Shown here: positions 1 to 47,032 of the stretch, piece after piece
Layout of the letters: each line of letters begins with the position of its first letter
Position numbering within the stretch: the stretch's first letter is position 1
Assembly: GCA_046759645.1 (NCBI GenBank)
Contig: JBHICO010000004.1
Span: 1 to 47,032 of the forward strand
Source of the DNA: Nitrososphaerales archaeon
GTDB lineage: Archaea > Thermoproteota > Nitrososphaeria > Nitrososphaerales > UBA213
DNA: 47,032 nucleotides
Reading direction: 5' to 3'
The notes under the pieces: generated by a model
The model's input: the letters and a program-made list of their open reading frames with translations, nothing else
Databases searched by the model: none
Told to the model about the DNA's origin: nothing
Made by a program: the position numbers and the translations under genes

Positions 1-762
1 CTTTATAGCTGCGGCAACTTCACCTTTTAATTCTTCCAAAATAGATCGTGAGTAGATATTCAGATTATTATCCTCTATAAGTCTGGGTCTTCTATAATCA
101 ATTTTGAACTCGCTCTTCACCTTTGCAGGTCTATGAGTGAATACTACAACTCTGTCACCTAAACATACGGACTCGCTTATGTTGTGTGTTACGAAAATTA
201 TCGTCTTTCTTGTTCTTTGCCAGATCAGCTGTAATTCTACTAAAAGCAAATCACGAGTTTGGGCATCAAGTGCCGCAAATGGTTCATCCATAAGCAATAC
301 TTCTGGATCCATGACAAGCGAGCGAGCTATCGCTACACGTTGCTTCATTCCTGTGGATAACTGGTAGGTATAAGAATCCGCAAATTTTGTTAGCTGCATC
401 ATATCAAGATAATGGATAGCTCTTTCTTCACGTTTTTCTTTCTGCACACCAGCAACCTTAAGTCCAAATTCTACGTTTTCGATAACCTTCAACCAGGGAA
501 ATAACGCACCTTCTTGAAAGACCATCGTTCTATCAGGACCAGTATCACTAACCGCTCTTCCGTCAAGTATAACTTCACCACTATCAGGTTTCTCTAATCC
601 AGCAATTACATTCAGCAGTGTTGTTTTACCACATCCTGAAGGCCCTACCAAACAAACAAACTCTCCCTCATTTATATTCAGATTTACGTCTGAAACTGCT
701 TTCACAATACCGTTATTCAGATTGAAAACCTTGGATATGCTATGCAGTTCAAGTTTAGCCAA
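1..762 (-). CDS. ABC transporter ATP-binding protein, SsuB/TauB/NrtD-like (3' end outside window)
   Basis: Translated by hand from TTG at 762 (after GGTGGTGA): MAKLELHSISKVF...GEFVCLVGPSGCGKTT (Walker A), VFQEGALFPWL, QLSTGMKQRVAIAR, LLMDEPFAALD. Follows the substrate-binding protein gene. Absent from the ORF track. Confidence 0.9.
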   Translation of the reverse strand, partial: MAKLELHSISKVFNLNNGIVKAVSDVNLNINEGEFVCLVGPSGCGKTTLLNVIAGLEKPDSGEVILDGRAVSDTGPDRTMVFQEGALFPWLKVIENVEFGLKVAGVQKEKREERAIHYLDMMQLTKFADSYTYQLSTGMKQRVAIARSLVMDPEVLLMDEPFAALDAQTRDLLLVELQLIWQRTRKTIIFVTHNISESVCLGDRVVVFTHRPAKVKSEFKIDYRRPRLIEDNNLNIYSRSILEELKGEVAAAIK

Positions 763-774
763 TCACCACCACCA

Positions 775-1818
775 TCATTCTACTAACGATAGTTCTTTTT
801 CCCTTAATACCTCGTTGAGTAGTTCGGCGTAATATATATCTGATAGATCTGGTTTCTCGTCTCCGTACAAGCCCAGTTCAGATGCCTCATCAGCAAATTT
901 CATGACTGATGGTTTCATTGGATTGTATGTGACTTTGATTCTTGAAAATGATTCATGCATCACATCAGAGGGCAGGGGTTTACCGAATAGTTTTTTAAGA
1001 TGTTCATTTATGATTTGTTCTGCCTGATCTGGCTGTTCTTTGATCCACAGCGTAGTTTCTACATGTGCCATGATCACTTTCTTCACCAAATCCGGATGAT
1101 TCTGCAAGAATTTACTGTTGACTACTAGAAGAGTGGTCGCAAATTCACCATCTGTCCAGAGATCTCTTTCATCAAGAAAAATTTGACCGTTTGCATTTTT
1201 AACCAATAGAGCAGCCCACGGTTCCGGAACCCAGGCTCCATCAAGTTCTTTTTTGAGAAAGAGCGTCATTATATCAGAATTCTTAGCCGACAAAACTTGA
1301 ACATTTCCTCCGTACTGTGCAAGGCTGTAACCATGATTGACAAGATACCATTTTAATGATATGTCTTGTGTATTGCCGTACTGGGGAGATGCAAATCTCT
1401 TTCCAGCAAAATCAGAAGGTGATTCTATATTCATATCTGATCTAACTATGAAAGCAACGCCCCCACTTGATGAGCCAGCAATTATTTTCAGATCTTGGTT
1501 CGACCGCATATATCCAGTTATAGCCGGAGACGGACCGGTGTAGGCGATATCTATTTGATCTGTGAACAAAGCCTCAATAACGCTCGGTCCCGCGTTGAAG
1601 ATTTTATATTCTACTTTTATGTTATCCCCTGAAGCCTGCTCAAATGTTCCCCTTGCTATGCCGACCATTGCCTGTGCGTGATTAAGGTTTGGAAAGTACC
1701 CTATTCTAATCGTGTTAAAAGCAGATACATCGGTGCTCCTGGCAATTGAAAAATAGACAATGGAGATGGACAGAACTACGAGAATTACAACTATTATAGT
1801 CCCATTCCTTCTATTCAC
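775..1818 (-). CDS. ABC transporter substrate-binding protein, aliphatic sulfonate SsuA/NitT family
   Basis: N-terminal membrane anchor; IRIGYFPNLNHA, FNAGPSVIEAL and DGAWVPEPW motifs typical of the family. Confidence 0.85.
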   Translation of the reverse strand: MNRRNGTIIVVILVVLSISIVYFSIARSTDVSAFNTIRIGYFPNLNHAQAMVGIARGTFEQASGDNIKVEYKIFNAGPSVIEALFTDQIDIAYTGPSPAITGYMRSNQDLKIIAGSSSGGVAFIVRSDMNIESPSDFAGKRFASPQYGNTQDISLKWYLVNHGYSLAQYGGNVQVLSAKNSDIMTLFLKKELDGAWVPEPWAALLVKNANGQIFLDERDLWTDGEFATTLLVVNSKFLQNHPDLVKKVIMAHVETTLWIKEQPDQAEQIINEHLKKLFGKPLPSDVMHESFSRIKVTYNPMKPSVMKFADEASELGLYGDEKPDLSDIYYAELLNEVLREKELSLVE

Positions 1819-1873
1819 ATTCTTGTCTCCTTAATTACACAATAAATATTAATCCTAATACACGAGACAGGTA

Positions 1874-2566
1874 TCAGTGCCTTGATGTAGATTTGGCTTT
1901 GCCTAAGGATTTCCTTGATTCCGTTATGAGTTCAGTAAGGGCGTTAAACGCTTTAGCAACATCATTCATATTAACCAGCATTATCGTATCGGTATAGCAG
2001 CTGATAGTATCTTCTATGTTCACATGCCTTCTTGCCAGCTGATTATAAAATATCAGGGCACAGCCTGGTGTTTTGATTATATCCTGCGGGCTCTGAACTA
2101 TTATGGCCGCAAGATTACTTTCAACTTCAAGAGTATCATCATCATCGAACATACTCTTCATTTTTTCCAGTATTAGCTGATCGAAAATCAAGGTCATCGA
2201 ATTGACACTTTCTGAGACACTTATGAAGCTGTCATAATGCACGGTTAAGGGTTTTGCTATTTTCTCTATCGTTTTTTTGTTCTTAACAATTGATAATTTA
2301 GCAACGTCTGTCCTAAGACTTATCTTGCTACCAGCAACTATAGGCTCTACTGATGCATAAGGCACCCTGTAGTCCTTACTCGTTCTTTTCAATGCAGTAA
2401 CGATGCTTTCTACGCTTACGTCTGTACCAGCGATAGTATCCATGCTCGGTTTAATTATTCGCGCTATAGCGCTAAGGTTACAATACTGGCGCTGCATAGC
2501 ATCCTGAAATGATAGATCGTTATCTATGATTGCCTTTACAGATTTTGTTATATTCTTAGTGACCAA
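1874..2566 (-). CDS. ACT-domain protein with helical N-terminal domain, possible amino-acid-responsive regulator
   Basis: NLSAIARII...ESIVTALKR helical N-terminus; C-terminal ACT-like TPGCALIFYNQLARRHVNIEDTISCYTD; divergent from argG. Confidence 0.7.
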   Translation of the reverse strand: MVTKNITKSVKAIIDNDLSFQDAMQRQYCNLSAIARIIKPSMDTIAGTDVSVESIVTALKRTSKDYRVPYASVEPIVAGSKISLRTDVAKLSIVKNKKTIEKIAKPLTVHYDSFISVSESVNSMTLIFDQLILEKMKSMFDDDDTLEVESNLAAIIVQSPQDIIKTPGCALIFYNQLARRHVNIEDTISCYTDTIMLVNMNDVAKAFNALTELITESRKSLGKAKSTSRH

Positions 2567-2643
2567 ATCTGGTCATGTCAACTCCTAATTGGCTCTTCTT
2601 GACCAAAAAATATAAATGTAGTGCTTTAGGCAGAGTTTTATTC

Positions 2644-3840
2644 ATGAATGAGAAAGTTGTACTTGCGTACTCTGGTGGTCTAGACACTTCTGTTGCTGTA
2701 AAATGGCTGCAGGTCAAGTATGGATTTGACGTTATGACTGTTACAGTAGACGTAGGTCAAGGTGATGATTTCAAGGATATAGAACAAAAATCAAAGGCTC
2801 TGGGAGCTATCAAACACTTCTATTTTGATGCTAAACAGGAGTTTGCTAAGGGTTACGTAATACCAAGCATAAAGGCTAACGGACTGTACGAAGGCAAGTA
2901 TCCATTAGCAACTGCACTTGCAAGGCCATTGATTGCAGCTAAAACTGTCGAAGTGGCAAAGAAGGAGAGTGCCAGAGCATTGGCTCATGGCTGTACAGGC
3001 AAGGGTAATGACCAGGTAAGATTTGATATTACATTGAAGTCGTTGTTGCCCGAACTCAAGATAGTTGCTCCAATAAGAGACATGAATCTGACACGGGATG
3101 CGGAGTTGGAGATTGCAAAGGAGTATGATATACCAATTAGCTCTCAAGCAAAAAAGTATAGTATAGACCAGAACCTATGGGGAAGGGCGGTAGAAGGCGG
3201 AGTAATAGAAAATGCAGATTCTGAGCCACCGGAGGATGCATTCCAGTGGGTGAAGACGCAGAAAATGCCCGACACAGCAGGTTACATGGATCTCGAATTA
3301 GATAATGGTATTCCCGTTGGTATAGATGGCAAGTTGATGAACATAGTCGATCTTGTACAATACGCAAACGAAAAAGCAGGCTCGTATGGTGTTGGTATAA
3401 TAGATCATATTGAAGACAGAGTAGTAGGAATAAAATCCAGAGAAGTTTATGAAGCACCAGGTGCTACATGCATTATTGAAGCACATAAGGATCTGGAAAA
3501 GTTAACTCTAACAAAACATCAAATAAGATTCAAACAAGTTGTTGATGAGCAATGGGCGTGGTTGACCTATTCTGGTCTTTGGTTAGATCCATTGAAAACC
3601 GATTTAGATAAATTTATAGATGCTACCCAAGTGCGAGTTTGTGGCAAGGTTAAACTGAAAATGTACAAGGGTTCGCACCGTATAGTTGGAAGGAAATCAA
3701 AGTACTCTCTCTACGAGCCAAACCTGGCAACTTACAGCGCAGGATCAACATTTGATCAGAGCTTGGCAAGAGGTTTCGTTGAACTCTGGGGACTACAGTC
3801 TGTAATTGCGAATGAAGTAATAGGGAAGAGTGAAGAGTGA
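2644..3840 (+). CDS. argG: argininosuccinate synthase
   Basis: VVLAYSGGLDTS, AHGCTGKGNDQVRF, YSIDQNLWGR, KSREVYEAPG. ATG at 2644 preferred over the ORF-track start at 2575. Confidence 0.97.
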   Translation: MNEKVVLAYSGGLDTSVAVKWLQVKYGFDVMTVTVDVGQGDDFKDIEQKSKALGAIKHFYFDAKQEFAKGYVIPSIKANGLYEGKYPLATALARPLIAAKTVEVAKKESARALAHGCTGKGNDQVRFDITLKSLLPELKIVAPIRDMNLTRDAELEIAKEYDIPISSQAKKYSIDQNLWGRAVEGGVIENADSEPPEDAFQWVKTQKMPDTAGYMDLELDNGIPVGIDGKLMNIVDLVQYANEKAGSYGVGIIDHIEDRVVGIKSREVYEAPGATCIIEAHKDLEKLTLTKHQIRFKQVVDEQWAWLTYSGLWLDPLKTDLDKFIDATQVRVCGKVKLKMYKGSHRIVGRKSKYSLYEPNLATYSAGSTFDQSLARGFVELWGLQSVIANEVIGKSEE

Positions 3841-4016
3841 TGGCCAAGACAAAGTGCATTGAATGTGACAAGGAACTAAATGTGTCTGACGATTCTGTAA
3901 AGGGCGAGATAGTTACATGTCCTGATTGTGGGTCAGATTTTGAAATTGTGAGCAGTGAAAACGACAGGGTCGAACTTAAACCGGCAGAAAAGGTCGGCGA
4001 AGACTGGGGAGAATGA
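3840..4016 (+). CDS. lysW: LysW-family amino-group carrier protein (58 aa), probably for the arginine branch (ArgW-type)
   Basis: Hand-translated MAKTKCIECDKELNVSDDSVKGEIVTCPDCGSDFEIVSSENDRVELKPAEKVGEDWGE*: two CxxC motifs and the C-terminal EDWGE signature. Start overlaps the argG stop (TGATG). Confidence 0.95.
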   Translation: MAKTKCIECDKELNVSDDSVKGEIVTCPDCGSDFEIVSSENDRVELKPAEKVGEDWGE

Positions 4017-4017
4017 G

Positions 4018-4875
4018 TTGTCAGATATACGGATAGTATACGATAGAGTCAGATGGGAGGAGAAGGAGTTATACGAGAAGGCCAGTAAGCTAGGACACAC
4101 CAGCAAGATGATCGATGCGAAAACCCTCGCAATCAGTAATCATGACGGAAATACATTGGAGGATTTTGGTGATGTTGTATTACAAAGGTGCGTGAGCCAT
4201 TACCGGGGGCTGTATCTAACAGCATGTCTAGAGTTTTTAGGATCTAAGGTGATCAACGCATATTCTACTGCAGAAATTTGCGGTAACAAACTCTTAACAT
4301 CTATTCATCTTTCCAAATACAAAATTCCTACACCTACTACACATGTAGCATTTGGTCCTGAGATTGCAGCTGACCTTGCTAATCATCTTGGATATCCAAT
4401 AGTCCTTAAACCCATTATCGGCAGCTGGGGAAGGATGGTCATACCTGTTAAGGACAAGGATGTTATGGAATCGATGATAGAGATGAGAGAAGAAATGCCT
4501 AACCCCTTGAACAAAATATACTACATACAGGACTATATCAACAGGCCACCAAGGGATATTCGAACCATTGTAGTTGATGACAGAATTGTTACGGCGATAT
4601 ACAGGTACTCGGCAGAGGGAGAGTGGCGGACAAATATTTCACGTGGAGGTAGGGCTGAATTGTGCCCTAAAACGAAAGAGCTGGAGGACATATGCATAAA
4701 AGCATCAAATGCAGTTGGAGGCGGAATTCTTGGTGTTGATTTGATGGAAGACGAAAAGGAAGGATTGGTAGTACACGAAATTAACAATACCGTAGAGTTC
4801 AAGGGAGCATCTACCGTTAGCGAAAAAGACATAGCTACAGAAATAATATGTTACGCGGTAAAGATGGCAAGATGA
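4018..4875 (+). CDS. argX: LysW ligase, RimK/ATP-grasp family, likely glutamate--LysW ligase
   Basis: VLQRCVS, KPIIGSWGR, EWRTNISRGG, NNTVEFKG; follows argG-lysW. Probable TTG start at 4018. Confidence 0.85.
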   Translation: MSDIRIVYDRVRWEEKELYEKASKLGHTSKMIDAKTLAISNHDGNTLEDFGDVVLQRCVSHYRGLYLTACLEFLGSKVINAYSTAEICGNKLLTSIHLSKYKIPTPTTHVAFGPEIAADLANHLGYPIVLKPIIGSWGRMVIPVKDKDVMESMIEMREEMPNPLNKIYYIQDYINRPPRDIRTIVVDDRIVTAIYRYSAEGEWRTNISRGGRAELCPKTKELEDICIKASNAVGGGILGVDLMEDEKEGLVVHEINNTVEFKGASTVSEKDIATEIICYAVKMAR

Positions 4876-4879
4876 TTTT

Positions 4880-5932
4880 ATGAAAATCGGAGTAGTTGGA
4901 GCATCGGGTTATGTTGGTGGAGAATTGTTGCGATTACTTGTAATGCATCCTAAAATAGAGTTGAGCATGGTCACATCTAGATTGAATGCTGGTGAATATG
5001 TGCACAGGGTTCATCCGAGCCTGAAGGGTTTTACAGAACTCACATTTTCACCAGTTGACCTTGACAAATTAAGCAGTACATGCGATCTCGTATTCACTTC
5101 TGTGCCACATGGAAAGGCCGTTGAGATAGTGAAGAAACTGCATGATGCTGGTGTGAAGATCATTGATTTGAGTGCTGATTATCGGTTAAAGAATCCTAAA
5201 GCTTATGTGGAGTATTACGGATGGGAGCACCCACATCCCGAACTTCTCATGAAATCAACTTATGGAATTCCCGAACTCCATAGGGATGAGATAAGGAATT
5301 CTCAAGTGGTATCGTGTCCGGGTTGCATGGCGGTCACATCAGTGCTTGCGATTGTACCCTTGGTGAAGAATGGTTTGATTGACCTAGATCATGTCATAGT
5401 TGATAGCAAGATTGGTTCCTCTGGTGCTGGTGGAAAACCTTCAGCAGGGACACATCATACTATGCGTTATGGGGTTGTAAGACCGTACAAACCTGTTAAA
5501 CATAGACATACTGCAGAGATCGAGCAGGAGATAAGCGCTATTGCACAGAGGAACGTTAGGGTAAGTATGACCCCTCATGCTGTTAATATAGTACGAGGAA
5601 TTTTATGCACAAACCATACATTCCTGAAGAAAGAGATAACAGTTCAGGAACTTTGGAAGATGTACAGGAGCACCTACAAGGGTGAGCCCTTCATCAGATT
5701 CATTAGGGATGTTAAGGGTCTTTACAAGTATCCAGATCCGAAGTTCGTGATCGGTTCAAACTTCTGCGACATAGGCTTCGATGTTGATGAAAAAAATGCA
5801 AGGTTAGTAGCGTTATCTGCTTCAGATAATCTCATGAAGGGTGCAGCTGGTTCTGCCGTTCAATGCATGAATGTGATGCATGGGTTTGATGAGAGAGAAG
5901 GTCTAAGGTACACACCTGTAAATCCAGTGTGA
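4880..5932 (+). CDS. lysY: LysW-aminoadipyl/glutamyl-phosphate reductase (ArgC/LysY)
   Basis: VGASGYVGGEL, DLSADYR, SCPGC active site, DNLMKGAAGSAVQ. Confidence 0.93.
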   Translation: MKIGVVGASGYVGGELLRLLVMHPKIELSMVTSRLNAGEYVHRVHPSLKGFTELTFSPVDLDKLSSTCDLVFTSVPHGKAVEIVKKLHDAGVKIIDLSADYRLKNPKAYVEYYGWEHPHPELLMKSTYGIPELHRDEIRNSQVVSCPGCMAVTSVLAIVPLVKNGLIDLDHVIVDSKIGSSGAGGKPSAGTHHTMRYGVVRPYKPVKHRHTAEIEQEISAIAQRNVRVSMTPHAVNIVRGILCTNHTFLKKEITVQELWKMYRSTYKGEPFIRFIRDVKGLYKYPDPKFVIGSNFCDIGFDVDEKNARLVALSASDNLMKGAAGSAVQCMNVMHGFDEREGLRYTPVNPV

Positions 5933-5937
5933 GTGGT

Positions 5938-6741
5938 ATGATTGTAATCAAGATTGGTGGTAGCGTCGTTGACGGTTTACATGAAAGCACCATACCTGAT
6001 CTGAAGGATGTTATAAGCCATGCCAAAGTGATCGTTGTGCATGGTGGGGGCAAGGAAGTTACAAGTATAGCTGAAAAGCTTGGGAAAGAGCAGAAGTTTA
6101 TAGTATCTCCTGGTGGAATCAGGAGTCGGTACACCGACAGGGAGACCGCAAAGATCTACACCATGGTAATGTCGGGCAAGATAAACAAGGAGATTGTAAT
6201 GATGCTACAGAAACAGGGTATCAATGCGGTGGGTTTGGCTGGAATCGATGGAGGTATAATTAGGGCAGAAAGAAAGAAAAAACTAATCATAGTTGACGAA
6301 AGAGGAAGAAAGGTAGCAATTGATGGTGGCTATACGGGAAAGATCAATAGTGTTAACGCATCACTACTAAATACAATTACAACTGGAGGATATGTACCAA
6401 TAGTTTCCCCGGTAGCATTGAGCGAAAAGTTCGATCTACTAAACGTTGATGGTGATAGAGCGGCTGCTTACGTTGCTGGAGGGATAAAAGCAGATAGCGT
6501 TATCTTCCTAACCGACGTAAACGGTCTTTTGATAAACGACAAACTTGTTACACATATGTCTGTTAGCGAGGCTAAGAAAATGCTCCCAAAGATAGGTTTT
6601 GGCATGGAGAAGAAGGTACTAGCCTGCACGGAAGCCGTGAGCATGGGTGTGAAGGAAGCCATAATCTCATCAGGTAAAATAGACAATCCGATCTCCTCAG
6701 CTTTAAGACATGATAACTGCACGGTGATAAGCGGTGAGTGA
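5938..6741 (+). CDS. lysZ: LysW-aminoadipate/glutamate kinase (ArgB/LysZ)
   Basis: VIKIGGS, VHGGG, SRYTD, LNVDGDRAA, GMEKK. Start is ATG 5938 or GTG 5929. Confidence 0.93.
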   Translation: MIVIKIGGSVVDGLHESTIPDLKDVISHAKVIVVHGGGKEVTSIAEKLGKEQKFIVSPGGIRSRYTDRETAKIYTMVMSGKINKEIVMMLQKQGINAVGLAGIDGGIIRAERKKKLIIVDERGRKVAIDGGYTGKINSVNASLLNTITTGGYVPIVSPVALSEKFDLLNVDGDRAAAYVAGGIKADSVIFLTDVNGLLINDKLVTHMSVSEAKKMLPKIGFGMEKKVLACTEAVSMGVKEAIISSGKIDNPISSALRHDNCTVISGE

Positions 6742-7912
6742 AGAAGACAAATACCTAGCGAATGTTTACCAGCGCTTTCCTATCACGTTGACAAAAGGCA
6801 AAGGCGCAAAAGTGTGGGATATCAATGGAAGGGAGTACGTAGATTGTATGGGTGGCTACGGAGTAGCACTTGTTGGTCACTGCAACGAGAAGGTTGTGAA
6901 AGCGATCAAGGAACAAGTAGAGAAATTGATAACATGCCATAGTTCTTACTACAATGACTCTAGACTTGCTTTTTTGCAGAAATTAATCAGCGTTGCACCA
7001 AAAGGGTTGAGTAAGGCATATCTTTCCAACAGTGGTGCGGAAGCGACGGAGGCTGCCATTAAGTTCGCAAGAAAATACACCAAAAAACATGGTATAGTAG
7101 CGATGATGGGGTCATTTCATGGAAAAACAATGGGAGCACTCTCCATAACATATGCTAAAAAGTACAGAGAATCATTCACACCCCTCCTTGAAGGTATGAA
7201 GTTTGTACGGTTTGGGGAAGCAACGAAGGTCGAGGATGCAATTGATGATACTACAGGCGCTGTAATTTTAGAACCGATACAGGGGGAGAGTGGAATAAAT
7301 GTAGCACCAGAGGGATATCTACAAGAGGTCAGGGATATCTGTGATAGAAAGGGTATAGCTCTGATATTTGATGAAATTCAGGCTGGTCTCGGCAGAACGG
7401 GAAAGTTGTGGGCAGGAGAGAATTGGAATGTTACCCCTGATATAATGTGTTTGGCAAAGGGTATTGCTGGCGGTGTGCCGATGGGTGCCACGCTGGCAAA
7501 GCAAGAGATGATGGATGCATTAAAGCTGGGTGAACATTCCTCCACATTTGGAGGCAACCCCCTTGCCTGCGCTGCAGGCCGTGCTGCGTTAGAATGCATC
7601 GTTGACGATGGCTTACTTGGTAACGTAAACAGCGTCGGCAAGTATTTTAAGGAAGGTTTGCTTGCACTAAAAGACAAACATAAAATAATAAGGGAGGTGA
7701 GAGGTTTGGGTTTAATGCTTGCAGCTGAATTGAGATTTGAGGTTAAAGATGTCTTGTATGATGGTATAAAAGAAGGACTACTGATGCTGTATTCTGGCAA
7801 AAACATAATCAGGCTCTTACCTCCCTTGGTTATAGACGAACATACCGTAGCACATACTTTATCTATAATGGACAAGGTGCTGAGTAAAGAAGAGGATAGA
7901 AGAAATGTCTAG
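6734..7912 (+). CDS. lysJ: LysW-semialdehyde aminotransferase (ArgD/LysJ), class III PLP enzyme
   Basis: NSGAEATEAA, FHGKT, EPIQGE, DEIQAGLGRTG, LAKG, HSSTFGGNP. Confidence 0.93.
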   Translation: MSEEDKYLANVYQRFPITLTKGKGAKVWDINGREYVDCMGGYGVALVGHCNEKVVKAIKEQVEKLITCHSSYYNDSRLAFLQKLISVAPKGLSKAYLSNSGAEATEAAIKFARKYTKKHGIVAMMGSFHGKTMGALSITYAKKYRESFTPLLEGMKFVRFGEATKVEDAIDDTTGAVILEPIQGESGINVAPEGYLQEVRDICDRKGIALIFDEIQAGLGRTGKLWAGENWNVTPDIMCLAKGIAGGVPMGATLAKQEMMDALKLGEHSSTFGGNPLACAAGRAALECIVDDGLLGNVNSVGKYFKEGLLALKDKHKIIREVRGLGLMLAAELRFEVKDVLYDGIKEGLLMLYSGKNIIRLLPPLVIDEHTVAHTLSIMDKVLSKEEDRRNV

Positions 7913-8327
7913 CCTTGATAAGATCGATGAAAAGATAGTCAGCATACTAAAAACAGATTCAAGGAAAGCATTTGTGGAAATTGCACAGGAAGTAGGTTTG
8001 TCAGAATCTGCGGTAAGAAGAAGAGTAAAAAATCTTGTTGATGGCGGGACAATAAAAAAGTTTACCATTGAAATTGGTGCAAGTAACAAGACAAGTGCTA
8101 TCACACTAATCTCTGTCAGTCCTTCTACAGATACTTCGAAAGTTTCTGAAAAACTAAAATCGCTTAAAGGCGTTGATGTGGTGTATGAAATTACTGGTCA
8201 ATATGATATAGTGGCAATAGTAAGCGCACCAACAATTACTGAAATTAACAAAAGTATAGATGAGGTGAGACGCATAGACGGCGTAGATGATACCAACACG
8301 GTGATTATTCTCAGAACAATTAGTTAG
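7905..8327 (+). CDS. lysM: Lrp/AsnC-family transcriptional regulator (LysM-type)
   Basis: LDKIDEKI...GLSESAVRRRV helix-turn-helix; YEITGQYD RAM domain; embedded in the lys operon. Confidence 0.85.
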   Translation: MSSLDKIDEKIVSILKTDSRKAFVEIAQEVGLSESAVRRRVKNLVDGGTIKKFTIEIGASNKTSAITLISVSPSTDTSKVSEKLKSLKGVDVVYEITGQYDIVAIVSAPTITEINKSIDEVRRIDGVDDTNTVIILRTIS

Positions 8328-8330
8328 AGT

Positions 8331-8452
8331 CACCTGATTTCGGCACCAAATAGCCGTTGGTTCTGAATATCGGTATATTAAGAGCGCATAAATGCTTATA
8401 TCGGCTATAGCACTTGCCTAATCAGCTAATTTAGTAACGAAAACTGTAAATA
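8331..8452 (+). promoter_or_regulatory. Putative regularly spaced Lrp-type operator boxes plus BRE/TATA-like element of the homocitrate synthase operon
   Basis: Related boxes CCTGATTTCGG, CTGAATATCGG and GCTTATATCGG at 30-31 bp spacing; CGAAAACTGTAAATA about 25 nt before the ATG at 8478. Confidence 0.4.
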
Positions 8453-8477
8453 TCCTGTAGTGTTAGCCAAAGTATCA

Positions 8478-9665
8478 ATGCAAAATCCAAACTACTTCGC
8501 GGAGGTGTATAACAAGTTGGATACCAACGGCGGTAGGCGCATCTACATACTTGATAGTACCCTTAGAGAAGGTGAACAGCACCCTGGAGTATCTTTCACG
8601 AATAAGCAGAGGATACAGATTGCGTGGATGCTAGATTATTTTGGTGTTGATCAGATAGAGATAAGTCCCATTGTCTCGCCAGATCATGAAGAGGCAACCA
8701 AGACAATAATCAAAGCTGGTCTTAGCGCAGACATCGTTGCTCACTGTAGAGCATTAAAACAGGATATCGATGTTGCGCTAAGATGTGATGCTAAATGGAT
8801 GGCGATGTATCTTGGAATTTCTGATGTCCATCTTAGTGCTAAACTTAGGATCAATAGGGAGCAAGCACTTGAGCGAGCAGTTGAAGCCGTTGAATACATG
8901 AAAGCTCATGGGTTAAAGGGTAGATTTACAGTTGAGGACGCCAGCAGGGCAGATCCGGATTATCTAAAACAACTATGTAAAGCTATTAGTGATGCTGGCG
9001 TTGATCGTATAAGTGTGCCGGATACTGTCGGTATAATGCACCCAAAAGGAATGTATACCCTCGTTAAAATGATCAGGCAAGTTGTTAACACGCCATTAGA
9101 TGTTCACTGTCATAACGATATAGGTTTAGCGTTAGCAAACGCACTTGCAGGTCTAGATGCTGGTGCAGATCAGATACATGTAACAATTGATGGTATTGGA
9201 GAAAGAACGGGCATACCATCCCTAGCAGAAACTGCCCTTGTACTAAGGCTACTTTATAACACAAAGAATGATTTTAGGATGGATATGTTGAAAGACCTAT
9301 CCAGATTACTTGAACAATACACTAGCATGAAGACATACGAATCTAAACCGATAGTTGGTGAGAGCGCCTTCAAGCATAAAGCAGGCACACACCTAGCAGC
9401 TGTATTGAGAAATCCTGCTGCATATGAAATTATAGAGCCACGTATGGTCGGGAATAGAAGGAAGATAGTATTCGGAGAACTTGCTGGCAAGAACGGCACT
9501 GCTTTTTTGCTGTCACTGCTTGGTATGGAGGCAAAGGTAAATGATGCGCAGAGGTTTGCTCAAGGTCTTAAGGAGTTGAGAATGGGTGATGTGTTGGAAT
9601 TATTCCTGGATGAAAAACTTGAGAAAAGGATAATTAACAATGGGTCAGTAGGAGTCAAGGAGTGA
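8478..9665 (+). CDS. homocitrate synthase (LeuA/LysS family)
   Basis: DSTLREGEQ, HCHND, GIGERTG, FKHKAGTH; lies directly before lysW-lysX-lysK. Confidence 0.85.
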   Translation: MQNPNYFAEVYNKLDTNGGRRIYILDSTLREGEQHPGVSFTNKQRIQIAWMLDYFGVDQIEISPIVSPDHEEATKTIIKAGLSADIVAHCRALKQDIDVALRCDAKWMAMYLGISDVHLSAKLRINREQALERAVEAVEYMKAHGLKGRFTVEDASRADPDYLKQLCKAISDAGVDRISVPDTVGIMHPKGMYTLVKMIRQVVNTPLDVHCHNDIGLALANALAGLDAGADQIHVTIDGIGERTGIPSLAETALVLRLLYNTKNDFRMDMLKDLSRLLEQYTSMKTYESKPIVGESAFKHKAGTHLAAVLRNPAAYEIIEPRMVGNRRKIVFGELAGKNGTAFLLSLLGMEAKVNDAQRFAQGLKELRMGDVLELFLDEKLEKRIINNGSVGVKE

Positions 9666-9671
9666 TAGGGG

Positions 9672-9839
9672 TTGGTGACATGTCCTGAATGCGATGCTGA
9701 TGTAAAAATTCTAGATGATGCTATCGAAGGGGAGATAGTAACATGTCCTGACTGTGGTGCAAGTTATGAACTTCTCAAGACAGATAAGGGGTTTAATATT
9801 AAACCAGCACAAGTGGTTGGCGAGGATTGGGGCGAGTGA
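9672..9839 (+). CDS. lysW: LysW amino-group carrier protein (55 aa), probably for the lysine branch
   Basis: Hand-translated from TTG: MVTCPECDADVKILDDAIEGEIVTCPDCGASYELLKTDKGFNIKPAQVVGEDWGE*. Confidence 0.95.
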   Translation: MVTCPECDADVKILDDAIEGEIVTCPDCGASYELLKTDKGFNIKPAQVVGEDWGE

Positions 9840-10687
9840 GTAGTAAGCTTACAATTCTCTATGATAACATTCGCTGGGAAGAAAAGGCGTTGTATGAATC
9901 GGCGAGGAAGAAAGGTGTCGATGTTACAAATCTTAACTGCAATAATTTATTCATGGATCTGACCAATAGTGATACTGAAGATTATGGCATAGTTTTGCAA
10001 AGATGTGTAAGTTACTTCCGCAGCTTGCATTCTACTGCAGCTCTGGAAGGTAGGAGGGTCAGGGTTGTGAACCCTTTGCATACAAGCGTAATGGCAGGTA
10101 ACAAGCTGCTTGCTACTATGAAGCTGAAAGAAGCGAATGTCATGACACCAAAAAGCATGCTAGCATTTTCCATGGACTCTGCGTTAGCTGCACTGGATAA
10201 ACTCGGATATCCTTCGGTACTGAAACCAACGGTGGGAAGCTGGGGGAGACTAATTGCGTTATTAAAGGACAGGGACACTGCAGAGTCGGTAATCGAAGAC
10301 AGAGAGCATATGTTCCCTTTATATCAAATATACTATTTGGAAGAGTTTGTGAAGAGACCTCCTAGAGACATAAGATCTATAGTGGTTGGCGACAGAGTGG
10401 TAGGTGCTATTTACAGATATTCGCCTGTGGGAAGATGGAAAACCAACATGGCACTAGGTGGCAGGGCAGAGGTGTGTCCAACAACAAAAGAGCTGGAGGA
10501 TATTTGCTTACAGGCAGCGAGGGCGGTTAGAGGAGAGATTGTGGGCGTTGATCTAATGGAAGATGAGCTGCATGGTCTACTTGTTCACGAGGTTAACAAT
10601 ACTACAGAATTCAAAAATGTTACAAGAGTGACGGGTAATGACATCCCATCACTTATAATAGATTATGTGATGGGCTCTAGCAGATAG
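9836..10687 (+). CDS. lysX: alpha-aminoadipate--LysW ligase
   Basis: ATP-grasp motifs KPTVGSWGR, WKTNMALGG, NNTTEFKN; GTGA overlap with the lysW stop. Confidence 0.88.
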   Translation: MSSKLTILYDNIRWEEKALYESARKKGVDVTNLNCNNLFMDLTNSDTEDYGIVLQRCVSYFRSLHSTAALEGRRVRVVNPLHTSVMAGNKLLATMKLKEANVMTPKSMLAFSMDSALAALDKLGYPSVLKPTVGSWGRLIALLKDRDTAESVIEDREHMFPLYQIYYLEEFVKRPPRDIRSIVVGDRVVGAIYRYSPVGRWKTNMALGGRAEVCPTTKELEDICLQAARAVRGEIVGVDLMEDELHGLLVHEVNNTTEFKNVTRVTGNDIPSLIIDYVMGSSR

Positions 10688-10689
10688 AA

Positions 10690-11805
10690 ATGGTCTCAAG
10701 CACCTATGCCATAAAACTTCTTGAAGAAGCTCTAACTCTTTACACTCCATCTAGACACGAGTCCCCTCTGGCAAACCTGCTTGCAGAAAAAGCATCACAA
10801 GAACTTGGTTTCGAAGATGTACATACTGATGACATTGGAAATGTGATAGCAACCAAAGGATATGGAAGACCAAAAATTTTTCTCTGCGGTCATATGGATA
10901 CGGTACCAGGTCAGATGCCCCTAAGAAAATCTAATGGCTTCATACATGGTCGCGGTGCTTCAGATGCCAAATCTCCACTGATTGCATTGTTGCTATCAGC
11001 ATCAATGGCTTCGAGAGCTTATGGTACAGTCACATTTGCTGGAGTGGTTGACGAAGAGGGGAATTCTACTGGTATCAAGAACTTGGTAAAAGGGAAGATC
11101 GATGCCGACTATGCAGTATTTGGGGAACCTAGTGGCATAGATAATATTACTATTGCCTACAAGGGAAGGGTAGCATTAAAGATAAACTGCGATGTAGGAA
11201 ACAGCGCGCATGCAAGCGCACCTTCATCGGCAAAGAATGCCATAGAAGAGATGTTCGATATCTGGGGATCAATCAAGGACAGCATAGAAAGCACTGGGTC
11301 GAGGGAAGGCAAGATGGGTGTATCTTGCTGTTTAACAGAAATGGATGGCGGTTCAAGCCATAATGTAACGCCTGCGAAATGCAAGATGACCATTGATGTC
11401 AGAATACCAACTCATATGACCACCGCTAATATGCTCGATATGCTTGATAGGGCAATAAAGGAAATAGCTTTAAAGAAAGGCATTAAGGCAAGTTATAGGA
11501 TAGAGGACAGAACAGAACCATTCGAGGCGGACCTTGCATCACCCTTGGTAAGATCCCTGGTTTTAGGCGTTCTTGACGTAAGGGGCAAGAGACCGATGTT
11601 GATCAAGAAGACTGGTACTGGAGACATGAATGTACTTGGAAATGCTTTCAACATACCGGTAGTAACTTATGGGCCTGGTGATCCGCATTCATCCCATACG
11701 GTAGAAGAGAAAGTCTCTATAGAAGAATATCTGTCAAGTATAGAAGTTTTGAAAAGAATGTTTTACCATCTATCAAGACTGCACAGAAGGCGTAACAGAA
11801 AATAA
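10690..11805 (+). CDS. lysK: LysW-lysine/ornithine hydrolase (M20 family)
   Basis: GHMDTVPG, GRGASDAK, DEEG, GEPS, KTGTGDMN, YGPGD...HT. Confidence 0.9.
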   Translation: MVSSTYAIKLLEEALTLYTPSRHESPLANLLAEKASQELGFEDVHTDDIGNVIATKGYGRPKIFLCGHMDTVPGQMPLRKSNGFIHGRGASDAKSPLIALLLSASMASRAYGTVTFAGVVDEEGNSTGIKNLVKGKIDADYAVFGEPSGIDNITIAYKGRVALKINCDVGNSAHASAPSSAKNAIEEMFDIWGSIKDSIESTGSREGKMGVSCCLTEMDGGSSHNVTPAKCKMTIDVRIPTHMTTANMLDMLDRAIKEIALKKGIKASYRIEDRTEPFEADLASPLVRSLVLGVLDVRGKRPMLIKKTGTGDMNVLGNAFNIPVVTYGPGDPHSSHTVEEKVSIEEYLSSIEVLKRMFYHLSRLHRRRNRK

Positions 11806-11861
11806 TAGCTAATTCCAAATTAGCCGTTCCTATAAATATTGGTTCTGTCGATGTATATTTA

Positions 11862-12065
11862 ATGTCCCACTCTGCGCAGGAACAATCACACAAGGGGCAT
11901 GATGTAATATGCGAGAGCTGTGGCTTGGTTGCCATCGAATTTATTGATTATGCCAAGGCATTGAGAGATGGAAGATCAAACCTCTATAATAGAAACAAGT
12001 GCAACTGCACTCTTCCACCAGATTTTTATTGTAACGACTGCAAAGAGAAGTTTTCAATCACCTAG
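11862..12065 (+). CDS. small Cys-rich putative zinc-binding protein
   Basis: CESC, CNC and CNDC motifs; TATAAATA about 30 nt upstream. Confidence 0.6.
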   Translation: MSHSAQEQSHKGHDVICESCGLVAIEFIDYAKALRDGRSNLYNRNKCNCTLPPDFYCNDCKEKFSIT

Positions 12066-13025
12066 GGCAAGTGCGTTTATTGTACCGGTTGCATTGGCTA
12101 CGTATTCCCACTTCATGCCCTCGTTTGAACTGTAGAACACTATACCATCTGAGGTTCCAACATACACTTCCGCTGGTGCCTTGTGATTTACGATCAAGGC
12201 CCTTCTTCTAACTCCCTTAAGCATGGGATAAGGCAGTCCATTATGCATCAAACCCCATGTCTCCCCATAATCGTCACTTTTGTACAACAGCACTTGATTC
12301 CCGGGTGGCCCCATGGCAACAGCCAAATATGTAATATGCGGCTTTCTCGGATGTATTGCAACAGATACCGCATATTTCAGATCTATTTCATGCCCTATTT
12401 CAGTCCATAACTCTCCAGCACTGACAGTTCTATATATGCCCCCACCTGTTGCAGCGAAAATAATTTTGGGATTGAAGTAATTTATCGCTAAACAATGAAT
12501 ATCTTTATTCAAACCGTTAGATACTTCAGTCCAATTGGCACCCTCATCAGTACTTCTCATTACACCACCGACCTCTATGCCAACATAGATCTGGCGATGA
12601 TCCCGAGGATGAAACACAACACTATTGAGGTCTGGAGGGCCCCATGGTGAATGCCACTCCTTCACACTGTCAATATTTTGCAATGATTTCAACTCATGCC
12701 ACGATTTGCACTGATCCAGACTCAAGAAAAGTTTAGCAGGTTCTATACCTGCATATACATGCAAATTTTCATCTATATATATCATCCCTAAACAATACAC
12801 TTTTCCGTCTAACTTGCTAACTTCATGCCACTCTTTTCCCATCTTCTCATAAACTCTTCCATTTTCACTGCCAGCATAGACTTTTGAATTATTTGTCGGA
12901 TCAACGTATAAACACGTTACATCTATATCTTGCAAAGCATGGGAGATCAATTGCCATCTCTTTGCATCAACCTTCTTGAAGAATGTCATCACACCACTGT
13001 TTGTTGCTACATACAAATTTTGCAT
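12054..13025 (-). CDS. BNR/Asp-box repeat beta-propeller protein (Ycf48/sialidase-like fold)
   Basis: Repeated SxDxGxxW-type Asp boxes (SLDQCKSW, STDEGANW, SDDYGETW, SSNEGMKW). Confidence 0.8.
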   Translation of the reverse strand: MQNLYVATNSGVMTFFKKVDAKRWQLISHALQDIDVTCLYVDPTNNSKVYAGSENGRVYEKMGKEWHEVSKLDGKVYCLGMIYIDENLHVYAGIEPAKLFLSLDQCKSWHELKSLQNIDSVKEWHSPWGPPDLNSVVFHPRDHRQIYVGIEVGGVMRSTDEGANWTEVSNGLNKDIHCLAINYFNPKIIFAATGGGIYRTVSAGELWTEIGHEIDLKYAVSVAIHPRKPHITYLAVAMGPPGNQVLLYKSDDYGETWGLMHNGLPYPMLKGVRRRALIVNHKAPAEVYVGTSDGIVFYSSNEGMKWEYVANATGTINALALGD

Positions 13026-13148
13026 ATCATATTATGGTAACCTTAAGTATAATTCTATTTTGATCAAATGGGTACATGATTATTATTGTTAGTTATGATC
13101 CTATTGATAAAATGCCCGAAATAAAATACTAGCTTTAATAGACGTTGT

Positions 13149-13295
13149 ATGCATGGTGTAACTATGAAATCCGTGCGATGTGCTTGCTGTGGAGACATTA
13201 TGGAGCCTGAGGAAGAGCTGGAGATGTCAATCAAGTACAGATGCAGAGGATGCAAGTTGAGCGATACGAGGTTAAAAGAGAAAAGACGTGCTTAA
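13149..13295 (+). CDS. zinc-ribbon microprotein (43-48 aa)
   Basis: Hand-translated MHGVTMKSVRCACCGDIMEPEEELEMSIKYRCRGCKLSDTRLKEKRRA* (alternative ATG at 13164); CxxCG and CxxC knuckles; TTTAATA upstream. Confidence 0.6.
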   Translation: MHGVTMKSVRCACCGDIMEPEEELEMSIKYRCRGCKLSDTRLKEKRRA

Positions 13296-13326
13296 GACTT
13301 ATGTAATCAGCTGAGAAAGAGATAAT

Positions 13327-14778
13327 ATGCCATTTGAGAGCCTACGGGATTACGTTAAAGCTCTTGAAGGTTCAAATCAGCTCAAACGAGTAAAAGCCAA
13401 GATAAGTGTTGATCTGGAACTTGCAGAGATTTTGCGCAGGTTAATGTATAACAATGGCTCTGCTGTTCTATTTGAAAATGTTGAGGGTTACAATATGCCG
13501 GTGCTTGGCAATGCCTTCGGAACAACTGAACGTATGAAACTTGCACTGGATACTGATAACTTCGAGGATATAGGGAAGAGGATGGTAGAGCTCTCTAAGA
13601 TGGAATTACCTACTGGCATGTTAGACAAATTAAAAATGCTTCCGAAGCTATCTGAGATCGCGGATGCGGGTCCAAAAGTGGTCAGTAAAGGGTCTGTATC
13701 CGAAGTCTACGAAGATTCAAGTAAGGCATCACTATACAGTCTACCTGCCCTGAAATGCTGGCCTAAGGATGCTGGCAGGTTCATAACGTTCGGCTTGATA
13801 GTGACGAAGCATCCAGACACTGGAAATAGGAATCTTGGGGTCTACAGGATGCAGATAATAGATGACAAGAAAGCGATAATGCACTGGCAGATACACAAGC
13901 GTAGCGCACAACATTACCAGGTAGCAAAGGAGCAAAAGAAGAGGATGGAAGTTGCTGTAGTAATAGGGACTGACCCTACAACTGTTTTTTCTGCTGTTGC
14001 ACCTGTGCCGGAAGGGCTTGACAAGTATCTATTTTGTGGGATGGTAAGGAAGAAGGGATTGAAGCTGGTAAGATGTGAAAGTATAGACCTAGAGGTTCCT
14101 GCAAATACAGAGATTGTTTTGGAAGGCTATGTTGATCCTAATGATATAAGAATGGAGGGACCATTTGGTGACCACACAGGTTACTACACACCACAAGAAC
14201 CATACCCTACTTTCAACTTGACTGGTATAATGAGAAACGAAAATCCAATTTATCTTACCACGGTAGTTGGTAAACCCACGCTCGAGGATGCGTACATTGG
14301 AGGGGTAATAGAACGGTCGTTCTTGCCTTTAATACGCATGTTCCATCCTGAAATTATTGACTTTGCTATGCCACCAGCCGGTTGGTACCAAGGTCTTGCA
14401 ATCATATCAATAAAGAAACGATATCCAGGACAGGCGAAGAAGGTAATGATGGGCCTCTGGGGTTTAGGCCAGCTCTCTCTTACAAAGATATTCATTGTAG
14501 TCGATCATGATATTGACATTCACAACATCGATGACGTGATATGGGCAGTAACTACTAGGACTGACCCAAAGAGAGATATCATGATAATAGAAAATGCACC
14601 AACAGATACACTAGATCCATCATCACCGGTCTTGAATCTTGGCTCAAAACTTGGTATAGATGCCACTACAAAATGGAAGGAGGAAGGATTTGAAAGAGAA
14701 GTTCAGGAACTAGCTGTCGTTGATAATGAAACTAGAAGCCTTGTAGACCGGCGATGGCGTGAATATGGAATAGACTAG
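13327..14778 (+). CDS. ubiD: UbiD-family prFMN decarboxylase (menaquinone pathway, MqnL-type)
   Basis: NLGVYRMQ, EGPFGDHTGYY, DTLDPS, KLGIDAT. Confidence 0.92.
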   Translation: MPFESLRDYVKALEGSNQLKRVKAKISVDLELAEILRRLMYNNGSAVLFENVEGYNMPVLGNAFGTTERMKLALDTDNFEDIGKRMVELSKMELPTGMLDKLKMLPKLSEIADAGPKVVSKGSVSEVYEDSSKASLYSLPALKCWPKDAGRFITFGLIVTKHPDTGNRNLGVYRMQIIDDKKAIMHWQIHKRSAQHYQVAKEQKKRMEVAVVIGTDPTTVFSAVAPVPEGLDKYLFCGMVRKKGLKLVRCESIDLEVPANTEIVLEGYVDPNDIRMEGPFGDHTGYYTPQEPYPTFNLTGIMRNENPIYLTTVVGKPTLEDAYIGGVIERSFLPLIRMFHPEIIDFAMPPAGWYQGLAIISIKKRYPGQAKKVMMGLWGLGQLSLTKIFIVVDHDIDIHNIDDVIWAVTTRTDPKRDIMIIENAPTDTLDPSSPVLNLGSKLGIDATTKWKEEGFEREVQELAVVDNETRSLVDRRWREYGID

Positions 14779-14806
14779 ACTAAAATAGTCTAACAATAAT
14801 GAAATA

Positions 14807-15817
14807 TTGATGCACACCCTCTTCGACGAAAGGTATTTTGCTTTTGGTGTAAATCTCATATGGCTTGATGGTCAATATGACCATGATTTTGGCAAGAACG
14901 AACTTTTGGGCTATGATTTCAGAGCATATGATGACAAGCAGGAGAAAGTAAATCTTGATGCTTACTTCAAGGACATAAGTGAGATGGGTGCACATGTTGT
15001 GAGGCTTTGGCTCTTCGAAAGGTTTGAGGGATTAACATTCGATAAGAATGGAAACGTGAATGGAATCGATGATGGTTTGGTGAAAAATATAGCAGATGTT
15101 TTGAACGTGGCTGAAAGATACAATTTGTATCTTTATATCTGTTTGATGGACACATGGGGTGTAAGTGTTCATTCACAGCAGTATCTATCAAAACTTAATG
15201 CGATTATTGCCAAAGAAGAGGTCAGAAAAAGTTACGTAGATAATGCATTAAAGAAGTTCATTACCGACACGAGACTAAAAACGAACAGGATATTTGGAAT
15301 AGATGTTTTGAATGAGCCTGAGGGAATGTATAGTAGCCTGTGGAGAAGGGATATAGAATGGGTAGATGTTATGAGATTCATAAATGAATGTGTGAATGCC
15401 GTACACACAGTCAATATCAGAGTAGCTTGTGGCTTTCAGCGGTACCAAACGCTCATAGACAACAAGGATGTTTTGAAGAATTTAGACTTTTACGATTATC
15501 ATGAATACAATGACGATGGTGATCTTATACCGTATTCGACCCTTGCATTAGATAAGCCATGCATTATAGGTGAATGCGGACAAAAAAGCGAAAAGTATGA
15601 TGATGAGATATATGACAAAACAGTAACAAGGTTTCTTGATAATTCATGGAAGAACGGCTATGCTGGATGCCTGATCTGGTGTTATACCTACAGGGGATAC
15701 GATAAGAAGGATAGCAATAATAGATACTCATTGATCACAAGTGACGGGAAATGGAGAAGAGCATGTTATTACCTGCCTGATTTTAATGAGAAACACAAAC
15801 GGAATATGCTACCCTAA
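14807..15817 (+). CDS. glycoside hydrolase, GH5/clan A (cellulase/mannanase-like)
   Basis: FGVNL, VVRLWLF, acid/base motif VLNEPE, DYHEY, nucleophile motif IIGECG, GCLIW. Confidence 0.8.
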   Translation: MMHTLFDERYFAFGVNLIWLDGQYDHDFGKNELLGYDFRAYDDKQEKVNLDAYFKDISEMGAHVVRLWLFERFEGLTFDKNGNVNGIDDGLVKNIADVLNVAERYNLYLYICLMDTWGVSVHSQQYLSKLNAIIAKEEVRKSYVDNALKKFITDTRLKTNRIFGIDVLNEPEGMYSSLWRRDIEWVDVMRFINECVNAVHTVNIRVACGFQRYQTLIDNKDVLKNLDFYDYHEYNDDGDLIPYSTLALDKPCIIGECGQKSEKYDDEIYDKTVTRFLDNSWKNGYAGCLIWCYTYRGYDKKDSNNRYSLITSDGKWRRACYYLPDFNEKHKRNMLP

Positions 15818-16932
15818 TGATATTTTACTATTCTGTAAAAGTTATCCCGTTCAGCTATCTGCATTCCCATTTGCTTTACTGCATTAATGATCTTTTCTGC
15901 ATTTACGGTTGTAGACCTCGCACCAGTAGCTGTCACAACTTCTTCACCATGCAGCGTGCCACCAAAATCATCTGCACCACAGTTTAAGGCAAGTTGTGCC
16001 ATGCCTATACCATTGGTAAGCCATGAAGACTGAATATGATCTATCAAATCATTCAACATAATTCTCGATACAGCTATCATCTTAACCAGCTGCATACCAC
16101 CCGCAGAAGAGGAAACCATGCCCTCTTCCAGCATTTGTGTATTGTTTGGTTCAAAGCTCCATGGGATGAATGCCATGAAGCCGCCTGTCTTCTTCTGCAA
16201 TTCGATTATCTTCATCAACGTTCGGGCTCTATGCTCAACATTTTCAACATGTCCGTACATCATAGTAGCGGATGCAGGCAAACCAATCGTATGCGCTTCT
16301 TCCATGATCCTCAACCATTCATCACTCTTTATCTTCAGGGGACTAATTTTATCTTTGACTTCGTCAACAAGAATTTCGGCCCCAGCACCAGGCAATGAAT
16401 CAAGACCAGCTTGTTTCAATCTGTCCAAAACTTCCTTTGTACTGGATCGCTCAACCTTAGCAATAGTATCTATCTCAGAAGCTGACAAACCATGTATGCC
16501 AACACCTGGGCACTTCTGCTTTATAGCTGTAAACATGTTTTCATAATATTCGATCCTTAACGAGGGATTATGCCCACCCTGCATCAACACTTGGGTTATT
16601 CCAAATATTTCGTGGGCAAGGGCAATTCTTCTGAGACCATCCTCTATGCTAACTGTGTAGGTTTCCTCATGTCCTGGTGGCCTATAAAAAGCACAAAATT
16701 TGCAGTATGTGACGCAGACATTGGTATAATTAAAGATCAGGTTATTTACGAACGTGACAGTGTTACCAAACTGCCTTCTCCTTAGAGCGTCAGAAACCAG
16801 GCAGAGCAATTGCACATCATCAGAATTCAAGAGTCTAATACAATCATTTAGATCCGGTCTTCTGCCAATAAGAACAGCATCTAGAATATCGCTAATATCG
16901 GAATGACTTACCATCTCAGTCAGGGAGGTCAA
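15814..16932 (-). CDS. mqnC: cyclic dehypoxanthine futalosine synthase (radical SAM, CofH/MqnC family)
   Basis: NYTNVCVTYCKFCAF, LMQGGHNP, PGAGAEIL, HIQSSWLT, DDFGGT. Start may be the ATG at 16914. Confidence 0.85.
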   Translation of the reverse strand: MTSLTEMVSHSDISDILDAVLIGRRPDLNDCIRLLNSDDVQLLCLVSDALRRRQFGNTVTFVNNLIFNYTNVCVTYCKFCAFYRPPGHEETYTVSIEDGLRRIALAHEIFGITQVLMQGGHNPSLRIEYYENMFTAIKQKCPGVGIHGLSASEIDTIAKVERSSTKEVLDRLKQAGLDSLPGAGAEILVDEVKDKISPLKIKSDEWLRIMEEAHTIGLPASATMMYGHVENVEHRARTLMKIIELQKKTGGFMAFIPWSFEPNNTQMLEEGMVSSSAGGMQLVKMIAVSRIMLNDLIDHIQSSWLTNGIGMAQLALNCGADDFGGTLHGEEVVTATGARSTTVNAEKIINAVKQMGMQIAERDNFYRIVKYH

Positions 16933-17073
16933 ACTGGTAAAGCATCATTATAATGTTATTTAATCGTTCGTTAGTTTGTATCCATTAGCAATGACATATT
17001 ATTGATTTAATAGAAATTTCTTCATCACAGTGAAGACGTAATTTTATATAAAGAGGAAGAGGGAGGTTATCTG

Positions 17074-18174
17074 ATGCTGAACAGTCTTATCGATGGTTCT
17101 AGAGCGCTTGAGCGGATCCTTGCAGGTGAAGAACTATCATTCAATGATGGAATAGAATTGATGGAGGAAGATAATATTTTCATGCTAGGAGGCATCGCTG
17201 ACAAAGTAAGAACGCAGGTTAAAGGTGATATAGTAACTTTCACTGCATCATATTATCTTAATTATACGAATGTCTGCGCTGCAAGCTGTCCTCTGTGTGC
17301 TTTTTACAGAAAAGGTACTGAATCTGATGCCTACACATTAACGATGGAACAAATTTTGGCTAGCGTTAACGCTGCAGTTCAGATGGGTGCAACAGAAATG
17401 CATATTGTAGGGGGCTTTCATCCAGATCTAGAATTAAACTATTACGAGGATATGATGCGGTCAATCAAGGAAAAGTTCCCTAACGTAACTATTAAAGCAT
17501 TCACCCCGGCAGAGATATTCTTTATTTCGAGGGTGACACACAATACAGTTAAGGAAGTTTTGCTGCGCCTCAAAGAATGTGGTCTTGATGCTTTAGCTGG
17601 AGGTGGAGCAGAAATTTTCCATCCAGATTCGAGAAAGCATATTGTTAGAGGCAAGTGCTCAGGCGATGAGTGGTTGCAGGTTGCCGAACTTGCACACACG
17701 TTGGGAATAAGGGGGAACTGTACCATGTTGTACGGACATGTGGAAAAGCCTGAACACGTGATAGACCATATATTGAAGTTGAGAGACCTGCAGAAGAAGA
17801 CGGGAGGATTTCTGACTTTTATTCCGTTGAAATTTAGTCCTGAAAACACTGAGCTGCATCAGAAAAGATTAGTTAGAGTACACAGTTCGGCTCTATACGA
17901 TTTGAAAATAATGGCTGTTTCTCGATTAATGCTTGCGAATATAATCAATAGTATATCTGCATATTACATCGCCTTGGGCAAGAAGATGGCACAAGTAGCG
18001 TTAACATACGGTGCCAGTGATCTTGTAGGCACAGCATTTGCTGAAGAGATATTCAGAGCAACTGGCTTAACGCACAGTTCTACAGTGGGGGAACTTGCTA
18101 ACATGATCAAGGAGATAAAACGTATACCTGCACAACGTGATACATTCCACAACATAATCAAGCATTTTAACTAG
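17074..18174 (+). CDS. mqnE: aminofutalosine synthase (radical SAM)
   Basis: NYTNVCAASCPLCAF, EMHIVGG.HP, GGGAEIF, TMLYGHVE. Confidence 0.82.
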   Translation: MLNSLIDGSRALERILAGEELSFNDGIELMEEDNIFMLGGIADKVRTQVKGDIVTFTASYYLNYTNVCAASCPLCAFYRKGTESDAYTLTMEQILASVNAAVQMGATEMHIVGGFHPDLELNYYEDMMRSIKEKFPNVTIKAFTPAEIFFISRVTHNTVKEVLLRLKECGLDALAGGGAEIFHPDSRKHIVRGKCSGDEWLQVAELAHTLGIRGNCTMLYGHVEKPEHVIDHILKLRDLQKKTGGFLTFIPLKFSPENTELHQKRLVRVHSSALYDLKIMAVSRLMLANIINSISAYYIALGKKMAQVALTYGASDLVGTAFAEEIFRATGLTHSSTVGELANMIKEIKRIPAQRDTFHNIIKHFN

Positions 18175-18412
18175 GTTCGTTTGTTTTCGGCATTCCTTTC
18201 GCAGAGGATCCCCTTTTCCTTCTGCTAAATCCAAAACTGACCAACAAGAGTAAAAATCCAATACCGCCAATTATTCCACCAACCTGCGCAATTGCACGGT
18301 TCTGATTCAACTCTTCTAATGGACCTGAGGTAAGGTAGGCTCCAAATATGATTGCCATAATTATACCCGTCGCCATCATTGCACCACCACCTGCAAAAAA
18401 ACGCCAGTCCAT
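18167..18412 (-). CDS. small two-TM membrane protein
   Basis: Two hydrophobic segments and a basic tail; fills the gap after mqnD. Confidence 0.7.
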   Translation of the reverse strand: MDWRFFAGGGAMMATGIIMAIIFGAYLTSGPLEELNQNRAIAQVGGIIGGIGFLLLLVSFGFSRRKRGSSAKGMPKTNEPS

Positions 18413-18459
18413 TGCATATTAGATCTGTTGACGAACTAATAATCTTTGTCGCTTTTCAC

Positions 18460-19293
18460 TTAGATTATTTCTACTTCCTTACCTTTTATGATGGTATTCT
18501 CTTTCGCAATAGAATACATCATGTAAAGAGCCTTGGTGCCCTCTTCACCCATATCAATCGTCAAATCATTCACATACATCCTTACAAATTTTTCGATAAG
18601 ATAACTTGATGCTCCACGTGAGTATTGCATAGCATAATCAATAGCCTCGTCGAAATGGCTGAATCCATATTGAATCGAACGTTTGAGAAGATCATCAAAT
18701 TTCTTTATTGCATCATTCCCAAGCCTCTTATGTGCTATGTTTATTCCGAGAGGCAATGGCAGTTTGTTGCTTACGCTATCCCACCACAAGCCAAGATCTA
18801 ATGTATTTACGAATTTTGCTTGATCGTAAGTGATCTGTGCTTCGTGGATAACTAACCCAGCATCAACAACGTCATTGTCGACAGCACCATTTATCTCACT
18901 GAACTTCATCTCTACTGGATTAAATTCACCAATGGCCATCCATAGCAGCAGGTACGCAGTAGTCATCTTTCCAGGCACAGCGGTTCTAATCTTTTTCAAT
19001 TCATCAGTAATGAATTTTCTCTTTGCAATAACAATGGGTCCATAAGCTTTGCCAAAACTTGACCCACTGCGTAGTATCACATAGTCTTTTGTATATACAA
19101 AGCCGTGGGCTGAGACTGCAGTAACATCCAATTCACTCTTGAGAGCTCTTCTGTTTAGTGATTCAATATCTTCAATCACATGATTTATCTTCATACCATC
19201 AACCATAACCTTACCAGATACTATTGCATAAAACATGAAAGCATCATCAGCGTCAGGAGTGTGACCTACGGTTATTTCCACGATTTTGCTCAA
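18460..19293 (-). CDS. mqnD: 1,4-dihydroxy-6-naphthoate synthase (MqnA/MqnD family)
   Basis: GHTPDADDAFMFY, DIESLN, PGKMTTA, IHE, DLGLWW...PLPLG, MYVN. Confidence 0.87.
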   Translation of the reverse strand: MSKIVEITVGHTPDADDAFMFYAIVSGKVMVDGMKINHVIEDIESLNRRALKSELDVTAVSAHGFVYTKDYVILRSGSSFGKAYGPIVIAKRKFITDELKKIRTAVPGKMTTAYLLLWMAIGEFNPVEMKFSEINGAVDNDVVDAGLVIHEAQITYDQAKFVNTLDLGLWWDSVSNKLPLPLGINIAHKRLGNDAIKKFDDLLKRSIQYGFSHFDEAIDYAMQYSRGASSYLIEKFVRMYVNDLTIDMGEEGTKALYMMYSIAKENTIIKGKEVEII

Positions 19294-19325
19294 TTAAGCA
19301 GATATTAAAAGGTAGCATTCATAAT

Positions 19326-20267
19326 ATGCATATGAATACTCTGGAGGCATTTGAGCAGGACATAACTTATCAAGTTACAGATCTAAAGAAATTATTGGAT
19401 TCATTAAATATCAAAAAAATAGATCTTGATCAACAGGAGAGATGTGTCTTCACTGGAACTGGAGATTCTTTCGCTGCTGCATTAATGGCAGAATTGATAT
19501 CTGGTAATAGGGTTCACTGCGTCGATCCCATGAGTATATGTGTAAATCCATTTACTGTGAAGGATAGATTTCTTTACACCATATCCATATCGGGTAATAC
19601 TAAAGCGAATATAGAAGCTGCAAGAATAGCCAATAAGTTTGCTCAAAAGACGATTGCAATAACCGCACATGCTGATAGCAGACTAGCAGATATCTGCGAT
19701 GAGATTATAGAATTAAGGTTTAGAGATTCTGGCATATTGACTGCAGGGAGTATAGGCTTCACTGCATCCATGTTATCATGCCTCTCCTTTTTTAGGGAAG
19801 TACGACTTGGTGATATTAAACAGCTATTCAAACAGGCTCAGCAAGACGCAGGTATTGTAACTGTAAGCGATCATATGTATTTGATAGGGAGTTGGATCAC
19901 GTATCCACTCGCTATGTATGGTTCAGCCAAGATGTATGAGATATTCGGAATAAAAGCACAATATGCTATGCTGGAACAGTTTTGTCACATGGAACTTTTC
20001 TCTGTAAAGAAAACTGACTCAATTTTGATACTGCCACCAGAGAATGAGTACAAAAAGTCAAGTGAATTATCTGCTACATTAACAAAAAATGATTACAGGG
20101 TGGTTACCTGTAAACCAAAAGGCAAGAAGCTGGAAGAAAAGTTGATCTATCATACCATGTTACTACAACTGATAGCGCTTCAAAATGCGAATAACCAAAA
20201 CCTCAAAGAATGCTATTTTGTAACGAATAATAAGTTGAGAGGTATTAGTAGCTCCTTGATTTACTGA
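19326..20267 (+). CDS. SIS-domain sugar isomerase-like protein
   Basis: FTGTGDS, SISGNT, KMYE, EQFCH; GlmS/FrlB-like double SIS domain. Confidence 0.8.
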   Translation: MHMNTLEAFEQDITYQVTDLKKLLDSLNIKKIDLDQQERCVFTGTGDSFAAALMAELISGNRVHCVDPMSICVNPFTVKDRFLYTISISGNTKANIEAARIANKFAQKTIAITAHADSRLADICDEIIELRFRDSGILTAGSIGFTASMLSCLSFFREVRLGDIKQLFKQAQQDAGIVTVSDHMYLIGSWITYPLAMYGSAKMYEIFGIKAQYAMLEQFCHMELFSVKKTDSILILPPENEYKKSSELSATLTKNDYRVVTCKPKGKKLEEKLIYHTMLLQLIALQNANNQNLKECYFVTNNKLRGISSSLIY

Positions 20268-21100
20268 TCTACTCGTTTCCTTTTCATTCGAACGTACAAA
20301 ATGGCACTTACAATCAAGCCGCCAAGAACCAGAGCTATAATCGGCGATATAAGAGGACCAGTGTCTATCTCCATAGGAGCTACCTGCGTACTTACTGGAG
20401 ATGTTAATACTTTCCACCTCATTGTAAGATCTTCTGTTGGCGGAGAATCGAATTCCCAAACAGCTGCTTTCAGCGTAGTGCTAGTGGGTGAAATGGAATG
20501 ACCAGTAATCAGGCTATTATCGTGTTCCGAAGATATAACTATCTTTCCTACTGGGATCGACCATTTTGCAGCATTCGTAAGCATGAATGTAAAATCTTCT
20601 TCTATACTACCTACACCACTGTTCTCTACGTCTACGTCAAGAACATTCTCACTGTTGGCTTGCAAAACCATATTTAAGGTGAACAACCGCAGGCCTGTGC
20701 CCTTTTGGCGTGGGTTATCATATTCAACATCACTATAGTTCATGCTTATCCCATTTACCTTGAACTGCAGTGACTCTTCGTTCAATGATGTCGGTAGTGG
20801 TATTTTTAGAAACAGATCAACCTTTTCACTTGTTTCATTTTATAACACATATCGTGACTGTATGCTCATCAATATACTATGATGAGGCTCAAATCCTTCT
20901 ACTTCTCTAGACCATTGCGATTCGGTACTTATGCTAACATTAGCTTCCTTTAATGATACTCGTGCTTCTGTAACCGGATATGGAAGGCCAGCACTATCAC
21001 CAAACTGTATAAACGAGGTACCATATGCATGGCCTACAAATGATAATACAACGCTAAAAATCAATATTCTTTTGATCGATCTTGCAAATAGTAACAGCAT
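20261..21100 (-). pseudogene. secreted, C-terminally anchored protein interrupted by one in-frame TAA
   Basis: ORFs 20840-21100 and 20261-20785 share a frame and are joined by an open stretch: ...SRYVL*NETSEKVDLFLKIPLPTSLNEES... The first part carries a signal peptide, the second a TM segment and basic tail. Confidence 0.75.
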
Positions 21101-21159
21101 CGATATTTTACATCAGAAGGATTAAATAAAGATGCTCGATAGAGTTCTGCCTGATAGAT

Positions 21160-23380
21160 ATGCCGCGTTACAAGTCAACACAGGAAGCATTAAAGATCAT
21201 AGGCAATAAGGACCAAATTCGAATGGTGTAAAGGTAGCTCCTTTAGCCCGAATAATTTTGGTGTTATAGCTCATGTAGATCATGGAAAGACTACAATGAG
21301 TGATAGCTTGCTTGCAGCTACAGGGATGATCAGTCCCTCTGTAGCGGGTGAAGCATTAGCATTAGATTACATGGATTTGGAACAGCAAAGACAGATGACA
21401 ATCAAGGCGGCTAACGTTACCTTGTACTATGAAGAGAATGGTAAACCTTATGTTATGAATATGATTGACACTCCAGGACACATAGATTTCACTGGAAGAG
21501 TGACAAGAAGTTTGAGGGCCATTGATGGTGCAGTAGTTGTTTGTGACTCTGTAGAAGGCGTCATGACCCAGACGGAAACTGTTACTAGGCAGGCACTTGA
21601 AGAGCGGGTAAGACCAGTTCTTTACGTCAACAAGATAGATCGTTTGGTTAAGGAATTAAGATTGACACCTGAAAAGATGCAAGAGTGGCTGGCTGGTATA
21701 ATTGGTGATTTTAACAGGCTGATTGATATTTACGCTGAACCTGAACTGAAGGACAAGTGGAAGGTAAACATTCAGAATGATACTGTATCATTTGGTTCAG
21801 CAAAGGATAGATGGGGTTTCAATGCTGGCATTGCAGCAAAGAAAGGTATCAACTTTAGTGATGTTTACGAGACATATACATCTGGAGATCCTAAAACATT
21901 AGCAGAGAAAGCTCCGCTACATGAAGCAATTTTGGGAATGGTTGTTAAACACCATCCGCCCCCACATGTTGCTCAGCAGTACAGAATTCCTAGAATATGG
22001 AAAGGAGATCTAAATTCGGAAATTGGGAAAGCATTGGTCGAGTGTGACGAAAACGGTCCCATTATCATGATGGTTACAACCATCGTAGTTGATCCGCAGG
22101 CAGGGCCTGTGGCAGTAGGAAGATTGTTTTCTGGAAAAATAAGTGACGGCGATGAAGTTTATTTAATCGATTCTAAGAGGAAAGAAAGGATCCAATCTGT
22201 TAACATGTTTATGGGTCCGTATAGGGAGCTAGTCAGTTCACTTGGTGCCGGTAACATACCTGCATTGTTAGGGCTAGAACATGCAAGAGCTGGGGAAACA
22301 ATAGCCACCGTACAAGGTGTTGTTGCATTCGAATCGATCAAGTATGTGTCTGAACCCGTTGTTACGGTCGCAGTAGAACCAAAACACCCAAAGGATTTAC
22401 CAAAACTGGTTGAAACATTGAGGAGGATCAGCATAGAAGATCCTAACCTCGTAGTAAAGATCAACGAAGAAAGTGGTGAGACTCTTATGGCTGGTATGGG
22501 AGTCTTACACTTGGAGATCGCAACCACATTGCTCCAACAAGCGGGACTAGAGATAGTTACATCACAGCCATTGATCAATTATAGAGAGACTGTAAGAGCA
22601 ACTGCAGGTCCAGTCATGGCCAAGTCACCAAACAGGCATAACAAGGTATTCATAAAAGCAGAACCACTGGCTGAAGACGTTATAGAGTTGATAAGGACCG
22701 GCAAGATAAATGAAAACATGGACCGGAAAGATATAGGAAAGGTTCTGCGTGAGAAGGGTTGGGACGCAGATGAAGCGAGAAACGTAGTGGCAATAGAAAG
22801 TGGAAACCTCTTTGTTGACGCAACAAAGGGTGTTCAGTATTTGCATGAATCGATGGACTCCATAAAATCTGGTTTTACAGATGTTATGATAAGTGGTCCG
22901 ATGGCGCAGGAGCATTGCAGAGGCATAAAGGTTGTTTTAGATCACTTCGTTCCGCATGAAGACCCTGCGCACAGAACTCTTGCACAATTGATGCCGGCCA
23001 GTAGAAGATCCATCATGGGCTCTATACTTACAGCTAATCCTGTCTTACTGGAGCCCGTACTTGGTATCGAAGTAAAATGCCCGGCAGATATGATTGGAAC
23101 CGTTGCTGGTATATTGTCTGGAAAGCGTGGAAAGTTACTGAACGTGGATCAGAAAGGTGTCGTCGCAATTGTGCAAGGCGAAATACCAGCATCCGAAACT
23201 TTTGACTTGTCAGAAGCTATGCGAGGAGGCACAGCGGGCAAGGCATTGTGGAACACTCACTTCAAGTTGTGGCAAGCTCTACCATCATCGCTTCTTTTGC
23301 AAATAATCACAGAAATAAGGAAGAGGAAGGGTTTGAATCCCGAGCCACCAAGACCAGATGAATTTATAGACAAAGACTAG
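21160..23380 (+). CDS. fusA: translation elongation factor 2 (aEF-2), spliced: join(21160..21223,21255..23380), 729 aa
   Basis: Exon 1 encodes MPRYKSTQEALKIIGNKDQIR; exon 2 continues NFGVIAHVDHGKTT, DTPGHIDF, NKID and the diphthamide loop HEDPAHR. The ORF-track version (from 21296) lacks the P-loop. Confidence 0.95.
21224..21254 (+). other. 31-nt bulge-helix-bulge (tRNA-type) intron in EF-2 mRNA
   Basis: Central helix UUCG(21218-21)/CGAA(21249-52), 3-nt bulges AAU and UAA, inner stem GGU/GCC plus UAAAGG/CCUUUA, exon-exon stem ACCAAA/UUUUGGU. Canonical cuts restore the frame. Confidence 0.88.
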
Positions 23381-23474
23381 ATCCAAAATTTCTAAAGAAT
23401 TTATTCTAAAAATATATCTGAAATTATGTAAGTAGAAAACCGTTATATGTGATGAAATATCTAGTGCAACTGCA

Positions 23475-24665
23475 ATGAAATTAGAGATACCAAGATTTAC
23501 TGAAAGGTTTGGCGCTGTAAGTTTGCATTCTGTTCAGAAAGTATACGAACTTGATTCTGGAGCTAAGCAAGAAGTATACCAGCCACCCCAAACGATCAGG
23601 AAAGTAGAGACAGATGAAGTAGAAAATATGGAGAGCAAACTTGCAATTGTGATCCCCATAAAGAACGAAAAATTAAAGATCTTTGAAGGTGTACTGAGTG
23701 GCATACCACACGACTGTTTTAACATAATAGTATCTAACAGCGATCGACATTCTGTTGACAGATTCAAGATGGAAAGGAGTGCTGTTGAGCAATACAACAG
23801 GTTTGTTGGTCGCGATTCTATAATTATTCATCAGAAAGACCCTGGATTAGGGGAGATAATGAAGGAATTGGAATACAATGACATGCTGGAGAACGGCACA
23901 GTTAGAAATGGCAAGGCCGAATCGATGATCATCGGTATGTTGTTGGCTAAAATGGTGGGCAAGGAATATGTTGGATTTATTGATGCAGATAATTATGTTC
24001 CAGGAGCAGTTAACGAATACGTAAAAATTTTTGCATCATGTTTCGTAATGGCAAACACGCCCTATACAATGTCAAGAATTTCTTGGGTATACAAGCCAAA
24101 AGTATCAGAAGGTGGAGGTCTTTATTTTCCCAAGTGGGGGCGAATATCCGAATACACCAATAATTACCTAAATTCTGTAGTATCGCATCACACAGGGTTT
24201 GAAACTGATATTTGTAGGACAGGCAATTCTGGGGAGCACGCAATGAGCATGAAGCTCGCAGAACTTCTTACATACACATCGGGATTTGCTATTGAACCAT
24301 ATGAGATAATGAACATATTAGAGGAGTTTGGAGGAACGACTTCAAGTAACCAAACTGAAGCTCTTGATAAAGGTGTTGAGATTTTCCAAGTGGAGACTAG
24401 AAATCCACATTTTCATGAGGAAAAGGGTGAAGAGCATCTGCGGGAAATGCTTCTCTGCTCCTTGGCTTCAATTTATAACAGTGGGATCTGTCCTCTCCCA
24501 TTGAAAGATAGAATCCTGATGGATCTGAGAACTAATACTCATTTGGGCCCCGGTGAAGAGCCACCGGAACTGCACAAGATACATTCCTTCAAATTTGTTG
24601 ATATCCATGCCTTTGAAAAATTGCTAAGAGAAAAGTCTTCAACAATGGCACAATTTCACCCATAA
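23475..24665 (+). CDS. mpgS: mannosyl-3-phosphoglycerate synthase (GT55)
   Basis: TERFGAV, VLSGIPH, VRNGKAE, GFIDADNY.PGAV.EY, WGRISE, ETRNPHFHE. Confidence 0.93.
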   Translation: MKLEIPRFTERFGAVSLHSVQKVYELDSGAKQEVYQPPQTIRKVETDEVENMESKLAIVIPIKNEKLKIFEGVLSGIPHDCFNIIVSNSDRHSVDRFKMERSAVEQYNRFVGRDSIIIHQKDPGLGEIMKELEYNDMLENGTVRNGKAESMIIGMLLAKMVGKEYVGFIDADNYVPGAVNEYVKIFASCFVMANTPYTMSRISWVYKPKVSEGGGLYFPKWGRISEYTNNYLNSVVSHHTGFETDICRTGNSGEHAMSMKLAELLTYTSGFAIEPYEIMNILEEFGGTTSSNQTEALDKGVEIFQVETRNPHFHEEKGEEHLREMLLCSLASIYNSGICPLPLKDRILMDLRTNTHLGPGEEPPELHKIHSFKFVDIHAFEKLLREKSSTMAQFHP

Positions 24666-24673
24666 TAGTAGCC

Positions 24674-25315
24674 TTGAACAAAAAACTTGTAGCATTTGAT
24701 ATGGACGGTACCCTGATCAATGGGAGATTGGTTTTTGCCCTTGGCGATAAGTTTGCCATGTCAGACAGGATTAGGAAAATAATGGGCAAGAATACGGATG
24801 GTCATCAAAAGTCAGCAGAGATAGCAAAACTATGGAAGGGCATAAAAGCTGATGAAGTTACCGAAGCAGTAAGACGTATACCTATTATGACAGGGGCCTC
24901 TGAAATAATTGGCGAATTCAAAAAACGTGGATATGTAATAGGCATAATAAGCGACAGCTACACATTGGCTACTGATCATATAATTAAACATTTCAAAATG
25001 GACTTTAACATCGCTAACGTATTGGAAGTGAAAGATGGTTTGCTGACAGGTAAAGTAAAGATGCCAATGGGATGGGAACAGATCAGTTGCTGGTGTAAGA
25101 ACTCTGTATGCAAGAGGTTTCACCTCGAAAGATCTGTACGATCTTTGAATATTCCGCTAAAAAATACTATTGCTATAGGCGATACTAGGAATGATCTATG
25201 TATGATTGAGAGAGCTGGCACAGGAATTGCATTCAACCCAAAGGATAACAAGATAATGGGCAATAAAATAATTGTAAAAGGACAAGATCTACGGAAAATA
25301 ATGCAATTTCTTTAA
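24674..25315 (+). CDS. HAD-IB phosphatase (SerB-like)
   Basis: FDMDGTL, IISDS, IGDTRND, GIAFNP. Confidence 0.85.
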   Translation: MNKKLVAFDMDGTLINGRLVFALGDKFAMSDRIRKIMGKNTDGHQKSAEIAKLWKGIKADEVTEAVRRIPIMTGASEIIGEFKKRGYVIGIISDSYTLATDHIIKHFKMDFNIANVLEVKDGLLTGKVKMPMGWEQISCWCKNSVCKRFHLERSVRSLNIPLKNTIAIGDTRNDLCMIERAGTGIAFNPKDNKIMGNKIIVKGQDLRKIMQFL

Positions 25316-25330
25316 TTTTTTCTTTTTGAA
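25316..25330 (+). terminator. T-rich archaeal terminator candidate
   Basis: TTTTTTCTTTTT directly after the HAD stop codon. Confidence 0.45.
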
Positions 25331-25458
25331 TTTTTGCCACATTAGTCATAAAAACTTATAACGGATAAATTTGTAGACTCCTACGAAGAGTAATTGGATG
25401 ATTTTGAACCGTTGCTGATGGGCTTCTCATCCATGAAATTTTGAGGTGAGAGTATGAA

Positions 25459-27123
25459 TTGTGTGGTATAGCAGGAGTGTTGAGTAAGCTAGGACATGAT
25501 ATCACGCCCCATGTAATGAATATGCTTTCCTGCATGGTCAACAGAGGACCTGATGGTGCAGGAGTAGCAGTTAAAAATTCTGTAGCATATTCCTACAAAC
25601 TGTCTGAGCTAGGACTGAACCAGTTCAATGGTGATATTGCACTTGGTCATACAAGGCTGGCAATAGTTGGAGGAACATGCGGTCTTCAGCCATTCAGGAG
25701 CTGCGATGGAAGGATATTACTCGAACACAATGGCGAAATATACAATTACAAAAAACTGAGGAAAGAACTTCAGGATTCACATCATTTTGGAACAAGAACT
25801 GATAGCGAGGTGATAGTCCACCTAATTGAGCAATACTATAATGGAGATCTGCTTAAAGCGGTAAAGAAGGCCCTACGGCGGTTGGATGGGGTGTATGCAA
25901 TAGCAATAAAGGATGACAAGAGCATTGTAATTGTTAGAGATAAACTAGGAATAAGGCAATTGTACTATGGAGAGAATGATGAACTCATAGCCTTTGCATC
26001 TGAAATGAAGGCATTATGGATGATCGGTCTTAAGAACGTTCATAGGGTAATGCCTGGCTTTGCTGTGCGCTTCTCTGATGGAAAGACGAAGATCGAGAAG
26101 CTTGCTGAAGCCCCCGTCCATCCAAGGGGAAGAAATGTGACGGACATGAGAACAGCAATCAAAATGTACAAGAAAGCCCTCTACAGAGCAGTTGAGAAGA
26201 GAATAGAGGATCTGAAGAAGGTAGGAATAATCTTCTCTGGTGGAATTGATAGTGTTCTCATAGCAAAGATAGCAAAGGATCTTGGCGTTCCCAATCTGTG
26301 CTGTTACACAGCTGGTCTGATAGGCTCCCACGACCTGAAGTATGCGCATGAAGTGGCGGAGAACTTGGGATTGGATCTAAAATCATGGGAACTTACAACG
26401 AGTGATATTGAATCAATGCTACCTAAAATAATTGAAGTTATTGAAGATACAAATGCTGGGCAGGTGGAAGTTGCGATACCAGTTTATGCTGCAGTCGCTC
26501 TTGCACATAAAGATAGACTGAAAGTCATGCTAGGAGGTCAGGGCGCTGATGAGCTATTCGGAGGATATCCATGGTACAGCAAGATCGTTGGTACGCAGGG
26601 ATACGATGAGTTTCATAAATGCCTGGTAAAGGATATTCTATACCTATACAAGGAATCATTTGAGCGTGAGGACAAGATCACAATGGCTCATAGCATAGAA
26701 TCAAGGATTCCCTTCTTAGATCCCCAAGTGATAAGGGTTGCGATGCGCATCGATCCAAGGCTCAAGATATTTGATGGTGATGACAATTTCGGAAAGCATG
26801 TGCATAGGGAACTTGCACTGGAGATAGGCATACCCAAGGCGATTGCCTTCAGACCCAAGGAAGCTGCTCAGCATGGGTCTGGAATACATGACATAATTGA
26901 CGTAATTGCAAGGAGCAAGGGTTTCACAAAAGAACTGGTTACAAAAGCTAATTACCATTCAGTATTATCTGGGAGGGAGAAGATAGGAAGTTCACAAAGA
27001 TACGGTTATCAATTTGGTGATGAAGATTTATGGATAGCTGAAGATCACGTACAAATGTATCTCGATCATTTGGCGCGTAAACACGGATTGATAGAACTTG
27101 AAAATGCTCACAGACTGATCTGA
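25459..27123 (+). CDS. asnB: asparagine synthetase, glutamine-hydrolysing
   Basis: N-terminal MCGIAG, RGPD, HNGEIYN, FSGGIDS, GQGADELFGGY, RIPFLD; GAGGTGA ribosome-binding site. Confidence 0.9.
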   Translation: MCGIAGVLSKLGHDITPHVMNMLSCMVNRGPDGAGVAVKNSVAYSYKLSELGLNQFNGDIALGHTRLAIVGGTCGLQPFRSCDGRILLEHNGEIYNYKKLRKELQDSHHFGTRTDSEVIVHLIEQYYNGDLLKAVKKALRRLDGVYAIAIKDDKSIVIVRDKLGIRQLYYGENDELIAFASEMKALWMIGLKNVHRVMPGFAVRFSDGKTKIEKLAEAPVHPRGRNVTDMRTAIKMYKKALYRAVEKRIEDLKKVGIIFSGGIDSVLIAKIAKDLGVPNLCCYTAGLIGSHDLKYAHEVAENLGLDLKSWELTTSDIESMLPKIIEVIEDTNAGQVEVAIPVYAAVALAHKDRLKVMLGGQGADELFGGYPWYSKIVGTQGYDEFHKCLVKDILYLYKESFEREDKITMAHSIESRIPFLDPQVIRVAMRIDPRLKIFDGDDNFGKHVHRELALEIGIPKAIAFRPKEAAQHGSGIHDIIDVIARSKGFTKELVTKANYHSVLSGREKIGSSQRYGYQFGDEDLWIAEDHVQMYLDHLARKHGLIELENAHRLI

Positions 27124-27222
27124 ATATTCATCTCAAAAAATTATCTCACTATTTTATGAAATCCATACAAATGCCATATAAATAGTGAAAGACTTAATTC
27201 CTCCTATTCAGATAAGGCACGT

Positions 27223-27660
27223 ATGGCCTTTGCTTCCGAGGACGGAAATGGCCACGACTACATACTAGCGAAGATAAGCTATGTTGGATTTGTAGACCCA
27301 TATGGTGTAGAAGGTGTAGTAGTACTGAAGACTGATGACGGAAAGGAGTTTCCCATGCGTGCTTTTTCAGGGGAGGTTGCAAGACATATAGCAAGATTTC
27401 AGCAGGGAGACAAGGGGAGCATACCGACAATATACAATCTAGTAGAAGAGATAGCGGAGATGAAGGAAATGCTGCTAGCGGAAGTAAGAGTATACCAGAG
27501 TGGTTCAGTATTACGTGCAAACCTTCACTTCAAGGGGAGAAATGATCAACTGGTTTTAAGAAATTATAGGGCCTCGGATTGCATCGCACTGGCAGCATAT
27601 TATGATATCCCTGTTTTGGTAAGGAAGACTCTTTTTGAGGAAGCCATTCAGGAAAAGTAA
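27223..27660 (+). CDS. bifunctional nuclease (DUF151) family protein
   Basis: VVVLK, PTIYNLV, RASDCIALA motifs. Confidence 0.75.
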   Translation: MAFASEDGNGHDYILAKISYVGFVDPYGVEGVVVLKTDDGKEFPMRAFSGEVARHIARFQQGDKGSIPTIYNLVEEIAEMKEMLLAEVRVYQSGSVLRANLHFKGRNDQLVLRNYRASDCIALAAYYDIPVLVRKTLFEEAIQEK

Positions 27661-28752
27661 CTAAGTTACTATATCTGCAAGCCTATCTTCCATATACCCT
27701 CTCTTTATCTCCATGGCTATCCTTCTTCCTATACCAAAAGTTTTCCCGTAATAGTATTTTACGTACGGACTTGTTGTGGCCATGATAGGATTACCAGGCA
27801 CCCTTAACGATACATCATACACTACAATATCCATGTCAATTGTTACTATACTCTGAAGTGAAAGTGGTCCAATTATGCCTGGCGGGTACTCTTTTCTTGT
27901 TGCTTTTACGAACCTGTCGCCTATCCCAAAGACCTTTTCTAGCATAGATTCTCTTATGCTGGCAGGTGTATGTCCAACCTCGATGTTCTGCAGTTGGACG
28001 TCCATGTCAAGCTGCTCCTTCGCTGGTATTGTTACAAAATCGTGAAGGTTGGTCTGTAGTCTCCTCTCAATACCCAAAAACTCCATCTCTTCCTCCAGCA
28101 CAGAGTAGAAGAAGTTGAAGTTGAAATAAGTTCCAATAACAAGTTCTTCAATAATACTTCTTGAAAGATCCCGCTTTACTATTATGCCCTTTTTTATTCT
28201 CTGCTCTACCTTTTTCTTATAATCATTATACGATGAAGCTATGAAGAACGCACGCTCCATTTTTCTCTTTGATTCCTGAACTTTGACTATAACAGGTCTG
28301 TCGATCTGTTCAGGTGTTTTAAAGATCTTAGGATGTCTTACCCTAGCCTTTTCCAGCAAGAAATACTGATTTCTTCTGATCGTTCTCTCCTCTGCACGCA
28401 ATAGGGATCTGTTTCCAAAGATAGGTATCATTAAATTATTTTCAATTCCCCGGTATCCTAGGTAAGCAGTTAATGCTCGATGAGGAACTAGAATTGTTTT
28501 TAGATCACTCAATTTATTCTGTATACCCGTACGCAGCATATCAGAAAATTTGTTTAAAACTATCATATTATCTGCCAGTCTGTCAAACCTTTTGTATGGA
28601 GTCTCCCTTCCTCTTTGACATATAACGACAGTCTTCATATCTTCATCCTTAGCACCATCCATAACCTCCAGTGCGGAATGACTACCCAATACTCCTATGG
28701 TAACATCATCATAACCCTTCACAAGATCTGCAATTTTCTTTCTTGATATCAT
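27661..28752 (-). CDS. purP: PurP-family FAICAR synthetase-like ATP-grasp protein
   Basis: IGVLGSHSAL, DGAKDE, FGNR.LLRAEER, EVGHTPASIRES, IIGP, GRRIAMEIK. Confidence 0.88.
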   Translation of the reverse strand: MISRKKIADLVKGYDDVTIGVLGSHSALEVMDGAKDEDMKTVVICQRGRETPYKRFDRLADNMIVLNKFSDMLRTGIQNKLSDLKTILVPHRALTAYLGYRGIENNLMIPIFGNRSLLRAEERTIRRNQYFLLEKARVRHPKIFKTPEQIDRPVIVKVQESKRKMERAFFIASSYNDYKKKVEQRIKKGIIVKRDLSRSIIEELVIGTYFNFNFFYSVLEEEMEFLGIERRLQTNLHDFVTIPAKEQLDMDVQLQNIEVGHTPASIRESMLEKVFGIGDRFVKATRKEYPPGIIGPLSLQSIVTIDMDIVVYDVSLRVPGNPIMATTSPYVKYYYGKTFGIGRRIAMEIKRGYMEDRLADIVT

Positions 28753-28910
28753 AACACCGTCAATCCGTGAGCTGCTAGTAAAAAGGATTTGTACGCGTAT
28801 CTACTGCATCTATCTATTACCACAAATAGGCATGATTTTTCCTAGTTTATAGACTTCTCTTTCATTCTGGTGACTAACTGGCAGAGCATTAGACACATCT
28901 TCTCACATAT

Positions 28911-29354
28911 CTAGTTGGTTATTGGAACAGATTTTGACGGAAAGAGAGTCTGGACTTCCCGATCTGTAAGACCATCAAACTCGAGCCATATTTCTCCGCC
29001 TGCATGGAACTCTGTAACAAGTTTTTTCGCAAGGTCAGATAGGGAAATGTTATCATTCCCTATATTTGCACCAGCAAAGAACGTTCTGTAACCTCGCTTC
29101 ACTATCTTACCACCAATCGTGTTCAGCAAAAACGCTTCCAACTCATTGGCAATTTGACTGCATTCCACCATATACAATGCAACGCCGTTGATAGGCTCCT
29201 TATCATAAGGTATGCCTACTTTGAACCAATAAATGCTGAAATAGGATTCCTCAGAAAAACCACACTTAATTTCCCAATGTATCAATTTCTCCGCTGGATA
29301 TGGAGTCTCACTAACTTCCTGTGGTGTGAGGTGCCAGTAAAGTATCTTAGCCAT
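28911..29354 (-). CDS. hypothetical protein
   Basis: 147-aa ORF filling the gap, with a TATA-like TTAATATA upstream; no recognised motif. Confidence 0.7.
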   Translation of the reverse strand: MAKILYWHLTPQEVSETPYPAEKLIHWEIKCGFSEESYFSIYWFKVGIPYDKEPINGVALYMVECSQIANELEAFLLNTIGGKIVKRGYRTFFAGANIGNDNISLSDLAKKLVTEFHAGGEIWLEFDGLTDREVQTLFPSKSVPITN

Positions 29355-29529
29355 ATTCCATTCATTACTGCAAATCCTTTTAATATATTAATCATGCAGT
29401 CGCCAATTGACAATTACAGTATGTGTTAATAGTCGTAAGAGCAATAGATCAATAAGCTATATACTTGGTTATGAAATGGTATGGAGACTTCTCATTTAGC
29501 AAAAGTATATTGTCAATTACTAGTGCTCT

Positions 29530-29778
29530 TTACTTCTTTAATGTTTGAAGTTTTTTAGCGTATACGCTGTTTATGTTCGCCTGTAGATCAAAGCCGTATT
29601 TCTGGGCCATGAACTGAAGAAGTGCCACCGATTCTGTTATCTCCATCTTCGCCAATTCAAGATTACTTCTTTCTATTGCCAATGCTACCTCTCCCACTTC
29701 TCTTACTAGATGTACAAATGCCTTGGTTACATCATCCCCAAACTTCTTTTCATAATATTCTATTGCAACATTGCTCAT
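29530..29778 (-). CDS. MazG-like nucleotide pyrophosphohydrolase domain protein
   Basis: HLVREVGEVA...EITE acidic helical pattern; TTTATA upstream. Confidence 0.65.
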   Translation of the reverse strand: MSNVAIEYYEKKFGDDVTKAFVHLVREVGEVALAIERSNLELAKMEITESVALLQFMAQKYGFDLQANINSVYAKKLQTLKK

Positions 29779-29944
29779 ATAGATGGCAACGAGTAGAAAC
29801 TATAAAATCGTAGCGAGCGTAACAAACAATTAATACCTCTCTAGTTAACCGTTTGTGCAATGTACTAAATCTGTCTCACATATGTCTATGCTTGAAGAAA
29901 TGGAGATCGAGTTTGGTAAAAAGGACAGTAAATACCTAAGATCT

Positions 29945-32026
29945 CTAAACCCTTGTTACATGGGCACCCTGATCGGTCATTGTGAACTTGTATATATTGT
30001 CAACCTCAGCGTTCTCGAATATCTCAGAATCATGCGTAATCAATATCATCTGTGATAACGGTCCCAGACCCGATCTGAAGGCTTCAGTAATTATTCTTAC
30101 AAGTGATCTCCTTCTTTCATCATCTAGATGTGTAGTAGGTTCATCCAGAATCACAAAGTCCAGCATGCCTGAGCCCATCACATAAGCCATTCCTAGTCTT
30201 AATGCTAACGCTATAGCAACTTTTTCTCCCCCGCTTAACGACTCCATATCAATGACACCACTCCTTCCGTAGCACTCAATAGAAATATCTCTGGTCTTTT
30301 CTGTTAACTGTAGTCTTGATATGCTCATGTTAAACATCGCAGCATATTCTGATGCTTTTTGCGATATAGTTCTTAATGCCCAAGATCGCAAACTCATGCC
30401 AACGACTCCATCTCTGTTATAAACAGAATTTCGTATTTTTTCAAATATCATCACATATTCATTTGCCTTTTCTAATTGTTTTATCACATTTTCCAGTTTT
30501 GAACGCTCATCTGTAGCCTGCCTAAACTTATTTTTGTATTCACCTATCTGCTCTTCCAGCTCTGGCATATCTTTCGTGAGTAATTTCTTATGCTTACACT
30601 TAATTTGCTCAAATATAGATCTGTCAAAACGTATAGTTTCTTTTCGCAAATTCAAAATTTTCGAACACAAGTCTTTCGAATAATCATCAACAACCAGCGT
30701 TTCAGGTTGGATCACTTTATAATCTATGGGTACATTTGTTAATGCATTTTTTTTAACTAGTAATTCATTGTTTAGTGTTTTGACATCATCGATATCTTCT
30801 ATTCCACTACTCTCCAAGAATGATTCGGCATTGCCTATATCGAGTTCCTTCTGCCTATATTGTCTCTCAGATGATTTCAGATGTTGTTTTACCGTTTTTA
30901 ACTCTTCTCGTTCTCTTGTTTTTTCATCCAATTCATGTTTAAGGTGGGTAACATCATAGATTTCATCTATTTTACTTACAGGAGATTGACAGACAGGACA
31001 TTTTCCATCGACTATTTTTAGTTTATCTACTACCTCTATAACTGCCTTAATTCTTCCAATATCATTACTTACACTTTCTAATTTAGCATCTATTTCTGAA
31101 AGTGAATAACGTACTTGCTGGAGTTTTGATTGTACTTTGGTTCTATCCTTTATAATTAGAAGACACTTTTTGGCATGCTTCACAAGTTCTGCATTTTTGC
31201 CAACATCTTTCTCTATCTTCTTTCTTTCGTTTCTTATATAATTTAATAGAGTCATTTCTATACTTTCAAGTGTGGTAACTTTCAAGTGAAGAGGTTCTTG
31301 CTGCTTGATGGTATTTTCTAATTCCGTAACATTATTCTGCAGGTATCTCTTTTCTTCCTCCAGCTCACGCAATATGCGCTGTGTTTCTATGCTTGCTTTT
31401 TTTGCATCATGCAATCTTTCCTTAACATTGGAAATCTCAGAATCATCATATCCAATTTTGTTCCGCAACTCAGATCTGAAATATTGCATAAGTTGCTTCA
31501 TGTACTGATAGGCTAGATCCAACCTGTCCAATCCAAATAAGCTGTTTATCAGTGCCTTGAACTCCCTTGGCTGTGCCTGAATTATAGCGTTCAACTCACC
31601 CTGTTGTACGACTGCTGCAACCTTAAGCTTAGGATAATCCAAACCTAGAATCTTCGATATTTCTTCCACCACAGATTCAGCAAACTGCTTTCTCTCACCT
31701 GTTGCAAGATCTATAAGACCATCAGTTTTTTTTTCAATTAATTTAGCGCTTATAAGCTTACCCGATACGTTCAATCCCCTGACTACTTTGAAATTCCTTC
31801 CCTTAACTGACATTTCGATCTGTACCAATGAGGAGTTCGCACCACGTTTTACTAGATTTTTATTGGTTCCTCTTGTGTGCTGTCCATAAAGAGCAAACGT
31901 TATTGCATCTATTATGCTCGATTTACCGGCGCCGTTATGACCTATGAAGAGTGTTAAACCATTTTCAAGTTTCAATGTAGTATTTGCATGTGAAATAAAA
32001 TTTTCCAATTGTACATTTTTGATCAT
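29945..32026 (-). CDS. rad50: DNA double-strand break repair ATPase Rad50
   Basis: GHNGAGKSS, QQGE, CPVC zinc hook, LSGGE, ILDEPT. Confidence 0.93.
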   Translation of the reverse strand: MIKNVQLENFISHANTTLKLENGLTLFIGHNGAGKSSIIDAITFALYGQHTRGTNKNLVKRGANSSLVQIEMSVKGRNFKVVRGLNVSGKLISAKLIEKKTDGLIDLATGERKQFAESVVEEISKILGLDYPKLKVAAVVQQGELNAIIQAQPREFKALINSLFGLDRLDLAYQYMKQLMQYFRSELRNKIGYDDSEISNVKERLHDAKKASIETQRILRELEEEKRYLQNNVTELENTIKQQEPLHLKVTTLESIEMTLLNYIRNERKKIEKDVGKNAELVKHAKKCLLIIKDRTKVQSKLQQVRYSLSEIDAKLESVSNDIGRIKAVIEVVDKLKIVDGKCPVCQSPVSKIDEIYDVTHLKHELDEKTREREELKTVKQHLKSSERQYRQKELDIGNAESFLESSGIEDIDDVKTLNNELLVKKNALTNVPIDYKVIQPETLVVDDYSKDLCSKILNLRKETIRFDRSIFEQIKCKHKKLLTKDMPELEEQIGEYKNKFRQATDERSKLENVIKQLEKANEYVMIFEKIRNSVYNRDGVVGMSLRSWALRTISQKASEYAAMFNMSISRLQLTEKTRDISIECYGRSGVIDMESLSGGEKVAIALALRLGMAYVMGSGMLDFVILDEPTTHLDDERRRSLVRIITEAFRSGLGPLSQMILITHDSEIFENAEVDNIYKFTMTDQGAHVTRV

Positions 32027-33177
32027 TGCAAATTAAACCCCCTTCCCTGAAATCTGGAATTTTCATACACCTTCCATGCTAGCGCACAGGCTTCATCAAT
32101 TTTATTCTCTGCTAATAATGGAAGCAACTCCTGTATTGCAAATTCAGCAAGTTCATCGGAGCCCAAGACTTCCTTAGATTTATTTAACATCTCGGAATCC
32201 ATATCGCTGGGTTTTTCATGATAAACGGATAATGAAACTTGTTTTTCCTCTATCGGTTCCCACACATGATGTAACACAAGATCATTTAATTTTGATAGAT
32301 TCTCAGCGATTACTCCTGAGTCAATGTTCTGCCCTTTGACCTTTGTTGATAAGATCGGTTTCTTTTTTAATGATTTAATCTTCAACACTAGCTCCTCGAT
32401 CTGTTTTCTAATATGATCATAAGTGATCTGTACAGCAACCTGTGGCCTGATTTCTAATTTGATCCAATTCAGTAGAGCTTCGTTCCGAGAGGTATCTACA
32501 AGGTAAAAACCCTTGTCAGTTTCTCGAATACTCTCACTGGAAGTTATCTCAAGAGAACCTGGATAGGCAAGCGGTCCTCCAAGATGCTCGAAGCGTCTCT
32601 CATGCCTATCATGATAGTGTCCCATAGCATAGTAGTTGAAATTTGGGGGAAGGTCTGAAGAATTTATCTCCCCAGCCATCCTGCTAAAATCAAACAGACC
32701 TTGGTGCAGGACCAATATTCTCCGTCCAGAGAAAGCCTTCGCTCTCCTATCAGCTTCTTTTAGCCTAAGGGAAAGGTCATCCATTTCACTATTTCTGTAC
32801 TTGTCGAACCCTATCAATAAAGTTCCATCTATTTCATAGGGCTCGCCATTCCTAAGATAATACGCGTATCCCAAATTGTGAAACACATATGGCACGGGCA
32901 CACCCCTAGTTCTACTTATATCATGTTCACCTAACACGAAAAATGTCTTTATGTTTAGCTCTTTCAATTTTTTCAACGCATCAGCAAACCTCACTATTGC
33001 CTCTCCCTGTGGTTTTGGCATGTGGAAGAGATCGCCAGCGAGTATTACGATCTTAACCTTTTCTTTTACTGAAGCGTTTATCGCTTGATCAAATGCGTCA
33101 TAAACATCTTCCTCTCTCTCCTCCAAATTAAATTGAGAATATCCTAGATGTATGTCGGATATGTGAGCAATTAACAT
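32023..33177 (-). CDS. mre11: Mre11 nuclease
   Basis: SDIHLG, AGDLF, GEHD, LHQ, GHYH, YPGS. Confidence 0.93.
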   Translation of the reverse strand: MLIAHISDIHLGYSQFNLEEREEDVYDAFDQAINASVKEKVKIVILAGDLFHMPKPQGEAIVRFADALKKLKELNIKTFFVLGEHDISRTRGVPVPYVFHNLGYAYYLRNGEPYEIDGTLLIGFDKYRNSEMDDLSLRLKEADRRAKAFSGRRILVLHQGLFDFSRMAGEINSSDLPPNFNYYAMGHYHDRHERRFEHLGGPLAYPGSLEITSSESIRETDKGFYLVDTSRNEALLNWIKLEIRPQVAVQITYDHIRKQIEELVLKIKSLKKKPILSTKVKGQNIDSGVIAENLSKLNDLVLHHVWEPIEEKQVSLSVYHEKPSDMDSEMLNKSKEVLGSDELAEFAIQELLPLLAENKIDEACALAWKVYENSRFQGRGFNLQ

Positions 33178-33183
33178 ACACCA

Positions 33184-34710
33184 TCAATCTTTCAGATATC
33201 CTTTTTTAATCATTGCTTGCGTTGATTCCTTCGTTACTTCCTTTATCTTGCTGACCTGCTTCCATTCTTTCACAGCATTTTGATCCGAACCGATCTTCTT
33301 CTCCAATACCTGTTCTATATGCACAAAAGCCGGTATGTTCACCCACTGACCAACAAGGACAGCATCGCCAGGATTCAATGATGGCAGCTGTTCTATGATA
33401 TCCTTACTTAACGCTTCACTTGCAGCAGAAACCTGGGCTTGGTCATCCTGTTGCACCATCTTCATGATCGCAAGTGAACCCATCTGGCTCAAAACATTTG
33501 TATCTACACTCCTAGGTCTCTGAGAAACTATTGCTAATCCCAAACCAAATTTTCTACCTTCACGGGCAACTTTTGCTACAATGTACTTCGTATCGGTCTT
33601 TTCGTCCTTTGGTATGAAAACATGCGCCTCTTCTATTACGACCAGAACAGGCATAGGAAATTTTATCGGACTCTTGATTTCGTTCTCTCCCTTCCTCGCC
33701 CTGGTAGCCTTCTTTCTGTCATCAAGGAGCTCTTCAAGGTAGAATCTTACAGCAATGTCTGCTTGTCTGTCAGTAAGTTCTATTAGACTAACAACATTTA
33801 CCTTACCATTCTTGATCAGAGCGGTAGGATCGGTCAAACTGGGATCCAATATTCCTTTGAAACGCCGTCTGGCATCATCAATCTTGTCTTCCACTCGTTC
33901 AGCTGCTTCTCTGTACTTTTTGTCAGGGTGCTCTCTTACCTTCTCCGTAAGAGTTTCCCAAAAATCCTCACCCTGTTTGGCTTTCACCTCATCACTAAAT
34001 GCCTTGTGCAACACATGCTTCTGATTCGTAGCTGACTCTCTGATCTCTATAACTTCTTCAAATTTCTCAGGATTTAAAAGACGTGGGTTTATTTTTGCGT
34101 CAATAACATTTATGCCATTTATTTGCAGGGCTGAATAGTCATCGTGATAATCGAAGATCACCATAGTTCCGCCAATCTTAGACATATTTTTCGCAATCAA
34201 GGATACCAGATTACTTTTGCCCATTCCCGTCATTGCAAGAACTGCTAAATGTCGTGAAACGATCTTGTCTATGTTAACTCTGGCACCGACATTACTATTT
34301 CTTAATAATGATCCAATACTTACCCATTCATCATCGAGCGGTGCGAATATTGTTCCAAGATCATCCTGGTTAGCTTCCAAAACATTAGTGCCGGGTACTG
34401 GAGGCACATCAGGGATTATCGCTCTTCCTTTTTTCAGTTGATCCAAATATCCAAGTATTCTTACCCATGCTCTATAGCTTTTGTCTCTAGTATTGGCATC
34501 AGCAACCATTTTGCTTTCAAGTGCTTCAGTATAATTTCTTATGTTCCTCCCTAATGCATCACTTACAATCATAGATCTTTCGACGAGTCCTAGGATCTTT
34601 TTGTTGCCGTCATCGAGTATAACATATTCTCCCGCACTGACAGGCCTACTCCCTTCGAACATGATCTCATATGGTTTGGATTCACCAACAATAATCCCTA
34701 TTTCTCTCAT
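33184..34710 (-). CDS. herA: HerA bipolar helicase
   Basis: HAS barrel, RHLAVLAMTGMGKS, IEEAH, REGRKFG, SQRP. Confidence 0.93.
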   Translation of the reverse strand: MREIGIIVGESKPYEIMFEGSRPVSAGEYVILDDGNKKILGLVERSMIVSDALGRNIRNYTEALESKMVADANTRDKSYRAWVRILGYLDQLKKGRAIIPDVPPVPGTNVLEANQDDLGTIFAPLDDEWVSIGSLLRNSNVGARVNIDKIVSRHLAVLAMTGMGKSNLVSLIAKNMSKIGGTMVIFDYHDDYSALQINGINVIDAKINPRLLNPEKFEEVIEIRESATNQKHVLHKAFSDEVKAKQGEDFWETLTEKVREHPDKKYREAAERVEDKIDDARRRFKGILDPSLTDPTALIKNGKVNVVSLIELTDRQADIAVRFYLEELLDDRKKATRARKGENEIKSPIKFPMPVLVVIEEAHVFIPKDEKTDTKYIVAKVAREGRKFGLGLAIVSQRPRSVDTNVLSQMGSLAIMKMVQQDDQAQVSAASEALSKDIIEQLPSLNPGDAVLVGQWVNIPAFVHIEQVLEKKIGSDQNAVKEWKQVSKIKEVTKESTQAMIKKGYLKD

Positions 34711-35525
34711 CGAAGCACCTCCCTTGCACCTATCTCGTTTTTGAGCCCGTAAATGCTTACTAGCCTTTGAATATCATCATCGGTTATTACAGCAGCATTA
34801 TGGGCAACTTTAAGCACATAAGGATAGCCAGAAATGCTTCCGAACGCGATATGATCAAGAATTCTTTTCACTGCAGATTCGTCAACTTCTTGGGGGAATT
34901 CTAGTTTTACCAGTGGTGTATAGTCAGCTAGTCTTGCAAAGACAACAGTAACCCTTTTTCTGAATTTGTCCCGGTATCGTGTTACGTAATGTGGTTTACT
35001 ATATCCAGGTTTATTGCTAACCTTGCTATTCATGTGATCAAAAATCTCTCTACTATCGGATGTTTTTGAAATAAAAATGATGTTAGAATGTTCATTTGTA
35101 AGATCAACCGCACTTTTTATTGCAGAACCTGAACCTAAAACGAACCTAGATATCATTGAACCATCAATCAATGCCAGATCCGAAGTATCCGCTGCTTCTG
35201 CCGCTGCTTCAGCTTCCATTTGCATCGATTTCACTTCAAGCTGGCGCTGGTCTATTACTCTTATTCCACTCTCGTATTTTTTGGCCACGATATTTCCATC
35301 GCCTCTAACACATACAGCGTCTATAACATACAGATGGAAACCCTGGAAAGGCTTCTTATTGTAACTACTGTCGACACCAAGAAGCGTGCATTCTTTTGAC
35401 AAAGGTCTGTATTCTCTCCACATTTCTTGCGCGCTCTCAAGAATAGTTTTATTCAAATTCATGGAAACACTAGCGAGCTTTTCTTTCCGATTCTTGATAG
35501 CGTCTAGGTATATGTCATGAAGCAT
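34707..35525 (-). CDS. nurA: NurA 5'-3' nuclease
   Basis: GVDSS, LIDGS, ISKTS, GYPYVLKVAH; first gene of the nurA-herA-mre11-rad50 operon. Confidence 0.88.
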   Translation of the reverse strand: MLHDIYLDAIKNRKEKLASVSMNLNKTILESAQEMWREYRPLSKECTLLGVDSSYNKKPFQGFHLYVIDAVCVRGDGNIVAKKYESGIRVIDQRQLEVKSMQMEAEAAAEAADTSDLALIDGSMISRFVLGSGSAIKSAVDLTNEHSNIIFISKTSDSREIFDHMNSKVSNKPGYSKPHYVTRYRDKFRKRVTVVFARLADYTPLVKLEFPQEVDESAVKRILDHIAFGSISGYPYVLKVAHNAAVITDDDIQRLVSIYGLKNEIGAREVLR

Positions 35526-35630
35526 AGTTTAGCAATTAAAAACGCCCTTAAATTTTTTTGGCATAATCTCAACTCCATTTAGTAACTGATCACATAGCAA
35601 TCCCTATTATTCCAAATTCTAGGCGTTAAT

Positions 35631-36035
35631 CTAGCCTACGCGCACTTGCTTGCACTCAAATGGCGGTATATTCATTGTCAGATACTCATTAATCCTAAAC
35701 TTTACGTCAGCTGCAGTAAGATCTTCCATGCTTGGAGAGCCAACTTTGAAGGCAACCTTATCTGGTTTGATTTCAACATCAGTAACTACTAGGTCAGCAT
35801 ACTGATTAGTTAGTTCGTTTACCCAGTACCTCGCATCAGTTGCCTTCACATCTGACACCTGCAACTCTATCCTAATTGCCTTGAACTTGGATGTGCCAGA
35901 ATAATCTTTCCCACTCTGAATGTTGTAATCCTGCACATCTGCTCCATGGGCTTGCTTTGCATGGGTCAGCAATTCCTCTTCCTTGCCAAACTTGCTGCCA
36001 CACTGACATGTGAACTTCTTTCCAAATAGACCCAT
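35631..36035 (-). CDS. hypothetical protein with N-terminal C2H2-like zinc finger
   Basis: Likely start MGLFGKKFTCQCGSKFGKEEELLTHAKQAH (ATG 36035). The ORF-track extension overlaps the upstream gene. Confidence 0.7.
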   Translation of the reverse strand: MGLFGKKFTCQCGSKFGKEEELLTHAKQAHGADVQDYNIQSGKDYSGTSKFKAIRIELQVSDVKATDARYWVNELTNQYADLVVTDVEIKPDKVAFKVGSPSMEDLTAADVKFRINEYLTMNIPPFECKQVRVG

Positions 36036-36075
36036 TAGCATTATACGATTTGAAAGTGGTATAAGAACTCTCTGG

Positions 36076-36594
36076 TCAAAGCGCTCCAAACCTACGCTCT
36101 TTATAATATACGACCGCACCTGCAATCAATATTATTATGCCTGCGATTGCAATGTACGTTGGCATCGCTACAGTAATCATGGGATCCGAGGTACCAGCAT
36201 AAACCTCTCCTCCCAATGCAGCAGCGACCCTCAAGAGGTCACGTGGTGAAGAGTTCTCAATTGACATAACGTACAGGCCGTCCTTTTTAACGTCAAAACT
36301 ATCTATCAAGAATGGAGTATCAAGTTTCTTGCTGATTATCTGAATTCCATCAGGATCCCTGACTTCAATGCGAACTGAACTATCACCCGGGTCGAGTACC
36401 TCCACAGCGTAAACACCACTGAAGAACTGACTACTGTCTATACGCTCCTTTATTGTGAGCACTTCTCTGGGTCCTAGAGTGTATTCCTTCTTTCTTATTT
36501 CTGAAATAGCAGACTGTGCAACTATGGCCAAAATTATGAAACCTGATAATAGGATTATACCGCCACTGATCATTATTATCAGGCTCCTTTTCAT
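36076..36594 (-). CDS. membrane protein with N- and C-terminal TM segments and a beta-rich external domain
   Basis: Hydrophobic termini; DGLYVMSIEN strand motif. Confidence 0.7.
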   Translation of the reverse strand: MKRSLIIMISGGIILLSGFIILAIVAQSAISEIRKKEYTLGPREVLTIKERIDSSQFFSGVYAVEVLDPGDSSVRIEVRDPDGIQIISKKLDTPFLIDSFDVKKDGLYVMSIENSSPRDLLRVAAALGGEVYAGTSDPMITVAMPTYIAIAGIIILIAGAVVYYKERRFGAL

Positions 36595-36766
36595 CGCAGC
36601 TTTAAAACATAGAACGTTTATACGCTTTGCGATGATTTAGTTGCAATAAACTTTCATATATCAATTTTTTATATGAAGCAAGGATTTATTGCTAATTATA
36701 AAAATCCTTTTGAGAAGTATTTGTTGTACCAGATTAACTTTATACAAGCTTTACTTGAATCGCAAA

Positions 36767-37771
36767 CTATTTGTTACCATCACTGCTGACGTCCTCAACA
36801 ACATTGAAGACGCCCCTCCATCCTTTATCAGCAAATTCATTCTGATGGGAATGGAACAGGTACTTGCCAGGGAATTTGTATGAGAATTCTACCACCGCTC
36901 TCTCCCCTTGACTCATTGTAACCAAATCCGTTATCTCGTAATCCAACAAGCTGGTCCCAGTACGGTATAATTTGTAGACATTTCCATGGAGATGTAAGGA
37001 GTTTATCTGATCAAACTCCAGTATATTAATAAGGTATATCCTGATAAGCTCCTCTGTCTTTATCTCAATGGGATTCTTCATGTGATAGAAAGCTAGGCCA
37101 TTAACAGAATAGAAATTGTTCTCCTCATCAAAGTCAGTATCGAATCCATTCATTATCATCACCAGTTCATCAGCTGCTGGTCTAGGTGTTTTAGGGTCAA
37201 CAATGAATGCACCATAAAGACCACGATTGATATGTTCTGCTACAGGCATTACGTGGCAATGATAAAGGAACAACCCGAAGGGCTCCGCAGTAAATTCATA
37301 GACAAACCTACCTCCAGGACCTACAATTTCAAAGACCCCATCCATTTCAGCCGGATGTATTCCGTGCAAATGTATTGTATGGGGTTGACTTCCATTATTT
37401 ATGAAGTTGATTCTTACCAAATCTCCTTCAGTTGCACGTATGGTCGGACCTGGCACAGTTCCATTGTATGCCCATGCGTTGAAGAAAATACCTGGCGCTA
37501 CTTCGATCTCAACATCTTCCGCATAGATAGTAAAGTCTCTTACTGTTGTTCCATCAGGCAAGGTTGAAACTGTTCCATAGTTGAATTCACGGAGGAAATT
37601 ATCAGGATTAAGACCAAATTTTTTTACATCATTCTCCTCAGGGGCTAATAGCACACCCTCCTCTTCATTGGAGGGAAAGCTGGTTGCAATAACAGCAGCT
37701 GTGGTTATCATCACAGCTATTACTGCACCAACAACAACTCTAGTTAGGAGTGGCTTAACTTTATGCAACAT
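36767..37771 (-). CDS. two-domain multicopper oxidase
   Basis: HTIHLHG, YHCH...H...GLYG, SLHLHG, FHSH; N-terminal anchor. Confidence 0.9.
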   Translation of the reverse strand: MLHKVKPLLTRVVVGAVIAVMITTAAVIATSFPSNEEEGVLLAPEENDVKKFGLNPDNFLREFNYGTVSTLPDGTTVRDFTIYAEDVEIEVAPGIFFNAWAYNGTVPGPTIRATEGDLVRINFINNGSQPHTIHLHGIHPAEMDGVFEIVGPGGRFVYEFTAEPFGLFLYHCHVMPVAEHINRGLYGAFIVDPKTPRPAADELVMIMNGFDTDFDEENNFYSVNGLAFYHMKNPIEIKTEELIRIYLINILEFDQINSLHLHGNVYKLYRTGTSLLDYEITDLVTMSQGERAVVEFSYKFPGKYLFHSHQNEFADKGWRGVFNVVEDVSSDGNK

Positions 37772-37823
37772 GAGATATACAAAGTTAACTCTATTTAAGT
37801 TTTTTAGCCTTGTGCAACATTGG

Positions 37824-39185
37824 CTACCAACTGGTTCGTAACGATCTTACTTTTGCAATTATTATAGCCGCAGATAATACTGCAACCATTGCAACAAACG
37901 GACTTGATGTGAATTCAGGCACTACCGTAAAAAGTAACCGTGCAGACTCGCCTGTATTGTTGATGTTTTCAACCAGCAACAGGATAGTGCCTGATTGTTC
38001 TTCAGTAAAAGTATAATCCTGCACTATGGCCCCTATAGGCGCTCTATGATGCCCCCTGAAGATCTCATTTCCATCCTTTTGGAGCACAAGGTCAGCACTA
38101 GAATGTCTTAATGTATCAAGAGTTTTTGGGTCTCTCAATGTAACTATGAATTTTGTGGGTTTCTGAGGTTCAATAACAGATGGACTCCAACCAATTTGTA
38201 ATAGGAAGTTTTCCTTTTCCGACAGAATCTCCAATGGGAATTTTGGAACTTCTCTTGGCATAAGTGTAAATACAGCCATATTCTGGTCAGGTTTTTGCTT
38301 CTGTGCTATTCTGATCAATTTATCCTTTCCAACCATAAAATGAACCGTTCGTGTATTCTCATATGAATAATCGTCAATCATCACTTCTTTATTAGAAAGT
38401 TCAACACTGTTAATTGTCCCCAAGTAACTGTTAGACATTAATTCTGTGAAATCCTGACGAATCTGCACTTCTTCATGTACAAAAGGAACTTGGCTAAGGT
38501 AGTTGACATTCCAGTTTAATGGCATCCTAAAAGTTAACACTCGAGAAGAACTGTCATAGCCATGGTCAATTATTTGATCATAGTAAGTTTTGATTGATAA
38601 GGTGTGTTGCTTTCCATCAGCATCGAGGACTTCATGAGGTGAGGTCTTGCCTATACTGGCATATAGGTCGAAATTTAACGGTTCTGACAGTTTATTTTCG
38701 TATTCGCTCATAGATAAAACCATAATATTGTAATGATAAAGCCCTCCGTCTAGTATTGAGCCTTTTACCACTGCAGGATTTTTTAGATCAGCAATCATTG
38801 CATCATAAAGCGATTCTCTGTTACCGATGACCTCTACCTTATCAGTCTGAGTATGTTCGATTCTAAGTGATAATATCCCCTCATGGCTATGGAATCGGTC
38901 ATCAACAAGAAGTTCCGAAGTTCGCATCATCTTTATTTGATATGTAACATGAGGTATAGTAACATTGGTGTTAACTTCACGTAGTCGTATAACTACACTA
39001 CCATCCTTGTCATCTTCTATCACAAATAACGGCCTCATTTCCAGTGTTAATGCAACTCTTTTGTCATTAACTATAACTGAACTCGATTCGTCAAATCCAA
39101 GTGTCTGACCGAAGGCAGGCAGTTGCGTCACACCGATCGATAATGCTCCGAAAACCAGCAATGCGGAAACAAGATTATAATTCAT
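37824..39185 (-). CDS. PEF-CTERM surface protein (paralog A)
   Basis: Signal peptide, FHSHEG, GGLYH, FVHEEV, C-terminal VVPEF followed by TM and basic residues. Confidence 0.8.
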   Translation of the reverse strand: MNYNLVSALLVFGALSIGVTQLPAFGQTLGFDESSSVIVNDKRVALTLEMRPLFVIEDDKDGSVVIRLREVNTNVTIPHVTYQIKMMRTSELLVDDRFHSHEGILSLRIEHTQTDKVEVIGNRESLYDAMIADLKNPAVVKGSILDGGLYHYNIMVLSMSEYENKLSEPLNFDLYASIGKTSPHEVLDADGKQHTLSIKTYYDQIIDHGYDSSSRVLTFRMPLNWNVNYLSQVPFVHEEVQIRQDFTELMSNSYLGTINSVELSNKEVMIDDYSYENTRTVHFMVGKDKLIRIAQKQKPDQNMAVFTLMPREVPKFPLEILSEKENFLLQIGWSPSVIEPQKPTKFIVTLRDPKTLDTLRHSSADLVLQKDGNEIFRGHHRAPIGAIVQDYTFTEEQSGTILLLVENINNTGESARLLFTVVPEFTSSPFVAMVAVLSAAIIIAKVRSLRTSW

Positions 39186-39405
39186 GATGATCTAAATTCT
39201 TCCTCAAATAAATATATTAAAGAAATGCTAATGCCATTACCAAAAAAGTAGTCGTAAACAATTTTTTGGTTCGGCTACTGTCTTAAACAAGTGCAGTTCG
39301 AGTCTAGAGACTCATTACTGGAGAACAAATCACATCTTTTGTATATTGTCTAAAAAAAGGTGACATCCTTGTAAGATATTTATTTCTCTAGAAGCCCATT
39401 ATAAG

Positions 39406-40821
39406 TTGATGAAGGAGAGGAGAGGCATAGCTATGGGTTTAATGTTGCTAGGCCTGTTTGCCTTTATGATTCCACAATCATTTAACTATGCATATGGGCA
39501 CGGATTGAGCGGAGACCAGGTCACTGCCTCAATAGGCGATAGAGATGCTACACTAACAGTTGATATGAAACCTGCATTTCTACTGGCAGAAGCGCCTCAG
39601 GATGCTACAATAGAAATGCGTCTCTTTGACACTAGCACAGATAGAGCAATTGAGCATGTGACATACTTCGTTGCACTGAAAAAAGGTGACACAGTGCTTA
39701 TGCGTGAATGGTTCCATGCACACGATGGAGACCTATTCATAAAAATTAGACCAAAGGACCAAGAAAATACTGTAGTCAATGCTCCCGAAGAACCGATATT
39801 AGGCGGTAAGCTTGGAAGCAGAGATGCACCCGCACTCGCAACGGGTCCAATATTTTTGGAAGGCGGACTATACCATTTTGCCGTTGAAATCTTTTCAATA
39901 GATTTTGATCAAACAATACTAGATCCACCAATAAAGTATGATGCTTATATTAGCATAGGTGAGACTACTACTTATCCTGTAACAAATGGAGGGGAACAAG
40001 AAATATCTGTAAGAACATACTATGATAGAATACAAGACTTCGGCTTTGACGATAACGATAAACTTGTAAAATTCTCCATGCCTATGAACTGGGATCAAGA
40101 ATTCTTAAGTCAAGTGCCATTGGTACATGAAGAAGTAGTAATTCCAAGATCATTTACAGATTTGGTGGCAGAGAGATATACTGGTGTAGTGAATGGTGTA
40201 AGACTGCCTGAGGGTGCGGTAATGGTAGATAATTCAGATCCAAATGAATTGGTGATACACTATATGATACCAAATCAGCAGCTATTGAAGATTGCTGATC
40301 ATGTGAAAGCCATGTTTGGTGATGTTAACAGAGCAGATTTCATTCTTACACCTGGCGAAGTAGACATAGGAGTACCTCTAGAGATGAAGATGAGGGATTC
40401 TGGCCGGATGATGGCTGTGAGCAGTAAAGGAAATATCCATGCAATGATATCGTGGAGCCCAACAACCATAGAGCCTAGCAAGACTACCTCCTTCACTTTC
40501 AATTTCATGGATATGCGAACTAATGCTCCTATTACTGACGCAACGTACGAGTTTATTCTACTGAGAGATGGAGAGGAGATAGTGAAAAGACAGGGACAGA
40601 CTGTCGCAGGAGTTGGAGCTGAGCAATTTACGTTTAATGAATCTCAGGCAGGTTCGGTAACTCTTCGTCTGGAGAACATTAACAACATTGGAGAGTCCGT
40701 AGATTTCAACATACAGGTGGTACCGGAGTTCCCAATGAGCGTACTGATGGTAATGGGTGGTATAGTGGCTGCTATGCTGGCCCTAACAAGATTCAAGAAC
40801 ATAACTTCAATGTTACAATGA
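39406..40821 (+). CDS. PEF-CTERM surface protein (paralog B)
   Basis: Signal peptide ending AYG-H, FHAHDG, GGLYH, LVHEEV, C-terminal VVPEF followed by TM; visibly colinear with paralog A. Confidence 0.8.
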   Translation: MMKERRGIAMGLMLLGLFAFMIPQSFNYAYGHGLSGDQVTASIGDRDATLTVDMKPAFLLAEAPQDATIEMRLFDTSTDRAIEHVTYFVALKKGDTVLMREWFHAHDGDLFIKIRPKDQENTVVNAPEEPILGGKLGSRDAPALATGPIFLEGGLYHFAVEIFSIDFDQTILDPPIKYDAYISIGETTTYPVTNGGEQEISVRTYYDRIQDFGFDDNDKLVKFSMPMNWDQEFLSQVPLVHEEVVIPRSFTDLVAERYTGVVNGVRLPEGAVMVDNSDPNELVIHYMIPNQQLLKIADHVKAMFGDVNRADFILTPGEVDIGVPLEMKMRDSGRMMAVSSKGNIHAMISWSPTTIEPSKTTSFTFNFMDMRTNAPITDATYEFILLRDGEEIVKRQGQTVAGVGAEQFTFNESQAGSVTLRLENINNIGESVDFNIQVVPEFPMSVLMVMGGIVAAMLALTRFKNITSMLQ

Positions 40822-40903
40822 TATTCCTTATAACATCATACTTTTTTCTATTTGACAATCACAAACATAATAAGTGGTAATACAAAGGAAGAAAACTGAC
40901 TAG

Positions 40904-41362
40904 ATGATGAATGCTAAGATAATAGCAGGTGTCTCAGTTAGTATAATTGCAGTCGGTATACTTGCTTTTTTTGCGTCTATGCAGACAGATAATGACGTAG
41001 AGGAAATACTCGGTGCAGGATTGCAAAACGCCGATAAATGCACCAAGGGTGATTTCAAAGCCGATCCATCCAACGATGTGGTAGAGCTAACAATGGAAGC
41101 ATATCAGTGGAGGTTCAGTTATTGCTCTATAACAGTCTATGAGGGGCAGACAGTAATGATCACAATGCAAAGCCTCGATGTTCCACATGGATTTGCTATA
41201 GATGGCTATCCAGAAATCGGTGACAAGCACATAAGCCCTAGTGCTCTGACCGTAATCAAGTTTACCGCAGATAAAACGGGAAAATTCACATACTATTGTA
41301 CCGTCTTCTGTGGTGAGGGGCATCCTCTTCATAATGGACAGCTGGTGGTTCAATCAGCTTAA
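40904..41362 (+). CDS. membrane-anchored CuA-type cupredoxin (cytochrome oxidase subunit II-like domain)
   Basis: AYQWRF, SLDVPHGF, YYCTVFCGEGHPLH. Confidence 0.85.
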   Translation: MMNAKIIAGVSVSIIAVGILAFFASMQTDNDVEEILGAGLQNADKCTKGDFKADPSNDVVELTMEAYQWRFSYCSITVYEGQTVMITMQSLDVPHGFAIDGYPEIGDKHISPSALTVIKFTADKTGKFTYYCTVFCGEGHPLHNGQLVVQSA

Positions 41363-41499
41363 GAATGAATAAGGTGCTGCTGCTATAACAAATGCATTGA
41401 TCCTGAATACTTCATCACAAAAGTGCTAAATATCGATTGAATCACTGTTAACACTACTGTACCAATTGGTTTAAATAAATTAGAACTACACACACAACG

Positions 41500-42693
41500 A
41501 TGAAATATTATTTTCTAATTATAGTATTATCGTTAGTCACATCTTCACCCATTGTTGGGGAAGCTCATCTCTTTGGTGGAGAAACCAAGAGCGTTGGAAA
41601 ATATAGCGTTACATACGTAAGCACGCCAACCAATCCTTTAATCGGCACCACTACCACACTAGCATTCAGTATTCTTGATGAAGGTATTGATGTTTCCAAT
41701 ACAGTGACAAGAATAACTATCATGAAAGACGGTGACGTAGTAGCAGAAATGCCTGAAGCTAGCTATGCTACAGGTGATATTCAAGTTCCATTCACATTCA
41801 CAGAAAGCGGTCTTTACAGCATTACCATAGAAGCAAAAACGAGTGAGAATCCAGACCCGATAGTAGTTATGTTTGACCAGAGGGTCGAGCAAATATCAGC
41901 TCAATCTGGTCCTGTAAAGACCGTTGATGTGAACAGTGCCATAGCATTATCCGTCGTATTCGGCGTGATCCCACTTTACATTGGCCTTACGAATTCTAAA
42001 CTTTCCCACAAATTGCGTGATTCCTCAAAGGGATTTATTACCAGTGTTGCATTTGGCATAGTGATCTTCTCTCTAATAGATCTATTCGGCGGTGCATCTA
42101 GACTCGGCATAGACTTTGGTTTAAGGGCAATTCCATTGCAGTTAACACTCGTAATTGCATTTGCAATTGGACTTGTAATTCCATTTGCAGTTGAACGATA
42201 TTCAACTGTCGGAGATAATAAAAAATCACAGATCATCACTTATAGTGTAGCATATATTTTTGCATTAGCAGTAGCATTTCACAGCTTCGCAGAGGGTGTG
42301 GTGATAGGCTTTGACTTGCAGTCCGGGTATTCGTTTACTTTCACACAGCAATCACTGCAGGCTACAAGCTTCTTTCTGCATAAAATAGCAGAAGGGCTTG
42401 TCATATCGATTCCGATCATGTTAATCAGACCAAAAGTAGAAACCTTCGTGTTGGCAGGTATAGTAGGCTCTATCCCTCTACTCGTTGGTGTTATCTCTGC
42501 GTACTTGGGTATTTCTGGTCTAGCGGCATCATACGGATTTGCTTTGGGAGCTGGAGTATCTGCATACATTTTGTTCAAACTCGGTTATCTATCCAACATG
42601 CTTTCGGGAAGCAAAATGCGGATGTTTTCTGGGATTATCATAGGTTTATTATTCATGTACTTCGCTGGATGGATTCATTCAATAGAGATATAA
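41500..42693 (+). CDS. ZIP-family divalent metal transporter with N-terminal extracellular domain
   Basis: ZIP metal-site helices FHSFAEG and LHKIAEG; signal peptide and an approximately 120-aa soluble beta domain. Confidence 0.8.
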   Translation: MKYYFLIIVLSLVTSSPIVGEAHLFGGETKSVGKYSVTYVSTPTNPLIGTTTTLAFSILDEGIDVSNTVTRITIMKDGDVVAEMPEASYATGDIQVPFTFTESGLYSITIEAKTSENPDPIVVMFDQRVEQISAQSGPVKTVDVNSAIALSVVFGVIPLYIGLTNSKLSHKLRDSSKGFITSVAFGIVIFSLIDLFGGASRLGIDFGLRAIPLQLTLVIAFAIGLVIPFAVERYSTVGDNKKSQIITYSVAYIFALAVAFHSFAEGVVIGFDLQSGYSFTFTQQSLQATSFFLHKIAEGLVISIPIMLIRPKVETFVLAGIVGSIPLLVGVISAYLGISGLAASYGFALGAGVSAYILFKLGYLSNMLSGSKMRMFSGIIIGLLFMYFAGWIHSIEI

Positions 42694-42704
42694 TGACAGA
42701 AGTT

Positions 42705-43010
42705 TCAAACCGCGATCTTGTCGGATTTCTCGTACCTAAAAGTCTCAATTTCTACTTTCTCCAAGAGAGGACGGATTCTGTCGAAATAGGCGCGCTCAGA
42801 TTCTGTATGGGCATCTACTGCCCCCTCATCAACATACTGTTCCACAACAACATAGCTGTGGTTATCTGTGGGAGACTTGTAGAGTTCATGAACCTTGCAG
42901 CCTGATTCATTTGATTTAACCAGAGCGTCCAACTCCTTGAAGAGACTTTCGAATTCTGCTTGCCTACCTTCGTTGGTTTTAATTCTCTTCAACCTTCCAA
43001 TCATAATCAT
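42705..43010 (-). CDS. antibiotic biosynthesis monooxygenase (ABM) family protein
   Basis: GRQAEF...NESGC..HEL...YVVVEQY.D..AVDAH pattern. Confidence 0.82.
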   Translation of the reverse strand: MIMIGRLKRIKTNEGRQAEFESLFKELDALVKSNESGCKVHELYKSPTDNHSYVVVEQYVDEGAVDAHTESERAYFDRIRPLLEKVEIETFRYEKSDKIAV

Positions 43011-43260
43011 CGGTAGATGAAAGCTTGCAGGGAATTAAGTCTTCCTAGACTGAGGAAGAGGGATGGGGTATCAGAATTACGAATGATCTGTTGTGAGTCA
43101 AGACCTTTCTCTTCACCAATGTACATGTCTGAAGACAGGAGAGTGCACCTAGTACATCTAATGACGATTCCAAGTCGCAGACATTCTTTAGTTGTTGTTA
43201 TTCAATAGGATATTATGACACAAGAGTAAAATTAAAAAGTTATAATGAAAGAGTAACATC

Positions 43261-44202
43261 ATGTCAGAATTTTCTAAAATTGAACCATCATACATTTCAA
43301 AGGACGGATGTCGATTAATCTGGAAGGGAATTGATGAAGATGACCAAGAGGTAGTAATTCTAAATAAAGATGAATTAGAGCATTTGACTGAATTAATGTC
43401 AGAGGAGTCTACTGGGAAAGTCAAGCTTGAGGATGAATATAGTAGAATAATGGTTAACACAGACACCACTCAGTTTCAGTTAAAGGATCATAAAGCCCTT
43501 GAAGTAAAAACCTCGATTCTCAGAAAAAGTATTCTAGAATATAGGAAAGTCCCTCATGAACCAAAACCAATCAAAATTTATCCAAAAGAATTCTTTCCTT
43601 CAATTGTAATAGAAAAAGAAGATGAGACGGACAGAAACGAGCTTCTTAATGCAATTCTTACCTCTGAAAGTCCGGCCGCTCTCGCAGAAAATGAGCTTTT
43701 TAGAGTAATGTCAACACGAAGGTCAACAAGAAATTTTGATACATCTAGTCCTGTAGAACAATGGAAGATTGACAAAATACTAGCTGCAGCTGATACTGCA
43801 CCAACTGCTGGCAATTTTCAAGGCTTTGAGGTAGTTTACGTAAAAAATAAAGAGATTAAGAAACGTCTAGTAGAGGCTGCAAACAACCAGCCCTACGTAA
43901 ATGCCCCAGTTGTTTTGGTCTTTTGTATGGACCCTTCAAGAATAAAGATGAAATTTCCACCAGAAATTCTTACAAAGTTTTCTCTTCAAGATGCAACTTT
44001 GGCTGCCGCTTATTCACAACTTGCGGCATCGGCTTTAGGTCTGAGCTCAATTTGGATTGGAATGATAGACGAAGAAAAAGTAAAAGAAATTATTGAAACA
44101 GCATTTAGGCCATCCTCAATTTTGTGTATTGGTTATCCTAATCACAAACGTCCTCCAAAATCTCGGAGAAAATTAAAAGAATTAATTCGTGTAATTGAAT
44201 AA
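43261..44202 (+). CDS. nitroreductase family protein with an extra N-terminal domain
   Basis: RRSTRNF, APTAGNFQ, LAASALGLSSIWIG, IGYP in the C-terminal half. Confidence 0.85.
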   Translation: MSEFSKIEPSYISKDGCRLIWKGIDEDDQEVVILNKDELEHLTELMSEESTGKVKLEDEYSRIMVNTDTTQFQLKDHKALEVKTSILRKSILEYRKVPHEPKPIKIYPKEFFPSIVIEKEDETDRNELLNAILTSESPAALAENELFRVMSTRRSTRNFDTSSPVEQWKIDKILAAADTAPTAGNFQGFEVVYVKNKEIKKRLVEAANNQPYVNAPVVLVFCMDPSRIKMKFPPEILTKFSLQDATLAAAYSQLAASALGLSSIWIGMIDEEKVKEIIETAFRPSSILCIGYPNHKRPPKSRRKLKELIRVIE

Positions 44203-44436
44203 AAAGGCTTTAATCCCTTCAATGGTTTAGTCTCCAAAGTTCTGTTTTTGATCGTCCATTTAGTTTAGCCTGTTCATACTTCGCATATTCCTGCTATATG
44301 TTATCAGCTAGATAGTGCTTTGCTATAATGCGATTAAGCAGAGTTCAAACTAATCTAGAAGTTGTATAAATAAAAAGAAAGAGAGCTTATGCGAAGTCTA
44401 AAATAATGTTGAAACCCCTATACAAATAGTAAGGAG

Positions 44437-44769
44437 CTATTTCGTGCCTGATCTTCTCTTGAGTTCAGATATAAGAGCAGATATCATGACGTGATAGTCT
44501 ATCTCATGATCCTGTCGGAGCTCCTCGTACATTCCATACTTTACTTCAAAATCCTTAATCTTTGCTAAACTCATGTTGTTAATTAGTTCGATCACATCCT
44601 GATACATTTTGATCTGATTCTGCGCTTGAGTTAGGAGACATTGTTTCAACTCTTCTACTGAACAACATTCCAGATGCGTTAATTTTATCCCACTTGTCTC
44701 CTTCATGCCTATAGGTATGTGATAATGCGAATTATTCATCTTGTTACCACAGATCTCACATGCACACAC
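44437..44769 (-). CDS. hypothetical protein
   Basis: 110-aa ORF beginning with CEIC and containing ECCS; TTTATAAA upstream. Confidence 0.6.
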   Translation of the reverse strand: MCACEICGNKMNNSHYHIPIGMKETSGIKLTHLECCSVEELKQCLLTQAQNQIKMYQDVIELINNMSLAKIKDFEVKYGMYEELRQDHEIDYHVMISALISELKRRSGTK

Positions 44770-44851
44770 ATCCTAAAGTAGTTGTGATTTGTTTATAAAG
44801 TAACCCATCACAACAACCTTTAATAGCAAACTATCTCTTCTTTTTTTTCCC

Positions 44852-45772
44852 ATGCATAAAGTAATCATAATAGGATCTGGACCAGCAGGATTAACAGCTG
44901 CAATTTATGCTGCAAGAGGAGGAATCGAACCAGTAGTAACATCAGGTAATGAACCGGGTGGACAATTGATATTTACTACAGACGTTGAGAACTTTCCTGG
45001 TTTTCCCGAGGCAATAAAAGGTCCAGACCTGATGGAAAATATGAAAAAGCAAGCGGAAAGGTTTGGCACAAAATTCATCAATGGTGCTGTTACAGCCGTG
45101 GATTTTTCCACAAAACCTTTCAAGGTTACTGTAGGCGAGCAGAGCCATTCTGCTGAAGCTGTTATAATTGCAACTGGTTCCTCAGCACTTTGGCTTGGAC
45201 TTGAATCGGAGACGAGGCTGAAGGGTAAAGGTGTGTCTGCATGTGCAACATGTGATGGATTCTTCTTCAAGGGAAAAGATGTCGTTGTAGTAGGAGGAGG
45301 AGATGTTGCTCTTGAGGAAGCACTATTCCTTGCCAATATTGTAGCAGGCGTAAGGGTCATTCATAGGAGGGATGAGTTAAGGGCCTCGCATATATCGCAA
45401 CAGCGAGCATTCACTAATCCCAGGATCTCGTTTGTTTGGAATACGATAGTGGAGGAAATCATGGGTGAAAACAAAGTTGAGGGTGTTAGGATAAGGAACG
45501 TACATACTAATGAAAAGTCAGAAATTAAGTGCAGTGCTGTATTTGTCTCAATTGGGCATAAACCAAATACGGAAATCTTTAGAGGTCATATCGAACTTGA
45601 TAACAAGGGGTATGTGAAGAATTATAATGAGAGCAAAACAAACGTTGAAGGTGTTTTTGTAGCAGGGGACGTTTATGATTACATATACAGGCAAGCAGTA
45701 ACAGCAGCAGGATCTGGTTGCAAGGCAGCAATTGATGTGATTAAATATTTGGAATCAAAGGATAAAGGTTAA
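44852..45772 (+). CDS. trxB: thioredoxin reductase
   Basis: GSGPAG, GGQL, CATCDG, GGGD, HRR, AGDV...RQAVTAAG. Confidence 0.96.
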   Translation: MHKVIIIGSGPAGLTAAIYAARGGIEPVVTSGNEPGGQLIFTTDVENFPGFPEAIKGPDLMENMKKQAERFGTKFINGAVTAVDFSTKPFKVTVGEQSHSAEAVIIATGSSALWLGLESETRLKGKGVSACATCDGFFFKGKDVVVVGGGDVALEEALFLANIVAGVRVIHRRDELRASHISQQRAFTNPRISFVWNTIVEEIMGENKVEGVRIRNVHTNEKSEIKCSAVFVSIGHKPNTEIFRGHIELDNKGYVKNYNESKTNVEGVFVAGDVYDYIYRQAVTAAGSGCKAAIDVIKYLESKDKG

Positions 45773-45863
45773 TCATGTCGTTGCTGTCTGATCAGATTTG
45801 AAGAGAGTTATGCGAGTTAAGAATATTTATAAACTGTAAAGGCTCGATCAGTGTGCTTTAGTC

Positions 45864-46652
45864 ATGAATTCTAAGACAGCTGTCGTAACTGGGGCTGGAA
45901 GAGGAATAGGGAAGGAGATTGCTATGGCACTCGCAAAAGAAAACTACAATGTTGTCGTAAATTCTAGGAATCCAGAGCATGCAAATAGTGTAGCAAATGA
46001 AATCAAATCCCTAGGTAAGAATGCGATAGGAGTTGGTGGTGATGTTGCGAAGGAAGAAGATTGCACAAAGATAATTCAAGCAGCTATAAACCATTTCAAG
46101 AGGATAGATCTTCTTGTTAACAATGCAGGTATACAGAAACCAATACCATTGAACAGTATGTCGGTGGAAGAATGGGATAAGGTTATGAATGTCAACCTAA
46201 GGGGCGTCTTCATGTGCAGTAGAGAAGCAGCTAAGCACATGCTCAAAAATGGCGGTGGAAGCATAATCAATATTTCATCAGTGCATCAGGTAATCCCCAA
46301 ACCATTGTATGTGCACTATGCTTCATCGAAAGGTGGACTGAACATGTTGACGAAAACTATGGCATTGGAACTAGCAAGGCATAATATCCGTGTTAATGCT
46401 GTTGCCCCAGGAGCTATTGCTACGGATATGAATAAAGAAATTGTTAACAATCAGGATAAGATGAAGGAGCTTAACGAGTTTGTGCCGATGGGAAGGATTG
46501 GGAATGCTGAAGAAGTGGCCAGTGCTGTAATATTTCTTGCTTCAGACAAGGCGAGTTATATTACTGGAACAACGTTGTTTGTTGATGGAGGACTAACTCT
46601 GTATCCAAGCTACGGTATTGAACTAAAGGAGGGATCAGAGGAGGTCCATTAG
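45864..46652 (+). CDS. SDR oxidoreductase, glucose 1-dehydrogenase-like
   Basis: TGAGRGIG, NNAG, SSVHQVIP.P...HYASSKGG, PGAI.T, DGG.TLYP. Confidence 0.82.
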   Translation: MNSKTAVVTGAGRGIGKEIAMALAKENYNVVVNSRNPEHANSVANEIKSLGKNAIGVGGDVAKEEDCTKIIQAAINHFKRIDLLVNNAGIQKPIPLNSMSVEEWDKVMNVNLRGVFMCSREAAKHMLKNGGGSIINISSVHQVIPKPLYVHYASSKGGLNMLTKTMALELARHNIRVNAVAPGAIATDMNKEIVNNQDKMKELNEFVPMGRIGNAEEVASAVIFLASDKASYITGTTLFVDGGLTLYPSYGIELKEGSEEVH

Positions 46653-46668
46653 ATTTAAGGGATGACTA

Positions 46669-47032
46669 TTGAATTTAGAAAAGATTCTTGAAGGTGCAAA
46701 GAAAGTATTAGAAGGGAATTGGACTGGAAAGTTTACTATTCCATCTTCAACCCTTTATCCCCATGTATGGAGCTGGGACTCTGCTTTCATAGCAATAGGA
46801 AATTCATACTTTAATACGGAACATGCAATGAAGGAATTAGAGTTCTTGTTTGATGCTCAGTGGAAGAATGGGATGGTTCCACATATTGTCTTCAATGAGA
46901 AGGAGAAAACATACTTTCCAGCTGCGGACTTTTATGATATAACCAGATCGCCAAATGCCCCAAAGCATATAGGTACATCAGGAATGACACAGCCGCCAGT
47001 ACATGCTATAGCCTGCTATTACATCTATGAGA
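46669..47032 (+). CDS. GH63-like glycoside hydrolase (mannosyl/glucosylglycerate hydrolase type), 3' end outside window
   Basis: Hand-translated from TTG: MNLEKILEGAKKVLEGNWTGKFTIPSSTLYPHVWSWDSAFIAIG...QWKNGMVPHIVF...TSGMTQPPVHA. Absent from the ORF track. Confidence 0.8.
   Translation, partial: MNLEKILEGAKKVLEGNWTGKFTIPSSTLYPHVWSWDSAFIAIGNSYFNTEHAMKELEFLFDAQWKNGMVPHIVFNEKEKTYFPAADFYDITRSPNAPKHIGTSGMTQPPVHAIACYYIYE

What the first reader, a model, noticed from the sequence alone, without database searches (positions are those of the whole stretch)
21211..21262. Canonical bulge-helix-bulge intron inside the elongation factor 2 coding sequence
Seen: the ATG at 21160 reads MPRYKSTQEALKIIGNKDQIR and then runs into ATG GTG TAA. 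The conserved continuation NFGVIAHVDHGKTT lies 31 nt later in another frame, with no start codon before the P-loop. The junction folds into a strict BHB: 4-bp helix UUCG/CGAA, opposing 3-nt bulges AAU (21222-24) and UAA (21253-55), an intron hairpin GGU-G-UAAAGG[UAGCU]CCUUUA-GCC, and an exon-exon stem ACCAAA/UUUUGGU. Established: the archaeal splicing endonuclease EndA cuts after the second nucleotide of each bulge. Applying that rule removes 21224-21254 and gives CGA AAT TTT GGT (R-N-F-G) and a 729-aa EF-2. The archaeal mRNA introns I know of are mainly in crenarchaeal cbf5; I know of none in EF-2. Inference: pre-mRNA splicing of an essential translation GTPase by the tRNA splicing machinery in a thaumarchaeon.
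Basis: partly seen in the sequence, partly recalled or inferred. Interest (0 to 1): 0.96.

Follow-up and report, generated by a model that had tools for sequence, protein, structure and literature searches.

The report
Splicing-type intron inside archaeal EF-2 gene
The only gene for the essential translation factor EF-2 in this ammonia-oxidiser-related archaeon is interrupted by a 31-base insert shaped like a tRNA intron, so its messenger RNA most likely has to be cut and rejoined by the tRNA-splicing enzymes before a working protein can be made.

Summary
The ATG at 21160 opens 21 conserved EF-2 codons and then hits a stop. The P-loop continues from 21254/21255 in another frame with no start codon. 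Removing 21224-21254 gives a 729-codon aEF-2.

[quoted passage not shown] The genome holds one EF-2 gene, two EndA paralogues and RtcB.

Comparison with relatives is decisive. Of 91 distinct EF-2 loci from the same order, 31 carry an insert at this site (16-63 nt, all three lengths mod 3). A deletion search that used protein similarity only landed on the BHB-rule cut sites in 31 of 31. The intron hairpin covaries, and the exonic BHB codons are frozen at synonymous sites.

Eight other lineages carry a second BHB insert inside the P-loop Lys codon. The well-studied Nitrosopumilaceae-like and Nitrososphaera-like loci carry neither.

Public gene calls truncate or misread these genes. My ten full-text searches found no paper describing the intron. 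No RNA run was listed, so splicing itself is inferred, not shown.

Verdict: a genuine archaeal pre-mRNA BHB intron in a new host gene and lineage. Confidence 0.9, interest 0.8.

The parts
21117..21132 (+). Putative archaeal promoter (BRE/TATA-like AAGGATTAAATAAAGA), about 30-40 nt upstream of the exon-1 ATG
   Evidence: The motif AAGGATTAAATAA is conserved at the same distance in the f1 relatives and in Nitrosocaldus-type loci, as printed. Its role as a promoter is inferred and was not tested.
21160..21223 (+). Exon 1: the start codon, 21 codons (MPRYKSTQEALKIIGNKDQIR) and the first base of the Asn codon
   Evidence: The peptide matches the N-terminus of intronless aEF-2. Across 30 distinct exon-1 sequences, 13, 10 and 20 sites vary at codon positions 1, 2 and 3. 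All 30 have stop codons in the +1 frame.
21212..21217 (+). Outer (exon-exon) helix h, 5' strand ACCAAA
   Evidence: In alignment A1, cells of this helix are 90.9% paired, with A-U, G-U and G-C variants.
21218..21221 (+). Central 4-bp helix H, 5' strand UUCG (exon 1)
   Evidence: It is invariant in 29 of 31 distinct sequences. The other 2 have CAGG/CCUG shifted by one base.
21222..21224 (+). 5' bulge AAU; predicted cut between 21223 and 21224
   Evidence: Applies the BHB rule (cut after the second bulge base), which is established knowledge. The blind deletion search agrees.
21224..21254 (+). Intron, 31 nt; contains the in-frame stop TAA at 21229-21231
   Evidence: There is no other copy in the genome and no Rfam match.
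21225..21248 (+). Intron hairpin h' (GGU/GCC plus UAAAGG/CCUUUA, loop UAGCU)
   Evidence: Six of the 9 aligned pairs show changes on both sides across relatives.
21249..21252 (+). Central 4-bp helix H, 3' strand CGAA (intron)
21253..21255 (+). 3' bulge UAA; predicted cut between 21254 and 21255 (U21256 is also unpaired in the best outer-stem register)
21257..21262 (+). Outer helix h, 3' strand UUUGGU (exon 2)
21255..23380 (+). Exon 2: the last two bases of the Asn codon, then FGVIAHVDHGKTT... to the stop codon; 708 residues with the domains GTP_EFTU, D2, EFG_III, EFG_IV and EFG_C
   Evidence: There is no start codon in this frame before 21296.

Best explanation

Proposed mechanism:
1. The gene is transcribed from a promoter just upstream of the ATG at 21160.
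2. The transcript folds so that the last bases of exon 1 (UUCG) pair with the last bases of the intron (CGAA). This presents two 3-nt bulges four base pairs apart.
3. The heteromeric splicing endonuclease EndA cuts after the second base of each bulge, at 21223/21224 and 21254/21255.
4. RtcB joins the exons and probably circularises the 31-nt intron.
5. The spliced mRNA encodes a 729-residue EF-2 whose P-loop strand is assembled across the junction (..DQIR|NFGVIAHVDHGKTT).
6. Unspliced RNA can give only a 23-residue peptide.

Shown here: the sequence anatomy, the conservation and covariation, the coding constraints, and the presence of the enzymes. Inferred: cleavage, ligation and circularisation in the cell.
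For: 1. Anatomy and frame. Searches confirm the motif. The BHB conformer lies within 1.7 kcal/mol of the MFE.

2. Blind test. A deletion search scored only by similarity to an intronless N-terminus found an insert in 43 of 107 loci at this site and in 8 at a second site. In all 31 distinct site-1 sequences one of the equally scoring deletions equals the BHB-rule excision, with a 4/4-paired central helix.

3. Insert lengths. They are 16-63 nt: 19 are congruent to 1, 10 to 0 and 2 to 2 mod 3. The in-frame ones carry stop codons. Only excision explains all of them.

4. Covariation on A1 (31 sequences). 88.2% of cells pair, against at most 55.2% when partners are slid. Eight pairs and 48 cells have changes on both sides. 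No shuffle of 500 reached the observed pairing or covariation score.

5. Exonic BHB codons are frozen at synonymous sites in holders: Ile ATT 28/30, Arg CGA 28/30, Asn AAT 30/30. The 52 intronless sequences use three Ile, six Arg and two Asn codons. Neighbouring codons vary freely in holders.

6. Exon 1 evolves as coding sequence in its own frame.

7. There is one EF-2 gene in a 97.6%-complete genome, with a full domain set.

8. Machinery.
- RtcB is present.
- There are two EndA paralogues.
- One paralogue aligns to the Aeropyrum pernix catalytic subunit at E 5.5e-42, including the GPGIDHAP histidine. It has Lys at the positions of K44 and R46 of the loop that gives broad substrate range (PMC3241643 passages).
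- The other paralogue lacks the catalytic His where it aligns to M. jannaschii EndA.

9. An exact pattern for the motif hits once each in 26 of 401 genomes of the order. The reversed control hits none.
Against: - No RNA-level evidence. No RNA run was listed, and no spliced-type protein of this lineage was among the 120 listed hits of either protein search.
- The unconstrained fold does not form the 4-bp helix, and its z-score is modest (-2.45).
- The outer stem leaves either a 4-nt 3' bulge or only 3 bp.
- A few relatives have weak helices by my simple consecutive-pair count. L010 has outer 1 and inner 2. L003 and L016 have inner 2. L020 and L023 have no outer stem in register.
- The compared sequences are kin, so the shuffle controls and codon tallies overstate independence.
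- With coupled transcription and translation, a ribosome reaches the motif within about 60 nt of the start codon. How folding and cutting win that race is unexplained.
Confidence: 0.9

Rival explanations
1. Translational recoding. The ribosome passes the insert by a programmed +1 frameshift, by stop-codon read-through, or by hopping (as in T4 gene 60), with no RNA splicing.
For: In the window, the exon-2 frame is open for 17 codons upstream of NFG and overlaps exon 1. A +1 shift before the stop at 21229 would therefore give a fused protein with about 10 extra residues. A hairpin and a nearby stop codon resemble bypass signals. This resemblance is recalled, not tested.
Against: Homologous inserts fall in all three length classes mod 3 (19, 10, 2). 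The in-frame ones contain stop codons. Close relatives would therefore each need a different recoding event. The repeated CGA at both borders is not in register with the NFG frame (read). The L020/L023 variant and all site-2 inserts lack such repeats. The intron hairpin sequence is free to change as long as it pairs. The exon synonymous sites that are frozen are those of the BHB helix and bulge.
Confidence: 0.03
2. The gene is as the public gene callers read it. Either a shorter EF-2 starts at the ATG of 21296 (694 aa) or at a start inside the insert frame, with the upstream 21 codons being a separate small ORF or leader, or the gene is decaying.
For: Forty of the 120 listed database relatives start after the P-loop, and others start inside the intron frame.
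Against: A protein starting at 21296 would lack the P-loop (GHVDHGKT region) that defines the GTPase. Yet NFGVIAHVDHGKTT is perfectly kept upstream of that ATG with no start codon. Exon 1 is kept as coding sequence in its own frame across families. The genome has only one EF-2, and all five domains are intact. Starts inside the insert frame exist in some relatives but not in the window, so they are not conserved.
Confidence: 0.03
3. EndA cuts the BHB but the exons are not joined. The motif would be an mRNA processing or decay site that lowers EF-2 output, not an intron.
For: BHB motifs also serve for processing without exon joining, for example in rRNA precursors. This is general knowledge. 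The titles and abstracts listed deal with it.
Against: Without joining, no P-loop-bearing EF-2 could be made from the only gene copy. The cut positions give an exact in-frame junction in 31 of 31 sequences, which unjoined cutting would not require.
Confidence: 0.02
4. Assembly or sequencing artefact in this contig.
For: None found.
Against: The insert is present at the same site in 31 distinct sequences from independent assemblies. This includes 8 of 8 other genomes of the window's family.
Confidence: 0.005

Closest known systems
BHB introns in cbf5 pre-mRNA of Crenarchaeota (Watanabe 2002; Yoshinari 2006; Yokobori 2009, PMC2738675)
   Same: Both are short introns inside a protein-coding sequence, with a (sometimes relaxed) bulge-helix-bulge at the exon-intron borders. 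Both occur in organisms with a heteromeric EndA. Both are patchily distributed among relatives, with gains or losses, and both are often missed or misread by annotation (passages of PMC2738675).
   Different: The host gene here is the translocase aEF-2, and cbf5 in this genome is uninterrupted. The lineage is Nitrososphaeria (Nitrosomirales/Nitrosocaldaceae-like), not Desulfurococcales or Sulfolobales. Two distinct sites about 35 nt apart exist in different lineages. For cbf5, splicing and EndA cleavage were shown experimentally. I know this from the abstract start listed and from recall of Yoshinari 2006. For EF-2 nothing has been shown at RNA level.
Archaeal pre-tRNA BHB introns (hBHBh' motif)
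   Same: The geometry is the same. The exon strand of the 4-bp helix pairs with the 3' end of the intron, and cuts fall two bases 3' of each helix strand. The expected enzymes are the same (EndA, RtcB). The own genome also has tRNA genes that ARAGORN flags with introns (18 of 53 predictions, a noisy count).
   Different: The substrate is an mRNA with no tRNA body. The exon parts of the motif must also encode Ile-Arg-Asn-Phe-Gly, which freezes their synonymous sites.
BHB intron in the 5' UTR of HVO_1309 mRNA, Haloferax volcanii (Schwarz 2020, PMC7714728)
   Same: It is an mRNA substrate of EndA outside tRNA and rRNA. That paper states that, besides it, only the cbf5 case had been reported (passage seen).
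   Different: That intron lies in the untranslated leader and does not interrupt a reading frame. It occurs in a euryarchaeon.
HAC1/XBP1 unconventional mRNA splicing in eukaryotes
   Same: Both are spliceosome-independent: an endonuclease cuts at paired stem-loops and a tRNA ligase joins the exons (RtcB in animals). Both change the reading frame and are needed to make the active protein. These points come from recall and from general passages of PMC13149111.
   Different: The endonuclease is different (IRE1), the RNA motif is different, and the splicing is a regulated stress response. No regulation is shown for EF-2.

Membership tests
Archaeal BHB intron (substrate of EndA and RtcB) | Two 3-nt bulges on opposite strands separated by a 4-bp helix | tested here: met
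   Window: UUCG/CGAA with bulges AAU and UAA. The central helix is 4/4 paired in 31 of 31 distinct site-1 sequences. Caveat: in the best outer-stem register the 3' bulge is 4 nt.
Archaeal BHB intron (substrate of EndA and RtcB) | Flanking helices h (exon side) and h' (intron side) of at least 2 bp | tested here: met
   Outer stem of 6 bp (or 3 bp in the strict register), and an intron hairpin of 3+6 bp. In relatives the two helices are 90.9% and 83.9% paired.
Archaeal BHB intron (substrate of EndA and RtcB) | Cutting after the second base of each bulge yields a functional product | tested here: met
   It gives a 729-codon aEF-2 with a conserved N-terminus. The blind deletion equals the rule in 31 of 31 site-1 sequences. 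At site 2 the central helix has 4, 3 and 2 pairs in 5, 2 and 1 of 8.
Archaeal BHB intron (substrate of EndA and RtcB) | Structure kept by compensatory change among relatives | tested here: met
   Eight pairs and 48 cells have changes on both sides. No shuffle of 500 reached the observed pairing or covariation score, and slid controls pair at most 55.2%. The central helix changes as a whole, from UUCG/CGAA to CAGG/CCUG, in L020 and L023.
Archaeal BHB intron (substrate of EndA and RtcB) | The genome encodes the splicing endonuclease and the RtcB ligase | tested here: met
   Two matches to PF01974 over the cut-off, RtcB at 593.8 bits, a catalytic-type and a His-less paralogue.
Archaeal BHB intron (substrate of EndA and RtcB) | Spliced RNA, a circular intron, or cleavage by EndA observed | not testable with these tools
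   No RNA run was listed, so read laying could not be used.
cbf5-type archaeal pre-mRNA intron | Host gene is cbf5, in Desulfurococcales or Sulfolobales | tested here: not met
   cbf5 of this genome matches TIGR00425 positions 3-322 in one open frame without stops. The relatives' record titles name Nitrososphaerota.
Programmed frameshift or translational bypass | The same frame relation and recoding signals are kept among homologues | tested here: not met
   Insert lengths mod 3 are 1, 0 and 2 in 19, 10 and 2 sequences. The in-frame inserts carry stop codons.
Archaeal elongation factor 2 (aEF-2) | GTP_EFTU, domain 2, EFG_III, EFG_IV and EFG_C architecture; single essential copy | tested here: met
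   All five domains score over the Pfam cut-offs. The only other hit in the genome is a weak one to another GTPase, at E 3e-5.

The most novel reading that the evidence does not exclude
The EF-2 intron may be an ancient, selectively kept checkpoint rather than a passive passenger. Making synthesis of the ribosomal translocase depend on EndA and RtcB would tie elongation capacity to the cell's tRNA-splicing and RNA-ligation capacity. This would be an archaeal counterpart of HAC1/XBP1-type regulated unconventional splicing.

Observations that fit:
- The intron is present in every sampled genome of the two basal ammonia-oxidiser lineages and in several non-oxidiser lineages.
- A second site lies 35 nt away in other lineages, and the two sites are never found together.
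- Both sites lie within the first 100 nt of the coding sequence, at the P-loop strand.

This would also imply that protein-gene BHB introns are more common in archaea than the single textbook case.
Probability: 0.15. Interest if true: 0.92.

Novelty: new member of a known kind. Interest (0 to 1): 0.8.

Why it matters
Since 2002 the only reported BHB intron inside an archaeal coding sequence has been the one in crenarchaeal cbf5. Schwarz 2020 (PMC7714728, passage) says so explicitly.

This case adds three things:
- a second host gene, which is an essential translation GTPase;
- a different phylum-level lineage, including both basal orders of ammonia-oxidising archaea;
- two independent insertion sites.

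It shows that archaeal mRNA splicing by the tRNA machinery is not a one-gene oddity.

It has a practical consequence. Public gene calls for these EF-2 genes are wrong: they are truncated before the P-loop or start inside the intron. EF-2 is used as a phylogenetic marker and as a completeness marker.

It also offers an easy experimental system. Enrichment cultures of Ca. Nitrosocaldus exist (recalled), and a 16-nt natural mini-intron defines a near-minimal substrate.

Tried and rejected
RNA evidence. The look-up of sequencing runs on window:21100-23400, kind rna: no RNA holder was listed and none was served.

Spliced-type proteins. I looked for spliced-type proteins, which would most likely be cDNA-derived, in the large protein collection.
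- The near-length search listed 120 hits. For hits at 80% identity or more I saw only truncated forms or forms that read through the intron.
- The shorter-protein search on residues 1-150 listed 120 hits. The contiguous N-termini among them belong to other, intronless lineages.
- Only 120 hits of each search were listed, so this is a blank, not evidence.

Genome-wide hunt for further mRNA introns in the own genome.
- A loose BHB filter gave 24,007 hits, of which 1,181 would fuse open frames.
- Tightening to helices of at least 4 bp and length of at most 80 nt left 55, none convincing by eye.
- The EF-2 site was recovered as a positive control only under the loose filter. Its consecutive inner helix is 3 bp, so the tighter filter drops it.
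- Without homology evidence the screen does not discriminate, and I dropped it. It says nothing about whether other introns exist.

Rfam. There is no match in the whole window at gathering scores, nor in 21100-21350 at E up to 10.

Other copies. blastn-short of 21205-21268 against the genome found only itself.

Literature. Ten full-text searches found no paper describing an EF-2 intron in archaea.
- 'BHB' + 'EF-2' + 'archaea' gave 0 papers.
- Narrowe 2018 on aEF-2 evolution (PMC6143161) has 'intron' only in its reference list.
- The Nitrosomirales paper (PMC10811736) has 0 occurrences of 'intron' or 'elongation factor'.
- Subscription journals and all supplementary files were out of reach. Genome-paper supplements could hold an annotation remark that I could not see.

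Tree. The FastTree tree is quick and unrooted. I did not run the careful method or AU tests, so gains and losses are not resolved.

Tools not used: structure prediction, fold search, complex prediction, build_rna_model, the search of protein representatives, the protein-atlas search and the metagenome-contig scan. I considered scanning metagenome contigs with a junction probe. I left it out because it would have meant typing a joined sequence and the prior of success was low.
Full report
WHAT IS IN THE WINDOW

The ATG at 21160 opens MPRYKSTQEALKIIGNKDQIR, followed by MV and a TAA stop at 21229-21231. From 21254 a frame offset by +1 reads NFGVIAHVDHGKTTMSDSLL... for 708 residues to the stop at 23378-23380.

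- That second frame has no ATG, GTG or TTG before 21296, which is after the P-loop.
- The 708-residue part has the full aEF-2 domain set.
- Removing 21224-21254 (31 nt) joins the two frames into 729 codons.

- Outer stem: 21212-21217 with 21257-21262.
- Central helix: UUCG 21218-21221 with CGAA 21249-21252.
- Bulges: AAU 21222-21224 and UAA 21253-21255.
- Intron hairpin: 21225-21248.

U21256 is left unpaired in the best outer-stem register. The BHB conformer has -15.0 kcal/mol against an MFE of -16.7. The MFE itself omits the 4-bp helix and has a modest z-score of -2.45.

A loose BHB filter hits about 5e-5 of all position-by-length combinations in this genome (24,007 hits). A chance fit at the three equivalent frame-restoring placements is therefore about 1.6e-4.

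THE GENOME AROUND IT

- The assembly (163 contigs, 97.6% complete) has one EF-2 gene. The only other hit is a weak match to a different GTPase.
- It encodes RtcB and two EndA paralogues, each with both Pfam endonuclease domains.
- The 203-residue paralogue aligns to the catalytic subunit of Aeropyrum pernix EndA at E 5.5e-42. It keeps the GPGIDHAP histidine and has Lys at the positions of K44 and R46. Passages of PMC3241643 identify these as part of the loop responsible for broad substrate range.
- The 191-residue paralogue has no His at the aligned catalytic position of M. jannaschii EndA. A heterotetramer of catalytic and structural subunits is therefore the likely enzyme. This is inferred.
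- cbf5, the one known host of archaeal mRNA introns, is uninterrupted here.

COMPARATIVE EVIDENCE

I collected 30 EF-2 loci from the own genome and 29 of the 40 relatives searched in the same order, and 80 named loci from the species-representative genomes. Three of the 80 lack the N-terminus.

A brute-force search removed every possible stretch of 8-159 nt upstream of the MSDSLL anchor. It scored only the similarity of the resulting 35 residues to an intronless N-terminus. The results were:

| Set | Site 1 (QIR/NFG) | Site 2 (Lys codon of HGK/TT) | No insert |
|---|---|---|---|
| 30 loci from the genome search | 19 | 4 | 7 |
| 77 usable named loci | 24 | 4 | 49 |

After dropping 16 duplicates of the same proteins, 91 distinct EF-2 rows remain: 31 site 1, 8 site 2 and 52 with no insert. 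No sequence has both sites.

In all 31 distinct site-1 sequences one of the best-scoring deletions is exactly what the BHB rule predicts, with a fully paired 4-bp helix. At site 2 the helix has 4, 3 and 2 pairs in 5, 2 and 1 of 8.

Site-1 inserts are 16 to 63 nt long. Their lengths mod 3 are 1, 0 and 2 in 19, 10 and 2 cases. The in-frame ones carry stop codons. No single frameshift, read-through or hop can serve them all. Excision can.

STRUCTURE CONSERVATION

This was measured on the MAFFT alignment of the 31 sequences (A1).

- 88.2% of cells pair, against 28.6-55.2% when partners are slid by 1-3 columns.
- Eight pairs and 48 cells changed on both sides.
- No shuffle of 500 reached the observed pairing or covariation score.
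- Six of the nine intron-hairpin pairs covary.
- The central helix is UUCG/CGAA in 29 sequences. In L020 and L023 it is replaced as a whole by CAGG/CCUG one base further on, which moves the cut from phase 1 to phase 2 of the Asn codon.
- The outer stem shows CAA:UUU, CAG:UUU and CAG:CUG combinations. A synonymous change in Gln thus goes together with a Phe-to-Leu replacement.

The sequences are related, so these controls overstate independence. Still, the holders span at least seven families with EF-2 identities down to about 72%.

CODING CONSTRAINTS

In holders, the exon codons that form the helix and bulge are frozen: ATT 28/30, CGA 28/30 and AAT 30/30. The two exceptions are the CAGG variant. 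The 52 intronless sequences use three Ile, six Arg and two Asn codons. In the same holders nearby codons vary freely, for example Lys AAG 16 and AAA 14.

At site 2, holders have CAC 8/8 and GGA or GGG 8/8 at the helix-forming codons.

Exon 1 varies at 13, 10 and 20 sites of codon positions 1, 2 and 3. It has stop codons in the exon-2 frame in 30 of 30 distinct sequences. Exon 1 is therefore translated in its own frame and has to be joined to exon 2.

DISTRIBUTION

An exact IUPAC pattern for the site-1 motif, with the gap limited to inserts of about 16-46 nt, hits once each in 26 of 401 genomes of the order. The reversed control hits none. By family the hits are:

- f1 (the window's family): 8 of 8 other genomes
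- f8: 9 of 11
- f13: 4 of 4
- f18: 2 of 2
- f7: 1 of 1
- f10: 1 of 1
- The three large families: 0 of 97, 0 of 112 and 0 of 112

Some named loci are protein-identical to f1 genomes. Their titles are Ca. Nitrosomirales DSS1 and SAT137, and the f8-type loci are titled Nitrosocaldus or Nitrosothermus. Passages of PMC10811736 list SAT137 and DSS1 in Nitrosomirales and place that order as sister to Nitrosocaldales.

On a quick unrooted EF-2 tree, these two lineages form one clade of 18 rows, all with the intron (support 96). Its sister clade of 24 rows (Nitrososphaera-, Nitrosotalea- and Nitrosotenuis-titled records) has none. In the other half of the tree, site 1, site 2 and no insert are interleaved. 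At least 10 changes of state are needed in all.

An old site-1 intron with several losses is the simplest reading, but without a root this is inference.

Intronless L018 carries exactly the nucleotides expected after precise excision. This would fit loss through a spliced RNA copy. That is speculation.

STATE OF KNOWLEDGE

Public gene calls for close relatives either start at MSDSLL (694 or 695 residues, no P-loop; 40 of the 120 listed start after the P-loop) or start inside the intron frame. The NCBI multispecies Nitrosocaldus entry of 705 residues begins at the AHVDHGKTT stretch. No spliced form was among those I inspected.

Ten full-text searches found no description of this intron. Schwarz 2020 states that only the cbf5 intron had been reported besides their 5'-UTR case. 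Rfam has no matching family.

MECHANISM AND ITS WEAK POINTS

The best explanation is pre-mRNA splicing. EndA would cut at 21223/21224 and 21254/21255. RtcB would ligate the exons and the intron would be released, probably as a circle.

Shown here are the motif, its conservation, the coding logic and the enzymes. Not shown is any RNA species: no RNA run was listed.

Open questions:
- How does the motif fold and get cut before ribosomes, which start only about 60 nt upstream, run into the intron's stop codon?
- Why do both sites lie at the P-loop strand within the first 100 nt?
- Does the dependence on EndA and RtcB regulate EF-2 output?

Three things argue that only spliceability, not intron content, is under selection: loop lengths from 16 to 63 nt, AT-rich repeat expansions in Nitrosocaldus-type introns, and a 16-nt mini-intron in the Nitrosothermus record.

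VERDICT

This is a real feature, correctly read by the first stage and much broader than it could see. [quoted passage not shown] The host is a new and essential gene, the lineage is new, and there are two sites. Confidence in the splicing explanation is 0.9. Interest is 0.8.

Noticed in passing
L022, L026, L027, L029, L058, L078, L086, L089 (about 35 nt downstream of the site homologous to window 21224): A second BHB-type insert of 23-31 nt splits the Lys codon of the P-loop (HGK/TT) in eight distinct sequences of at least four sequence types. The central helix is (A)CGG/CCG(U). The BHB-rule excision restores GKTT in all eight, but the exon-side stem is poor (a relaxed motif). It never occurs together with the site-1 insert.
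   Followed up: partly
L037:987-1002 (record titled Ca. Nitrosothermus koennekii); also G074:C9:34237-34266: A 16-nt mini-intron at site 1, with a 3-bp hairpin and a 3-nt loop. This is close to the smallest BHB intron that can fold and would make a natural minimal substrate.
   Followed up: no
L039 (45 nt), L040 (63 nt), L041 (45 nt), G102: Nitrosocaldus-type introns keep the same 10-bp hairpin base but carry AT-rich short-repeat expansions in the loop. The loop therefore appears to evolve freely.
   Followed up: no
L018 (G013, family f6), codons Ile-Arg-Asn-Phe-Gly: This intronless gene has exactly the nucleotides that precise excision of a site-1 intron would leave. That fits loss through a spliced RNA copy, but chance is not excluded: 6 of 52 intronless sequences use CGA.
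   Followed up: no
Proteins P0004-P0038: Public gene calls for insert-bearing EF-2 genes are wrong in a systematic way. Some are 694/695-residue forms that start after the P-loop. Some are 705-residue forms that start inside the P-loop strand. Some are 719-727-residue forms that translate the intron.
   Followed up: partly
window 21117-21132: An AAGGATTAAATAA motif is conserved 30-40 nt upstream of the exon-1 ATG in family f1 and in Nitrosocaldus-type loci. It is a likely BRE/TATA promoter, which would imply a very short leader.
   Followed up: no
G000:C5:15567-16529: cbf5, the known host of crenarchaeal mRNA introns, is in one uninterrupted frame in this genome.
   Followed up: yes
own genome, 53 ARAGORN predictions: Eighteen tRNA predictions are flagged as intron-containing. 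Several are implausible, with 1,221-, 1,673- and 148-nt 'introns'. The count is noisy, but intron-bearing tRNA genes are clearly present.
   Followed up: no
literature (PMC6563490): The 3' end of the thaumarchaeal ef-2 gene is described there as the most common integration target of casposons. The same gene is therefore a hotspot for two unrelated kinds of insertion. I did not look for a casposon next to the window's gene.
   Followed up: no

What the first reader, a model, noticed from the sequence alone, without database searches (positions are those of the whole stretch)
21160..21296. EF-2 output could be gated by splicing, and more hidden mRNA introns may exist in this lineage
Seen: the unspliced message gives only a 23-aa peptide, or a product starting at Met 21296 without the P-loop. 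The intron is both frame-breaking (31 nt) and stop-containing. Inference: EF-2 supply would depend on EndA/RtcB activity, which could couple elongation capacity to tRNA/rRNA maturation. Automated annotation would call such genes truncated or pseudogenes, so other split core genes in this genome may carry similar micro-introns.
Basis: inference. Interest (0 to 1): 0.7.

Follow-up and report, generated by a model that had tools for sequence, protein, structure and literature searches.

The report
Three spliced core genes, one archaeon
The only gene for the essential translation factor EF-2 in this ammonia-oxidising archaeon is interrupted by a 31-base insert shaped like a tRNA intron, and so are two more core genes (aIF5A and carB), so these messages likely have to be spliced before they make protein; whether the cell uses this as a regulator is untested.

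Summary
Confirmed. The single EF-2 gene (21160-23380) carries a 31-nt bulge-helix-bulge (BHB) insert at 21224-21254; cuts at the canonical bulge positions restore the conserved N-terminus. It recurs in 8 of 8 family genomes and in Bathyarchaeia, with compensatory pairs. A genome scan found two more, in aIF5A (hypusine-lysine codon) and carB, and no other supported case among about 1,200 comparable genes. The genome encodes a two-subunit EndA with a broad-specificity loop, and RtcB. All 56 distinct EF-2 introns at this site hold an in-frame stop, against about 20 expected, suggesting that unspliced message does meet ribosomes. Gating is unproven: no RNA run was listed, and large families lack the intron. 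Annotation does not flag such genes: the P-loop-less frame still passes the EF-2 cut-off. The mechanism is likely that of the cbf5 intron; I found no paper on these three. This scan noted each intron before on other genomes; their co-occurrence and the stop-codon test were not in the notes I saw.

The parts
21114..21128 (+). Likely archaeal promoter (purine-rich BRE-like stretch plus TATA-like box at 21122-21128); implies a leader of only about 7-9 nt
   Evidence: Conserved in 9 of 9 family loci and one f8 locus; role and start site inferred from the recalled archaeal consensus, not measured
21160..21223 (+). EF-2 exon 1 (21 codons plus 1 nt of the Asn codon)
   Evidence: matches the N-terminus of intronless EF-2
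21212..21217 (+). 5' arm of the outer exon-exon helix (pairs with 21256-21262, one bulged base)
   Evidence: Fold; 93% of cells paired in 36 sequences
21218..21221 (+). BHB central helix, 5' strand (UUCG)
   Evidence: Pairs with 21249-21252 in 36 of 36 sequences; U-A to C-G double change in 4 Bathyarchaeia sequences
21224..21254 (+). 31-nt BHB-type intron (predicted), hairpin-forming, frame-breaking
   Evidence: same-site inserts of 26-50 nt in 56 distinct sequences
21229..21231 (+). First in-frame stop of the unspliced message (third codon from the junction)
   Evidence: A stop inside the insert in 56 of 56 distinct introns, 45 of them at this codon as TAA, TAG or TGA
21249..21252 (+). BHB central helix, 3' strand (CGAA), followed by the 3-nt bulge 21253-21255
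21255..23380 (+). EF-2 exon 2 to the stop codon; P-loop codons 21269-21292; Met 21296 is the false start used by gene callers
   Evidence: single copy in the genome

Best explanation
The EF-2 gene is split by a 31-nt bulge-helix-bulge insert that is likely cut out of the pre-mRNA by the cell's tRNA-splicing endonuclease EndA and likely re-joined by RtcB, as a mostly routine maturation step rather than a dedicated switch. Shown: the insert, its BHB geometry, exact restoration of the frame at the canonical cut sites, conservation with compensatory pairs, two further such inserts in the same genome (aIF5A, carB), the two EndA subunits and RtcB. Inferred: that splicing happens; that the enzyme is an (alpha-beta)2 tetramer; that the conserved early stop is a safety catch that ends translation of unspliced message a few codons into the intron, which frees the RNA to refold and avoids a faulty product; that the introns persist because they sit in motifs where only a precise loss is viable.
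For: Cut sites predicted from structure alone restore the conserved motif in all three genes. Pairing: 95.7% of cells paired, 5 pairs with double changes, 0 of 500 shuffles reach it, slid controls 25-54%. Length varies 26-50 nt over all three frames (36, 15, 5 for remainders 1, 0, 2). Other lineages carry separate inserts in the same gene region, each with its own complementary central helix (CAGG/CCUG one base downstream; ACGG/CCGU in the P-loop lysine codon). Exon-exon duplex is stronger with the intron: mean -13.3 (n=44) vs -6.0 kcal/mol (n=66), kin not independent. EndA: two subunits; the 203-aa one has the Tyr/His/Lys positions and the K-P-K loop of the crenarchaeal catalytic subunit (best PDB match 3p1z_B, E 5.5e-42; loop described in PMC12397907). 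RtcB intact. In-frame stops: EF-2 56 of 56 vs 20.2 expected, other frames 8 and 17; aIF5A 10 of 11 vs 2.5; carB 12 of 13 vs 5.1; all 18 introns of length 3n have one. For 'routine': patchy distribution (carB intron absent in 12 of 30 loci, aIF5A in 29 of 41 genomes).
Against: No transcript, cleavage assay or peptide was examined. ViennaRNA's minimum-energy fold leaves the central helix open; it forms in about 45% of the ensemble. In introns of remainder 1 the exon-2 frame is open through the insert in 34 of 36, somewhat above the 28.6 expected, which leaves room for some frameshifting. Two of the three genes are translation elongation factors and all three introns lie within the first 105 coding bases, which a purely neutral account does not predict. 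Long-term retention (same site in Bathyarchaeia) could reflect a function.
Confidence: 0.68

Rival explanations
1. Regulated gate: the intron is spliced by EndA/RtcB, but the spliced fraction is tuned. Either EndA/RtcB capacity limits EF-2, aIF5A and CarB together with tRNA/rRNA maturation, or ribosomes on the short exon 1 melt the BHB, so that slow elongation favours splicing and raises EF-2 and aIF5A (feedback).
For: Three 5'-proximal introns in two elongation factors and carB; selection for early stops implies ribosomes reach unspliced introns; marginal predicted stability of the central helix; a negative-regulator role was proposed for the cbf5 intron (PMC2738675); HVO_1309 falls when endA is repressed (PMC7714728).
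Against: Each intron is missing from whole families, and the three do not co-occur outside family f1 (f8 has EF-2 and aIF5A but not carB; G019, G022, G036 have carB only). EF-1alpha, cbf5 and rnhB of this genome are uninterrupted. No expression data. Stops are equally explained as damage control.
Confidence: 0.22
2. Translational recoding: ribosomes frameshift or hop at the early stop and no splicing is needed.
For: A conserved stop next to a hairpin resembles recoding sites (recalled: RF2, T4 gene 60); the exon-2 frame is open through 34 of 36 inserts of remainder 1.
Against: 15 of 56 inserts are multiples of three with an in-frame stop and 5 need another shift; 28 different codon-stop contexts, no common slippery site; no matched take-off and landing codon in the window; the inserted peptides would be unconserved; in aIF5A the modified lysine codon itself is split.
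Confidence: 0.05
3. Assembly error or pseudogene.
For: The genome is a 163-contig assembly with other frame breaks (two on contig C13).
Against: Single-copy essential gene; same-site inserts in 27 of 401 genomes and 40 metagenome stretches; covarying structure.
Confidence: 0.01
4. On origin only: the intron came from a tRNA T-loop intron that moved to a site mimicking the T-loop, or is the shrunken remnant of a homing-endonuclease intron.
For: Exon 1 ends in the T-loop-like hexamer TTCGAA, and tRNA-Glu on C107 has a 15-nt T-loop intron in the same register (UUCA/UGAA); transposition among tRNAs is reported for Thermoproteales (cited in bioRxiv 10.64898/2026.10.13.758758). For homing: G011 has an intein-like insertion at the same P-loop lysine where f5 and f14 have an intron; remnant origin was proposed for cbf5.
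Against: No sequence similarity to any other place in the genome (best 13 nt, E 0.38); a 4-6 nt match has little power; no LAGLIDADG_1 or _3 gene found in G000 (97.6% complete); no long version of the intron seen; 0 of 60 viral pattern hits encode EF-2.
Confidence: 0.3

Closest known systems
cbf5 pre-mRNA intron of Desulfurococcales and Sulfolobales (Yokobori 2009, PMC2738675: abstract, first part of text and passages read; Watanabe 2002 and Yoshinari 2006 seen as citations only)
   Same: Short (16-44 nt there; 17-50 nt here) BHB-bounded insert in a coding sequence, at a critical conserved codon, variable length, lineage-specific loss, hetero-oligomeric EndA, missed by annotation.
   Different: Different genes and class; three per genome here; essential translation factors; cbf5 itself is intact here; splicing was shown for cbf5 and is only predicted here; I did not test whether cbf5 introns also keep in-frame stops.
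HVO_1309 5' UTR BHB intron of Haloferax volcanii (PMC7714728, section 13 read)
   Same: EndA-processed intron in an mRNA; expression depends on endA.
   Different: In a leader, not in coding sequence; shown in vitro and in vivo; different enzyme type.
Non-canonical archaeal tRNA introns and rRNA BHB introns
   Same: Same BHB geometry and, by inference, same enzymes; a T-loop intron of this genome shares the register.
   Different: Host is an mRNA under ribosome traffic; no homing endonuclease inside; no shared sequence.

Membership tests
Archaeal BHB pre-mRNA intron (cbf5 type) | 4-bp central helix flanked by two 3-nt bulges at the exon-intron borders | tested here: met
   UUCG/CGAA with bulges AAU and UAA; 100% paired in 36 sequences
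Archaeal BHB pre-mRNA intron (cbf5 type) | Cut after the second base of each bulge restores the uninterrupted coding sequence | tested here: met
   729-aa frame, junction as in intronless homologues
Archaeal BHB pre-mRNA intron (cbf5 type) | Structure conserved while intron sequence and length drift; intronless orthologues exist | tested here: met
   26-50 nt, 56 distinct; covariation; contiguous in 59 of 80 named loci
Archaeal BHB pre-mRNA intron (cbf5 type) | Hetero-oligomeric EndA with specificity loop, and a ligase, in the genome | tested here: met
   Two subunits, catalytic one with K-P-K loop; RtcB; tetramer state inferred
Archaeal BHB pre-mRNA intron (cbf5 type) | Spliced mRNA or EndA cleavage observed | not testable with these tools
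   No RNA holder listed, so no reads could be laid
Regulated (gated) splicing | Spliced fraction varies with condition and limits protein output | not testable with these tools
   No expression data; only indirect signs
Programmed frameshift or bypass | Constant frame offset and conserved slippery or matched codons | tested here: not met
   All three length classes; 28 codon-stop contexts; no matched landing codon
Homing-endonuclease intron | Endonuclease ORF in or beside the intron | tested here: not met
   31 nt only; neighbours are an MPG synthase and short unknown ORFs; no LAGLIDADG_1/_3 found in G000; other nuclease families not searched
Group I/II or other Rfam RNA | Match to a family model | tested here: not met
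   One sub-threshold hit outside the intron

The most novel reading that the evidence does not exclude
These archaea run a translation-sensing splicing circuit: ribosomes entering the short first exon of EF-2 and aIF5A (and carB) melt a marginal BHB and drop off at a selected early stop, so EndA can splice only when elongation or ribosome loading slackens. Elongation-factor supply would then be set by feedback through the tRNA-splicing machinery, an archaeal counterpart of attenuation and of IRE1/RtcB-type regulated splicing.
Probability: 0.15. Interest if true: 0.92.

Novelty: new member of a known kind. Interest (0 to 1): 0.68.

Why it matters
A 2020 paper names cbf5 as the only archaeal coding-sequence BHB intron (PMC7714728). 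Here one genome likely needs tRNA-type splicing for three core proteins, and the introns extend across ammonia-oxidising archaea and Bathyarchaeia. That makes the open question of what archaeal mRNA introns are for testable with three genes at once, gives the first sign in this set that unspliced message is under translational selection, and means that many public EF-2 entries used as phylogenetic markers are silently wrong at the N-terminus (86 of 120 best homologues).

Tried and rejected
RNA evidence: no RNA holder listed; not evidence either way. Structure-free break scan: 259 candidates from 1,190 genes; it recovered aIF5A but missed EF-2 and carB, so it has false negatives; its other top breaks are two deletions on C13, a split membrane gene on C55, and adjacent genes (C28, C12, C3), none with a supported BHB; its output was cut, so the middle ranks (gain about 16-20) were not seen. 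First BHB scan missed carB because of a 1-bp outer stem and an interrupted reference. Junction scan: 68 survivors; 7 runners-up inspected are intact or adjacent genes; the rest (scores 37 and below) were not inspected one by one. Reference-free scan: 60 candidates including the three; the other 57 have no homology support and are untested. Leads from earlier notes: EF-1alpha, rnhB, cbf5 uninterrupted; no clear pcm orthologue; the ArcE-like gene was not searched. Relaxed ARAGORN run was noise; my tRNA intron mapping left 12 of 25 anchors unresolved. Sigma-70 scan uninformative. Viral pattern hits were chance. The second reference genome covers only its first 0.8 of 1.58 Mb, so introns in genes lacking a homologue in the references may be missed. 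Tocchini-Valentini 2011 was not held.

Full report
Setting. The window is contig C4 of G000 (1,629,264 bases, 163 contigs, 97.6% complete). The genome has archaeal amoA; its closest named EF-2 relatives are Nitrosocaldus (81%) and Nitrososphaerales entries. A family name is not given by the tools.

Observation. The frame from ATG 21160 stops after 23 aa at 21229; the long ORF from Met 21296 lacks the P-loop codons 21269-21292. Removing 21224-21254 gives 729 aa with the junction of intronless EF-2s. The borders form a BHB: UUCG 21218-21221 with CGAA 21249-21252, two 3-nt bulges, an inner hairpin and an exon-exon helix; the canonical cut after the second bulge base (rule recalled) gives exactly this excision. 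The region folds better than 199 of 200 shuffles (z -2.38), but the minimum-energy fold leaves the central helix open and it forms in about 45% of the ensemble. EF-2 is single-copy.

Conservation. Of 35 genomes whose EF-2 start I read, 19 have the intron at this site, 2 have one a base downstream (CAGG/CCUG), 4 have one in the P-loop lysine codon (ACGG/CCGU, or CCGA with one mismatch), 9 are uninterrupted, and 1 (G011) has an intein-like insertion at that lysine (intein hallmarks recalled). An exact pattern hit 27 of 401 genomes of the order: f1 8/8, f8 9/11, f13 4/4, f18 2/2, but f12 0/112, f15 0/112, f9 0/97 (the pattern sees this site only). Of 80 named loci, 10 carry an intron (9 at this site, most titled Bathyarchaeia, with UCCG/CGGA), 59 are contiguous and 11 were unresolved by the script; one of these (L097) has a 30-nt stop-bearing insert at a fourth site. 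On 36 aligned sequences of 26-31 nt introns (36 of the 56 held), 95.7% of cells pair, 5 of 13 pairs show double changes, 0 of 500 shuffles reach this, and slid partners give 25-54%; the structure was drawn from the window's sequence and kin are not independent. Flanking exons pair more strongly with the intron (-13.3, n=44) than without (-6.0 kcal/mol, n=66).

More introns. With G019 (1.60 of 1.62 Mb) as reference, 1,190 reference frames matched at E 1e-8 or better; among 88,551 relaxed BHB sites only two gained 30 or more on excision: EF-2 (60) and aIF5A (93); the third row (25) is another register of aIF5A. The aIF5A insert (C41:4086-4107, minus strand, 22 nt, CUGG/CCAG) splits the lysine codon of the hypusine motif (role of that lysine recalled); it is in 9 of 9 f1 and 3 of 3 f8 genomes and not in the other 29 of 41. 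A wider scan (161,781 BHB-like sites, 70,767 disruptive junctions, references G019 and the first half of G015) left 68 after removing sites inside intact frames; the top three are carB (78), aIF5A (65) and EF-2 (58), the fourth (55) joins two adjacent genes, and six more inspected are intact genes. 1,217 of 1,768 frames of 80 aa or more had a reference homologue, so about 30% of frames, exons under 6 codons, introns over 100 nt and leaders were not covered. cbf5, EF-1alpha and rnhB are uninterrupted.

Machinery. Two EndA-family genes (203 and 191 aa). The first aligns over its length with crenarchaeal catalytic subunits (3p1z_B, E 5.5e-42) and keeps the catalytic positions and the K-P-K loop, which PMC12397907 (passages) ties to relaxed substrates; the second also hits beta-subunit models. 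Two copies occur in 11 of 13 genomes, the two exceptions being 76% and 84% complete. RtcB is intact. tRNA genes with introns at non-canonical places are present (crude mapping). None of the three mRNA introns resembles another place in the genome, but tRNA-Glu on C107 has a T-loop intron in the same register as the EF-2 intron.

Stops are selected. All 56 distinct same-site EF-2 introns have an in-frame stop inside, against 20.2 expected from shuffling their variable part; the other frames give 8 and 17 against 20.7 and 20.5. The stop is at the third codon in 45 (6 TAA, 22 TAG, 17 TGA) and at codons 5-7 in the other 11. Collapsing to 23 clusters still gives a rough chance of 10^-11.5 (clusters remain related). 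aIF5A: 10 of 11 against 2.5; carB: 12 of 13 against 5.1; both exceptions are frameshifting introns. Inference: selection on stops needs ribosomes to read unspliced message at least sometimes. This fits damage control and fits a gate; it does not separate them.

Gating. For: obligatory splicing of a single-copy gene, three 5'-proximal introns (codons 22, 35 and 25/26), two in elongation factors, short leaders, a marginal helix. Against: each intron is dispensable in whole families, the three co-occur only in f1, and nothing measured varies. No RNA run was listed. I put routine splicing with a safety stop at 0.68, a regulated gate at 0.22.

Recoding. Lengths fall in all three frames; 15 of 56 are multiples of three with a stop; no shared slippery context and no matched landing codon. 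The one point in its favour is 34 of 36 open exon-2 frames against 28.6 expected.

Annotation. The 694-aa frame scores 837 against a cut-off of 738 for TIGR00490. Of the 120 best homologues, 71 start at or after the same Met, 15 have a false N-terminus and 34 are contiguous; some of the 71 may be cut for other reasons.

Literature. Ten searches listed no paper on an EF-2, aIF5A or carB intron in archaea. Seen: PMC2738675 (abstract, first part, passages), PMC7714728 (passages, section 13), PMC12397907, PMC6125680, PMC3082918, PMC6563490 and bioRxiv 10.64898/2026.10.13.758758 (passages), PMC10811736 (term search: no 'intron'). PMC2738675 says putative introns in other archaeal coding genes were predicted in two references that I did not see; subscription papers and supplements were not read, so an earlier prediction is not excluded. 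This scan's notes report each of the three introns on other genomes; they are leads, not support. I found aIF5A here before seeing its note; carB came from a note.

Verdict. A real cbf5-type mRNA intron by every feature testable here, one of three in this genome; splicing itself predicted, gating open. Interest 0.68.

Noticed in passing
G000:C41:4086-4107 (minus strand); locus L233: 22-nt BHB insert splitting the hypusine-lysine codon of aIF5A; in 9 of 9 f1 and 3 of 3 f8 genomes.
   Followed up: yes
G000:C61:1703-1723; locus L225:1570-1590: 21-nt in-frame, stop-bearing BHB insert in carB; in 18 of 30 related loci.
   Followed up: yes
L021, L027, L244, L245, L096; L024, L025; L097: Three further intron sites within 12 codons of the EF-2 start region, each with its own central helix: a hotspot for independent insertions.
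   Followed up: partly
L019/L249 (G011): Intein-like insertion at the EF-2 P-loop lysine, the same site as the f5/f14 intron.
   Followed up: no
G000:C107, about 794-880: tRNA-Glu with a 15-nt T-loop intron in the same BHB register as the EF-2 intron; missed as an intron by ARAGORN.
   Followed up: partly
window 22955-23000: EF-2 diphthamide loop reads H-R-T rather than the usual H-R-G (recalled); 110 of the 120 best homologues share it, and a Dph2-family gene is present.
   Followed up: partly
G000:C13 near 4786 and near 14299: Frame-breaking deletions in a shikimate dehydrogenase-like and a nucleotidyltransferase-like gene; no BHB; assembly error or decay.
   Followed up: no
G000:C55 near 590 (minus strand): Membrane protein gene split relative to its G019 homologue, with a stop and frame change but no BHB.
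   Followed up: no
L043: Contig titled as an Acidiferrales bacterium carries an archaeal-type EF-2 with the Bathyarchaeia-style intron; probably mis-binned.
   Followed up: no
window 23475-27123: EF-2 is followed by mannosyl-3-phosphoglycerate synthase, a SerB-like phosphatase and an asparagine synthase-like gene, not by ribosomal protein genes.
   Followed up: no
G407, G456, G463, G436, G449, G435, G477, G442, G431, G459: EF-2 N-terminal matches with internal stops or missing first 20 residues in other families of the phylum, suggesting more same-region introns.
   Followed up: no
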